Assembly: GCF_964204865.1 (NCBI RefSeq)
Contig: NC_135250.1
Coordinates: 17,422,001-17,486,000 of the forward strand
Length of the DNA stretch: 64,000 nt
Source of the DNA: Styela clava
Taxonomy: Eukaryota
Direction of reading: 5' to 3'
Each line of letters begins with the position of its first letter. The stretch's first letter is position 1. Made by a program: the position numbers and the translations under genes. Below are positions 1 to 64,000 of the stretch, piece by piece. The notes below the pieces were generated by a model that did no database searches, was not told where the DNA came from, and worked only from the letters and a program-made list of their open reading frames with translations.

Positions 1-411
1 ATTTCTTCGTTGTTTTTTCAAAAATTGTTTGAATAAATGAACCCGCATTAAAGCATGAAAGTACACTTACAAATAATGTTGGGAGGGACAAACAACAGCT
101 TGACTATGGTATCCTTCGTTAGTCGGTAATGTGCCATTGATTAGTCAAATCAGATAAATAATATTTCTAATAAAATACCACAACGCTTTAGTTTGAAGAA
201 TATATAATCGAAAAGTTAATATAACTAAAATTAGTAATCGAAACAATCGTACAAACTAGTTTTGCAAAGATTACATAATTTTTGATGCCTTGGGAAAGTT
301 GATGTTTGGATTCAGTATATAGAATAGATGTTGTGAGCGATCACAACCCAATATTTGCTAATTATACTTTCGTCCTTACCGAAGCTATGTCAGTAAATAG
401 CAGCTAGTACA

Positions 412-585
412 AAATTTGAAAAATATTAGGGACAGTATTTCTATAAAAAGTCAAAGGAAAACAAAATTTGACGAGTTATAAATTCTGAATTTAATCGGCG
501 AAATTTGAAAAATATTAGGGACAGTATTTCTATAAAAAGTCAAAGGAAAACAAAATTTGACGAGTTATAATTTCTGAATTTAATC
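412..585. repeat. Tandem duplication, 85-bp unit x2 (period 89)
   Basis: 412-496 and 501-585 are near-identical, separated by ggcg. Confidence 0.9.
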
Positions 586-2214
586 CTCATTGAAAACATG
601 AGAAATGTACGACTAAAAGCACCGCTGCAAAAAATAAAGTGCTAGCGCCAAACTTATATTAGACGCCATGACGTTTACAAATCTTTAACTTGAACGGCGA
701 TTTACGCGCAAATTTTGCGTGGGGAAACATGCTTGTTAAAAGATTCAACTATACTCAAGTCAGTTACGTACAAGTTAGATAAAGCCTTTGGTATAACAAT
801 TATTTATGCAAATTTTTCATATATGTATCAAATACTCAAATCAAATTCATAATTAATTAATTTATCGTTGTAATAATTTCTCGCTCTATTATACTGAAGT
901 CTAATCGGAATTTCCCGAATAAAAGAGAAACACAATTTTAAAATATGATTTATGTTTATTAAATGATGTGTTCGAAATGATTCGAAATTACAAAATATAT
1001 ATTCTTGGAGATAAAAATATCATATTTTGACTGAATCCTTACAAATTTTAATAATTTCATTGCAAAATACATTTTGAGTACCTAAGCAAAAAAACTGAAG
1101 CAGAAATAATATATGACAAAACTTCAAAGGGTCAAATTAATTCGCGGTGTACCCATTACTGACATTCAATTTTTTAAATATAGTTTTACATTGACTTGTC
1201 ACAATCATTATTTAATTTAACCCAATTTAATTTAGTTTAAAAAATTTTCTACTAAAATATTTTATGGCTTTATTTTGAGTTTGAGATATCACACACTAAA
1301 ACAATTAAGGGTAAATTTTAACAATGCAAAATTTTTGAAATGAAAGCTTATAGTCGCAAGATCCGTGAATTGAATGGCATTTCAATTTGGCATTTCAATT
1401 GACAAGGTAAATCTAATTAAATTACAATGTATCAAAACCATTACATTTAAATGAATGTTAAAATATCTTACTAAATTGACTGAAGTAAATGATAAATATT
1501 TCAAATTTCTGGAAATGTTTTAGGTTGTGTGCTTTTGATTTGATTAGATCTCGATTGCGAGTCGCTCATGTCAAACGCAATCAAGAGCTTTTGAAATATT
1601 CAGAGATACCTGAATTGAAATAATCGCGCTGACCCGGGTACTGTAAATTCTTAATATTGTCATTTAGAACACAACATACTGTATAGTATAAACTTGAATA
1701 CGGCATCCAACGTGGAAAGAAAGGAATCATGAAGAGTCAGATATTTTTCGAATCGAAAATGTTCTGAACCAATTTTAGTTATAACTATATACTGACGTTT
1801 TTATAGACAAACTTCACTTTTAATCCGTGGCTCACATACATCTCCAATTTAAGCCACGCTTAACACGTCTCGGCGATGATCTTCCTTCGGCCTAGGGATG
1901 ATTGCTGATGCTGTATTAATTAGAATCGCACCCACATCATGTTTGAACGTGCACAGTTGTAATGCGTCCATTGCGCCTATAATTTAGTCTGTTCTGTGAT
2001 TTGGAGTTTTTTTGCTCTAAAATTGTGGATCAATTTGAATACCAAACGTAATAAATGCCGCTCCGACAAATTGAAAACTGATAAATATGATTTGTACGAT
2101 TTTTTTGAAATTTCCACAAATTTTTCGTGAATAATTTGAGAAATTACCAATGAAATATCTGTATGACACTACTTTTAAAAATTGTGTATCAAATATGAAG
2201 TGAGTCCTATATAT

Positions 2215-2320
2215 ATGGGTGTTGCAGAAGCATTGGGTTTTGGCGATGTATAAATGAAAATTAAGATGAATAACCGGATGTTTGCAATGTGTAAAAATTG
2301 AGTGGAAGCTACAAAAAAAA
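2215..2320 (+). pseudogene. Possible highly decayed exon-2 remnant of the same family
   Basis: Reads CCRSIGF (compare CFREIGC) then R*..PDVCNV*K/*VEATK (compare RW...DPCYVCKCVEAKK), with stops at the W/C positions and several indels. Confidence 0.3.
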
Positions 2321-2683
2321 ATCCAATTCCTATCTAGTTATATACGAGTTTATAAATAGCCACAAAAGTGAACATTATATCTTTCTAGTTATTAGTATTA
2401 TACGATGTTGTTAATTGTAATTAAAAATGATTTATAAACTATAAATTATGACTCAATTTTTATATAGTCATGACTGATTACTTAGTTGAAATAATGCTCG
2501 GGCTATTATTATTTTAGTATAAATGGTATTTTCATCATATAAATCCAACTGAACGCCTAAATTTATAAGCCATAAAGTTAATGAAAACACGTATGCGCTT
2601 AAAATAGACAAGAAACTATATTTGTGATAATAATTAAAATGTATACCGAACGGATTGTATACTGAAAGGAGAAAATAATTTAT

Positions 2684-5260
2684 GACAAAAAAAACAGTTC
2701 ACCGCGATATAGTTAGGAATATGAATATATTAAATTGGTTGCTTTGGGATTCCTCGCATCCGAGTCACAAATGTTAACACTTTGCTTACGGAAAAGGTGA
2801 AAGCATCACTGGTGTTGCAGATAGATTTCTTACTGCGATAGAAACGCTAATGAATACCGGCACTGAAGACCGATCATCTGCAACAAATTGCGGCCATCTT
2901 CATGCCAAACATATAAAATATACCCGAGTGACATATAGGCTTGCACGTAATTGACAAAAATCAATTCCGTAATTACGGCAAAATCAATTACGTAATGACC
3001 CCGTAATTGCGATATTTTTCCACGCATTTAAACCCATCGTAACAACCCATTGAATCCACTTTTTTTCCGAATAGGACATTGAAGTTGGGTTTTCATATTC
3101 TTGGCAGTACTACACGCCGGCGGCAGATGTTAAAGACAACTATCAAGGAGTGAATTCAAATTAATTTTATTCTGATTTTTATCTTTTGTGTTAGCTTTGG
3201 TTTTTCTTTATCACCTTCGCAAATTAACCGTCCCATTTTTATGCGATCAATTTTATTTTATCATTACCGACACTGGTATACGGATATTTATGGAAACGAT
3301 AGTTTTTTAAAACCACCTTAGTACTGAATAAAAATTACGGGTTTCTAATTTATTAACCAACGACGAGCGTATTCTCTCATTTGATTATACTTGCGATTTC
3401 CTCGCGACGAAGACTTGTTTTTGCAGCGTTTTCTGCATTATCCGACATTAATGCCTTGTTAGCATTTTTATAATAATAATTATTGATGTCGACTTATTGA
3501 CGATATTCCGATTACCATGCTTCATTTTACATTCAATCATTTCGCGGACTGAATGTTTATAACATTATTTGCGATAAATTTAGATCAAATATTATTTATT
3601 TGCGTATAATTTAAATACCGAACTTATATGACATGCCTTCTCCGAAAATACAAAGTTATATCGCAAAACAATGCATTTTGTGACATTTATTTTACACTCA
3701 TAACATTTATTTGCTAACTCAAGTCGGCGATCCTATCGGCCAAGATTGACAAAAGTTTGGTCGAGTGCCGGTGGTATTCAAGTCGACGATAAATCAAAAT
3801 AAGTTGCCGCATTTGGTAAGACAGTTAATCATATATGGCCGAAATATTGAGAGGAATTGTGAAAAACATCATGAGCAAGGCCAAGTCCGGACTGATATAT
3901 AAGATAAAACCGTTAACAGAACATCAAGATTTTGTAATAGAAAATGGATCTCGCACAGAATAAACACACAGGCTCATATTTGATTATATATGATAGCAGT
4001 TAAATTTTCAACGGTCCGCGAGGAATCCGTCGTTTTGGTTCATTACGCAATCTCTCTTTTGTCATCAAATTGCTATTTGATAAGCGCGACATTAATTATC
4101 ACGGCGAGGTATTGGCGCGAGTGATCAATCGCTCTTTTCGCTTATTTGGTTCCAATTCGTCGCGAAAGCTCTTCGTTAAATTTCACAAGATCGTCGTGTT
4201 GAAAGGTTATGGATATTTTCCTGTTTATACCCCAAGTCTGAAATGAAACAGCCAAAAACAATATGATATTCCATGTTCATATATCAAGTGTTGATATTAA
4301 CAATAAAGAATGGTTAAGCATTGCTAATCCACACTTGGCGGGGAATTCCCACTATTCAAACGCGTGAATATAAAATAGAAACGGAACATATATATCATAA
4401 GTAACGGAAAACTGGAACAAGTAAATAATAAATAAAAGTAAAATGGATACAAATGTTTGATAGGCCATGTTTGATAGATTGATCTCCTGCGTTCATTAGT
4501 CATTTCACCCGAAGAAGTTGAAACCGGGCGTGTTAGCGTCCATCGGTCTTAACACAATTCTATCCCTTATCTATGGTTAAGTTGCGGGAGAAGTTAAAAC
4601 CAGGTGTGTTGACGTCAAACGACCCTACTCAGTTCTTCCCCCATTAACTAACTAATAATTTACATTGGACACGCCAGATAAGTTGATAATAGGTTAGTAA
4701 ATGGCAACGCGGCATGCCTTCCTTCACCTACGTAGCAAGAGAGAGAAAAACGGCTGCGAATACCGGAACTCTAACTTCTTCTACTTGTTGAGCTTTCATT
4801 TTTCGCAATCGACGAAATTGACTGCTTTGAAGAAAGCTCGTTTCAATGCAATAATTACGACTTTACGTAATTCGTAACTTCCCTTCCGTAACTCCAAATA
4901 ATTACGTAATTCCGTAAATCCGTAAATTACGTGCAAGCCTAGTGACATATATTCATGACTTTATTTGGAAATTGTTATGCGAGACAAAAAACAGTTCAAC
5001 GCTATATAGTTAGGAATATGGATATATTAAATTGGTTGCTTTGGGATTCCTCGCATCCGAGTCACAAATGTTAACACTTTGCTTACGGAAAAGGTGAAAG
5101 CATCACTGGTGTTGCAGATAGATTTATTTCTGCGATAAAAACGCTAATGAATACCGGCACTGAAGACCGATCATCTGCGACAAATCGCAGCTCTCTTCAT
5201 GTCAAACATTTAAAATATATCCGAGTGACATATTTTCATGACTTTATTTGGAATTTGTTA
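2684..5260. repeat. ~280-bp tandem duplication; first copy interrupted by a hAT element
   Basis: 2684-2935 plus 4950-4978 matches 4983-5260. Confidence 0.88.
2936..4941. mobile_element. Non-autonomous hAT-type DNA transposon, ~2.0 kb
   Basis: Perfect 17-bp TIR TAGGCTTGCACGTAATT, 8-bp TSD GTGACATA (2928-2935 and 4942-4949), subterminal CGTAATT/AATTACG repeats, no long ORF; empty site at 5225-5232. Confidence 0.92.
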
Positions 5261-5433
5261 TAATAGTTACCGATAGGTATTTAAGATATTTATATTTTTG
5301 GAAATGTCGAAATTGCCAAAACAAAATGTGCTTTTTTGACTACTCGTTGCCGATCGACGCTTGAGATTAAACATATTTGCGCTGTTGAGTAATTGTAAAA
5401 TACTAATAAATATTTCAATTAGAAATGAAATAT

Positions 5434-5935
5434 TCAAACACAAAAATAAAAAATATAGAATTACACAAACACGGAAGCCGGTGTCGAATCCTTATTCTAT
5501 TGGCAAAAAGTTAAAAAAAATATATTAATTTTTAACGTCATGCAGTAATATTTATTAGTTTATCAATTAAAAAAACAAGTCTGTAAGATTCGAATCACCA
5601 GTAAATTATACTCCAGGTGAAACTATCAAAATATTAAAAAAGAAAATAAAAAACTCAGACTTGACTCGAACCTCAGATTACAACTGGTCCTTTATACCGA
5701 TTACCGATCGTAACGACATGTTTGAGATGGTTATGTTGTGATGAACATTGAAAGAATAGATAGTAATAATTCAGGAGTGAATTTTATTTTTGATTTTCAC
5801 TTAACAGATTAATGTATTTCACCAACGTGCATTCTCCGTGTTGAGTTATAAAAATCAGCAAATCAGCAAGTGTAGATCAATAGTTGTAAAAACAGAAAAC
5901 CTATAAAAAATGTATGCTAATCAATATCGCAATAT
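5434..5935 (+). pseudogene. Decayed fifth copy of the MSMB-like gene family
   Basis: Three collinear remnants: exon 2-like SNTKIK/YRITQTRKPVSNPYSIGK (~5434-5520), exon 3-like LSIKKTSL/RFESPVNY...YNWSFIPIT...CC (~5560-5741), and exon 4-like behind an intact acceptor ttaacag|5808: LMYFTNVHSPC*VIKISK/CRSIVVKTENL*. Contains stops, an 8-bp duplication (atcagcaa) and lost Cys/Trp residues. Confidence 0.8.
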
Positions 5936-7227
5936 AACTATGTGAGGTTAGAGGAAACATATTTTTCCGATTCAACTACCTAAATCACAAATACCAATCT
6001 CAAACAAACTTACAAACAACGTTCTGTAATTACAGCCCAATAGCAATATTATTATATGATGAAATTTTAGCATAAAATTATGACCATTTTGCCAACGAAA
6101 TATACAAGGAACTTGAAATATGGAGTTTATTTAATCACGAAATCACCTTCAGGTATAAATTAAGTTAAGTTAGATATCCATAATTTCTGAAATATTATAG
6201 TATATAATACACTGTTCGTGCGAGACTTACACTTACTGCAACTATTTAGGTCTTAGGATATTTAATTGAATCTTTGGTTTTCGCTTGGTAACGAAAATGT
6301 GCGGAAACATTCTTGTTCGAAGATAATCAATTGTACCTGAGTCAGTTTTTCCCAAAATGGAGGCGACCAGTATAGAGACCTTTCTATGTTTGTTAATTAA
6401 ATGTAATGTGCGGTGTAATTTTGGATCATTTTGTTTAGCCTGTGTATATCACATACATGGTATTTAATATGTTTCGATTATATTTATATATATAAATTAC
6501 TAAGAATTATGTTTTCTGATAATAACTGTCTTTACTAATATTCAACACCCACATCAACCAGTGTTGGTTCAATGCTTCTTTTTTCAATTTTATTTTGATA
6601 TAAACTTAAATTAGATCTGAACATGAATCCTCAGATATATCATGCGACTTTCTTGACCTTAATTAAAGATAATCGTCGTCATGAACTGAGTTCTTACGCA
6701 GTATGCTACGTAATATTACTAAATTATGTACCAAGTTTCAATTTCCGCCGGAAAAGAAAGTAATTTTAAAACTACGGATATGAAATAATGGTGAAATAAC
6801 GGGTTACTATTGCGTAGAAGTCCAATGTCATTTTCATTTTTTCGCGTCGCTTATAGACGTAGTTTCCGCCGGAATATCACGTACTTTTTAACATGCGGAA
6901 ATTTGTAACATGCTTTGAAATGACGATTTTTGCAAACGTGATATCCTTGCGTCTTAATCAAATTTATTTTGTTAATATTATTCTACTTCTTTACGTAGAT
7001 GAATGTAATTGACGTTGATCGACGGTCTTCACTAATTGTTCATTATAACTAAACGTCATTCTCAGATCACTTGCATATCCGCCAAATATATCCATTTCTT
7101 ATATAACAATTGCAAAATGCAAAGCACTGATGGCCTGTCTATTTATTTTGTAAGTTTTACCGCCTTTTGATTCGTAGCCGAACTCAGTCAGAGGGTCCAA
7201 CGCTCATTGCAAGCCCTGAGCAGCTGG

Positions 7228-7626
7228 ATACCATTGTCATAGTTTTGGATATCGCTTGAAAAAGAATATCCTGAGCTCAGTGACAAATTTATTAAATTAC
7301 TGCTGATTTGTTGTACAACTTACTTTTGTTAGAAACGCTTTTGATCGTTATCTCTCATCAAGACATAATCGGAGAAATCGTATGGAAGTCAACGCTCTTT
7401 TTCGCCATGCAGGAACTTCATTGGAACCGCGTTTAACACGTATGATATCGAAAGGACAGCAGCAAATTTTCCATTGAATTGAATCACCAGCTTTTAAATT
7501 GCATACTTTTGTCGTAATTACATTCGTTTAATTTTGTTTCTGGGTGGATTTTGAGGGTTCACCGGCCAGCAGAATTAGTTTTGAAACTTTACCGGTCAGC
7601 AATCTAAAAGAGGTTGAAAACCACTG
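7228..7626 (+). mobile_element. 3' end remnant of a Buster/Charlie-type hAT transposon
   Basis: Decayed hAT C-terminal dimerisation domain LS*FWISLEKEYPELSDKFIKLLLICCTTYFC*KRF*SLSLIKT/RNRMEV...LEPRLTRMISKGQQQIFH*, followed by TIR GGTTGAAAACCACTG. Confidence 0.85.
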
Positions 7627-8294
7627 ATATATACTATTATGCAAAGATTCCTAAAATCCCTAATTAGATATGAAATACTAAATAAAATACTAGTATTCAT
7701 CAGCAAATGGTAGCAGAAAGACAAACATTAATCAAAATGTATATCCTTGGTGCAATAGTGTGCAGGTGCAATCGTCGTGGGTTCAAATGTAATGGAACCT
7801 TATTTTTTGCATAATTCAAGCAAGATAGGTATATATATTTTACTAGAAACTAATAATACGGACTATATTTTGGTTGATTGCGTTTTGCCAACTTAAACCC
7901 ACCAATGGGTAGGTATAGTGGGTGCGTTCCTCAATAATTCTATAAGATAGCAATCCAAACGCCCACCTATTATCTGTCACATCATTTCGGGTATCAATGC
8001 CAATCTACTACTTGTTGCTTATGATCATATAGTACCTATGTTACCAAATATGGCTTGCGTGGTGAAGTAATCACAGTTTAAACGTTGTAATCTTGATTTT
8101 ATCTGCTCATGTCAACAAATTATTCAGTTTACCACACAAATTAGGAGCGGCTACTCTGGGAGTGGTTATATTTAAATTTCTCCATTGCCCTTCATAAATT
8201 CTCTCGTTTTCACATGTAATAGTAAAATGTATGATATTTCTCCTTCGATATATCTCCCAAATGACGTAGTGTCGACCGATATACTAATTGAAGG

Positions 8295-8301
8295 TATAAA
8301 A
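8295..8301 (+). promoter_or_regulatory. TATA box, paralog 1
   Basis: TATAAAA ~100 nt upstream of the exon-1 donor; similar placement in all four paralogs. Confidence 0.6.
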
Positions 8302-8397
8302 GACTGCTTAATTTTTCACCTAATCCATTCCAATTTCATTCTCCAGCTGAACAGTGACGGAGTTATCAATACTTTCAGCTCAAAACATTACATCAAA

Positions 8398-9460
8398 ATG
8401 GTATGCTTTCATTTAATTCAATTATTATTATTATCTTGGGATCTACAAACAAACATTTGAACATTGTGTTGCAGATGCATTTACATATTGCAACAATATT
8501 CTTGGTAGCATGTACGATTTCATGCATCACTGCTGACTGTTACATAGACAATGGTTGTCCAAATACAAAAACGAAGAAAAAAGAATATAGAATCGGGCAA
8601 AGATGGAGACCAAACTCAGATCCATGTTATACATGTAAATGTGTAAAATCAAAAGAATATGTGGTGAGTTATATTTATAAAGATTGAATATGTTACTTAT
8701 CAATGAAACGATATAACGGATTTTTTTATTTAATATTTTACAGTTAGCATGCCTTGAAGCCATAAATCAGAAACCGAAACTGTCGTTTAAAAAAAGTGAA
8801 TTGATTGCAACTTTTGAATCAACGATAAGATACGCTGCGGATGAAGAAATGGAAATAAATGAAAGAGAAGTTAAAACGAAACAATGCAGTCCAATTCGAG
8901 CACCAGTCTACAACTTGTCTACCAGCAAGTTTGAATCAATTACATACAAAACAGTTTATTATTTCTACACAAGAAAAGAATCAAGATGTTGCAGTCGGTT
9001 AGTGCTATTCGTATATTTAAGATAACGACCATGTTGATTATTGTACACTATACTTCCTCTTCTGACAACTCCATGAAACAAGGTACTTGCCACAAAGCGA
9101 AGCTGCTGAATTTGGTAAGCATACAATGATAATGAATTCAATAATATAATATTAGCCTATAGCCCAATATCCCATTCGGTATACCCATCCTTTAGTTGTA
9201 GTAAATGTAAATCAGCGTATTGTAACCTATACATTAGCCTTATTGAAAATAACAAATACGCCAGGATATATCCGTTACGGATATCACATAGTGTAAATAT
9301 TCCTTATTGTCATTGTTTCCTTAATTTTTTCAGATTTTCGTATTTCACTAACGTTCACGCGTCCTGTAAAGTCGTTAAAATCGGCAGGTGTAGGTCAAAA
9401 CTTGTCAAAAAGGAAAATCCAAAAGAAAGATGCAACATGCCAATGGCATTGATTGGCTGA
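8398..9460 (+). CDS. Beta-microseminoprotein (MSMB/PSP94)-like secreted Cys-rich protein, paralog 1; join(8398..8400,8475..8663,8744..8997,9334..9460), ~190 aa
   Basis: Canonical splice sites (ATG|gtatgc, ttgcag|ATG, GTG|gtgagt, ttacag|TTA, CG|gttagt, tttcag|A) give an open frame: (M)MHLHIATIFLVACTISCITA-DCYIDNGCPNTKTKKKEYRIGQRWRPNSDPCYTCKCVKSKEYV|LACLEAINQKPKLSFKKSELIATFESTIRYAADEEMEINEREVKTKQCSPIRAPVYNLSTSKFESITYKTVYYFYTRKESRCCSR|FSYFTNVHASCKVVKIGRCRSKLVKKENPKERCNMPMALIG*. Signal peptide, W..CxxCxC, CC and C-x7-C-x13-C with VxKxNP as in MSMB. Same structure in three paralogs. Confidence 0.88.
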
Positions 9461-9475
9461 AGCGATTCTTGATTT

Positions 9476-10070
9476 TCAATCACCATCAACTACCAAATTC
9501 AACGAGGCAATATACATTTAGCTGTCATAATCACTGCCAGAATCTTCGTATTATTTCATGTCTAATAACAAATTACTGGTGAATGTGTCTTATGTTCCAA
9601 GAAAAGTGGACAAAAATGTTGACACTTTTTCATCTGTCGGGCATGTTTTCGCACGCAATAAGTATATTTCTATATCTTTTCAAGTTAATGCAACAGTGCT
9701 ATTCTTTGTTCTTCTTTATTATTTTGTGTTACTATTATAGCCTGTTTTTTTTTGGTTTGGTGTTTAGGTAGGATCAATCACCATCAACTACCAAATTCAA
9801 CGAGGCAATATACATTTAGCTGTCATAATCACTGCCAGAATCTTCGTATTATTTCATGTCTAATAACAAATTACTGGTGAATGTGTCTTATGTTCCAAGA
9901 AAAGTGGACAAAAATGTTGACACTTTTTCATCTGTCGGGCATGTTTTCGCACGCAATAAGTATATTTCTATATCTTTTCAAGTTAATGCAACAGTGCTAT
10001 TCTTTGTTCTTCTTTATTATTTTGTGTTACTATTATAGCCTGTTTTTTTTTGGTTTGGTGTTTAGGTAGG
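9476..10070. repeat. Apparently exact 298-bp tandem duplication in the 3' UTR of paralog 1
   Basis: 9476-9772 matches 9774-10070; the ORF track gives identical translations 298 bp apart. Confidence 0.92.
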
Positions 10071-11317
10071 CCTACTTGAAACTGTTTCAAATGTGCCTCA
10101 ATCGCTAATTAGGAGATTAGGTTTGTGTAAGATTTTTTTTTTGTGGTAACTATTTTGTCTGAACGCCGAGAATATAAGAAACATCCTGCAAAAAATAATG
10201 TTCATGTGTACTTGAAAGAAAAAAAAAAAACGTTTGAACAAATTAAAGCTAATAAAGATATATCTGCTTGTTAGCGTGACTATTCTACTTTGGTGTTAAT
10301 AAACAATATATTCACCAACACGGATATTCTGTTAGTAATAAAGTCATATTTGTTTTATGGTCCCTTAGGACATTTAAATGCTATGGTAGTCTAGTGAAAA
10401 AATATTTTATTATAAATTGTCTCATAGCATCAAATATATTTTTGAACTTGTATACATGTGTACTGTTATGAAGATGGCAATTTTGATTTTACAACAGCTA
10501 CATATTTTGTGTAATGCCAATAAAGTGTAGCAATATCTTTAAGACATATTCTTGATAAACGATTTTCCTAGTTTTTTGGACTGAATGGAAAATGTTGAAA
10601 AGTATCGAAATCTCCGATAAGTTTGTTATAAAAATGCAAAAAATAGAGCTAGTGATGGTGACAAAAATGTGACAAATCGAAATACAAACAAAAGTGAAAC
10701 AAAAAAGATGAACAAGGCCAATGAATCGAAAGATTAGATTCATATGAAAAAGACAGCGAACCGCTGCGACGCCAGAACCCTTGACTCGGAGCACTTGACG
10801 TGTGCTGATTGATAAATGGAGATGAAGCTTAATCAAGCCGACTATAGTCAGGGCCATTGAATTATTAGGTAGGAATTAGCGGGCATATCCCACATGTCGT
10901 CAGTTCTACATAACCTACGAATATATATGATAAAGGCTGTTTTCTGTTTAAAATGCCGCGACAAATTGAAAACCATATTGAGCAAACCAGTGACATACAA
11001 TTTGTATGCGAGACCTAATATTTAACTATAACACGACATATAGATACAAAAATATTTGGTCATTTCGGTCCCACATTTGTTCACAATGTTTTTTCTCTAA
11101 TTAGGTCTCATCATGTGATTAAAAATACTTTTGTAGTTAAATCGTAACTGGAGGCGGAAACGCTCTTGTTCAAATTGTCTAATATTCAAAATCGGGTCGC
11201 TTATTGCTATATTTAAGCTTTCGTTTTGCTGCAATATATTTAACTCATTTGCACTAAAAATAACCAAGACATTATCTTTTCGTCATAACTTTTTTTTCCA
11301 ATTGGACGTGAAATAAG

Positions 11318-11328
11318 TATATATATAA
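11318..11328 (+). promoter_or_regulatory. TATA box, paralog 2
   Basis: TATATATATAA ~90 nt upstream of a strong donor AAG|gtaagt at 11416. Confidence 0.5.
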
Positions 11329-11600
11329 GGCATTCGGAATTGAAGTATTTGATTGAAGATTTCATGGATAATCATCATTCTTTGCTAAAATCATGGTCGT
11401 TTGTGAAGCATGAAGGTAAGTGGTGATATTTATTCAATATTATATTATTGTCGGACATGTTCAGGATATCCCATGAAAATATCATATGGCATTTGTTATT
11501 GGATACGGTGTGAAACTTAGTCATGAACACAAATAAATGATTCGAGAGATTCAAAGTTACCCAAAGCAAATACAGCAAATATAAGCAAACGGGATTTCCA

Positions 11601-11620
11601 ACCCAGCCCAGCCCAGCCCA
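11601..11620. repeat. (CCCAG)n microsatellite
   Basis: acccagcccagcccagccca. Confidence 0.7.
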
Positions 11621-12063
11621 CTTTCACCGATGTCAACAAACAAAGGTTTGCAGTGATAGTAGTGAAATTTTGTAGGCATAGTAATTTGTCAGCTTTACGA
11701 ATGTAACCTTGTCCCCATTTTCCATAATAGCATTTAGAGAAATGGCTGAATTTGATTGTGGTGCTGAAACTGTACGTGTTCTTTGTGAAGATTAGGACAC
11801 TTGAAGCTGATTTTGTTTATTCAATAATTGCCAATGCAATGGTGCATCTTTTGGCGATTAAAAAGCTATTAAATTGACAAACATTGTATTTTTTAATCCT
11901 TGGCATGGCTGTGGATAATCTGTAAATAATAATTTGAATAAGGAGATACCCTTAAGTTGCAGTTAGAATTTGCAAATATTATTTCGTTTTGTGTGCATTA
12001 TACTAGCATTCCGCATTTTGCTGTCTGGATGGAAGACTGTCTTCATATTGTTGTGTTTCACAG

Positions 12064-13267
12064 ATGAATTCTGCATTTTTAATCGTTTTGATCATTGCAT
12101 GTTGTATTGGATGCGTCGTTTCTGTTTGTTATCGGGAAGTAGGATGTGTAAACACGAGGAAAAAATATAGAGATTATAAAATCGGACAAAGATGGAAATC
12201 ATCATCGGATCCATGTTATTCTTGCAAATGTATTAAAAGAAAGAAATTCGCGGTAAGGGCTTAGTTTTTATTGCGTATACATGATAATATGAACACAGTA
12301 GCATAAAGTTTAAAATATTGTATTATGTATAATATGTTTCCATGTCAATGTAGTTAGTGTTCGCTACAATATTTTAATTTATGCACTACGAATGCGGATT
12401 GTTCAAAAACGTTTTCTTATTAATTTTGCAGATGGCATGTCTCGAGCCTGTGAATAAACGAACGGAATTATCAGTCAGAAAAAGTTTATTCACTGGACGA
12501 TTTGAATCATCCGTAAACTACAATTTATCTGAAGACAGAAGAATTTCCGAACTTGAAACAATGGAATGCCCACCAACGCCAATACCAGTCTACAATTGGA
12601 CAACTGGAACGTTTGAACCAACCAAGATAGTTTATTACTACTATATCAGAAAAGTATCGAGATGTTGTAGTAGGTCAGTTACTTTATTGAACTAACAATT
12701 TTGAATTTTTTAATAAAAAGTGTTAACAAAGGTTGAAAAATAAGAAAAGTGGGGTGTATATGTTTCAACGAATAAACAGTTTTTTTATGGGCTATACATA
12801 TTTTGTTATACGAAACAAATATAATAAAGATTTTGGACCTCCTAAAGTATGCGCACCAAGATGGCGCACAACCTGAACTCAGGTTGTGCACCAGGTTAGG
12901 GTTCAGGTTATGCGACATCTTGGTGCGCATACTTCAAGAGTACCAAGATTTTTTTATGAGATAAGTAACGCCAAAATTTTTGATCCTTTAAAGTTTATAG
13001 TCTAAATAATGCAGTTTATGTGAGTGCGTTTTATACGCGACTTGCATCTAGTATTCAAAATTCGATGCTATTCTTATCTGAACTAGACTATTCAAAATTA
13101 ATCGAAACAATGATACTGCTTGGAACTAAAAATGTTTATATATTTATAGGTTTACCAAGTTTTCCTACGTGCACCCTTCATGCAAGGTTGTTAAAATCAG
13201 CAGATGCCAATCGAAAGCGGTAATGAAGAATAATCCGCGTAAAATATGCGGCAAGAGGATGTCTTGA
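12064..13267 (+). CDS. MSMB/PSP94-like secreted Cys-rich protein, paralog 2; join(12064..12252,12432..12673,13150..13267); probable upstream exon ending at 11415 (ATG AAG|gtaagt)
   Basis: MNSAFLIVLIIACCIGCVVS-VCYREVGCVNTRKKYRDYKIGQRWKSSSDPCYSCKCIKRKKFA|MACLEPVNKRTELSVRKSLFTGRFESSVNYNLSEDRRISELETMECPPTPIPVYNWTTGTFEPTKIVYYYYIRKVSRCCSR|FTKFSYVHPSCKVVKISRCQSKAVMKNNPRKICGKRMS*. Intron positions and phases (0, 2) are identical to the paralogs. The stop is 3 codons earlier than the family stop at 13274-13276. Confidence 0.87.
12833..12946. mobile_element. Palindromic MITE in the last intron of paralog 2
   Basis: Inverted arms AAGTATGCGCACCAAGATG / CATCTTGGTGCGCATACTT with an internal GGTTAGGGTT motif. 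Confidence 0.75.
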
Positions 13268-16200
13268 GTTGGATGAAACAATATCGCAAATTGCCAAGTT
13301 TATTTTGTCAATAATATAGATAGGCTTTACAGAAAAATGATATAAGAATCTTGTTTCAATATTACAATTAGGAGGGTGTTGAAAATGACAAACTGTTCAT
13401 GCAGCTGGTGTCAGTCGATTAAAAGTTGCTCCACAGTTTTTATCTTTTTTCATTATATAAATACTTAACCATGCATTAAAGTGATATCAGTTTCATTTTT
13501 AAATGTAGGTATCAGCTTTATTGTTATTCACTTTCTGTTTGTTTTTTGTGTCACAATGACGTCATATGGTAATCAGGAGTTAATAGCGATTGCTTGATTG
13601 ATGGTTTCGAATGTTGTTTTTTCCCTCATTAGCATCAGTTCATTAAATTACGCGTGTTGTACGAGTTTGGTTCAGTTTGACAGAGAGGAAATTAAAATGT
13701 GCTTATGACTATTCATGTCCAACAATGTACGATAAAAATAGAAGGTCATCTGACAAGAGCATTCTGAAAATAGTCGTACATGTTCTATTTTTGTGTGGCT
13801 TTCAGTTAATTATAGTAGATGACGTCAATTTCCCGACATGAATCAATTATAAATTCCATTTTAATAACATTCCTTAACAAAATTGATAGCTATTTCTCTG
13901 TAGATATGTAGAATTGACTAAATTCAGACATCCCTGAAGATTTGCAAATCTCTTATAGCGTTTTTAAAATACAAAAAAGACGCCCAAACATGGAATTATT
14001 TTGTAAATTGTTGAACATTGTTATGAGCCTTTTATAATGTCTTAGTCATTATAAATATAAAGAAAACACAATCGTAGCAGTTAAAATTATGAACGTATGT
14101 TGGCGATACAGAGACGATATACCTCGACAGCAAATTGAATGAACGATGTGCGTTCAGCACGAACTTACCAATATTACTTCTACAGAAACACGCGTGGTGG
14201 CAAAATCTTAAAGTCAGAACAATTTCAGGTAGAATAATATATACCGAAGAATATTCAAACAATCATTCAGATTTCTATATAATTTTGATCAAGCAAAGAT
14301 TAAAGTTCTGTAAAACATTCTTAGTACGAAACAGGCGTAAATATCGTTTTATAATAAAAAAAATGTCAATTTATCTGTGGCTCAGTTATATCAAAGCGAA
14401 TAAAAGTTTTATCTATTTACATTGTACAATAGGAGGAAATTACGAAAATTATTTCAAAATACTGAAATTCGATGTATTTTTGTATGAAACCCCGTAAAAT
14501 ACGCATTTTTCATCGCAATTCTCGGATCGCCAAAATTTGATTTATAATATTTAACAATATTTTTATAAGTAAACACACTATATTTGGACTATCGACCTTT
14601 GTGAGGTAATCAATTTGAATGTCGTGCTAAACTGAAAACCTCTGACAGGAAGTCACATGGAAACAAAGTAATATAATTATTGCCTGTATGCTTTTGCAAA
14701 TGTCATATGAAACTATTTGAACTCGCCAATCCTGACGCCAATATGACGTATTAAAGAAACGTGTTTACTCTGTTGTTGAACCCCAGTAAAACAAAAATGT
14801 TTTAGTGTTGTTTTTCGAAGGTTTTTTGACATTGAATCAATCGTATTTAATCAGTTAGTCATGCTTAGCAAAAACAAGTTACTTCTCTGAACAATTATTT
14901 TCTAATTTACCAAGTTTTTATGTAAGTGAACATTTTTTCATATTCAAATATCAAATTTTTACTCACAATAATATAACATTTTTGCACTCCATGCAACATC
15001 ATTGCAATATTGATTATAAATCACATGTATTTCCTTATAATCGAGCACTTTTTGTGAGTTTTTGAAGTTCCATATATTTCCCATTTTTACTGAAACTTTT
15101 CATGTTAAAATGTTACTGCGTCTTGAATTATCAATCATTTCGAACAAATTTGCACACAGCGGAATTAATTTCCGGTCATAATTCTTGGTATGCAGCATTA
15201 AGACGATCTAATACGATGAGCAATCTTTAAACTAAATTGCGTAAGCGAATGACATTCAAATGATCATTTGAATCCATCAGAAAATGCAATGCGTAATTTG
15301 CGGATATCTTAACAAAGATTGCAAAATAGGGTTGGTATATTCAACGTACTTATTTTTAATCAAAAAAAATTAATAGTTGTTCAGACTAAGCTGCTCATCT
15401 GCATGATATGGCAAAAAAGAATGGTGATTATCGGAATGCGAGAATGAAAATATCTATCATATGCTATGCCCCTACTGCAATAGAAGATACAAAAGCGATC
15501 GCGATTCAATAAATATTACAAATTATTAATGAATCACTCTATTAATCAATTTAATAACTTTTTTACTATAAATATCATTAATTAATATAACATGTATGTA
15601 ATATAATATTATAAAACAATATCAACAATCCATATCACTAACAATTATATTGCAATATTTGTATGAATATAAAGTGCTAAGCAACAGTGAGCTTGGGGAT
15701 TTTGACACGTCATTGCGTGCATACAATACAGCAATTCAAATAAACCAGTCTGTATTCTGAAGACGTTGAAACTTTCTGCCTAATCGAGGTTCATCATTTT
15801 AAAAGGTACGAATGTGATTATACGATAACCTGAAATTGTTCAGTGCATGTTTAAAGCATGCCACAATGATTGGAATTTGGAATGAATATCCTGTTTTTTG
15901 AGTATTTAATTTAAAATAGAATTTTCGTCTTAAAGAATTTGAAAAATGGGCTACCCTGCTATTTTGAGCACAAATAGAATTCAAATATTTGAAAATCAAT
16001 TATATCGGCCAATGAAATTTTTGTAAGTATATTACCAGTTAAATGTTCTATAAAACATTGATTGAAACTGTTCCTGAAAATGAGTAACCTTGCTAAAATT
16101 TTCTCATATTTACAATCGATTAGTGCAAGATAATTAACAGTTGTCATGTTCAGGAAGGTTAAATTGTACTGGGGGTCAGAGATTATTTACACTCTCTATT

Positions 16201-17139
16201 TTGTTGCTCAATGGTAACATTTTATTTAAAACAAAGCGTAATAATATGTTTGTACGAAACGGAAACACGATTTCGAGAATTAAGCGATAATGAAGGCGAA
16301 ACGTTGCGGCATAATTTCATGGTAAAATATGTAATTACGCATTTTTTTAAAATTGTTTAATGTCGCAGATGAATCATTTGATGACAGTTTATACAAGGCA
16401 TAAACACGTCTGCTTTCAATGTCAAGAATCGGTAACTACTGAATATTATACAACTTATATAATTGAAAACGACCTTTATCTTGATAATACCACGCAAAAT
16501 TAATCCTGGCGCTCAGTTCACTAGGCAAATCAGCACATAGAACTGATTGCGTGCAGTGTTTTATTAAATTTACTTGATTTCAATTCACCACAGTGCGCAG
16601 TTCAACCTGGCTGTTCAAGGTAACGCATAGCCACATGCTTTGGGCAATGCATGCTCGAATTATCAGGTTGTGAAAATAGCTATGAAATATACAACTATTT
16701 TTAATGGTTTTATTGTAATATCATTATTTATCTAACCATATAACTAAAAATTCTAACAGTTTGTATTTGTATTTTCAATTTGGACGTCATTTATTATAAT
16801 CGCTTGCGACTCTAGCAAAAAATGGCATTCATATATGCAGCATCCCGTATCCAATGATTGTGACATCGTACATCCTTTGACGTTTGAGATCAACAGTCGT
16901 CCGCATTAGCGCAATGAAGATATTGATTGGTTCGTCGTCATCTCGTCCAAACATTAAACGATTTCCTATAAAATAAGTAAATTCAAGTGTTAACTTCTGA
17001 ACATAAATTTTCGTACAAAAACCCTAGGCTATCAGTTTTTTGACATCTTTGTGATATTTCTAGAGTGCTTGTAGAATTTGAATTCATCCCTATATCATTG
17101 GAGTATAGTAAATTTTTACCAATTTTTTGAAATTTAACA

Positions 17140-17870
17140 CACGAATATTTTGAACATCACACTTGGCCACCGCTTAAACCATTACCCATTAATTTATCTA
17201 TAAAATTAGTGGCAATATTTATCAAATTCTTGGAACTTGAATTGCCATTCAGTAATAATGAGAGCTCGACAAAAAATACTGGGTAATATATTGCATGGCT
17301 AATGTAGTTACAATTATCAATTAAAAAAAAACGGAATGAATGTAGAAATCAGCAAACATTGTCACATTGAATTAACAAAGATCCATGATTATTATAAAAT
17401 TTAATGACTCTGCGGGGTTCACTGCGATCAGTGTTCCAACCATCAAAAACCGGTATTGCTTTCGGACTTGCTACTAGAATACTGTAAACTTCCTTAATGT
17501 TCCGAAGTTTTAAATGGTTGTTTGTTATTATTCTGGGGCTTGCTTTCATTTACTTCTGAACCTCCAAGCAAAACTAATGTTAATTACATGTAATTTGCGT
17601 TGCGCGATGTTAGTTGTTTAACTATCGATTAGATGGTTTAACTACCAAAGGCCTCGCTCATCAATAATAACAGCGCTCCAACAATCGAGTTGCTAAAACT
17701 TGCTAATGTTTATTTAATTATTTGGACCTTGGGTGTCGCTGCTTGATAACCATCTTTGGTTCCCCACAACTTCCCTTCCCCATTGAAATGTGTATTCAAT
17801 ATTATTCGTTTGAACATTGCGTGTTAATTTTGTTTTACTGGATGGAAAAAATAAACTTGACTATGACTTT
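17140..17870 (+). mobile_element. Probable decayed LINE (CR1/L2-type) 3' end
   Basis: GC-richer structured tail ending AATAAA plus a short repeat (cttgactatgact); upstream sequence is decayed. Confidence 0.35.
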
Positions 17871-20800
17871 GTAACCTGTTCCAACAATTTATCATAGCGA
17901 TCAAAAAAATCTTTGTAAGTTGATAATACTGTTTGATTAAATTTTTATGCTTAATCTCGAACAAAAAGGAATCTAATTATTCCATCACGAACTTTTGACT
18001 ATTATTGCGAATAACCAATGGATATTTTTATTGTTCGGAAAAAAAATTATCGACAATCATGAATTTGGAAACATTATAACGGACATTAAAATTTTAATTA
18101 CCTTTTGTGTGAATCTTATTTGCTTTTTATATATTTGTGATTCATTTTTATGAAACTATTTTGAGAAATTTATCCATATATAAAATAACTAAAATTGCGG
18201 CCAAAAGCACCATCATAATAATAGTCTTAGCTGCATTTATCACTGCAAAAAATATTACTTTGCCAATAAACATGAAATTATTTGACGTCATATTATATCG
18301 AAACAAATCACTTACAACATTTATTGTATTTATTAATTATTTTGGTTATTCAAGTCAAAGCATGATGATATTTTTATCCAAATTTTCTTTTTCTCCGGTT
18401 GATTGAATACTTACAACACGAAAATGTGTATTTTCGTCTTACAAAGAACTTTTTAGGAGTTCATAACTATGACAATATAATGAGATTGTGCCTATTCATT
18501 GTTGTCGATGATTACTTCTTGTGCTGATTTAAATAAGAGCAAAAATATGTTATGAAACGGTAAATTTGTCAATAGTTGATATGGTGTTATATAAAAATCC
18601 GTAGTATTGTAATGCACTTCTGTTGAGCATATAGTATGAGCGATCCAATAATTAATTAGCCAGTTGGCTAATATAACGGAAACACAAAACGAGAGCTGAA
18701 ATATTATTGTTGTTCGACACGATTAAACCAACCGATTGGATTTCCTCTTTCTCAAATTGAAAATGTTGCTTAATCCTTAATTGAACATTTTAGGACATAT
18801 AAAAACGTATCTGTCTTTCCAAATATTTTGAATTCCGCCAATTTATGGTATGTTAGTTACAGATTCCAGAAGGATCACAATCCGAAAATAGAGTCAATTG
18901 TCTTTAATTATAGTCATTCGTTTTGCCGCCAATAACAAGATGGTGATTGACGTCATCTAATGATGATAAGATCTATTTTTCAGTCAACATTTTCATAATG
19001 GCAAGAGAGGTTTCATATACATATAAGAAAAGAACCTATAATTCCGCTTATGTAATTATGACAATATATAAGCAGGTCTATAAACGACCGAAAAACGAAA
19101 ACAAAAATGTCCAAGAAATAAATTGCTAGGGCAATTTTAAGCTTCAAATGAGTTTTCTTGAAATGTTCATACATCTTGATAAACTTCGATTCAAATGTGG
19201 CACATTCTCAATGCGATTTTCAAACAAATTGTTAGAATTGTTTATTTGCCAGTTTCGAGTAATTAATATTACCTAAGAATATTATATTGTTGACATATAG
19301 AAGCAATGAGGATAATTAGCAGTAGCAAATTTTTGTTCTATATTAATAATATGCTTTTCTATTGATCATGTTATGATATAATAATTATTTCACACCAAAT
19401 CTACTTGTATTATATAACTAAAATATTAAATTTGTATATATACTTTATGTGAGAAGAGAGTGCTGGAAGAAATTAAAGACTAATATAGTGGTTATGTATA
19501 GGTGGATTTGATATAAATATATATATTGTCATTGTATCTTTAATATCTTGAGTTCAGCCACTCCATCCTATACTTTCGTAATCCAACTTTACCTTCTGAC
19601 TGCTTTTACAAAATATCCAATACGCATTAGAGTGGTGGATCAACATTTTAGTGGAACGTTTTGAAGAAATTCTGGAATTTCTGAAAAAAATTAACATAAC
19701 CTTTGCGATTAGGGTTAGTTTTGAGAAATGATAGTATTTTCTATTTGGAGAAAGTTTGATAATTATCAAATTGTTGTACATGACTCGTTATAATATCAGA
19801 AATATTTTATTTTCATGTGTCCAAACCATTCAAGGTTGCATTGTACTTGATAATGTTACTCAATCGATATATATTCTCCACCAGTACCGATGTGCTAGAA
19901 TTCCATCCAATGCAGCAAAGTATAGCACGTAAACCAAAGCTATTTTGTATAGTGTTGTCTTCATTGGATCATCGTCATAACTTTATTTTTTACCATTTTT
20001 AATATAGCGGTTCTACGCGCCTTTAACTTCGAAAAACAGTCATGGGCGATACGTAAGGAGCTACATATTATTTGGGGGGAAATGAATCTATCCGGTTCGG
20101 CGGCATTGTCTAATCAATTCATTACACTTTGAGTGAGTTAGGCGCATAATGGGATTGAGCCCAAAATGTGTAATCTGCGATGCCAACAAAGTTAAGTTTA
20201 ACACTTCAACGTTGGGCCAACGCGCCGCTCAAATATAATCCACGAACTTATTCAATAGTTGTCTCATCTCCGTTTAGTTATTCAACTTTGTTACTATGTT
20301 CCATTTTATATTACCAAGAATGCTTGGGATACGTACTATAACTATAGGTTCCTCGAGAGGACGCACGTGGGTAAAATCTTAAACTTGTAGTAAACACTGA
20401 TGGTTGAAGGTAAGACCTACGCCCAAAATATCCAGACAATATAATATAAAAATATATATAGATTTATATATCATGAGAATGGGATTTCAACACAACGTCA
20501 ACGTTCAACCAGCAATGTTTTTAAACATTTTTAAAGGGAATTCGAGCAACAAGACTACATGGCATTTTTGCACAAGTAGCACCAGATTCAATTAAAGCTT
20601 CTTAGACGGACGGTATTTAGCAAAGTTTTTCTGACAACTTATTTCCGACGTTAATAACATCTGCAAGTTATCGATGCAATACAACGGAAGTGAATTTAAA
20701 GTCAAGTAACAATATATTTTGACGATGCATCGTTTATAGATGAAATTCAGTCTAGACAAGTTAAGTTGAAGAATAGTAACGTTGTGAAAAATATACAAAT

Positions 20801-21710
20801 TTTTAACGCTGATTAATTGAAAAAGTTATATAATGTATTTTTTGTCGAATATACTGTTTCAACCCAGTAAAAATTGATTGCTGACCGCTTTACTTCACTA
20901 TTTATTCGTTGTTATTTTGTTTTCAGTGAGAAGATAATTAATCACGTGATTTTTGTTTCAAAATTGACGGTTTTTGTAAATTCCAAATTTTGAATGTTGG
21001 TTGAGATTTTATAGATTTCTCACACCTATCCGTGAATTAATGACACCATTACTATTATACTTCAATATTGAAACAAGTAATATTGACAAGGATCGATTGC
21101 AGCTTTAACTGATTGTAACTTTTTCCTGCAGATTTCCCAACATTTAAGTAGTAAATAAATAGCCACAAAGAATAAATAATCAATTTGGCAGAAGAAAGGT
21201 CCAGAGCTCTAATTGTAACCAAGAGTTAGATATAAATTCATTATATCTAATAATATAATTCAATTCCGTGCCAACATCATTTAGCATTGACGTCAGATTT
21301 ATTATTTCGCGGAGGCCATATTATTTCACTTTAATATTTTTGTGTACAGTCGATTTTCAATATATGTAAAATGCCGGCGTTTCTCCCAAGTGACAATTAA
21401 AAATCAATGTGCTTTTTTCGATGCCAGAACATTTTCATGTCGATTCATCATCAATTCTACAATTATATATTGTGATTTGACGTCATAATGTTGGCAGTCC
21501 TGTCTCAGACGGAATCCCAATTTAACATCATCAATCTATTGGCAATAAAATGAATAATAGTGTAAAAAAAAACTTTCCAAAAAACGAGAGAATAGTCAAA
21601 CATGCGTGTGGTTATTTTTATTATCTCGTTTTAACGTTCTCTCGGTCTAAAATAATGCTAACATATTTGCCAAGAGACATATAACAACTTCTTTTTTCAT
21701 CGTGTAAAAC

Positions 21711-21718
21711 TATATAAA
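21711..21718 (+). promoter_or_regulatory. TATA box, paralog 3
   Basis: TATATAAA ~110 nt upstream of donor AAG|gttcgt (21826); TGACGTCA sites at 21288 and 21478. Confidence 0.6.
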
Positions 21719-21902
21719 GGCTGCAATTCACAGTTGCACACCATCTTATGATTGCGACGTAGAGGAAAACGGACAACTCAACTCAGAGGAACTTCACGTC
21801 TAAATACATTCTCTAAATCAACAAGGTTCGTACTTAGATTTTTGCGACTGAGCCAACGTTTTTTTACATTAAAAATATTAAAAGTTGAATTTTACTTTAC
21901 AG

Positions 21903-23080
21903 ATGCACTCTGTTCTTTCTACCGCATTAATTGTTGGAGTTTTGATCGGTTACGTTGCTGCAGCATGCTACAGAGAAGTCGGCTGTTCAAGCACATGGGG
22001 AAAAGGAAGAACTTACAGAATTGGACAAAGGTGGAAACCAAAATCGGACCCATGCTACGTCTGCAAGTGTGTGAAAGCAAAGAAAATTGTGGTAAGGAGA
22101 AAAGTATGAATATACAGCCCCATTTTAGTTGTGTCGTTTTGATATGTACCAATTAGGAAAGCGCAAATTTGACAACGGCTGGTAAAACTTCATAATTTAC
22201 TTTCAATCAATACATGAACAAAAACATTATTTAATCTTGGGAATATCTTAAGAAACGTTTGTTTGTCAATTGCTAATATTTAAGTTGTTTCTCTACAGCT
22301 AAAGTGTCAAGTTGCAATTGACGAACATCCAAAAACTGTCAAAAAGAGCCTATTATCTGCACGTTTTGAATCCATGTCCGTGAATGCCAAAAACGAAGAT
22401 ATAAAAATTACAAGAAAAGAAGCAAAAACCATAGAATGTCCTCCAATTCGTGCGCCGATCTACAACTGGGCTACTGGTACTTTTGAACCAATCACATACA
22501 AGAATGTCTACTATTATTACATACGAAGAGTGTCAAGTTGCTGTAGCAGGTTAGCATTTTTTTGTATAAAATGTTTGTAAAATAGTTTCCCCATTACCTA
22601 TATGTTAGGTATATACCAAAAACATATGTTATTGAGATACCAAGAGTGTTCTGAAGCTTTTTCGCATAATAATGTTTGTACTTCGGGCTGTACAAAATAG
22701 CTCAGGATCATTGGTGCTTTTAAGATGAGGCGCTTGGTAGTTTTACTTTTATTTTTATTTACAACTCAGTGATATTGCTTCTGAATTTAGCATGTGTATG
22801 TCAATGTAACATAACATTTATAAAATATGGTTCCAGATGGGAATTGTATACAAATTAATCAAAGTGTTATTAAAATCTTACGCCAGATCTTACGATACAA
22901 TGTGGTCAAATTCAAAAATGTAGTTGGGAATAACTTATTCCTATATTTTTCAGGTTTATCGGCTACACAAGTGTCCACCCAGCCTGTAAAGTCGTCAAAA
23001 TCAGCAAGTGCAGATCAAAAGCTGTCAGAAAAGATAATCCACAAGAAAGATGCAATCTTTCCATGCGCTACGTCGGGTGA
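21903..23080 (+). CDS. MSMB/PSP94-like secreted Cys-rich protein, paralog 3; join(21903..22091,22299..22549,22954..23080); non-coding exon 1 ends at 21825
   Basis: MHSVLSTALIVGVLIGYVAA-ACYREVGCSSTWGKGRTYRIGQRWKPKSDPCYVCKCVKAKKIV|LKCQVAIDEHPKTVKKSLLSARFESMSVNAKNEDIKITRKEAKTIECPPIRAPIYNWATGTFEPITYKNVYYYYIRRVSSCCSR|FIGYTSVHPACKVVKISKCRSKAVRKDNPQERCNLSMRYVG*. All splice sites are GT-AG. AATAAA at 23313. Confidence 0.88.
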
Positions 23081-23597
23081 AAATGGATTGTGACGTTTTT
23101 CCAAATGCGACGGGCATTTAGTTTTTCAACAAGAAAACGTGCGTTTTATTGAAGCAGGGTACATGCAAATGTTATTTCTGCAAGAGCCTAATGCAGTGTG
23201 GCAACGTGAAAAAAGGAAAGAAATGTACAAGAGGTCAAAAAGCGAGGAAATTGTCATTCAGCGATTTAAAATTATTGAATAATTGTTTCTATTATTTTTA
23301 TTTTTATGTTTTAATAAATGAGGGAAAAGATAATATTTTGTTGTTTATCTTTTTAAAACGAAATATTGTGTATATAGTTGATCACGAGGAAATTGATCGC
23401 TTGGTATAATATCCAACGCCCACACCACACCTTCTGAACAGATGTACATGCATGTCCATGTAAAGGGCCTGGCATGAATAAGGCAAATATGGGCCAATTA
23501 TGATATTCAATTTTTCAACACGAACTAAGTTTGAACACACACATAGCCACACGAATAGATGTTATACGCCATCATCATGACAATAAGTTCCCTAATC

Positions 23598-23890
23598 TTT
23601 GCATCCACGTACATTCGCACCCGTAAATTGCACTAAGGACATTTGCACCTGCATAGTCTTACACCCACCCACATCCAGAGACATTTGCATCCATACATTT
23701 GTACACACAAATTTTAGCATCCGCATATAGATTGCATCCGCTTACATTTGCACTCATGGACATCTGTACCCATGTACATTTGCACCCTCGTACATTTGCA
23801 TTTGTCGATGGGTGGAAAAGTATACAGGTCGAATGTCCTAGATGCAGTTCACGTGTGCAAATTTAATAGGGTGCAGATGTGCTGTCACCT
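23598..23890. mobile_element. MITE-like element built from CATTTGCA(C/T)C repeats
   Basis: About ten direct copies of acatttgcac/tc followed by inverted copies (gtgcaaat, gggtgcagatgt). Confidence 0.6.
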
Positions 23891-24832
23891 GTCAATACCA
23901 TGGTAATATGAGCGTTGTTTACCACAAAAAGTATCCATGTATGGATTTGAGCTATTATTAGTCGCACGTGGTTCCAGGCACGCTATGGTTTTTGTTTGTG
24001 TTCAATACAAATTTAACCGTAACGCTGTGAATAGCACTACAATGAACGGCATGTCAATGATGAATTGATAAGCCAGAAGTCCGTAGCATCAAAGTTAATC
24101 TGTGTAGGTAGAGCAAAGGGTTTAAGGTTTAATTAAAACTTTTAGATTTGTATATGTTTTCGCTGTCCCGGCAAAAATTGAATCTGTCAATCAGCAAATA
24201 TGTTTTAGGTATGGACAAATATGCATAACCAGGAAAGACGTTGCCTTTATATGAAATATATATATTTTTGGAGAAAGAAAAATTACATTTCAAGATATCA
24301 TATTAATTAGGGGCAAAAGTATACTACGCGTAAAGGATGTAAAACAACAAATGACAAACAACTTTAGCCACGGAAAAATTCCTTTGCCAAGTCGACAATT
24401 AAGATTCCTATAATTTCAATCTCCAATAATCCCCAAGTGAGCGATTGCTTCTCTATAGCAATGGTCTTCATCCTCTTTGGTGGCGCGAAACTCCAATAAA
24501 ACATTCCAGAGAATCGAAAAACGCCTGTGTAATATATATTTGTAGGACTGTAAGTAGAACTGAAATGCAAGCATTACACTTGCAAAACAAAATTATCAAT
24601 AAAATTTAGAAATAATAATAATAGTGGCAAACGTAATTGGCATTTAAATATATTAAAACAATATAGATATATATCTAACGTCATTAACAGCAGTCGCAAA
24701 CCTTGAATAAGCCTAAATCATCGCCATATTAGTTAAGCGACAAATGGTTGAGAAATAATGTTCATCGAGCACAAAGATTTGATTTTCTGTACAAAGCCCC
24801 CACCTCTAATGGAAAAATGTGATATTTGAGAA

Positions 24833-25006
24833 AAACACGTTGTAAAATAAGAAATTAGTATCAGTAGTAATTAGGAAATTAGTTATCTAGTTGGGGTTAG
24901 GGTTGGTGTTAGGTATGATTTGAAAATTTGAATTCCCAGCGCAATCTGCATTCCTAACCCGAACCCTAACTAGATAATTACTAATTTCTTATTTTACAAC
25001 GTGTTT
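24833..25006. mobile_element. Palindromic MITE
   Basis: Arms AAACACGTTGTAAAATAAGAAATTAGTA and reverse complement, with inner GGGTTAGGGTT / AACCCGAACCCTAAC. Confidence 0.75.
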
Positions 25007-26939
25007 ATACAAAGGGTCCTTAAAATTTTCAAAGAAAAAAATACGGCTTTATTAAAGTTGTGCAAGGGAATTGAAAAAAAAAAAAAACCTAGGTAGAATC
25101 GTGACGATATAATACTACTAAAGTACTAATTGGTGTACGGAGAGGACATGTAAAGATATATCGTATAAGCTGAATATCTTATTGCTGGAAATATTTTGAC
25201 GCACTATAATCATGACATACGTGCCACGATCTCGTTAGTTTCACCTTAATTTCATGCATATACGCTGAGGACATTATACCGGAAAATTAATCATTCAATG
25301 GAAACAGAAGTAAATTACAAAAAATGTGGCAAATGGGTAAATTGAACTGAAACTTTAAAATTAATGCCGAATTAATATTTAATGACAATGCAATTTTTTT
25401 AGTCCAACCACATTATCAACAACCCACGTGTTGTGTTGGTATATTATGTGATCATTTATTTAAGTAGAACGCAAAAGAAGTAACTCAAGAAAATGATTTC
25501 CCATGGTATACCAACTTCTAAATTTTGTTTTTTTCAGGTATGGCGATCCACAAACCTCGGGTAAAAGTTTGCACCTTGTACCATTTCCCATTTCCGTGAA
25601 TCATAATCGCAATCGTAATTCCAAATAATTTAGAATTTAAAGTTATTATTCCAACTTTATTGGCCATCTTTGAATGCGATATATCACGAAGGTGAATTTT
25701 ATAAAAACAAAATGTACTAAAAGATGCGTACATTCTGATGCGATTATATAACGTTCGTCGAATTATATAGGATAGGGGAAGTCCGTGTTATATAGACTAG
25801 AGAAGTGTTGCTTTACACGCTTCTACAAACTGTGTGCGTAAAATCAGCCTGCAAAAATTTCCTTATCAATATTATCTATTTCCCTTGCGTACTAATGAAT
25901 AGACAACTAAAATGTTACCTTTAATATAAAATAAAAAGAAATGAGGCGTGAAAGAACGTAAATCACATTAATTTTATTGGTATTTTTCTGAAAACTCTTA
26001 AATATTTTTCAAAACTCTAGGCAAACAGACTATCACTTATATTTTATATATGTATGTGTCATGTGGATAGTGCAATAGTCTAAACATGGATGAAATACAG
26101 TATGAGCAACCAGCAGAGCCCGAGAGATCTCTTCATCCAATCATGAATATCGACATATTTCACATTTCGTACAGATTACCTCTATTCATTGCCTTCGTTT
26201 GACATCAGCTTTAAATATTGGATCAAGTTTAAATATTGGATGAAATTGTGTATAATTTATTAATCTTAAATGACAAACTAACAGTTTTAAGAAACCTGAA
26301 TTATGAGTTAATTTGACGAGTGAACTTGTTTGTCGAAAAAGAAAATTGATCAAGTTTCAATTCGTGCGATTTGCCGCAGTTGCAAGTCACAGTTGTTTTT
26401 TATTAAACAAATATTACTTTACCATTTTACGACAGCTTAATCATTGAAAAAACATGAAATTACATAAGAGGTCATAGTTTCTGATAAGCTGATAAGTACC
26501 TGCGAATACCAAACCATCGGTGCGGTAGCGTAATGTGCGCCTCACAAACATAAGGAATTTAATAATTCTTCCAAAAAACACAACTACATTATAGCTATAC
26601 AAATACAACTATGTAACGTATAAGGCAACTTCTTTCAATAAGATAGAATCTTCTACAATATTGATCGTCTTCTAAAAGGTAATTTAGTCCCCCATTGTTT
26701 CTTTCAGTCGAGTTGTCCTGTTGTAATGGATATATCCTTTAAGATCCCTGGCATATATCAGTTTAGATCCCTTTTCAATTACATCAATTTTATTTCTGCA
26801 TCAAAGTTTCACTGAAAAGTAGAAGAGTGTCAAAAATACTTGTGGTTGTATGATATTGTGGTCTGTATGATTCATACAAAAGTTGATTGATAACGAACAA
26901 TGCAGACCTTAAAGAAAATACTCAAAATATCGTATAATG

Positions 26940-29031
26940 CAGGGTGCACAACTCAAATGAGGATATGTGCCAAATTTTTCAAAATAATCTTGTCGCATGC
27001 CAGGCACAATTGTTGGTATTGTAAACGAACTCCCGTATAACATATATCAAACAAATTTTAATAACAATACATAACAACGAATATCTATTTATTGAAACGA
27101 TTTAATGCCGTGAAAAAACGCTGATTTGAAGACGTTTTTGTTGGACCAAATTTGAAATGTTAGGCTTCAAAGAAGAAATAGCGATGTGCATCACTGAATC
27201 TATATGCTAATTTAGTAAACGAGTCCGTAGCTGGAATGATTGAGAATGCCTGTTAACAACTGTACGTGCTTGCAAATTTACAATTCCAGACTTTTTCATT
27301 TCTCAACAAAACTGGATAATTCTCTTATTCGAGGCGACAGTAGAACTCAAGTAATGAATTTTGTTGGAAAACATCTCGCAAAACTTGGTTTGACCTCAAA
27401 TCCAGAAGTTCCAGTTGAGCGTCAGCGTCTTCAATACATATCATTCAACATCCACACTGAATGGTCTTTGAAATAAATTCATTTGCGCCTTCCGGTCATT
27501 AAGATCTTGAAAGCGTTTTGAAAAGATTTGACGAAAGTCACCGCACATTATGGCATAGCCTACTTCTCAAAGTCAGGAACCAAGATTGCCTTTTTTTGTT
27601 TCAAAAACAAAGACGTACTTTTAAACTGGATCATGTTGCCAGTTGATAGTTGCATTATGATACATAGGTTGTAACTCTGCTGTGTATTATCTATCAAAAA
27701 CGTAATATCCGGCAACCGAGTATTGTCACATAAGTGCGTCAAAACATCATCACCATTTTTGGTCTTCAGTGTTGGACTCTTTTCCTGTAAAAATATTTTA
27801 ATTTCTTCGAAAAGGCTAAGAAAGCGCTGCAAAACTCTCCCTAGACTTAACCAGAGAACTTGAGAATGATGCACTAAGTCCTTGTATTGTGTATTCATCT
27901 CCAACAAGAATGCTCAAAATTGGCGGTGCTTCAATCCTTTCGACAGAATTTCATTCACACATTTCACAATAACGCCCTTAACATGGGTCATCTTTATACT
28001 TTGAGCACAAAGAGACTCTAGGACTAGGTGAATGAAGCAGTGAATGGTAATAATGTCCTGTATGAAAACAGATTCTTGCAAGTACTTTTCCAATAGCGCC
28101 ACCGCACCGTTTTCTTTACCAGTCATAGAAGCTGCCCCATCTGTTGTCAATCCAATTAATTTTATAGTGAAACGCATTCAACACATCTTCTTTTATATCT
28201 ACCCCACCTGTTGTGTCATAAAGAGGAATAAGTCCAACAAGATCTTCATAAGCAGATAGGTCTTTTACTACAGCGCGAACTGATAATTGCTCAGTATCAC
28301 TCATATCACAGCTTTTATCAACAAAAGCCAGTGGAAAATTTTCGAAGGTATCTACTTTCGATTGCAGTTGCTTATTAGGATTTTCGCCAATTTCTTCAAT
28401 TCTTCTAGCAATGGTAGTCTTCGAAAGGCTGATTCTCGAACAAACTCGCCATCTGCCTGGAATAGCGAGCAACTTCTTCTGCTAAAACATAAGATGCAAC
28501 GATGGCGTTTTCCATTTTCCCCGATGGGCTTTTCAAATACGCCCTGTTGCACGCCCAGGGAATTTTTTAGTTTCAGCACTAAACTTTCTCTCGGCTTTCG
28601 GACAGTTTTATTATCATATTTGTGTTGATGTAGCGCGTTATGGTGTCTCTTCACATTGAAGGCTTTTAAAATAGAAAAAGTTGTGCCACAAACCAAGAAT
28701 AAGGTCTTCTGCTTATATTCGACAAAGAGATATTCGCTTGTCCACGAGTCTTAAAATACACGATTCTCATTTTCTTTTTTTTTGCAGCAAATGGATTTAC
28801 TCATTGCTGCAATCAGTGCGAATTTAGGTGTTAATTAATTTTAGCAACTACCTTCTGAAAACAGGGCCACGAGCTAGCAATGTGTGGATAAACAAGATCA
28901 TTAAAGTTTCTTTTAATATAATGGTGATATTTTGATGTTTATCATAAAAAATTTACAAAACCGTTCGCGTGCCACGTTTGAGCATATGGCGTGCCAAATT
29001 TGGTACGCGTGCCCTGTGTTGTGCACCCCTG
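26940..29031 (-). mobile_element. Decayed full-length hAT transposon (SPIN/Buster, GTF2IRD2/EPM2AIP1-like transposase)
   Basis: TIRs CAGGG(G)TGCACAAC at both ends enclosing a frameshifted transposase; TSD not cleanly preserved. Confidence 0.88.
27102..28804 (-). pseudogene. hAT transposase pseudogene
   Basis: Motifs across several frames: ENRVF..SWTSEYLF, LKAFNVKRHH, ISLSKTTIARRIEEIG, DKSCDMSDTEQL, LTTDGAASMTGKENG, IHCFIH, GLKHRQF, VLWLSLGRVLQRFLSL, LKPNISNLVQQKRLQIS. Confidence 0.9.
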
Positions 29032-29569
29032 GGCCATAATGGACCCATAGTGACGAGGAAATCCGCTTTCAAAAAAGAGCAAAGTGGAGCGGATAGCCTA
29101 CACTCTTGACATGGACATTACCACTGGCCAATGTTTTGCCAATTTCTTATTTTGGATCAAATTTTTTCGGTAGATGGCATGAGTGAGCGATAACTGTTAT
29201 CTTTTTGAAAACATCTTTGAAAGATTATCTGGGGAACTCGCGTGGTACAGGATGTCGACTTTTCACGTTTATTGGACACGGAATTGACCTATGGACCGCT
29301 CTGTTATTATGTTGTTGTTGTGAAAAAATTGCTCTTCTCTTTAACTGCTGAACCAATTGTCTTGACGTTTTCAGTGGTTAAAGCTTGTTGTTGTTGCTAT
29401 TAATTCTAAAACAGCTGTGGGCTCCATGAGATACGTTTTTCAGTTCGAAAAAAAAAATGTGATGCGTAGTTCATTCTCAATTTTCTACGCACTGTACGTC
29501 AAGTATTGAATTACAGATAAGAATATTACGTGTTCCAAAATGTATGCTACTAATGATTAGTGATTGAGA

Positions 29570-30027
29570 TTTACATTTAAATTTGAATCAGAAAATATAG
29601 ACAATTGATTTAACTTTAAATGTCCAACCCAGATTCGTGTTAAGTGGCAAATAGATAGAATCATGGATATTTCCTTCTAGAACAGGGGTTCTCAAACTTT
29701 TGGTGTTGCGGAGCCCTTGAAAAGGTTGACTATTTAATTTTACATTTAAATTTGAATCAGAAAATATAGACAATTAATTTAACTTTAAATGTCCAACCCA
29801 GATTCGTGTTAAGTGGCAAATAGATAGAATCATGGATATTTTCTTCTAGAACAGGGGTTCTCAAACTTTTGGTGTTGCGGAGCCCTTGAAAAGGTTGACT
29901 ATTTAATTTTACATTTAAATTTGAATCAGAAAATATAGACAATTAATTTAACTTTAAATGTCCAACCCAGATTCGTGTTAAGTGGCAAATAGATAGAATC
30001 ATGGATATTTTCTTCTAGAATCTAGAA
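29570..30027. repeat. 169-bp tandem repeat x2.7 containing a Buster/Charlie-type transposon end
   Basis: Units start at 29570, 29739 and 29908; TTCTAGAA followed by CAGGGGTTCTCAAAC at 29683 and 29852. Confidence 0.9.
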
Positions 30028-31620
30028 TATAGCATATATCGAGTGAAAGTATATTCAAAATATATCTACAGTGTTCCCAATCTTCCTCCCTCCGCTGACC
30101 ATTGACGGCTCGTAATCATCAAGTTTGCTTGCTCGTAGGGGCCGAAAATTGAGGGTGCCATCTTGGGCAAAAAGGGGTGCATGACTGCACATACAAGCCA
30201 TTGCATGGCGGAATCAAAATAGGGCGTCTGTGATTCGAATTTTTAGATCTTGTATTAAAAAACAGTAACGGTGTTTTATTCACAAGTCAAGTCATTTGAC
30301 GAAGCATGCTTTAGTGTGCAGATTGTATTCCACCTTTTAATCTCTTTACTCGATTGTTTTACCACCTTTATACTGCCGTCCCATACGGCATTCTCTAAAG
30401 ATAACCAGTCGGGGTAAAAGTAAAGCGCAAAAACAAATAACGCTAGGAATAAAGACTATTACATAATTGAAATAGTTTTTTTTATACAATCCATTTAATC
30501 TTATTTACATTTTTAAATATGCCGTTGGGGGTAACAATTACCAGGCCATAGCAATAAACAAGTGTTGTTATTACCATAGATCTAATACCATACCATAGGT
30601 CTAGTCCAGTACCATTTTGGTTTAAAAGCTGAAATCAGAGTAAATACAGGGTTACTAGACTTTAAAAAAATTCATGGAAAATAAACGGCGTATCTGAACC
30701 TCCCTTTTTTCATTTTCGTTCACAGAATTAAATGATTTAATGCACGATTTTAGAGGTTAATTATTTCATTATTCCTTTAATCCTCTGATGCAACGAATGC
30801 GAATATTTAGTTATTGACATATGTGCATATGAATATATATAATCATTATCGACGAATCATTCTTGAATCGATCACGAAGGTTAATATGCATGTTTTGTCT
30901 GCCTGTCATTTACAGGAAGTAATTGTACTGCAAAATGATCGACATGCGTCAGACTGAATTACAAATCTTAAATAGAAATGTGGCTATTGTTATGTTGTTA
31001 CATAATAACCAGAAAACCACGTCAACGGAAACGTAATTTTCCAATTATTACGGACTAACTTCATTGATAAATCGATCACTCGAAGCATGGGAAATGAAAA
31101 ATTTCATATACTAAAAGTACCGACATTTATATAAACGAAAACAGAATTTGATGTTTCATTGATATACTCGTACATTCAATATATTTGTCTAAAGAACAAA
31201 TCTTTTCGACTAGTTTATACATAACTTGCGCTTTTCGTGCATAACTGACGCATGAACACTAATAAATTTGGTAGAAATGGCGAGATTACCGACTAACAGT
31301 TTTCATAACAAAATAAGTGAAATTAATTTCATTGAAAATATAGGAGAATAATCAACATGCTCCATTCCAGTAATACAGTAGCAATACACTATTTACGTAT
31401 AATACGTCAATTTTTTCATTATTTTCGATATCTGTTTTGTGTTCGTATTACCGATAGAATTAAAGCCCTTTGTTTGTCGTTTAAAAAATATTACCCATTT
31501 GTCACTTTTCAAAAACTAAATTATGCGAATGAATTTTGCTGTCTGACCTGCTCATATGTTTTGATGCATATAAAATAGGTGATTCCCGTCATAGCATTTT
31601 ACAGTGGCTAACAGATTCAT

Positions 31621-31992
31621 TATTACTTATCGATCTTGATTGTTACTTATCGATCATTGGTAAGTATCGATGATTGGTAAGTATGTTGATAGGTATTTGT
31701 TTGTCTGTCTGTTTGTTTGTTTGTCTGTTAGACACTTTCGTATTTAACGCGATATCTCACGAAAGCGAGGTTGAATCTGCTTCAAATTTTTTATGTACAT
31801 TTATCATATCTCGGACCAGAAGACTATTGATTTTGGATGAAATATGTCGTATAATTAGCGAGGTATTAATTAATTAGTGATGGGACACATGGTGTCGCTA
31901 TGAAGTAAGATCGGAGAGCAGTTTCTGTTTTGGGGACCCCCTAACTTTCGATCGATAAGTCTTCGGTCTCCGACCGATATTCTCGTTTTATT
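31621..31992 (+). mobile_element. Helentron-associated (HINE/DINE-1-like) non-autonomous element
   Basis: Sub-terminal inverted repeat ACTTATCGATC (31624, 31645) / GATCGATAAGT (31950), GTCT/GTTT microsatellite, 3' hairpin TCGGTC-tcc-GACCGA (31963-31977) and T-rich end. Confidence 0.75.
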
Positions 31993-32507
31993 AGTTGTTC
32001 AACCCATATTGCTTATACGTCATATTGAAATTAAGTTTTTACGAATACAAATATACAGACATTATGAGTAGATCATATCGTATTCATTTAATCCTTGTTC
32101 GTTTAAAGAAAAAAAAACTAACTGAACTTTGTTCTAGCGCACATGTCACCATCCTGATGAAGTTCATGTTTTGGAAGATATATGGATTTACAGAAATCTG
32201 TGTTAATATTTCTCATAGCTAATATCTAAGAACATGAATTATTTTATTGAATTATTTGCATTCCGTGGAAATTCAACAATTCGAAATGAATAGTAGTTTC
32301 AAGTCAAATAATACAAAAGCATGCGATATGATACTGTGCTCGTGTTAGGTCAAAATTAGGTCAAACAGCGTGTTTTGCCTACTAGTATTACAATTATCGA
32401 TGCAGTTTTAAGAAAATTGGTCACAGGCATGAAGACGACGTAAACAAAACGACTATCACATTTACCGAACATTCAGACATTAAGTTTTCTAATTAGACTG
32501 TGATTAC

Positions 32508-32858
32508 GGAAGTCATCAGAACATGATTTGACGAAGAAGAAATCTATTGTTGAAACGATTTTTTGTAAATATGAATATTCATTCAGTGATTGGAACTCAG
32601 AAGTCTAATATAAATATGAAATACAATAGTAGGAATGCAATGAAACAGACGTAGCAGAAGATTTTTCCAAAACTGCTGTCATCTGTCATGAAGTCATCAG
32701 AACACAGAACAAAATTTGAGGAAGCAATCCATTGTTGAAATAATTTTTTGTCATTTTGAATATTCATTCAGTAAATGGAACTTAAAACTCTAATATATAT
32801 GATATACAATAGTGGGAATGCAATGAAACAGACGCAGCAGAACGATTTTTTCGAAAAT
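32508..32858. repeat. Diverged ~180-bp tandem duplication
   Basis: gaagtcatcagaaca...gaatattcattcagt...ggaatgcaatgaaacagacg occurs at ~32508 and ~32690. Confidence 0.8.
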
Positions 32859-32901
32859 TCTGTATTGAAAAGCTTTAGTAACACATCGGTTTTCATACGA
32901 A

Positions 32902-33549
32902 ACGAATGAAAATACAAAACCAATACATTCAAATTTATCGTGTGGTTTATAAATTTATCGTTTATAAAATTATACAATTTACAATCTAAATTGGTCATGA
33001 TAGTGTAAGTTTCTTCCCTTTTCATTTCCGTGACGCATATTACAGGGAAATCTACTGCATTCTGAATTTGTTCGTAGGATAAATGTTCCACCCACATGAA
33101 GTTTGCTACAATTGAGACATTGCATTCCATCCGTATGAGTCGTGCAATGCATGCGAAGCGGACATTTTACAAAAATCACGGAATTGTGAAACAAAACGTT
33201 TACTCGTATCATATCAGTCAATCATTGAGAGCTTTTTATGTTGAAGTGTTAGAGGTTTGCGTTATTGCTATTAAAAACTCAATAAAGAACTTGAGCTTTC
33301 ACATTTATATTATATATGTATTCTAACATAGTCTATATAAGTGTACCTCTAATACATCTGAATACTTGCTAACAAATGCTGAAATAATTACGTCGATAAA
33401 CGTAAGAGATTTCGAATGAAAATACAAAACTAATACTTTTAAATTTATAGTGTGGAGTTTATAAATTTATCGTTTATAAAATCATACAATTTACATACTA
33501 AATTGGTCATGATAGTGTTATTTTATTCCCTCTTCATTTCCGTGACGCA
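32902..33549. repeat. ~137-bp direct repeat pair (32902-33038 and 33413-33549)
   Basis: cgaatgaaaatacaaaac...tttataaatttatcgtttataaaat...catttccgtgacgca in both. Confidence 0.8.
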
Positions 33550-34099
33550 AGTAAGGAACATTCTTATTAACTTAAAATGATATCTTAAATAAGGTATTTA
33601 CATCCTTGTTAATTCTAAACTGAAATAATTCCGTGATCATAACAAAATTTGTGTTTACAACGATACTGACAAACATGAATTTCTGCAAAATCTATCTTTT
33701 TCCCAAGCATTGACGTCAATGCAGGTCTAAGCATATACATTTGAGAACAGTAATGGTTTTACATTAGACTGCATAAATACAGTTGACAGATAGCAATGGC
33801 ACAAATTTAAAGTTTTATTTAAATACCGCATTTAGATTAGATGGATACGTGAGAAAATTATTTCAATGAAATTGCGTTTAAACAGCAATTTCTCCCATTC
33901 AATTTTGATACCACCAGTGTCTCGCGCCCTGTGAATGTCTATATGTATGATTACTATTTCTGGCTCTTCCTAGATTTTCGCAGAGATTTCTCCATATCGA
34001 TGCAAACGAGAGAATTTTTCGCGCTGGCGTGATGCAGTAATCTCTCGTATTTTATACAAATCTCCGTGAGTGATCAAAATAGACCTGACAGAAATTGCA

Positions 34100-34106
34100 T
34101 ATAAAT
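34100..34106 (+). promoter_or_regulatory. TATA box, paralog 4
   Basis: TATAAAT ~120 nt upstream of donor AAG|gtatgc (34223); TGACGTCA at 33711. Confidence 0.55.
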
Positions 34107-34406
34107 GCGTGTTGCATCCATCAGTCCTCACTCTTAACGCTGAAATCGACGAAGCCAAGTAAAAGTAAGGACAACTAAGTTTCTAATCCACACGACAACG
34201 AGGAAACGCCAACATTTTCAAGGTATGCAAGTTTAATATATATACTTTGTATTTTAAGTTGTACATAACTACTGCATTTGCTGAATTATTATAGCAATGT
34301 ACTAGTACATAATTTTTAACAATACGTCTACATTATTATTATTATTACATTATTATAAGTGACAATTATTGACATTCTATTAATCTTCGTGTATCTCTTA
34401 ATTCAG

Positions 34407-35372
34407 ATGACTAACGGATTAACAATCACCGCCTGCATTGTATGTTTAATCGTATGTGTAACTGCTGATTGCTTCAGAGAAATTGGATGCTCTCGCAAGG
34501 GTAAAGAATTTGAAATAGGAAAAAGATGGCGATCAAGAGAACATCAATGTCATAGCTGCAAGTGCGTGGAAGCCAAGAAATATGTGGTAGGTTCCAATAT
34601 CTTTGAATAGAAAGAACGTACTCTTTTTTTAGACTTTTTTTACATGACACTATATTAATATATATAATTTCTGATTCAAATCCTAAACTTGTTTCATTTT
34701 ATACAGCTGGAATGTCAAGTTGCCATCGAGAAGAAAATTAAAGATTCTGTGAAGAAAAGTAAATTATCGGCGCACTTTGACACTTCGATCCAGTATGCAG
34801 AAGATGAAGATGTTAAAATTACGGAAAAAGAAGCAAAAGACAAAAAATGTCCCCCTACCAAAGCACCGACATATAACTGGGCTACCGGTACTTTCGACCC
34901 CATCACATACAAGACAGTATATTATTACTACAAAAGAAAAGAATCCAGATGTTGCAGCCGGTTAGTATTTTTTCAGACATTATTTCAGCTTGAGAATAAT
35001 AACCACCATAGATACCTAACTAATTATCTACTAACATGCCTACTTTTCAAAAAAGGTGAAATCCCACTGTGCGCCTAAACATTACGAATCCGATTTTAGA
35101 AATATTCCTCGATATTCACAACGAGAATAGTATTTTATGTAGCACATTATAGAGCAAGGTAGCAAGCTATATTGTGTTTCCATTAGTCTCAACAGAGTTA
35201 CAAATAACACGACTAAATTTTAATGAATGTTTGTTTACGTTACAGTTCCGTTCATTTTACCAACATTCATCCTTCGTGTAAAGTTGTCAAGGTCAACAAA
35301 TGCAGATCAAAAGTTGTAAAAAAATCGAATCCAAATGAAAGATGCTTCATGTCGATGTCTTTCAAAGGCTGA
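34407..35372 (+). CDS. MSMB/PSP94-like secreted Cys-rich protein, paralog 4; join(34407..34586,34707..34960,35246..35372); non-coding exon 1 ends at 34222
   Basis: MTNGLTITACIVCLIVCVTA-DCFREIGCSRKGKEFEIGKRWRSREHQCHSCKCVEAKKYV|LECQVAIEKKIKDSVKKSKLSAHFDTSIQYAEDEDVKITEKEAKDKKCPPTKAPTYNWATGTFDPITYKTVYYYYKRKESRCCSR|SVHFTNIHPSCKVVKVNKCRSKVVKKSNPNERCFMSMSFKG*. AATAAA at 35799. Confidence 0.88.
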
Positions 35373-36714
35373 GATGCGTTGAATTTCTATTGGTTAAGCA
35401 AGAACAGACGTTCTTGATACACTGACTATTTCAGCACAGATATCAAATACAATTATCGGGATGACTCTGCTGCAAGAACTAGTCATGAAATTCACGCGTG
35501 TACTATATTTTTTCTCCGATTCTGACGGATGCATTTCTTATTTTTATTCGATCTACTGTAATATTTATATTTTACGTTGGTTTTATTCTGTTTGCGTTTT
35601 AAAGTTCTTCTAGTTAGATTATAATAGATTTTCTAATCGGAAACTGTAATATCCTCACAATCCTAATATGTAAGATATGACATGATACGATGGAAATAAT
35701 GTTCCAATTATTGTTTTTCGTTCTTTTTTCTTTATCGGTTTATCATGCATATATGAAATATTATTCAGATTTGTGTCAACATTTTTTTGAAAAATAACAA
35801 TAAACGTTTAAAAATATACATACAACGATTTTATATTTCTGTTGTTAATACTAAACGGCACCTTAAATTGTCAACAAGGCGACAAGGAAATATTCTTATT
35901 ACTACCAATTTTGAGCTGAAACGTACGTGACCATGCATATCTAACAACAGAATAGGACGCATAAAATTATTTGCAGTAGATAGGTGGGTGTTCGGACTCA
36001 TTTTTACGCGTAAGGCCAACAAGAGACAGAAAGAGGCAAGCGAAGATCTCGGAAGCCAGATCTCGGAAATACTAAATTATTATTTTGAAGTGTTGACGTA
36101 GAATGGAAAAATGAAATTATCAAATCAAATAAATTTTATATAGAATTTAAAAATGGAGACCACGACTTCAAATAATTCAAAAAACTGCACACGGTACTAC
36201 CACGACTCAAGAATCCGACGTGGCCGATTTGGTCTGGAGTTGGTTCTGGTTGGCAAAGAATGAAACGACTATTTACTGGACTTGAAGTATTATGAAAGTT
36301 TGCATTGCTGTACGATGTACGTCCTCGAGTACATTTTTTTGTTTCAATTTTATTTTAACTTCATCGATATTCAAAATTACTTCAAAATCACTTCATCAAA
36401 ATTACTGATTCAAACTATAATGAAACTTCTAAACAAGTATCACTAAATAGCATCAAATTATGAGATAGTTTCAAAATAATCTGATTTATTATGAGATGGG
36501 TAAATTACAATACAGTCCCATAATTCATATATTAAATTTCAATACAAGCGAGTCTACATCTACATCTTGACATCTTGTGTTGTAATAATGCACGCTTACA
36601 CGAAATAATACAATGAACAATGAAAATTTGTCTTAAATCAATATCGAACTTGCAGAACTTGAACTTGCCGCCGTTATGCAGTTTGCTTAGACTGGCAAAA
36701 TAAGTGGAAAGTGT

Positions 36715-36789
36715 TTTTTTGGTAGCCGATCGACGAAAATACTTCAGTTTTAAACCGGTAGGTTTGGAGAAAAGGGTTGCTGACCCCTG
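36715..36789 (+). mobile_element. Isolated Buster/SPIN-type hAT terminus
   Basis: ggtagccgatcgac...AAAAGGGTTGCTGACCCCTG (reverse complement CAGGGGTCAGCAACC). Confidence 0.55.
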
Positions 36790-39436
36790 CTTTACTCCAT
36801 TCCACGTTTGAATATAACCAATGTATTAGTCATATCTTAGATTTAATAATAAAAATGATCTGTAACATAAAGTCAAGATAGATATGAGAACCATACTAGT
36901 CGGGAAACTCATTGCATTAACTACATGCTTCGTTAAATGTGGGGATATTCTTTTTCATGTACACATCTTGCAGAGAAAAATATGTCTTTTTGTTATCATT
37001 TTGACTCTTAGAGCATTGTTAATTTTAATACAATAAAGTAGCAGCAACTGACTAAGAGCATGCTATAGAGTAAGTAAAGTTCCAAGGCGGATTGTATTTC
37101 AGTTGGTTTTACGTTTTTGTGTCACGTTAGCGTTAACGCTAAACATATGGCAGACGTGCGCAGACTTTGTGTCAAGTTTATATTGCCCTTGTGTAACGTG
37201 TACACTATGGTATTGTGGAAGTTTTCAAGTTATTAATAACAATCGATGACTTGCGGGGTCGTGGGAAGATCAGCCTATTTTAGTTATATGTATCTTGAAC
37301 CACTGGATCAGCATCTGACTTCAGCCAGTGGACTCTTTTTCTACAAATGAAGAGCGGGGTATCGATATAATGCATGTCGATTTTGGCTATGTTTAAATAG
37401 ACCCGGATAAGACTTCTATCATGTAAAACTACCAATAATACATTTTGTCGGGCTCCAATTCAATCAGTGTGCGGTGCATCTATCAGCCCCTTTATTGTTT
37501 TTGTTGGTATACGATAACTTATCTCAAGGCAAGTAAATGTAATTGTCTACCAGCGAAAAGCCCATGGGCATGATCAATTTTTGGCGTACGCGTTACAAAA
37601 ATAAAATATAGCTTCTTTAATATAGCTCGTTTAGAAATTTGATTTCGTAACAAACAGACATGTATAATTAAGTTAAACAATGCTATGACTGTTGTAGGAA
37701 TATCAGGAATACCTTTGTCTACGCGTCAGTGATGATCACGTTGGAAAATATATTTGTATGTTATATTAATAAATAATAATAGCTTAACAGTTTATATAAG
37801 TGAATTTTCATTATACAGGAATTTATATTTAATTAAAAGAAATCAATTATGCAATTATACATATTCATAGATGCCATCACAAATGAATCTCCCTTGCTTG
37901 ATAAGAATCGAGAAACCTATTAACAATGCGAATATACCTAACTTATACTAAATAGCATTAATTCAACGAGATGTCTGAAGTATACAGTTGGAGATTTGCT
38001 GTTAATGATGTTTTCAATATTCGAAATTAGTGTTTTATTTCTAAAAGTTGAAATTTTATAACGTACGAACTAAAGTTTTTTTGGTCTTTAATGCTTTTAT
38101 TGTGAAACAAAATGCTAAAAAATGTTCAAAATCATTAGGTCATGGTTCTTACTCTGAATATTATTTAATTCTCATTCAACCCATGATTGTGTACGTTTCA
38201 AAATACTGGTTTGATCATGGTCACACTTTCAAAAGTGATTTAAAAATCATGACATTATGTGGTTCAATGCGGTGACATGCGACACTGATCCATGGTTATG
38301 TCAAAAATATCAATAAGAAAATAATCTCATTTTAATCATTAATAAGGCGCTTGGTTTTCTTTTTGGCAAATAAAATTTGGGCAATACTGTGCATATATAT
38401 TTGAGTAATATGTTAATAAAAAATGTCGGTACTTTTGACAAATTTTTATTACCAAGTTTATAAAATTTGTCATTTGTCTGCTAAAATTACATTTCCACTC
38501 TTTTCTATCATTACCTGCAAAATTTAGTAGGTTTGGTACATTTGTTGATTGAATAATAACATTATTACAGGAATGTGGTGCGTGAGCGGCACCTGATACG
38601 ATCATGTGGGTGGGTAGGTGCAGCATAATATTTACAAGACCAATCCTACGAAAGATTGAAAATGGGATTAAAATTATATGATCGCTTGGATTAATTACAA
38701 ATATAGATCACGGCTGTATAAAAATACAGTTTTCGACTCTAAATTGTAATCATTCCACTTTGTCGCTACAGATTTAAAATGACGTTTCTTATGTAATTTT
38801 TTTTCTAATTGTTACGATGCCTTGTATTACTTAAGACACTCGTATTATATATATATATAAACAATCTATTTTTGTATTACAAAGTGCACGTGTGTTTATC
38901 GTGTGACGTCATCTAGTAAATTCTTACCAAATTATCTTTTTCATCACATGATCATGATGATAACAATGAACGGGCGTTATGCCGTAGTTACAACATAATA
39001 CCACGGAGAGTGTGTTTTATATTTGCATTGCAAAGAAAACTCCTCGTCGTTACAATTTCGAAACGCTTAACTCAAATATATTCTAATAAATGTAGTTTAG
39101 TAAGGTAATGTATTTCACGATAGAAATTAAAAGGGGATATTTCGTTTAGGCACTAGTAATTTTTTATTACTTTTTTCCTGGAATGGATTCCTGAATTTTT
39201 TCCTGAATCATGATTACTCAGGTATAAGTTGCATCATAATTCTAGATAGAAGATTTTGCTCCAAGAGTAGTGCTTAATGATATTAATATTGATTCACGAA
39301 ATTCGTCCCGAAGTGCTATTGTTTTATAGCTTTTAAACATTACTTCTGACCTAAAGTAAATTTAACTGTCATCGGCCCAAATTAAGCTCAAATTTGTAAT
39401 TGCCATTGGCCTTAATTTGTTTGAATGTGTTGTTAT

Positions 39437-39848
39437 TAGGGCTGGGCATTTCCGAATACCTTGTGATTTCAGAATCGAATCGAATAATTTTTTCGAATCG
39501 AATCGAATCTCGGATACTTGGAAATATATAATTGTAGACGACTTCTTATAGTAATTGGTCCTCTTAACAAATGAATTACTGAAGACATAGAATACATCAC
39601 ACAGATAGATTACTGAGCGTTCACACATATTAAAAAACACGTTTTATCAATAACTCACTACAGAAAAAAGTCATACGTCAGAATTGCGTTGAAAAAATAT
39701 GACTTCAATGAAAAAAAAATTGGGGAATTCACCTCGACCATTGGCGAAAAGAAGAAAACAAGATGGCGGCGATTCGAAATTTAGCTCTGAACCAATTCGA
39801 ATAATTTACTATTCGATTCGAATATTCGATTCGAAATGCCCAGCCCTA
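39437..39848. mobile_element. hAT-type MITE, 412 bp
   Basis: 16-bp TIR TAGGGCTGGGCATTTC, 8-bp TSD GTTGTTAT/GTTATTAT (1 mismatch), subterminal ATTCGAAT/GAATC repeats. Confidence 0.88.
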
Positions 39849-40757
39849 GTTATTATGTAATATAAATATAAACAATGGCAATGTCATACGCTGGGAACAC
39901 TTCACAAAGTTCTGTAGGTCCAATAAACCCGAACGGTATTTTATTAAATTCATGAAGATGCTATCTATTAACTATAAAACCGGAAGTTTTATTCTTATCA
40001 GTGATAAAAGAATATATATACACTATTAAACAATAGCTTTACATTCATTTACAAAGAATCTTACAAATTTTGGTGTAAAATCATTGAACTCGTGAAGAAT
40101 TTCAAAATTTTTAATGACACCTTATTTTATTTGTGGGTATAGACGCATAATTAGGGTTTTTGTATAGACATGTCAGCAATTTCAAAATTACATTCACAAT
40201 TGCCTCTTAATCTCCCCAAGAATGCATAATATATATATATTTCAATGTTATATAAATTTGGCGTCAAACAATGCCGCAGAATGCACCCATTTACTGTAAT
40301 TTATAAACTGAAAAAAATGAATCGCGTTGTCACAGAAACAAAATAGTTCTGTCCAAAATTGCAATTAGTTTTACCTAATGTTTATCTTTAGGTCGCCAGC
40401 TGGTGATAACCAATATATAAATTAAGTCAAGGTGAACTAAGATACCGGTTGCAAATTTCATTTGCAATATGCGTTAATGCGCAATGTGCGTTTTTAGAAT
40501 TATTTGAAATTTATTTTGGTTATCTTATTTGAAGCTAAATTTGATTGTTTATAGGCTATATTGTCAAGAGTATTGTTAATTACTTGACTCATTGCATTGT
40601 TCCACTGGAAACTTGTTTTAACGTATTTAGCATGATATAGTTCAATCGTACCTAAAATAAGGTTAAGCGTTTTAAAGATCGGGGTGTCGTACCCACTAGA
40701 GCAGTTTCTCACTGCGATGTGTTGAAAATCATCCTCCAGATCTACGATTTTTCCTTT

Positions 40758-41190
40758 TGGGACTTGCTTTTTTTTCGACTCGCCCAACCGTGGTGTCGGA
40801 CTTGTCTTTTTTTTTCCACGCCAGACTTGTCCTATTTTTTTTTTTACTGAGCCGGGCGGGGCACGTCGGCGGCGTCATCGTGGTGTCGGACTTATCTTCA
40901 CCACGCCGAGCGGGGTCGACGTGTCATTTCGCAACACGACAAGGGGGCGTCGCCGCCCTCCATTGGCTCGCGCCCCGTTTCGAAATCTTCCACGTGAATT
41001 CCGCTCGCTCGCTGGGCTGGTCTCGCGCCGATTGCTGACACGTGATTGGCCGTTAATCACTCATCCGCGACGAAGCCCACGTGTCATTTCGCAATACGAA
41101 AAGGGGGCGTCGCCGCCGCCCATTGGATCGCACAATTTCGCAATACGACCAGGTACAAACTAACCAAACCAAAAAAGTTCGAGAGACCGC
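40758..41190. repeat. GC-rich internally repetitive block (probable transposon or LTR-like sequence)
   Basis: Repeats cgtggtgtcggactt (x2) and acgtgtcatttcgcaa..aagggggcgtcgccgcc..ccattgg (x2, period 160); several CACGTG sites. Confidence 0.55.
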
Positions 41191-41195
41191 ACGTG

Positions 41196-42692
41196 TATGG
41201 TGGCCCATCGTTGTCACGCGTAAAATTGAAAATAAAAATAAAATAAAAAACCGAAAATAAANNNNNNNNNNNNNNNNNNNNNNNNNNNNNNNNNNNNNNN
41301 NNNNNNNNNNNNNNNNNNNNNNNNNNNNNNNNNNNNNNNNNNNNNNNNNNNNNNNNNNNNNNNNNNNNNNNNNNNNNNNNNNNNNNNNNNNNNNNNNNNN
41401 NNNNNNNNNNNAAGGTTGACAACAAATTTGCTTCTGCTTGGGACCAACGTTGTCAGGCATAATCCTACGCGCACAAATGTGTTCCCTGGGTTTCAAACTC
41501 ACTACTGATTTTCTTGAGCAATATTCAATATGAAAATGTTCTATAAATTCTCCATGCTACAAGTTCAACAAGAAGTAATATATTTATAATAATGATAAGA
41601 GAATATAGAATTGAATACAAAAATTCGGAAAATTTGTTTTTACGTGTATAAGGTAATTTAATTGGAGAATGCTGCTTAACTACTCAGTTGTCTGGACACT
41701 CGCGATGCCGGTACCGTCTTACCAAATACCGGTAGTCGGTTGTAGTCGCTTTGCGTCTGACCGTACCGGTAGCCATACAATCACGACTGAAACACTCTCT
41801 GCGCCTGCCCCATACCGTACAGTCGTAACGTACCGATCCAGACAAATGATAAATCGCCCGTGCTCAACCATTTATTTCAATCCATACCTAGATCCTAGTA
41901 GAATATAGTGAGTCGAGGTATGGATTGAAATAAATGGTTGAGCACGGGCGATTTATCATTTGTCTGGATCGGTACGTTACGGCTGTACGGTATGGGGCAG
42001 GCGCAGAGAGTGTTTCAGTAGACTATATTCTACGAGACTATCCGTATCTCCCATTCTTTCACGAGTGATTGCATGGGTACCGGTACGGTCAGACGGTACC
42101 GTACCGGCATCGCACGAGTGTCTGAGCAGTTAAGCAGCAATTTCCAATTAAATTATCTTCTACACGTAAAAACAAATTTTCGTATCCAATTCTATATTCT
42201 CTTATCATTATTATAAATATATTGCTTGTGGTTGAACTTGTAGCATGGAGAATTTATAGAACATTTTCATGTTGAATTTATTGGATATTGCTCATGAAAA
42301 TCAGTAGTGAGTTAGAAACCCAGGAAACACATTTGTGCGTGTAGGATTAGGCCTGACAACGTTGGTCCCAAGCAGCATCAAATTTTCCAAAAATAAAAAC
42401 GCGTGACAACGATGGGCCACGAGGCGGACCATCGTTGTCAANNNNNNNNNNNNNNNNNNNNNNNNNNNNNNNNNNNNNNNNNNNNNNNNNNNNNNNNNNN
42501 NNNNNNNNNNNNNNNNNNNNNNNNNNNNNNNNNNNNNNNNNNNNNNNNNNNNNNNNNNNNNNNNNNNNNNNNNNNNNNNNNNNNNNNNNNNNATTTTTAT
42601 GTTTTTTCACAACAATTATTTTATTTTCGCTTTTTCATTTTTTTTTTCATTTTTTTTTTAAATTTTACACGTGACAACGATGGGCCACCATA
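41196..42692. mobile_element. Foldback (long inverted repeat) DNA element, copy 1, with 6-bp TSD CACGTG
   Basis: Termini TATGGTGGCCCATCGTTGTCAC / GTGACAACGATGGGCCACCATA; arms extend several hundred bp; CACGTG at 41190-41195 and 42693-42698; two N gaps. Confidence 0.9.
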
Positions 42693-43814
42693 CACGTGCA
42701 ACCACACTATCCTAACCCTAGGTGAGGACTGTAAGAGCGAAAGACAGAGTTAATTCGAATGAGCCAAGAGCGGCGTGCGGTGCGGAACAGTCGGGGCGGG
42801 ATGGGGCGCACATTCCCTCGGCGGCGGGCAAAAGAGTGCTGCGTCGCCGGCATCGGCGTCGGGAGAGGCCGTGCCGAAAGAGTTAAGAGTTTGAAATCAT
42901 CTGGCGATTGTGTTTTCTCAACCTGCAGACTAAAGAGTTACGAATCATCTAAACACTTTTACATTAACTCTGTTTTCATGCATAACATTACCAAAAGTGC
43001 GGATCAGTGGTGACATCTAGTGAATGTTGCAAATTTGCATTTCCTCAGAAAAGAAAAGAGAGATACGCTGTGTATAGGATCTATTTAATATGAATGGTTT
43101 AGCGCAGTGAATGTTTGTCCTGCATATAACTTTTTTGTTTCTACATATACACGTTTGGAGGGATGTTTAGATAAACTGTAAGTACAAACAACAATGTTCA
43201 TCAATTTTAATCAAACGGCACTCAAAAAATTGCTTTTTAGTGCTTCTCACTGAAAATGACAGTAAATAACGATGCACCATAGTGTGATAATGTGCCATAA
43301 CATTCGACAATAAACGCATAAAGCGGTGTGATGTGCTGTAAAATTAGTCAGAAAAGTAATATAGCCTAAATAGTCATTATCTCACTTGTTTCAATTATAT
43401 ATTACAACACAAGACGCATTCAGTTGAATTTTATATATATAATTACCGTTACATGATTTCAAAATTATATATATATCGAATATTTGTTGTAACAGGAGCT
43501 CGAAAATTTTTCGAATAAAAACAAGTTTTCTTATAAAAGTCACTAGATAACACACACTAAAATTCACCATAAAATATTCACTGAATGAACAGATAGCAGA
43601 GATATTCAGCTCAATTTAAGTTTCAAACTTCAGTGAACGGTAACAATCAACTCGGGTTTAACAAACTGAATATATATATATATATCAAAAACAAGTTTTA
43701 ATTTCAATATTCATCAAGCCTGCATTATTAATATCCACTTTCGGATAAATTCTCTTCGCTATCATTTTTGCTTTTGAGTCGTTAAATTTGTTCCATTTTT
43801 TGCTTTATTATTTG

Positions 43815-44202
43815 AAAATTACAGAGTCAATCAAGATAAATAAATTTTTGTGGTGCTTTTGAAATAAATAACCCTATCAAAAAAAAAATAATAGAGTCAA
43901 TTAAGATGAATACATTTTTGTGGTGTTTTCGAAGTAATCATTTCAAGAAAAATAACTGAGTCAATCACGATGAATACATTTTTGGGGTGTGTTTGAAATA
44001 ACCATATCAAGAAAAATAACAGAGTCAATTAAGATGAATTCATTTTTGTGGTGTTTTTGAAATAACCATATCAAATAAAAAATTACAGAGTCATTCAAGA
44101 TGAATAAATTTTTGTGGTGTTTTTGAAATTACCATTTCAAGAAAAATAACAGAGTCAATCGAGATGAATAAATTTTTGTGGTGCTTTTAAAACCATATCA
44201 AA
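43815..44202. repeat. Minisatellite, ~64-bp unit x6
   Basis: gagtca recurs at ~43824, 43894, 43958, 44022, 44088 and 44152; consensus aaaataacagagtcaatcaagatgaataaatttttgtggtgtttttgaaataaccatatcaag. Confidence 0.9.
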
Positions 44203-44467
44203 GCAATTGTTTATTTTTGGGATAATAAATAATTTGAAGCAATGAAAATTTTATCTGAAACCAAATATATCGCCTTAGTTTGACAAATTTGTATTCTTCA
44301 AATTGCTCAGGAACAATCACCAATAAAAATATTAAGCAGGCAACGTGATTTTAATATCTGTTGAGAATTCGAATGTAGTTTCCATTGCTATTGCAACTAC
44401 ATGTTTAGTACCCCTGGGAGAGTTAAGGACAACTGTTGTGAAAAAAAATATTCAGTAGAGTGATTAC

Positions 44468-45996
44468 TTTTTAGTAACACTGGCTGTTCCGTCGTTCGTG
44501 TAGAGGAGGATACTGCTACAGGCTATATGTAGGCTATACAAGGAAATCAAAATGTTCGTTTTTGCTTTAGGAAAAAATAGACCATCACTTCGTAGTTTAT
44601 ACAGCACTGAGGCTTGACAATTCATACTAATTTTAATCTTTATAATTTACACTCTTAGTACCACCTACGTACAGGATGATTAATAGCATTCGAACGACTA
44701 AGACATGCAGTTGGAATTTGCAACATACTTAGCAAGTTTACAGTATTTTCTTTCCTGGGGTACTAATAAAATCCAAATGTAAAATTTTCGTCTTTTAATG
44801 ACACGTTTTCTGAAAATATAATTAGATTGTGAATAAAGTAATATGTCATGTTTTGTACACACAAAATTAAATAAAGGAATACTTGCTGTTGTTTTCGAAA
44901 TAAGAATCGAAAAATATGTGTTTTCTTATGAATCTATAAATTTATACTGCAGTTGGGATGAATATGTGAGTATCACCGAATGCCCAAGGTATTTTTCCCC
45001 GTGATATTTATATCGAAGACAACCCCCACTTTATTTATTTTAACGTGACTTCAGAAATGCCTATAAATTTACAAATATTAAATATCAATTTACAAATATC
45101 ATGTAGAATCTAGAACCTTGTATGCCTAATAAAACAAATTATCTATTGATATATTAAATGATGATATATATACCTTTCTGCGCGTCGGATAGCTAGATAG
45201 CTAGTATGGCCAAAACGAATCATCAATGACTTTCTTAGCGACGAGAAACCTTTCTACCTACTTTCCCTTTTTTTTTTCAAAGTGCATCAGTCTCACCTGT
45301 CGTCTTTCAGTCCGCGATTTGATAGCAGTCTTTTTACCTTTCCAGGGTCCTTCCTTCTTCAGGGACTGATTTTATCAAAATATATTGTAACAGGGAAACA
45401 TGTCGATACAAATCCTTGAAAACGTTTCTGTCTAAGATGGCTATGCATTGATATTGTTCAATAAATATAAGTTTGATTATTTCTTGTAGTTTTGCAGTCC
45501 ATGGTGATCAATCAAGAATCCAATAAGCAACATATGAATGTCAGAAATCAGAATAGAGACATTATTACACCGCATGTTTTATTTTTGTAAGTTATCATCC
45601 GCCGCTGCCAAACGCATTTTATTTTACGATTACTTATTTCTATGCAAAACTGGTATTCTGGCAGATTTGCCATTTACATTCTACGAAATGCTCTCGTATA
45701 GCAATTATACTCTAGTAATAATGAAGAAGCATCGACTTATTACACATTTTCTAGTACCCTCCCCGTCGAAAGAATCACATGCTCTAAAGCAGTGATCGGC
45801 AACCATTTTTAGGTGACGGACCGGTAAATCCTGACCAAAATCTTGGCGGACCACCTTTATACAAACGAACTAATCTAATGTAATAAATTTGATGCGTTAG
45901 GAAATTTATGTTGATAATACATTCAAAAACAAAGGTGATACGTAACGTATTTCCTACGTTTGGCCTACTTCGATCTTTCGTTTTTGTAGTTGCCAT
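44468..45996 (-). CDS. Candidate multi-exon gene of unknown product (partial model)
   Basis: Exon-like blocks with splice signals: 45996..45958 MATTKTKDRSRPN (ttttcag|aATG, |gtagga); ~45854..45744 VVRQDFGQDLPVRHLKMVADHCFRACDSFDGEGTRKC; 45365..45297 SLKKEGPWKGKKTAIKSRTERRQ (aatcag|, |gtgaga); ~44522..44468 PVAVSSSTRTTEQPVLLK. No homology recognised. Confidence 0.3.
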
Positions 45997-47004
45997 TCTG
46001 AAAACCCAACCTCACATAAATATAACATTGGTATTGTACGTTTTTGTGTCATCTTCTGCGAAATCAAAGGGATAAGATGAATAATTTGATAAAGCTAGGT
46101 CGAAATTTCATTGAGATCATAATAAATATACGGTTTTATATTTGATACACATAAGTCAAATGTCGCAAGGCTCGCTAGAAATACCGAGTTATATATATAG
46201 GGGAACGTGATAACGAATTTAAGTTAAAAACGTAAAGAATTACAAACAAACGACGACAACCACAATTACGGATCTTAATCCACCTAAACTAGTGGATCTT
46301 TATACCCCGAACACGAAATTTACATTGTTCGATGAGTGGGTGTATTTTTCAATGTACAAGTCGTCTAAACGCCCCCAGTCCCGTGTATTTTAAATGGGAA
46401 GGGATTGATAATTATCGCACGGTCCTAAATAAAAATTTGTCGCATTGTTCGTGATATCCCATGGACATATATATATATTTGAGCTAGTGTTTATTTCTCA
46501 TAGGTGGTACCAGTTGAAAGTTGAAACCACATTCTGCGCCATGATATTTTTCGCATCGTGTTGAGGCCTTAGCGGAAAGAAATACATCTTTCCACTGATA
46601 TCGACGCAATGAATCTAGTTAAAACAAGCAGTCATTCCTGATGGCCGAAATAAATGCAGAAAATATTTGATGAGGCTAAAAAATATGCAAATTCAACAAA
46701 ATTCCGTATTGTTGCTTATACATTCGGACCTTGAACGAATTCAAATAAGGATAATAAATAGTATTTATCTGTCTGTCTACGCGATATCTCATTTATGGCT
46801 TGTTAACATGTTTGTTAACATTACTTATCAATGATTTCCGTTCCGCCTTCATATTTGATTATGTTTTGCCCCCATTCATCATTATTGTGTGCGTCCTGTT
46901 TGTTACTTTTGAGCATGTTTATATTTTATTGATTGAATTTTTATTCTATTGCTTGACATTACAGCCTCCCCTTCCCTATTTCATAATAACACCGCCCTTT
47001 ATAA

Positions 47005-47369
47005 AATCTTAGGGGTAACTTATGCTGGTATCAGTGGGCCACCCTCTAATGTCATTTAATATAGCGTCACTTAAACGTGCGAATACCGCGACAGTGGAGC
47101 CTGTAGTGTCAACCTTAAACGGATCGACTGAACAGATGGGGCGACAACAAAATGAATGTTAACGATGTGACACGTTTTGGCGGCCCAATCTTAGGGGTAA
47201 CTTATGCTGGTATCAGTGGGCAACCCTCTATTGTCGTTTAATATAACGTCACTTACACGTGCAAATACCGCGACAGTGGAGCCTGTAGTGTCAACCCTAA
47301 TTAGATCGACTGAGCAGATGGGGCGACAACAAAATGAATGTTAACGATGTGACACGTTTTGGCGGCCCA
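47005..47369. repeat. 182-bp tandem duplication
   Basis: aatcttaggggtaacttatgctggtatcagtggg...gacacgttttggcggccca at 47005 and 47187, with few mismatches. Confidence 0.9.
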
Positions 47370-49641
47370 TCTGTGCTGTCGAATATATCAGTCGGCGAAT
47401 CGCCGCTTAGAAAGGAAAAGGATAAAACTAGAAAAGGAAAACTGGGAAAAGAAAAAGACTAGGAAGAGGAGACTGTGACTTATTATTGACTTAATATTAT
47501 AGTGTTAATAAATATCTGAAAAAACTTAAAGACTGTGACACGTTATCTGACAAAGAAGACTTAATTAAAGAAAGTATAGCACACCGTCCTGAGACGTTAA
47601 TAAAGGGAAGGAAGAAACGCCGCGCGCCGGTACGGTCCCTGCATACATACACAGCCAATTGCATATGCATGTACACTGATACAAATTATATAGCCTTTCA
47701 AGTAAAGTTTATACATATAGCTTGTCATAAGCATAAACACTCAATATAAATATACATCCGTTAGTATAATCCTTGGTTGTTATTGTATACTTTTGAGCTT
47801 TACCGCTAACCTCCCCATGCCTAATCTTACCCGCTATCTCGACCTGATCTCCCCATGTCTGACCCCACCCGCTGACTATACCTGATCTCCCCATGCCTAA
47901 CCCCTCCTGCTAATTCCTCTTAAATGTTCGATGTCCGGTCCCTACCGAACCACCGTTTCTACTTTCTCCCGCTCACCCTACCTCAACTACCAGTGTCTAA
48001 TGATCCAATCCTACACCACAATCGTAACTAAACTTGGCATGACTGATCCTGCATTTTCCAATCTATCCATGTCTAATATCCCCACGTCTAATCCTATATG
48101 CGAGGCCTCCGTATTTATATCGACACACTAACTACGTTAACTAATGGGACGTTCACAATATATTCGACGCCGGTCTCTTATTAATTGCGTATTTCGAGGT
48201 TCTACGTGAACCAAAAAATCCTCCATACGTCCGTCCAATATCTCTGGTTTCATCCAAAATTTCGCTATTTCATTTTTATTCACAAAACACCGTTTTGATG
48301 CCGCAAAGCATGACGTTTTGATTTTGATGATCGTTCTAAATCGACTTAGAAACTCCATTATAAGAATAAAGTTAAACGTGTTTTACAACCGTATATATGG
48401 GACGTGATTTTGTAAGAAGCAGTAATTACGAGGAAAACATCGCATATCTATGTTTTAAATAAGAAATTATATGAAATGTATCAACCCCGCGCCCTATTGG
48501 TTGCTCTATAACTGTGACTCATATGGGATATATCAACTCCGTGTGTTTTATGGCTTGGAAATAGCTGTAAACGCAAGAAAAATTAACGAAGAGACGCATT
48601 CGGTCGGTGTTGAGACAGCACTCTTGTGTCGCGCAATCGCCCCGTGTTATCTGAATTATTATAACTCATAAATAGAGTCAAGTCGTTTTCTTTCTGAAAT
48701 TGCTTTGAATCTATTCAAATAAACGTTGATTCGAGTCGTAATTCTGAAACTTACATCTCTATTCTCAATACGCTTTTCGCATATAACATCGCCATATCAG
48801 CGGTATAACTTACAACAGTCAAGCATATGCCATAGATGAAATACAACTTGAATGATGCTACTCAGTTGATCTGCATATTAGCAAGTGCTCTGCAAATCAG
48901 ACTATAAGCATACAACTACTTGCGCAAATCAACTTTTTACATATTTGTATAACTATTAGACCCAAAGGAGATTTTTAAATAAAAACATTGCGAAGAAATG
49001 AAGAGATTGTCGCTTTGTTTACTGGGGTGGACTCTATTGCGAAAAATTGGCCCGAGTTGTGAGAATTCAGCCCTTTTTTCGTCTTTAGATTTATATAAAA
49101 CTACTTACTATGAAGACTAATGGGAAGCAGAATGATATCAAAAAGATATTGAATACCAGAAAAATAATCGTGTGACTCACCTTTAAAAGAACAAAGCGTG
49201 TCACCTATCTTGAAGTCTAATCTCTTTTGGAAACCTTCCAACCTTTAGAACATTTGAAAATACCCATTGCCCGAGTGTTGAATCATTTATAATCAAAGGC
49301 AATTTGGAGTTTGGCAAATGGAAGATAAAAAAAAAAGAACAATAATAAAATAATGTAAATTAATAAGGCGTGAAAGTAAATAGCCTCTAAGGCTCTAATT
49401 AGTGTTCAACTCTTGGTGTTACTGTCTTTGGACGAATAATTGAACGATTTGGAGCCGTGCCAGAACCACTATTGCTACTCTTACTGATGATATGAGGCTG
49501 AAACCACAACGATCTCGTTAGTTTGATTTGTACATGAGGTCTAACTAAGGCAGATTGGCGCTCATGAATATCGCTTATGTTTTACGTGACGGTATATCAA
49601 CCTTCTGGTTTTGATAAATAATAATCAGGAAATCATCGATT

Positions 49642-52600
49642 TTATGTCACTGTGTTTGACTTATTAATATTAGCATTATCAAGGGGATTGATTACGGGCG
49701 TTGTTTCTGTAGGGTCCTCCGTTGGGGTGTCATTTGGACTCAATAGTTCTACTGGTGTTTGGAAAATGTCACCATTTCGAGAAGTAGTGTCAGTTTCTTT
49801 GCTTTTTCTTCTCTCTCCCGCTCGTACTATGGCATCCACCGCCACGTCGAACATTCCCATTGAGGTGATTCCAAAGCCGCGAGTATAAAGGCTCGCTTCA
49901 GATTTTTCCTCTTCTTTCACTTCAGTACCGTTAACAAAGACCTATAGGAAAAACAAGAGAACAATGTAGGCTACACGTAACGGGAAAGTTAGACCAGCTC
50001 CAGGCAGATAATATTTCTGTGAACGATCGAGTATCAACAGTTTTATAATTGCGACATATGTGAAGACCGACAACTACCCGTCACTAGCATCAACACCATG
50101 TTACAATTACTTCAACCATAAAACACAATCGTAATTGAGTTATATATTTCCATTTGATTCACATTGACCAAGCACAAAGACAAAGTAGATAAAACACCTG
50201 GCACATAATCATTTACAAGGCAACATAGCTTAATAGATCAATATTATTCTTTTTTATCACGAACGTGCATTGAAGGGGGTTCTGGGCGAGCAGCAATCAA
50301 TATGGAAGAAATACGTCGTACGTATGTATGTATGTATGTATGTTTATTCGTCTCGTAAAAGCAATATAAAAGAGTAAGTAATTATAAATACTGAAGACGG
50401 GATGTATGCACAAGACCATATTGGCCTAAAACACAGATGTGCGCATACACCCCTTTTGATATATATAAATTATAATAGGGTAAATCAAATATGTACAATA
50501 TGGTCCTTTATACAGGCAGTTGTGCAAGGAGGGTGGGTGGGTGTGGTAACATGGATAAGGGTGAAGTGTACAAAACTGTTTGTACAAAGGAGTTTGTTAG
50601 ACAAAACCACATCTATAAATAGAGACACAACACAACATGAAACAATACGTTACGATCATTAACGAGATTCGAACCCCCGCAATTCAATCAACGTTGTAAA
50701 GAGCATGGTAATTCAATTTGACATATGTTATAGATATAGAAAACCTCCTAAAAATATGAGCTGGCATGTGGTTACTGCTCCTTCGGTATATGTAAATCTC
50801 ACCGCGGCTTCGTTGTTTCCAATGACAAATGTTTCCTGATTTTTGTATTTCATCGACGCTTCTTGTTCTTCTTCTAGTTTACGTAAATGGCGTTTATGTA
50901 AAACTGTAACGCATTTTGAAACGAGCCAGGAAAATCCTCCCGCAACAATGGCTATGGCGAAAAACATCATCATTTGCGATAGTTCGTCTGTTGCCACATT
51001 GTGGTAGAGCGTCGCCGTCTCTACAGTGGTGAAATTGCTAGAATCCGTTGCTGTTAAAATTTATCAAACCTTATAATAAAACTATAAACTGCAAGATTTC
51101 AATTATTTGTCGTAATTGATAATATTGAGTAGGCCGAGTTGGTTTTTTAGAATTAATGGTCTAATATTATGTATAATATGGCTTTTTCCTATCTAGGTAA
51201 CTGCTTACAATACAGTGGCGTAGCCAGGGGGTCGTTTTTTGGGTCGAACCCTATCTGACGGACAAGCTAATTAACTTCGGCATTATTCTAACACTATTAC
51301 ACAGCAGCATTAAATTCAGCATCTACGTATATAGCTCGATTGATTTGACTAATTGGCCAATTATATAAGTACATTGTATAGGCTATAATTTGTGTAGCCT
51401 TTTGAGTCTTTTATCGATAAATGAAGCATATTTTAACACGCATCAATCGCATGTTTCTTTTTTATTACTTTAAATGTAAAAATTTATCATTCGAGCGCTC
51501 ACCGAAAGTTATATTTGTGTGCTTTGTACAAATTGAAATATATACAAACATAAATCCATATTAGTGTGAATAAAAGCCATTCATTTGGTATAAATCAAGT
51601 TGGAAAAAGCAACTCATAACTTCCACTTTTATTCGGATAAGAAAACATAGAGAACAACAACTTTATGTGGAATGACAGAAGTTTGATTATCCCAATACAG
51701 ACTGGGAAATCATCATTAACAAAGTTAGCCTAGATTAGTTTTGGAAAACTACCCATATCTGTGGGAAGTTCAGCATTGATTTACAAAATATTGATTTGAT
51801 GTACGTGCCAATAACAAAAACATTTGAACCTCCATCATGCGAATACTATTGATTTGGTTCATGCGTGGAACGATGAAGATTTAGAGCTGTTCATGGCGCT
51901 TTTTATATCCGTTCCATCTATAGTCGGGCTACTAAATTAAGCATTGGAATATGGTTATTACAAAGGCTGGCTCGTCGTAAATACTGGCTTTTGAAAGAAT
52001 GTCTAATCCAGATACTATCTGCCTTTAGGGCGCGAAAAGTGTAGCTGAATTATTTATCTCGCAAAAAGCAGGTTGCCGCGCTGTGAATTTTTCAATAACA
52101 TTCATGTTTTTTTTAGTTTTTCACCAATATTGTGAATTGAAATTCTTGATTTTTTTTTTAAATGGTCAATTTGCTCACATGAATATAAAGAAATACATTC
52201 ACACGAACATACTCTATGGGGAATTATTCACAACAATATGATGAACTTCCACACTAAATTAATTATATATAGCACAGTACGGTCGTGACTTATTTGTCTC
52301 AAAGATGTGAAACCACAGGCAAACAATTATGGAATTCAGAGTGCATATTACAATTTTGTATATAATATTCAGAATGATAAAAATGTAATAGAAAAGTGCG
52401 TATAGGCATGTGTTACTGTTTGATAACAGCATCATATAAAAATGGCTCCGATCTCCATTTATAATGGTTTAGCTAACTTAAGGGGAAAACAAATTTGCGA
52501 CTCGAATGTGGTATCGAGCTAATTTCGGAAGCAAGATTTGAGTACATAGGTAGGGCATAGAATTTGGATTCAGAAAGCGAAATTGTTCAAAACATCACCG

Positions 52601-53018
52601 TCATGATGTATTTCATGGGCAAACCTCAATGATAAATTAAAGTTCATTATTAACTATAAATAGACGAAAACAGTACTCCAACAATCATATTATATTATGT
52701 ATGTGTGGTCTTACTGTCCAAAATTCAGATAACTATTAATCTTTTGGAAATTTCAAATCAATGATACTAGTTCATAACAACATTACTTATTTTTCGTACG
52801 TACAAATTTGCATTCAGTTTCATCTAATGTTGTCTCACAAACGCATTAGAAAACGCGACCACCTGCCTCGTACACAGAAATTAATGAAACTAATTATGTA
52901 GATAAGTATATTTAAATAGACGAATTTTTCATAGACTCATTGTCAACATATTATTGCTTACATTTACATACTTGTAACAAGAATATTTGTAATACGAAAT
53001 CTACTCACTCATTTCCAT
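49642..53018 (-). CDS. Uncharacterised single-pass (type III-like) membrane protein, 185 aa; complement(join(49642..49941,50803..51050,53009..53018))
   Basis: Splice sites ATGGAAATGA|gtgagt, taacag|CA, GCG|gtgaga and ctatag|GTC join in frame: MEMTTDSSNFTTVETATLYHNVATDELSQ-MMMFFAIAIVAGGFSWLVSKCVTVL-HKRHLRKLEEEQEASMKYKNQETFVIGNNEAA|VFVNGTEVKEEEKSEASLYTRGFGITSMGMFDVAVDAIVRAGERRKSKETDTTSRNGDIFQTPVELLSPNDTPTEDPTETTPVINPLDNANINKSNTVT*. N-terminal NFT sequon, one hydrophobic helix, then a basic stretch. Confidence 0.75.
50318..50600 (-). mobile_element. LINE (L2/CR1-type) 3' end in intron 2 of the membrane-protein gene
   Basis: On the minus strand, a stem-loop region is followed by AATAAA and a (CATA)n tail. 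Confidence 0.55.
51213..52060 (+). mobile_element. Possible decayed hAT (Tip100/ZMYM1-like) element
   Basis: Terminus-like CAGTGGCGTAGCCAGGGGG; weak hAT C-terminal-like remnants at ~51790-52045. Confidence 0.35.
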
Positions 53019-56000
53019 ATTGTTTTCGCTATATATTTCACCGAATCTCTTGAAACACAGAATATACTAGACAGAAAACAGCACAGTCATAGTAAGTGTG
53101 CTGAAAGCTTACGAACTCCCTGAAAACTCTTCACAATATCTTAACTCAATTTCAGCACAGGCTCATAATAAATTGATCTGAACAAAAGGACATCAAAACA
53201 AAAACATCTGAATTGAGAACAAAGCGCATACAAACAAAGAGTTTCTTTTGTTCTTTGCTACAAACATATTCAATTTACATGAATCTAACCATGATGCATT
53301 CATAAAGAATGCTCGGTCCACCTGTAGCCTAAGCCTGATACATCATGTTTTAGGCCGCAAGTATATAGGTTTGATCATAAAGGCGAGATGAAAAGACATG
53401 AATATGTTGTAAAGCCTTCCGGGGGTGAAAGACTACTCTGTGTTAAATAGGCACAACTTTATACCCGCTCTTCTTATAATGTACGAGAGCCCCGAGGTGA
53501 AATTCAATGTCAAGTATTCTAAATATCAAATGACTTTATATATATATATATATCCTAACTTGCGTTCAGACGTTTTGAAATTGCTCGTAAAATTACAATC
53601 TTCTATAGGACCTTCACACCGAAGCAGAAGTTTATTATGTGAGGCTGTTGTAAAAATTGATAACTTCCTGTAAGAACCTGGCAGTTTTCAAGCAGTAGAA
53701 TATATTTTACATCGCAACTCTTCATTTAGATTTAAAATTAGACATTCGCGATGACTAAACGTTATCCCAAGTTGAAGTTACTTCTATTGAGCTTTCGTGG
53801 AGAACCTGTTCCTGACATGCGAGTAAAATTTTGAAAACTTTATTTTAAGAACCATGGTAAATTTTGCGTGCGTGAACGCACCAAAATTAAATGTGTGATG
53901 GAATTAAACCATCACGTTCGCGTGACGTTATATGCTTGAAAATAAAGTCTAAAGGGCCGGGTTGTTACAGTATGTCTTTAAAATCCCTTGCAATATTGTT
54001 ATGTAATAAGAAGGAAAAGCTTTATTGTACATCATTTTGAACTTCTGCTACAATTTACCATTACACTGGTATATTGTACACAGAGGAGTTTAAACATGTT
54101 TTACAATTCATTCTAGTCACTTTTTCAAGTGGTCAGAAAATGTATCAGAACAGTATTTTAAAAGAAAAAATTTAGTGAAAATGTAAGCACACATAGGCTC
54201 CATTTCATTTTCATTATCTTTGAATAGGTTTTTAGATTATTTAGACGCACAAGCCTCGCAAAATTCTGTGCAGAAGTACTGGAGCTGACTGACTGCGTTT
54301 ATTTGAAATATATTATCAATGTCCATTACATTAGTACTGTATGTAAATTCGAAAAATTCTGTGAATATCGTGCATCCCGCATACCTGTGGTTCTTTAGGT
54401 ATGTAATACCTAACCATAAAATACAGTTATACATTAATCACATTCAAGCCACCAACCCTGCATTGCTCTCTTTTCACACAAAAGTATTCAATTTATGCTA
54501 AAAACCACGACCACAACAATAATATTGATAATCTTACATAGGCTGCTGATACCTTGTCAGTCGCCAGCATCTGTCTAAATCTTCGCCATAACTCGCATAC
54601 TAGTTTGTAACATCACGCGAGTAAAATACAAAGTTGTAATTCATTACAGTGATAATATGACATCGCATCGATTGATCTTTCTATTGCATGACTAGAAACA
54701 ACTTAAAATTAAGTATCTCATCAGATGGCGATCAGCAGTTAATTAAGCATGATTGTACAGTCGTAACAACACAAACTGGTTGAATTGGACTTGGCAATAT
54801 AAGTTAGTTGAACTTAATTCGTAATAATTTTTATTTTAAGTGTAATACCGTTATGAAAAGATTTCATATAAGAAAGGCTTGAGATTTTGGCGGAGAGACA
54901 TTTCTAATCGTAGTCACATCATACAATATTACGCCATTGAATAAGCTGTTACCTGCGGTTTTTTATGTCATTAGCAAACAAAAGATAAACTATTAACGAA
55001 GATTTTTTTAATTAACTGGAAGGCACATGAGAAATCTTAGATTGCATAAAATACTTGAAATCCATTCTGAAAGACATGAAAAAGCAATCCTAGGCATTGC
55101 GAATATCTTAAATGTGCCTTGGATTATGTTGTCATATAAAGGCTTCGTGCGTTATTCTATCGACATTAAATAAAATCAAATTGTTAAAATCTACTTGAGC
55201 TGAATAACATTTTTCAAAATGTAGTTTTCACTAAATTTCCAAAAATTTCTGTTCACTCGTATTTGTCATTTAAAATAGCAACTACCTGTTGGCATTCAAA
55301 ATTATTGACCAAAAATTCACCGCATTCAAAGTTCTCTTTGCTATAAAAAGTAATAGGGACTTTTATAAAATCTCCATGTAAATGTTGTAAGTATCAAGCA
55401 ACATCATTACTTAAATCATTGGTAACTCGTCGATTTTTGATGGCAGAATTCGGTATACTTTAACAGACTTTAGTGATTGTAATGAAATAATCTCTTTTTT
55501 TTTGTTTGATTTAGTAGCTATTTAAATGCTGCCAAATTGTTTTACTTTGATTGACGTGTCGTGGCTCACCATATGTGAGTACGTAAAAAAGAATGGGATT
55601 CAGTAGTAACTTATACGTAAGAGTTTTTGTATTGCATTTTTACAACGTCTAATTAAACTAAACATTGATCTCTTCAGCCGTTATATAGATGAATCTCGGA
55701 AATGCTCGATACGGCCGGCTATATTGAAAGGGAACTTCCAATAGCACAATGGTTTCTTATCAAAACACAAGTTTTTTATGGAATTGAAAACTTGTGTAAC
55801 AAATATAGTGGATATGGAGTAAAAATAGTTGTTTTGAAACTATTTTCAAACTGTAGGCCTACTATTTCTCAAAGTTCAAGTGAATAAGCCACATGATATC
55901 GGTATGGAACAGGTATTGGAATATATATATAGACATTATGTACAGAGAAACATCATATATGTATATATATATGTGGGATTTTTCATATTTATTTTTATAG

Positions 56001-56249
56001 AATTCCCCTTAGAGTCTTGAGCAATCAAATAAAAGTGGAAAGAGTACTAATAAAAGAATACGGTTAGCCAGAAACTTGTAAGAATCTCAGCTAGGGAAAC
56101 AGCAAAGTGAAAATAAATTGGGGAAAGCGAAACAAAAATATATTGCAGCTTCAGCCTTAGCTTACACAATCACATACTATACGCAAGGTTGACCTAAGAA
56201 TGGAACTGAGCCTGAGCTCCAAAAGATGTGCAATCCGTTCTCGTAAGTA

Positions 56250-57067
56250 GGGGGAAGTGGGGAAGGTTGGGACACTTTTTTCTCTTGCATATTTTGACCT
56301 GTTTATTCTGAACCGCCATTTCATTTTGGGTCCCTTGCGACACACATCTTACCACCAAAATACTTTGAAAATCGTTTGTCAAGTGTCCCACTATACTCCA
56401 CGTGGGGCACATTCGGACAAACCCAGGGGCACAATGGGGCATTCTGTTAAATTCAACGAAGTATGCCCTTAAAACTAAGCAAAGAATCAGCATTATAATC
56501 TCTAAAGAACGGGGGGGAGGGCTTCAAATTTGGATATTTAATTTTTTGAAACAAATGTTCAACCAAAATATTTCAGATATTCTTCCAAAAAAATAACGCG
56601 AACAAATTAAATTTCTTCCTTATTAGAATCTAAATTTTAAACATTTTTGATTCTCGAAAATATCCCATATTGGGCCATGGGCCGAAAGATACCATAATAT
56701 TACAAAAACATAACACATCTCTAAGCACTTAGTGGATCAAACTACCGAACTGCGCCCAGTGGAGCATGTCCCACTGGACCCCGGTTCATTGTTCCCCATA
56801 AGAAACAAATATAGTCAGACTGTCCCACGGCGAGCTTAGGAAGGCACATCCACTCCCCAACGTTATGAATATTTTACAGTGACTGAAGTTGAAAAATACC
56901 AGATGGTGGTTTGTAATGTTCGAAAGATTAAAATAGAAAAAAAAAATTGGAATGGTAAAATTTTAGCGGATTCAAAAAACGAACCGCAGACCGGATTCCG
57001 GATATAATACGAGTGTGAGAGCTGATGTTCCACCGTGCCCCATGTCCCACCGTGGTCCACCTTCCCA
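56250..57067. mobile_element. Non-autonomous TIR element (possibly pogo/Tc-mariner-like)
   Basis: Imperfect TIRs GGGGAAGTGGGGAAGGTTGGGACA / TGTCCCACCGTGGTCCACCTTCCC and internal TGTCCCAC/GGGGCAC repeats. Confidence 0.5.
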
Positions 57068-58206
57068 TATGTCACAAATTGTGTAAAGTGAGTGAGAGAT
57101 ATATATACAGTACTGATAAATTGTTACATACATCACTATATTGTGGTCCTGCATTATTACAAGCCAAGCAAACTTACGTTCGTTAGATAAGCTTAGCAAA
57201 CAGAAAATCTTTAAACCCAATTTAAAATGCAGTTAGTTCATTATATCAATATGGAGCCAATATAAGAATGGTACTAAAAAAATATTGCAGTTTTATATTA
57301 ATATTTTCATGTTCATTTTTCAACGAGCCGCGTGAATTTTTGCTTGACTATTGTCAGTTTCTAACACGGCCGAATAATTGATTTGCCCACTAAAATTATA
57401 CGTTGAAAAACTCTTTCCTCCATATTGAGGAATTTCTGTTTCATGTCGTGAAATGTTAGTAGTTTAACACCGGGGGAGCCCAACAACGACTCAATTGACG
57501 AAAAAAATATAATATTCGGTATTCTCAGTTGATTTGGGCAATGTTGCAAAAACATGCATCACTGTAAATTGCGACAAGTGTGTTACAATGGGTTTTGGAG
57601 TGTGACAAAATGTAAAAAAAAATAACGCAACAAAGGTTACAGGATCATTTTTCAACATTAAACAAATAAATTCATTGCGTGGTCTTAGGTATTCATCTGC
57701 GACACTAATATGATTTGAAAATAAAGGTTGAGATAGGTTCAGAAACGATAACCCTAGGATAAATTTTTGGCGCATGTCATGAACGTCGAAAGTAATAAAA
57801 AAGTTGCGGCCATAAAAGAAACAAAGTCCCACTATATAATCTGAACAGATGATATTTGTTTAAATACTCCCAAACATTGCGTCTTCCCTTTTTCTAATTT
57901 TTTTTGGCCAGTGTCCGTATTTGTCCCCGGGAATATCTTCACATAGAACCATGAATATTTTTCTGAAGGGTTTATCAATTTTTTCAAGTGATGAAAATGG
58001 TCTCAGCTCTCAGTTTTTTAAAGAAGCAGAGCACGTGTATCAAATACAGGTTTTCACGCCCCCATTCATAAAAGTTACCATTCTGAAATTTCAGAATGGC
58101 TGAAGTTACCCCCTTTTGATTTTATTAAACACTGTACTTACACTTACACTGTACTTAATACAAGAAAGGAATCCAGTAGTATTGTATGATTGAAGGGATA
58201 GACATG

Positions 58207-59511
58207 TATGGTGGCCCATCGTTGTCACGCGTAAAATTGAAAATAAGAATAAAAAATAAAATGAAAAGCCGAAAATAAAAAAATTGTTGTAAAAAAACNN
58301 NNNNNNNNNNNNNNNNNNNNNNNNNNNNNNNNNNNNNNNNNNNNNNNNNNNNNNNNNNNNNNNNNNNNNNNNNNNNNNNNNNNNNNNNNNNNNNNNNNNN
58401 NNNNNNNNNNNNNNNNNNNNNNNNNNNNNNNNNNNNNNNAGGTTGACAACGATGGTCCGCCTCGTGGCCCATCGTTGTCAGGCGTTTTTATTTTTAGAAA
58501 ATTTGCTTCTGCTTGGGACCAACGTTGTCAGGCATAATCCTACGCGCACAAATGTGTTCCCTGGGTTTCAAACTCACTACTGATTTTCTTGAGCAATATT
58601 CAATATGAAAATGTTCTATAAATTCTCCATGCTACAAGTTCAACAAGAAGTAATATATTTATAATAATGATAAGAGAATATAAAATTGAATACGAAAATT
58701 CGGAAAATTTGTTGTTACGTGTATAAGGTAATTTAATTGGAGAATGCTGCTTAACTACTCAGTTGTCTGGACACTCGCGATGCCGGTACCGTACCGTCTT
58801 ACCAAATACCGGTAGTCGGTTATAGTCGCTTTGCGTCTGACCGTACCGGTAGCCATACAATCACTCATCATCTCCCATTCTTTCACGAGTGATTGCATGG
58901 GTACCGGTACGGTCAGACAATACCGTACCGGCATCGCACGAGTGTCTGAGCAGTTAAGCAGCATTTTCCAATTAAAAACAAATTTTCGTATCCAATTCTA
59001 TATTCTCTTATCCTTATTAAAAAAATTGTGTTGCTTGTGGTTGAACTTGTAGCATGGAGAATTTATAGAACATTTTCATGTTGAATTTATTGGATATTGC
59101 TCATGAAAATCAGTAGTGAGTTAGAAACCCAGGAAACACATTTGTGCGTGTAGGATTAAGCCTGACAACGTTGGTCCCAAGCAGCATCAAATTTTCCAAA
59201 AATAAAAACGCGTGACAACGATGGGCCACGAGGCGGACCATCGTTGTCAACCTTTTTATTTTCTTTCTATCCAATTTTTTTTTTCAAATTTTTTTTTTTT
59301 TTTTTTAATTTTTTTTTTTAATTTCAATTTTTTTTTTAATTTTTTTTGTTTGTTTTATTTTTCAATTTTTTTTTTAATTTCAATTTTTTTTTTATTTCTT
59401 TTTTTCAATTATTTTTATGTTTTTTCACAACTATTTTTTTTATTCTCGCTTTTTCATTTTATTTTTTCATTTTTTTTTAAATTTTACACGTGACAACGAT
59501 GGGCCACCATA
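58207..59511. mobile_element. Foldback DNA element, copy 2, with 6-bp TSD GACATG
   Basis: Same termini and arms as 41196-42692; GACATG at 58201-58206 and 59512-59517; lacks the central hairpin of copy 1. Confidence 0.9.
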
Positions 59512-62500
59512 GACATGCATACGTGCTGTTTCTCTCGTCCGCCTTCACCAATGGTCTGTTTTTACCAACTGGCAAATCGCTTGACGTAGAGAATGGTAAT
59601 GAAACTTTTTTGTTTTTAAACATCCGGCAACGTTGATATAAGTTTGAGAATAAATTTTCCCACCACGTGATTGACATTTTTCAGTGTGATGCAGCAAGGA
59701 TCCAAGCTCTCAACCCATTCCGGCTCCTGCTATAAACCTCTCACACCAGGAAAATCAATTTTGCGCAACGCTACCTAACCGGCGATTGATACACAAAACT
59801 GTACTTGGCTGCATTGGGTGCCCCAAAACATTTTTCCACAGAAGAGCCCAAAAGATCATGTAACAGCGGTGTTATGTGGGGTTACCTTGGGTTTTAAGTT
59901 TGTGTAACCAAATTATTATTGTTGTCATTGAAAAAAATCAAAAGTGTTTTATGAGACAAATAAGAATTAAAAATGGAAATAGCGCTGATAATCCTACCCA
60001 TGCCAGACTATGCCTGTTATCTATAGATAAAGCCAGAAGCGTTTTTTTAAAAAAGACGTGGAAATAGCGGCTGATAATCCGATTCATACCCCATGATCAA
60101 TGATCCATAGCGTATATTTGTTAATACATAAAACTATTAATATAGAGGTTCAATAATTTAAAGTGTCATCATTTGGGTTTTTACATTTTTCACAGATATT
60201 TGCAAAATGAAAATCAATTAGGTTTAATCGAAAAGATGAAGAACTTTTTACCCTGAACGATTTGAGATGATTTTATTCTCGCGAACGACTTGGAATTTGG
60301 GTGGGAGTTTCTATATTTAACTTGTCTTTCAAAAATTAGGCTACAACTAGATCTTTGTCACACTTAAAAAATAACAAGTGTTTTAAGAACATGAAATATA
60401 ATGGAACTTCACACCGAGTATCAAAACTAGGTTATTGTCGCGGCGCGCTAACACGGTGGTAGTTGTGATCTGGCATGACAACTTGATTCAAACATGTTGA
60501 CGGACACAATTCTTCAGCCAAATGGCGGACATGATTTGTAACTGGAAGGAATGAGGTACGCTGCTACAATTATGACTTTTCTCAATGATTAGCTTCGCGA
60601 GATGTTAGTAAGCTACGTCGTGGGCAATAGGCTAACGATTTAAGTGTTCGTAGTGATGTCATAAAGTGGTTGTCATTTTTTTAGATTCTCGAATATGATT
60701 ATTCAAACACTAGAGATAGGCTGTACAAAAATACTTGGTTGTTACTATATAAATTCGATTCATATGAGTTTCATATTATCATCATAAAATCAAAAAACGA
60801 CAATGCTTAAATATATTGACAACATCACAAATGAATAATCGAAGTATAGCATTAGTGGAAACTGCAAAGAAATATGTATCTAATCATTCAAATCACATAT
60901 CATTCAAATCAATTACATATTCAGTGCCATCGTATCAATTCAATACACATCCGTACTGGCCAAATTTGGAGTGGAACATCAAGACATCAAAACTTCGGAC
61001 GTCACATCATATGCTCCAGTAATGCCGGGGTCTAACCACTGAACTGGAAATATATTTATATATCTCTGTGGGTCTAACGACAAACAACCGCTAGAACTAA
61101 TAAATCATCATTCTTCCTCTAGTGGTGAAAATAAACAATGAAAAAGATATTAGACAAAATGCCCCCGAACGAAGGTCGTGTTCAAATTTTCGTGACTATT
61201 TAGGCATTTTTTTTTACAATGTCACTTTAATTTAATTCAGAATAGCATAAACCAGCCAACATAAAACTATGCTTCGAGCGTATGCACTGTACCGGAAAAT
61301 GAATAATAATAAACCATAAACATACCATATACGATACGCAATAATTACAGAGATTCATCATTTTTGTACTCATTCGAAAGTATAATTTGTATTTCTTTTT
61401 TTTTGTATCGGTACTACGACTTCTAAATAAAAGTCTATAATATATACACTGAAAAGTTTGCTTAAAAATCTTCGCATTATCACGTGACTTGTCGGATGTC
61501 ATGGTGATTCTGAGCATCCGGGCGTCCTGTCGCATTTTTCTAAGATTCGTTGTAAACAAAAAATTTGCTTGGTAGCCTTGCCTATGCTCGGTTCGATATG
61601 TTTGTTTACTGCAAGACTGTAGTAGTACGGTAGTAGTATTTATATTATATGAAGAGAGTTTAGTACTGATATTTTGTTGTTGTTTCTTTTGTGGTGCTTT
61701 TGTTGTTGCAGGATTGTTGTTTGTCGTCCAGTGGACTATTAGCTTAGTGAGTTCGTAATCAAATTAATTTTATCGCATACCGGTATTGCGCACCGCATGT
61801 TCGTTTGTTGTGTTCTACAGTTCTCCTTATCTCCATGTACAGATATAGCAGTAGGCTAATTACACTCCATGTTAAAAGTCCACGCTCACACCCAAGTACC
61901 GGTATCTACGCCCGAATTATCTTTGTGTTTTTATCGTGTTCTTTTTCAAATACAGTGTATCAAATTATAAACAAAGCACCAAAGCACCGCATCACAGCAA
62001 TCAAACAGACAAAAACACGGTGGTCGCAAATTGGTAGACAAAGATATTATCGACGTATTGGAAATGCGCACCCCCTTATTTCCCCTCCTTCAAATGTAGA
62101 AACGCGAAACTTTAAAGATGGTTAGAAAAACACAACTCTACCCACCTGCCAAGTTTCATCTCTTTATATCTTATATTTGTATGAATTCTCAAGCTTTTTT
62201 AAAGGAACAATGGGTAGTTGGCGGCATGGAAAAATGGTCCGTTTTTTTTTTTCAGTCGTAACTTTTTTGTTTGTGGCCGCATTTTAGTGTAGTTTCGCAG
62301 AACTACGAGGAATAAGTGGACGATAACGCGTGAGAAATATCGTCGCGGTTCGTTAATTCTTTCATCATTAATTTAATCGATGAAGTTGATGGTCGCAAAT
62401 AGGTCGTGGCCGCAAAGTGGGTAAGCCACCCTAAGTTTAGCCATTGTAATTGACCATGTAACAATGGCGTTCCTTAATACGTAATATGTCCCATATGGGA

Positions 62501-62898
62501 AGTAGCCTCTATTCGACAAAATTACCAGCCGACTCAACTTCGCCTCTAGGGCAGTAGGGCCACAGACCAATTGACATTACACGATTGGGGTCTGGTATAG
62601 TTTAGTACCACATACACTTCTAGTTGGCCTAGCTTAACAATTTTGGCATACCGGTATGTCATTCCTAACCCCCCACCTGACCACGTCACCAAAAAATTAC
62701 GTCATTGCGACAACATAGTGGCGTAATAAGCCCCACCAAAGTATGCGGGTTCGCGCAGACAATCACCCGAAATCGAGCAAGTTATTTCTCTCGTTTTTTC
62801 GTCATAACGATCGCGATATAAGAAAGATCGCCGAGGTTAGCGGGTTCGTTATCGGCACACCAGTCTGGATTTCATGGCCTTTTTGAACGAGAAATCGG

Positions 62899-62988
62899 GC
62901 GTGCAATCAGAAATTCCTGCGTGCAAATAAGAATTCCTGGCATGCAATTATAGCTCACGGCGTGCAAAACAACTGCGCCTGCGTGCAA
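62899..62988. repeat. Short tandem array of GC(G/A)TGCAA motifs (~21-bp period, x5)
   Basis: gcgtgcaa/gcatgcaa repeated five times; likely transposon subterminal repeats. Confidence 0.55.
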
Positions 62989-64000
62989 CTGACTTCGACA
63001 TTAGATACCTCTCAATACATCTGCGTAAAATGACCGGTATTGAATAAAAAGTACGTTGAATCATAGCAAAAATGGACCTTTGACCCCCGAACATTATTTC
63101 TACAGTTTGTCCCTAATTTTGAGAGTGTTTGTGCGACTTTGAATACCAGTACTGTTCAGTACACCCGCGTAAAATTGTTGGATATAAAATACGTTGAATC
63201 AGAGCAAAATGAACATACCAAAGAAAAAAAATCGCTCTCATAGAGTGTTTGTTTTACTGAACCAAATGTCAGGACATCTTGGAATCTGAGAACTGTGCTC
63301 TACTATAATGAGGCTGAATACTAATAGTGAATTGGAAATACTTTCTTTTCAAATTTATGTGTCTGATCATGTAGCCCTAATTAATGATTTTCCATATCCC
63401 GCTTGTACCATTTTATTTCTTTTTTCTCAGAAAAATCAATTGAATAGCGGCCACTGATACAGAATTTCGTTACTTAAAGTATGGTTAGGTCTCAAAATAC
63501 AGCTTTCAATACTTTGCTGCTTAGTTAAATTAGAGAAGATGACTCGAAAAGTCAAAGTAGAGCAATCCAGTTTCTGATGGATGGAGGTCTAACACTGTTA
63601 CACATCAAAGGTTGCAAAATCTGGAATGCATCAGTAAAATACTGTCTAATGGACTATGGGAATAGGTAAGTTTTTTGTATTGTTTCAAATGCTTCAATCT
63701 CTAAAAATCATCTGAATTTCTTGTATGATTTATGGAAACAGGTTGAGGCGTCAACATTTTTAATTTTCCTGACAGAATGCATTTACTGCTTTATATGAAT
63801 TAGTACCTACCCCAAGGTGAACATAACACCAGATAAATAAATTATATATAAACAAGCCAAACCACGCATCTCACCATTCAACAAACATCAGTTCAAGTCA
63901 AAACGTTAGCGGGATAACACATGTTAAAAATTTTTTTGATTTCATGCTTTTTTTTGTCGTTGATCAAGTCTCTAAAGAATGATAAAGAAAAGAAAAGACA

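What the first reader, a model, noticed from the sequence alone, without database searches (positions are those of the whole stretch)
8744..8997. An ~80-residue, two-Cys module inserted into a short loop of the MSMB fold
Seen: paralog 1 has 88 residues between CxxCxC and CC (similar in the others), against 6 in human MSMB. The insert is conserved in all paralogs (C...S.KKS....F(E/D)...I...E.....C.P...P.YN..T..F(E/D)....VYY(Y/F)Y.R..S.CC) and carries exactly two extra Cys that could form a private disulfide. It is flanked by a Lys-rich strand-like segment (VKSKEYVLAC) and a Tyr-rich one (KTVYYFYTRKESR). Inference: these may pair as a long beta-ribbon stalk projecting a variable knob domain, loosely analogous to bovine ultralong CDR-H3, giving a diversifiable binding surface on an MSMB scaffold. 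I do not know of a described MSMB with such an insert. Equivalent exons: 12432-12673, 22299-22549, 34707-34960.
Basis: partly seen in the sequence, partly recalled or inferred. Interest (0 to 1): 0.78.

Follow-up and report, generated by a model that had tools for sequence, protein, structure and literature searches.

The report
Sea-squirt MSMB proteins with big insert
A sea squirt (Styela clava) has about twenty genes for small secreted proteins of the beta-microseminoprotein (MSMB) kind whose tight hairpin turn is replaced by a conserved, expressed 70-100-residue piece with two extra cysteines; this variant appears undescribed and its function is unknown.

Summary
Window 8744-8997 is exon 2 of a three-exon secreted-protein gene. 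Its splice joints appear in cDNA-like contigs of three runs and not in a DNA run. It encodes 84 residues and brings the distance between CxxCxC and CC to 88, against 6 in human or chicken MSMB.

The organism is Styela clava. Pfam does not call the insert-bearing proteins PSP94 (0 of 9). However, both flanks align colinearly with an insert-less S. clava paralog, P0017, which passes the PSP94 cut-off and hits all four MSMB chains of the PDB.

All 18 insert exons aligned hold exactly C, C and CC. The genome has at least 22 insert-bearing loci.

The insert matches no known domain. It is not hypervariable. The loop between the two extra Cys diverges like the scaffold. The 33 residues before CC are the most conserved part of the protein.

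Verdict: a real, new variant of the MSMB family. The fold of the insert and its function are unknown.

The parts
8475..8663 (+). G1 exon 1: start codon, signal peptide, and the N-terminal MSMB-like part up to 7 residues after CxxCxC
   Evidence: ATG, and GTGAGT donor at 8664. The joint 8663>8744 is seen in cDNA-like contigs. Weak VWC/PSP94-type N-part.
8744..8997 (+). G1 exon 2 (the finding): 84 codons plus 2 bases. It holds extra Cys 1, a 44-residue loop, extra Cys 2, a 33-residue conserved Tyr-rich segment, then the scaffold CC.
9334..9460 (+). G1 exon 3: the C-terminal MSMB-like domain (3 Cys) and the TGA stop
12064..12252 (+). G2 exon 1
12432..12673 (+). G2 exon 2 (insert exon, 80 codons plus 2 bases)
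13150..13267 (+). G2 exon 3. Its stop comes 3 codons earlier than in the paralogs; all Cys are kept.
21903..22091 (+). G3 exon 1 (the gene equals NCBI XP_039270618.1 = P0001)
22299..22549 (+). G3 exon 2 (insert exon, 83 codons plus 2 bases)
22954..23080 (+). G3 exon 3
34407..34586 (+). G4 exon 1
34707..34960 (+). G4 exon 2 (insert exon, 84 codons plus 2 bases). Its transcripts show up as loose ends of cDNA-like contigs.
35246..35372 (+). G4 exon 3
5812..5900 (+). Degenerate exon-3-like remnant with a stop (pseudogene fragment)
   Evidence: G000:C1:17427812-17427862, 1 TGA.

Best explanation
The exon encodes an integral, constrained part of a secreted protein of the beta-microseminoprotein (MSMB/PSP94) family of the ascidian Styela clava.

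In ordinary MSMBs the strand carrying CxxCxC and the strand carrying CC form a tight hairpin of about 6 residues in the N-terminal Greek-key domain. In this subfamily that hairpin is opened and holds 71-102 residues. The layout is:
- 9 residues;
- extra Cys 1;
- a charged loop of 28-59 residues that takes all the large length changes and carries a conserved (S/T)VKKS motif and an acidic E-[IV]-E-[IL]...EA motif;
- extra Cys 2, usually followed by Pro;
- a length-conserved, aromatic-rich segment of about 33 residues that runs into CC.

Shown here: the exon is spliced into mRNA and cannot be skipped in frame. It is under purifying selection as strong as on the scaffold. The two extra Cys always come together. 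The flanks are homologous to a Pfam-positive, insert-less MSMB paralog of the same genome. The subfamily has at least 22 loci in S. clava and relatives in at least one other, unidentified organism.

Inferred, not shown: the ten scaffold Cys keep the five MSMB disulfides and the two extra Cys bond to each other, closing the loop. The insert folds, probably beta-rich, as an added sub-domain projecting from the hairpin and gives an extra binding face.

The likeliest role, by analogy with MSMBs, is a secreted binding or defence protein of mucosal or reproductive fluids. No experiment or tissue record seen here supports any particular role.
For: Gene model and expression:
- ATG, GT..AG and TGA are in place for all 4 window genes.
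- Joints 8663>8744 and 8997>9334 appear in 3 of 3 cDNA-like runs and in 0 of 1 DNA run. No exon-1-to-exon-3 joint was seen.
- Exon 2 is 254 bases long, so it cannot be skipped in frame.
- NCBI's models agree.

MSMB kinship:
- The insert-less S. clava protein P0017 scores 25.5 bits on PF05825 against a cut-off of 22, E 2e-5. It hits 4 of 4 MSMB chains of the PDB at E 0.9-2.1e-3.
- The family profile against P0017 by hhalign gives E 6.8e-5 and 2.2e-5 for the C-part and E 0.0067 for the N-part. The two parts are colinear.
- The exon-3 profile found P0017's exon in the 377-Mb genome at E 0.007.
- The top two PDB hits of the exon-3 profile are human MSMB, at E 0.08.
- In the ESM Atlas the three nearest clusters are all PSP94 (score 0.88, 172-174 of 256 features shared). 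MSMB-size models align to both ends of P0017's relative P0001 with TM 0.49.
- The family's intron 2 and P0017's only coding intron share place and phase.
- P0017 lacks both the first Cys and one C of CC, which are disulfide partners in chicken MSMB3.

Insert properties:
- 12 Cys are invariant in 8 of 8 full-length proteins.
- 18 of 18 insert exons have exactly C, C, CC.
- Extra Cys 1 is the 10th residue after CxxCxC, and Cys 2 to CC is 33 residues, in 8 of 8.
- Non-synonymous difference (pN) is 0.244, 0.238 and 0.242 in exons 1, 2 and 3.
- The Cys 2-to-CC segment is more conserved than the scaffold, p 0.004.

Range:
- 14 exon-2 hits plus 8 more distant loci with an insert exon.
- Four of the five Logan proteins were tested against the genome. 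They are only 43-50% identical to it, so they come from another species.
Against: - Pfam does not recognise the insert-bearing proteins as PSP94: 0 of 9 at E up to 10. Exon by exon the count is 0 of 7 translations.
- A genome scan with PF05825 did not pick these loci.
- The family profile finds no MSMB chain in the PDB at E up to 10.
- The direct links are individually modest: hhalign probabilities of 63-76% for the C-part and only 5.7% for the N-part. The Atlas score of 0.88 is below the tool's own 0.9 line and the TM of 0.49 is below 0.5.
- No structure could be predicted. The Atlas's own model of P0001 is mediocre (pLDDT 0.67, pTM 0.44). So the fold of the insert, the ribbon and the extra disulfide are all inference.
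- The loop is 33-42% charged and could be partly disordered.
- The runs that show splicing are labelled RNA only as a guess, and their tissue is unknown.
- The function rests on analogy alone.
Confidence: 0.8

Rival explanations
1. One reading: the insert is a long beta-ribbon stalk carrying a variable knob, similar to a bovine ultralong CDR-H3. The gene family would then be a diversified recognition repertoire.
For: - The insertion point is a beta-hairpin tip (PMC8167871, passages read).
- The flanks are length-invariant: 9 residues going up and about 33 coming down.
- Length changes fall in the loop between the two Cys, which ranges from 28 to 59 residues.
- There is a roughly 10-column patch with the highest pN, 0.40.
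- There are at least 22 loci in tandem clusters, with pI from 4.3 to 9.8.
Against: - The loop is not more divergent than the scaffold: 0.53 against 0.48, p 0.36.
- pN is equal in the three exons.
- Even the closest pair (L004/L005) has pN 0.09 in exon 2 against pS 0.51 pooled over the three exons.
- The loop itself holds conserved motifs.
- Synonymous sites are saturated, so positive selection at single sites could not be tested.
- There is no structural model.
Confidence: 0.2
2. It is not an MSMB but a VWC or single-VWC type domain with long loops, and the extra Cys complete the VWC ten-Cys pattern.
For: - Weak PF00093 matches to the N-part: E 0.034, 14.9 bits and E 0.049.
- An SVWC cluster ranks 13th in the Atlas at 0.81, and VWC proteins appear among the low-TM structure rows.
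- Fibronectin type I chains appear at E 2-4.
Against: - The scores are far below the VWC cut-off of 27.6 and cover only profile positions 4-32 of 57.
- The C-terminal half aligns with PSP94 proteins, not with VWC.
- There is one Cys, not two, between Cys 5 and CC, and 13 residues rather than 2-4 after CC. The VWC spacing used for this comparison is recalled, not taken from a call.
- The nearest same-genome relative passes PSP94.
Confidence: 0.05
3. The loop is a processing or spacer segment. Cleavage at the conserved dibasic KK inside the disulfide-closed loop would yield a two-chain protein. Alternatively the charged loop is simply disordered.
For: - (S/T)VKKS or a close variant is conserved in the 11 closer members.
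- The loop is 33-42% charged with negative hydropathy.
- The Atlas model of the whole protein reaches only pLDDT 0.67.
Against: - KK is a poor convertase site (recalled). It is not kept in the distant members, for example L020, L021, L022, L024 and L026.
- The loop is constrained as strongly as the scaffold.
- It shows a strand-like alternation of hydrophobicity, though this comes from a crude periodicity script.
- No protein-level data exist.
Confidence: 0.1
4. It is an annotation artefact: exon 2 is not really part of the mature message, or these genes are pseudogenes.
For: None beyond the absence of a Pfam call and the 'uncharacterized' labels.
Against: - Spliced contigs carry exon 2 in three runs.
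- The frames are open and the splice sites canonical in 4 of 4 window genes.
- Purifying selection is evident.
- The exon is conserved in another species.
Confidence: 0.02

Closest known systems
Beta-microseminoprotein / PSP94 family (Pfam PF05825; human 3IX0 and 2IZ3, porcine 1XHH and 2IZ4, chicken MSMB3)
   Same: Secreted, with a signal peptide. Same order of ten Cys (C, C, CxxCxC, CC, C, C, C). Very similar spacing in the C-terminal domain, including a basic-Asp/Asn-Pro stretch before the last Cys. The C-terminus ends in Gly, as in chicken MSMB3. Tandem multigene clusters and fast sequence change are also reported for vertebrate MSMBs (PMC3268785, passages read).
   Different: There are 71-102 residues instead of about 6 between CxxCxC and CC. 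There are two additional Cys, making 12. The mature protein is about 165 residues instead of about 90. It falls below the Pfam threshold. There is an extra intron at the 5' edge of the insert.
Styela clava LOC144422265 (P0017, XP_077968392.1), an insert-less MSMB paralog on another chromosome
   Same: Same genome. Both halves align colinearly. The intron two residues after the CC-position Cys has the same place and phase. The C-terminus has the same ...VG form.
   Different: 111 aa, with 10 residues in the hairpin and no insert exon. It has only 8 Cys, having lost the first Cys and one C of CC. It passes PF05825.
[quoted passage not shown]
   Same: A length increase in the exon that, in vertebrates, encodes the CxxCxC...CC region.
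   Different: Only that one sentence was seen. Its size, place and Cys content are not given, and the supplements are closed.
VWC / single-VWC domains (PF00093, PF15430) and fibronectin type I modules
   Same: The N-terminal sub-domain motif (aromatic, Gly, Trp, CxxCxC) gives weak matches.
   Different: The C-terminal half and the Cys count and spacing do not fit. The scores are below the cut-offs.
Bovine ultralong CDR-H3 stalk-and-knob
   Same: A disulfide-containing module displayed at the tip of a beta-hairpin of a small beta scaffold.
   Different: The diversity here is germline paralogs, not somatic. The module is not hypervariable. The geometry is untested.

Membership tests
MSMB / PSP94 (PF05825) | Scores at or above Pfam's gathering cut-off of 22 bits | tested here: not met
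   0 of 9 insert-bearing database proteins hit PF05825 even at E up to 10. 0 of 7 exon translations hit it. The insert-less paralog P0017 meets it with 25.5 bits. An 88-residue interruption splits the 94-position model in two.
MSMB / PSP94 (PF05825) | Ten conserved Cys in the order C, C, CxxCxC, CC, C, C, C | tested here: met
   All ten, plus two extra, are invariant in 8 of 8 full-length proteins. The window genes have 5+4+3 Cys. The pattern was compared with chicken MSMB3 and human MSMB.
MSMB / PSP94 (PF05825) | Significant, colinear sequence similarity of both domains to accepted members | tested here: met
   hhalign against P0017: C-part E 6.8e-5 and 2.2e-5, N-part E 0.0067. Genome-wide exon-3 profile hit on P0017 at E 0.007. 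Human MSMB is the top PDB hit of the exon-3 profile, but only at E 0.08.
MSMB / PSP94 (PF05825) | Two-domain all-beta fold: a Greek-key N-domain and a beta-sheet C-domain | tested here: inconclusive
   The Atlas's own model of P0001 aligns to MSMB-size models with TM 0.49 over 89-92 residues spanning residues 6-186. That model has pLDDT 0.67.
MSMB / PSP94 (PF05825) | Five specific disulfides, including the inter-domain one | not testable with these tools
   Indirect only. P0017 has lost exactly the two Cys that are partners in chicken MSMB3, C2 and C43.
MSMB / PSP94 (PF05825) | Short hairpin between CxxCxC and CC, and a small size of about 90 residues | tested here: not met
   The gap is 71-102 residues in 18 of 18. 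The mature protein is about 160-196 residues.
VWC (PF00093) | Scores at or above the gathering cut-off of 27.6 bits over the whole domain | tested here: not met
   14.9 and 14.4 bits, covering profile positions 4-32 of 57 only.
VWC (PF00093) | Two Cys between the fifth Cys and CC, and CC followed closely by another Cys (pattern recalled) | tested here: not met
   There is one Cys between, and 13 residues from CC to the next Cys.

The most novel reading that the evidence does not exclude
The insert is an autonomously folded, disulfide-closed sub-domain of a new fold, born inside a hairpin of the MSMB scaffold together with a new intron. The 22 or more paralogs differ in loop length (28-59 residues) and charge (pI 4.3-9.8). 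On this reading they form a germline-encoded repertoire of secreted recognition or antimicrobial proteins in ascidians, in which a miniprotein scaffold has been turned into a two-module binder.
Probability: 0.15. Interest if true: 0.75.

Novelty: new variant of a known kind. Interest (0 to 1): 0.45.

Why it matters
MSMBs are treated as about 10-kDa, ten-Cys miniproteins (PMC8167871, PMC3268785). Here a chordate lineage has roughly doubled the protein by growing a conserved, Cys-stapled module out of one hairpin, and has then expanded that form to about twenty genes.

If the module folds on its own, this is a clean natural case of domain birth inside a disulfide-rich scaffold. An insert-less paralog in the same genome serves as a control.

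It also gives a name and a testable framework to a set of 'uncharacterized' S. clava proteins. And it shows why family models miss them: the insert splits the Pfam model.

It does not, as it stands, reveal a new mechanism or answer a long-standing question.

Tried and rejected
- Pfam on the insert. One of four insert exons gave TPR_HPS5_insect at E 0.0045, 17.3 bits against a cut-off of 27. The other three gave nothing, so I took it as chance.
- PDB sequence searches with insert profiles. The 4-sequence profile gave only E 0.47-0.95 noise. The 18-sequence profile gave nothing at E up to 10.
- ESM Atlas on the insert part alone. The best feature score was 0.76 and all structure rows had TM 0.36 or lower with unrelated proteins.
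- Internal duplication. hhalign of the insert against the exon-1 and exon-3 profiles gave probabilities of 0.4% and 0.2%. Rejected.
- Whole-genome PF05825 scan. It returned only six sub-threshold VWC-like exons elsewhere.
- The search for homologous proteins with P0001 and with the family alignment. It returned only 2 and 4 S. clava proteins.
- dN/dS. Synonymous sites are saturated (pS 0.5-0.86), so only pN and amino-acid divergence were compared. L008 was left out of the three-exon comparison because its exon 1 lay outside the fetched locus.
- Alignment A5. It leaves out L010 and L025, which are near-identical to L009 and L024. It also leaves out two exon-2 hits that were never fetched (C14:7042566 and C1:6253012).
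- Secondary structure. I had only a crude hydrophobic-periodicity script, which I give little weight.
- Organism of the five Logan proteins. P0004 was not tested against the genome.
- Literature. Searches of the held library found no paper on a tunicate MSMB with an insert and none naming these LOC numbers. For PMC8167871 and PMC3268785 I saw passages only. Other papers I saw as listings only. The supplements of PMC3268785 (sequence sources, Ciona homologues) were closed and may bear on whether Ciona genes carry an insert.
- Joined spliced model. The joined model of the window genes was never built or searched. Full-length work used proteins that the tools returned (P0001 and others).
Full report
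**What is at the coordinates**

The window is AT-rich eukaryotic DNA, about 33% G+C. Translating 8744-8997 in frame 0 gives an open 84-residue stretch. It starts two residues before a Cys and ends in CC-Ser.

Upstream lies an exon with a start codon, a hydrophobic signal peptide and a Cys-rich part that ends 7 residues after CxxCxC (8475-8663). Downstream lies an exon with three more Cys and a stop (9334-9460).

A tblastn of these three pieces against the window shows four such genes on the + strand, plus one degenerate exon-3 remnant with a stop near 5812-5900. All four genes have ATG, GT..AG introns, TGA, open exons and 5+4+3 Cys after the signal peptide. Their CxxCxC-to-CC gaps are 88, 84, 87 and 88 residues.

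**Is it expressed as read?**

Contigs of three runs from one study lie on the exons only. Those runs are labelled RNA by guess. The contigs join 8663 to 8744 and 8997 to 9334 with GT..AG ends. A DNA-type run from a second study carries the whole stretch unspliced.

One run also shows a minor alternative donor at 9113. No contig joins exon 1 directly to exon 3. Because exon 2 is 254 bases long, skipping it would shift the frame.

Loose ends of other contigs read into the G4 paralog, so G4 is transcribed too. The tissue of these runs is unknown to me.

NCBI's own prediction for G3 is identical to the three-exon product (P0001, XP_039270618.1, 'uncharacterized protein', Styela clava). All full-length analyses used proteins that the tools returned.

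**Is the scaffold an MSMB?**

Family models do not say so. Pfam gives no PSP94 match for any of 9 insert-bearing database proteins at E up to 10, and only a sub-threshold VWC match for one of them. Single exons give the same result. A PF05825 scan of the genome picks other, VWC-like exons. The family profile finds no MSMB chain in the PDB.

The link comes from elsewhere. A profile of exon 3 from 11 paralogs, run over the 377-Mb genome, hit a locus on another contig at E 0.007. That locus is a two-exon gene, and NCBI's product for it is P0017 (111 aa). P0017 passes PF05825 with 25.5 bits against a cut-off of 22. It also matches all four MSMB chains in the PDB at E about 1e-3 over both domains.

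Profile comparison of the insert-bearing family with P0017 aligns the C-terminal domain at E 6.8e-5 and 2.2e-5. It aligns the N-terminal part, through CxxCxC, at E 0.0067. The two parts are in the same order, with the insert between them.

The exon-3 profile's two best PDB hits are human MSMB. The E-value is only 0.08, but the alignment runs from the fourth-last to the last Cys.

In the ESM Atlas the three nearest clusters to P0001 are all PSP94 families, with score 0.88 and 172-174 shared features. MSMB-size models align to both ends of its stored model at TM 0.49. The tool itself rates such values as leads.

Two further points fit MSMB:
- The family's intron 2 and P0017's only coding intron lie two residues after the CC-position Cys, in the same phase.
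- P0017 has lost both the first Cys and one C of CC. These two are partners in the chicken MSMB3 crystal structure, C2-C43 (PMC8167871, passages read).

I therefore file the proteins as divergent MSMB-family members. The family's formal model threshold is not met.

**The insert itself**

In chicken MSMB3 the CxxCxC strand (beta 5) and the CC strand (beta 6) are neighbours in the Greek-key sheet, linked by six residues and a disulfide. Human MSMB also has six residues there. P0017 has ten.

The insert-bearing genes have 71-102 residues there. Across 18 insert exons every one has exactly four Cys: one near the start, one in the middle, and CC at the end. Those 18 are 4 from the window, 7 closer loci and 7 distant loci. 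Two near-duplicates and two unfetched hits were left out.

In 8 of 8 full-length proteins the first extra Cys is the tenth residue after CxxCxC, and the second is followed by exactly 33 residues before CC. This set includes one protein from another species. The stretch between the two extra Cys varies from 40 to 56 residues. Across all 18 exons it varies from 28 to 59 residues, and the segment before CC from 25 to 37.

The loop is 33-42% charged. The segment before CC is 15-24% aromatic.

The two extra Cys never occur singly, and the ten scaffold Cys are all retained. So a private disulfide that closes the loop is the simplest reading. It is still an inference.

**Is the insert a known domain, or a copy of part of the scaffold?**

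I found no sign of either.
- Pfam gives one sub-threshold hit in one of four exons, taken as chance.
- PDB profiles give nothing.
- The Atlas on the insert part gives a score of 0.76 and TM of 0.36 or lower.
- Comparison with the family's own exon-1 and exon-3 profiles gives nothing.

A profile of the four window inserts was run against 1.84 billion representative proteins. It found 13 proteins at E up to 1e-3:
- six S. clava proteins, all labelled 'uncharacterized';
- five unnamed proteins from Logan assemblies;
- two long proteins from a slime mould and an oomycete that match only a short charged stretch, which I discount.

Four of the five Logan proteins were tested against the S. clava genome. 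Their best matches are 43-50% identical, each to a different paralog type. So the insert-bearing form exists in at least one other organism, and its subtypes seem older than that split.

**Is the insert a variable knob?**

The data say no, at least at paralog level. For seven genes with all three exons in hand, the non-synonymous difference is 0.244, 0.238 and 0.242 in exons 1, 2 and 3. Synonymous sites are saturated at about 0.72.

Mean pairwise amino-acid difference:

| Region | Mean difference | Permutation p against scaffold |
|---|---|---|
| Non-Cys scaffold columns | 0.48 | n/a |
| Loop between the extra Cys | 0.53 | 0.36 |
| 33 residues before CC | 0.30 | 0.004 |

So part of the insert is the best-conserved part of the protein. 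A patch of about 10 columns in the loop is the most variable (pN 0.40), and it is where distant paralogs carry indels. Saturation of dS rules out a real test for positive selection here.

**Family size and gene structure**

The exon-2 profile finds 14 places in the genome. The exon-3 profile finds 26. These are the same 14, 8 more distant loci, the insert-less P0017, and 3 fragments.

On inspection each of the 8 distant loci has an exon 2 with the same phases and the same four Cys.

In every locus examined, intron 1 lies 7 residues after CxxCxC in phase 0, at the 5' edge of the insert. P0017 has no intron there. The insert and intron 1 may therefore have arisen together. This is speculation.

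**What it most likely does**

Shown: it is a secreted-type protein with an MSMB-like scaffold and a constrained, expressed added module. The family is large and tandemly duplicated, and pI ranges from 4.3 to 9.8. The window cluster is strongly basic, with pI about 9-10.

Inferred: the module folds against, or extends, the beta 5-beta 6 ribbon and adds a binding face.

Known MSMBs bind CRISP-type proteins and some are antimicrobial (introduction of PMC8167871, passages read). By analogy I expect a binding or defence role in secretions. Nothing here tests that.

**Comparison with print**

PMC3268785 states that almost all family members share ten Cys and lists homologues in Ciona spp. [quoted passage not shown] That is the only hint of length growth that I found.

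Eight searches of the held library gave no paper describing an insert-bearing tunicate MSMB or naming these loci. Closed supplements and papers outside the library could change this.

**Verdict**

The MSMB assignment and the 'two private Cys' idea are supported. The 'diversifiable knob' is not supported by the divergence data. The ribbon geometry remains untested.

It is a new variant of a known family and is of moderate interest.

Noticed in passing
window 9476-10070: A perfect 2-copy tandem repeat of 298 bases (100% identical) starts 16 bases after the G1 stop codon, so it probably lies in the 3' UTR. It is either a very recent duplication or an assembly artefact.
   Followed up: partly
window 8998-9113: One cDNA-like run shows an alternative donor at 9113 that keeps 116 bases of intron 2. 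Read in frame, it would end the protein a few residues after CC, without the C-terminal domain.
   Followed up: no
window 5812-5900: An exon-3-like remnant with an in-frame stop lies upstream of G1. It is a decayed fifth copy.
   Followed up: partly
window 13150-13267: G2 ends three codons earlier than its paralogs (TGA before the usual ...VG end). Its insert has two small deletions. All 12 Cys are kept.
   Followed up: partly
L027 (G000:C4:7839607-7840285) and L027:637-843: The insert-less MSMB gene P0017 has 8 Cys, having lost one disulfide pair as a unit. An exon-3-like piece about 2 kb upstream suggests a second insert-less paralog.
   Followed up: partly
L024/L025 (G000:C4:3.50-3.52 Mb) and L026 (G000:C1:24.51 Mb): This is a distant sub-group with a short insert exon of 68 residues and a different loop motif.
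   Followed up: partly
window 8470-8477: The G1 start codon follows directly on a CAG that could be an acceptor, so an untranslated upstream exon is possible. The cDNA-like contigs start only at 8577 and do not settle it.
   Followed up: no
L013-L018 (various contigs of G000): The best genome matches to the PSP94 model outside this family are VWC-like exons (W...CxxCxC...C). This illustrates the overlap between the N-terminal motifs of MSMB and VWC.
   Followed up: no
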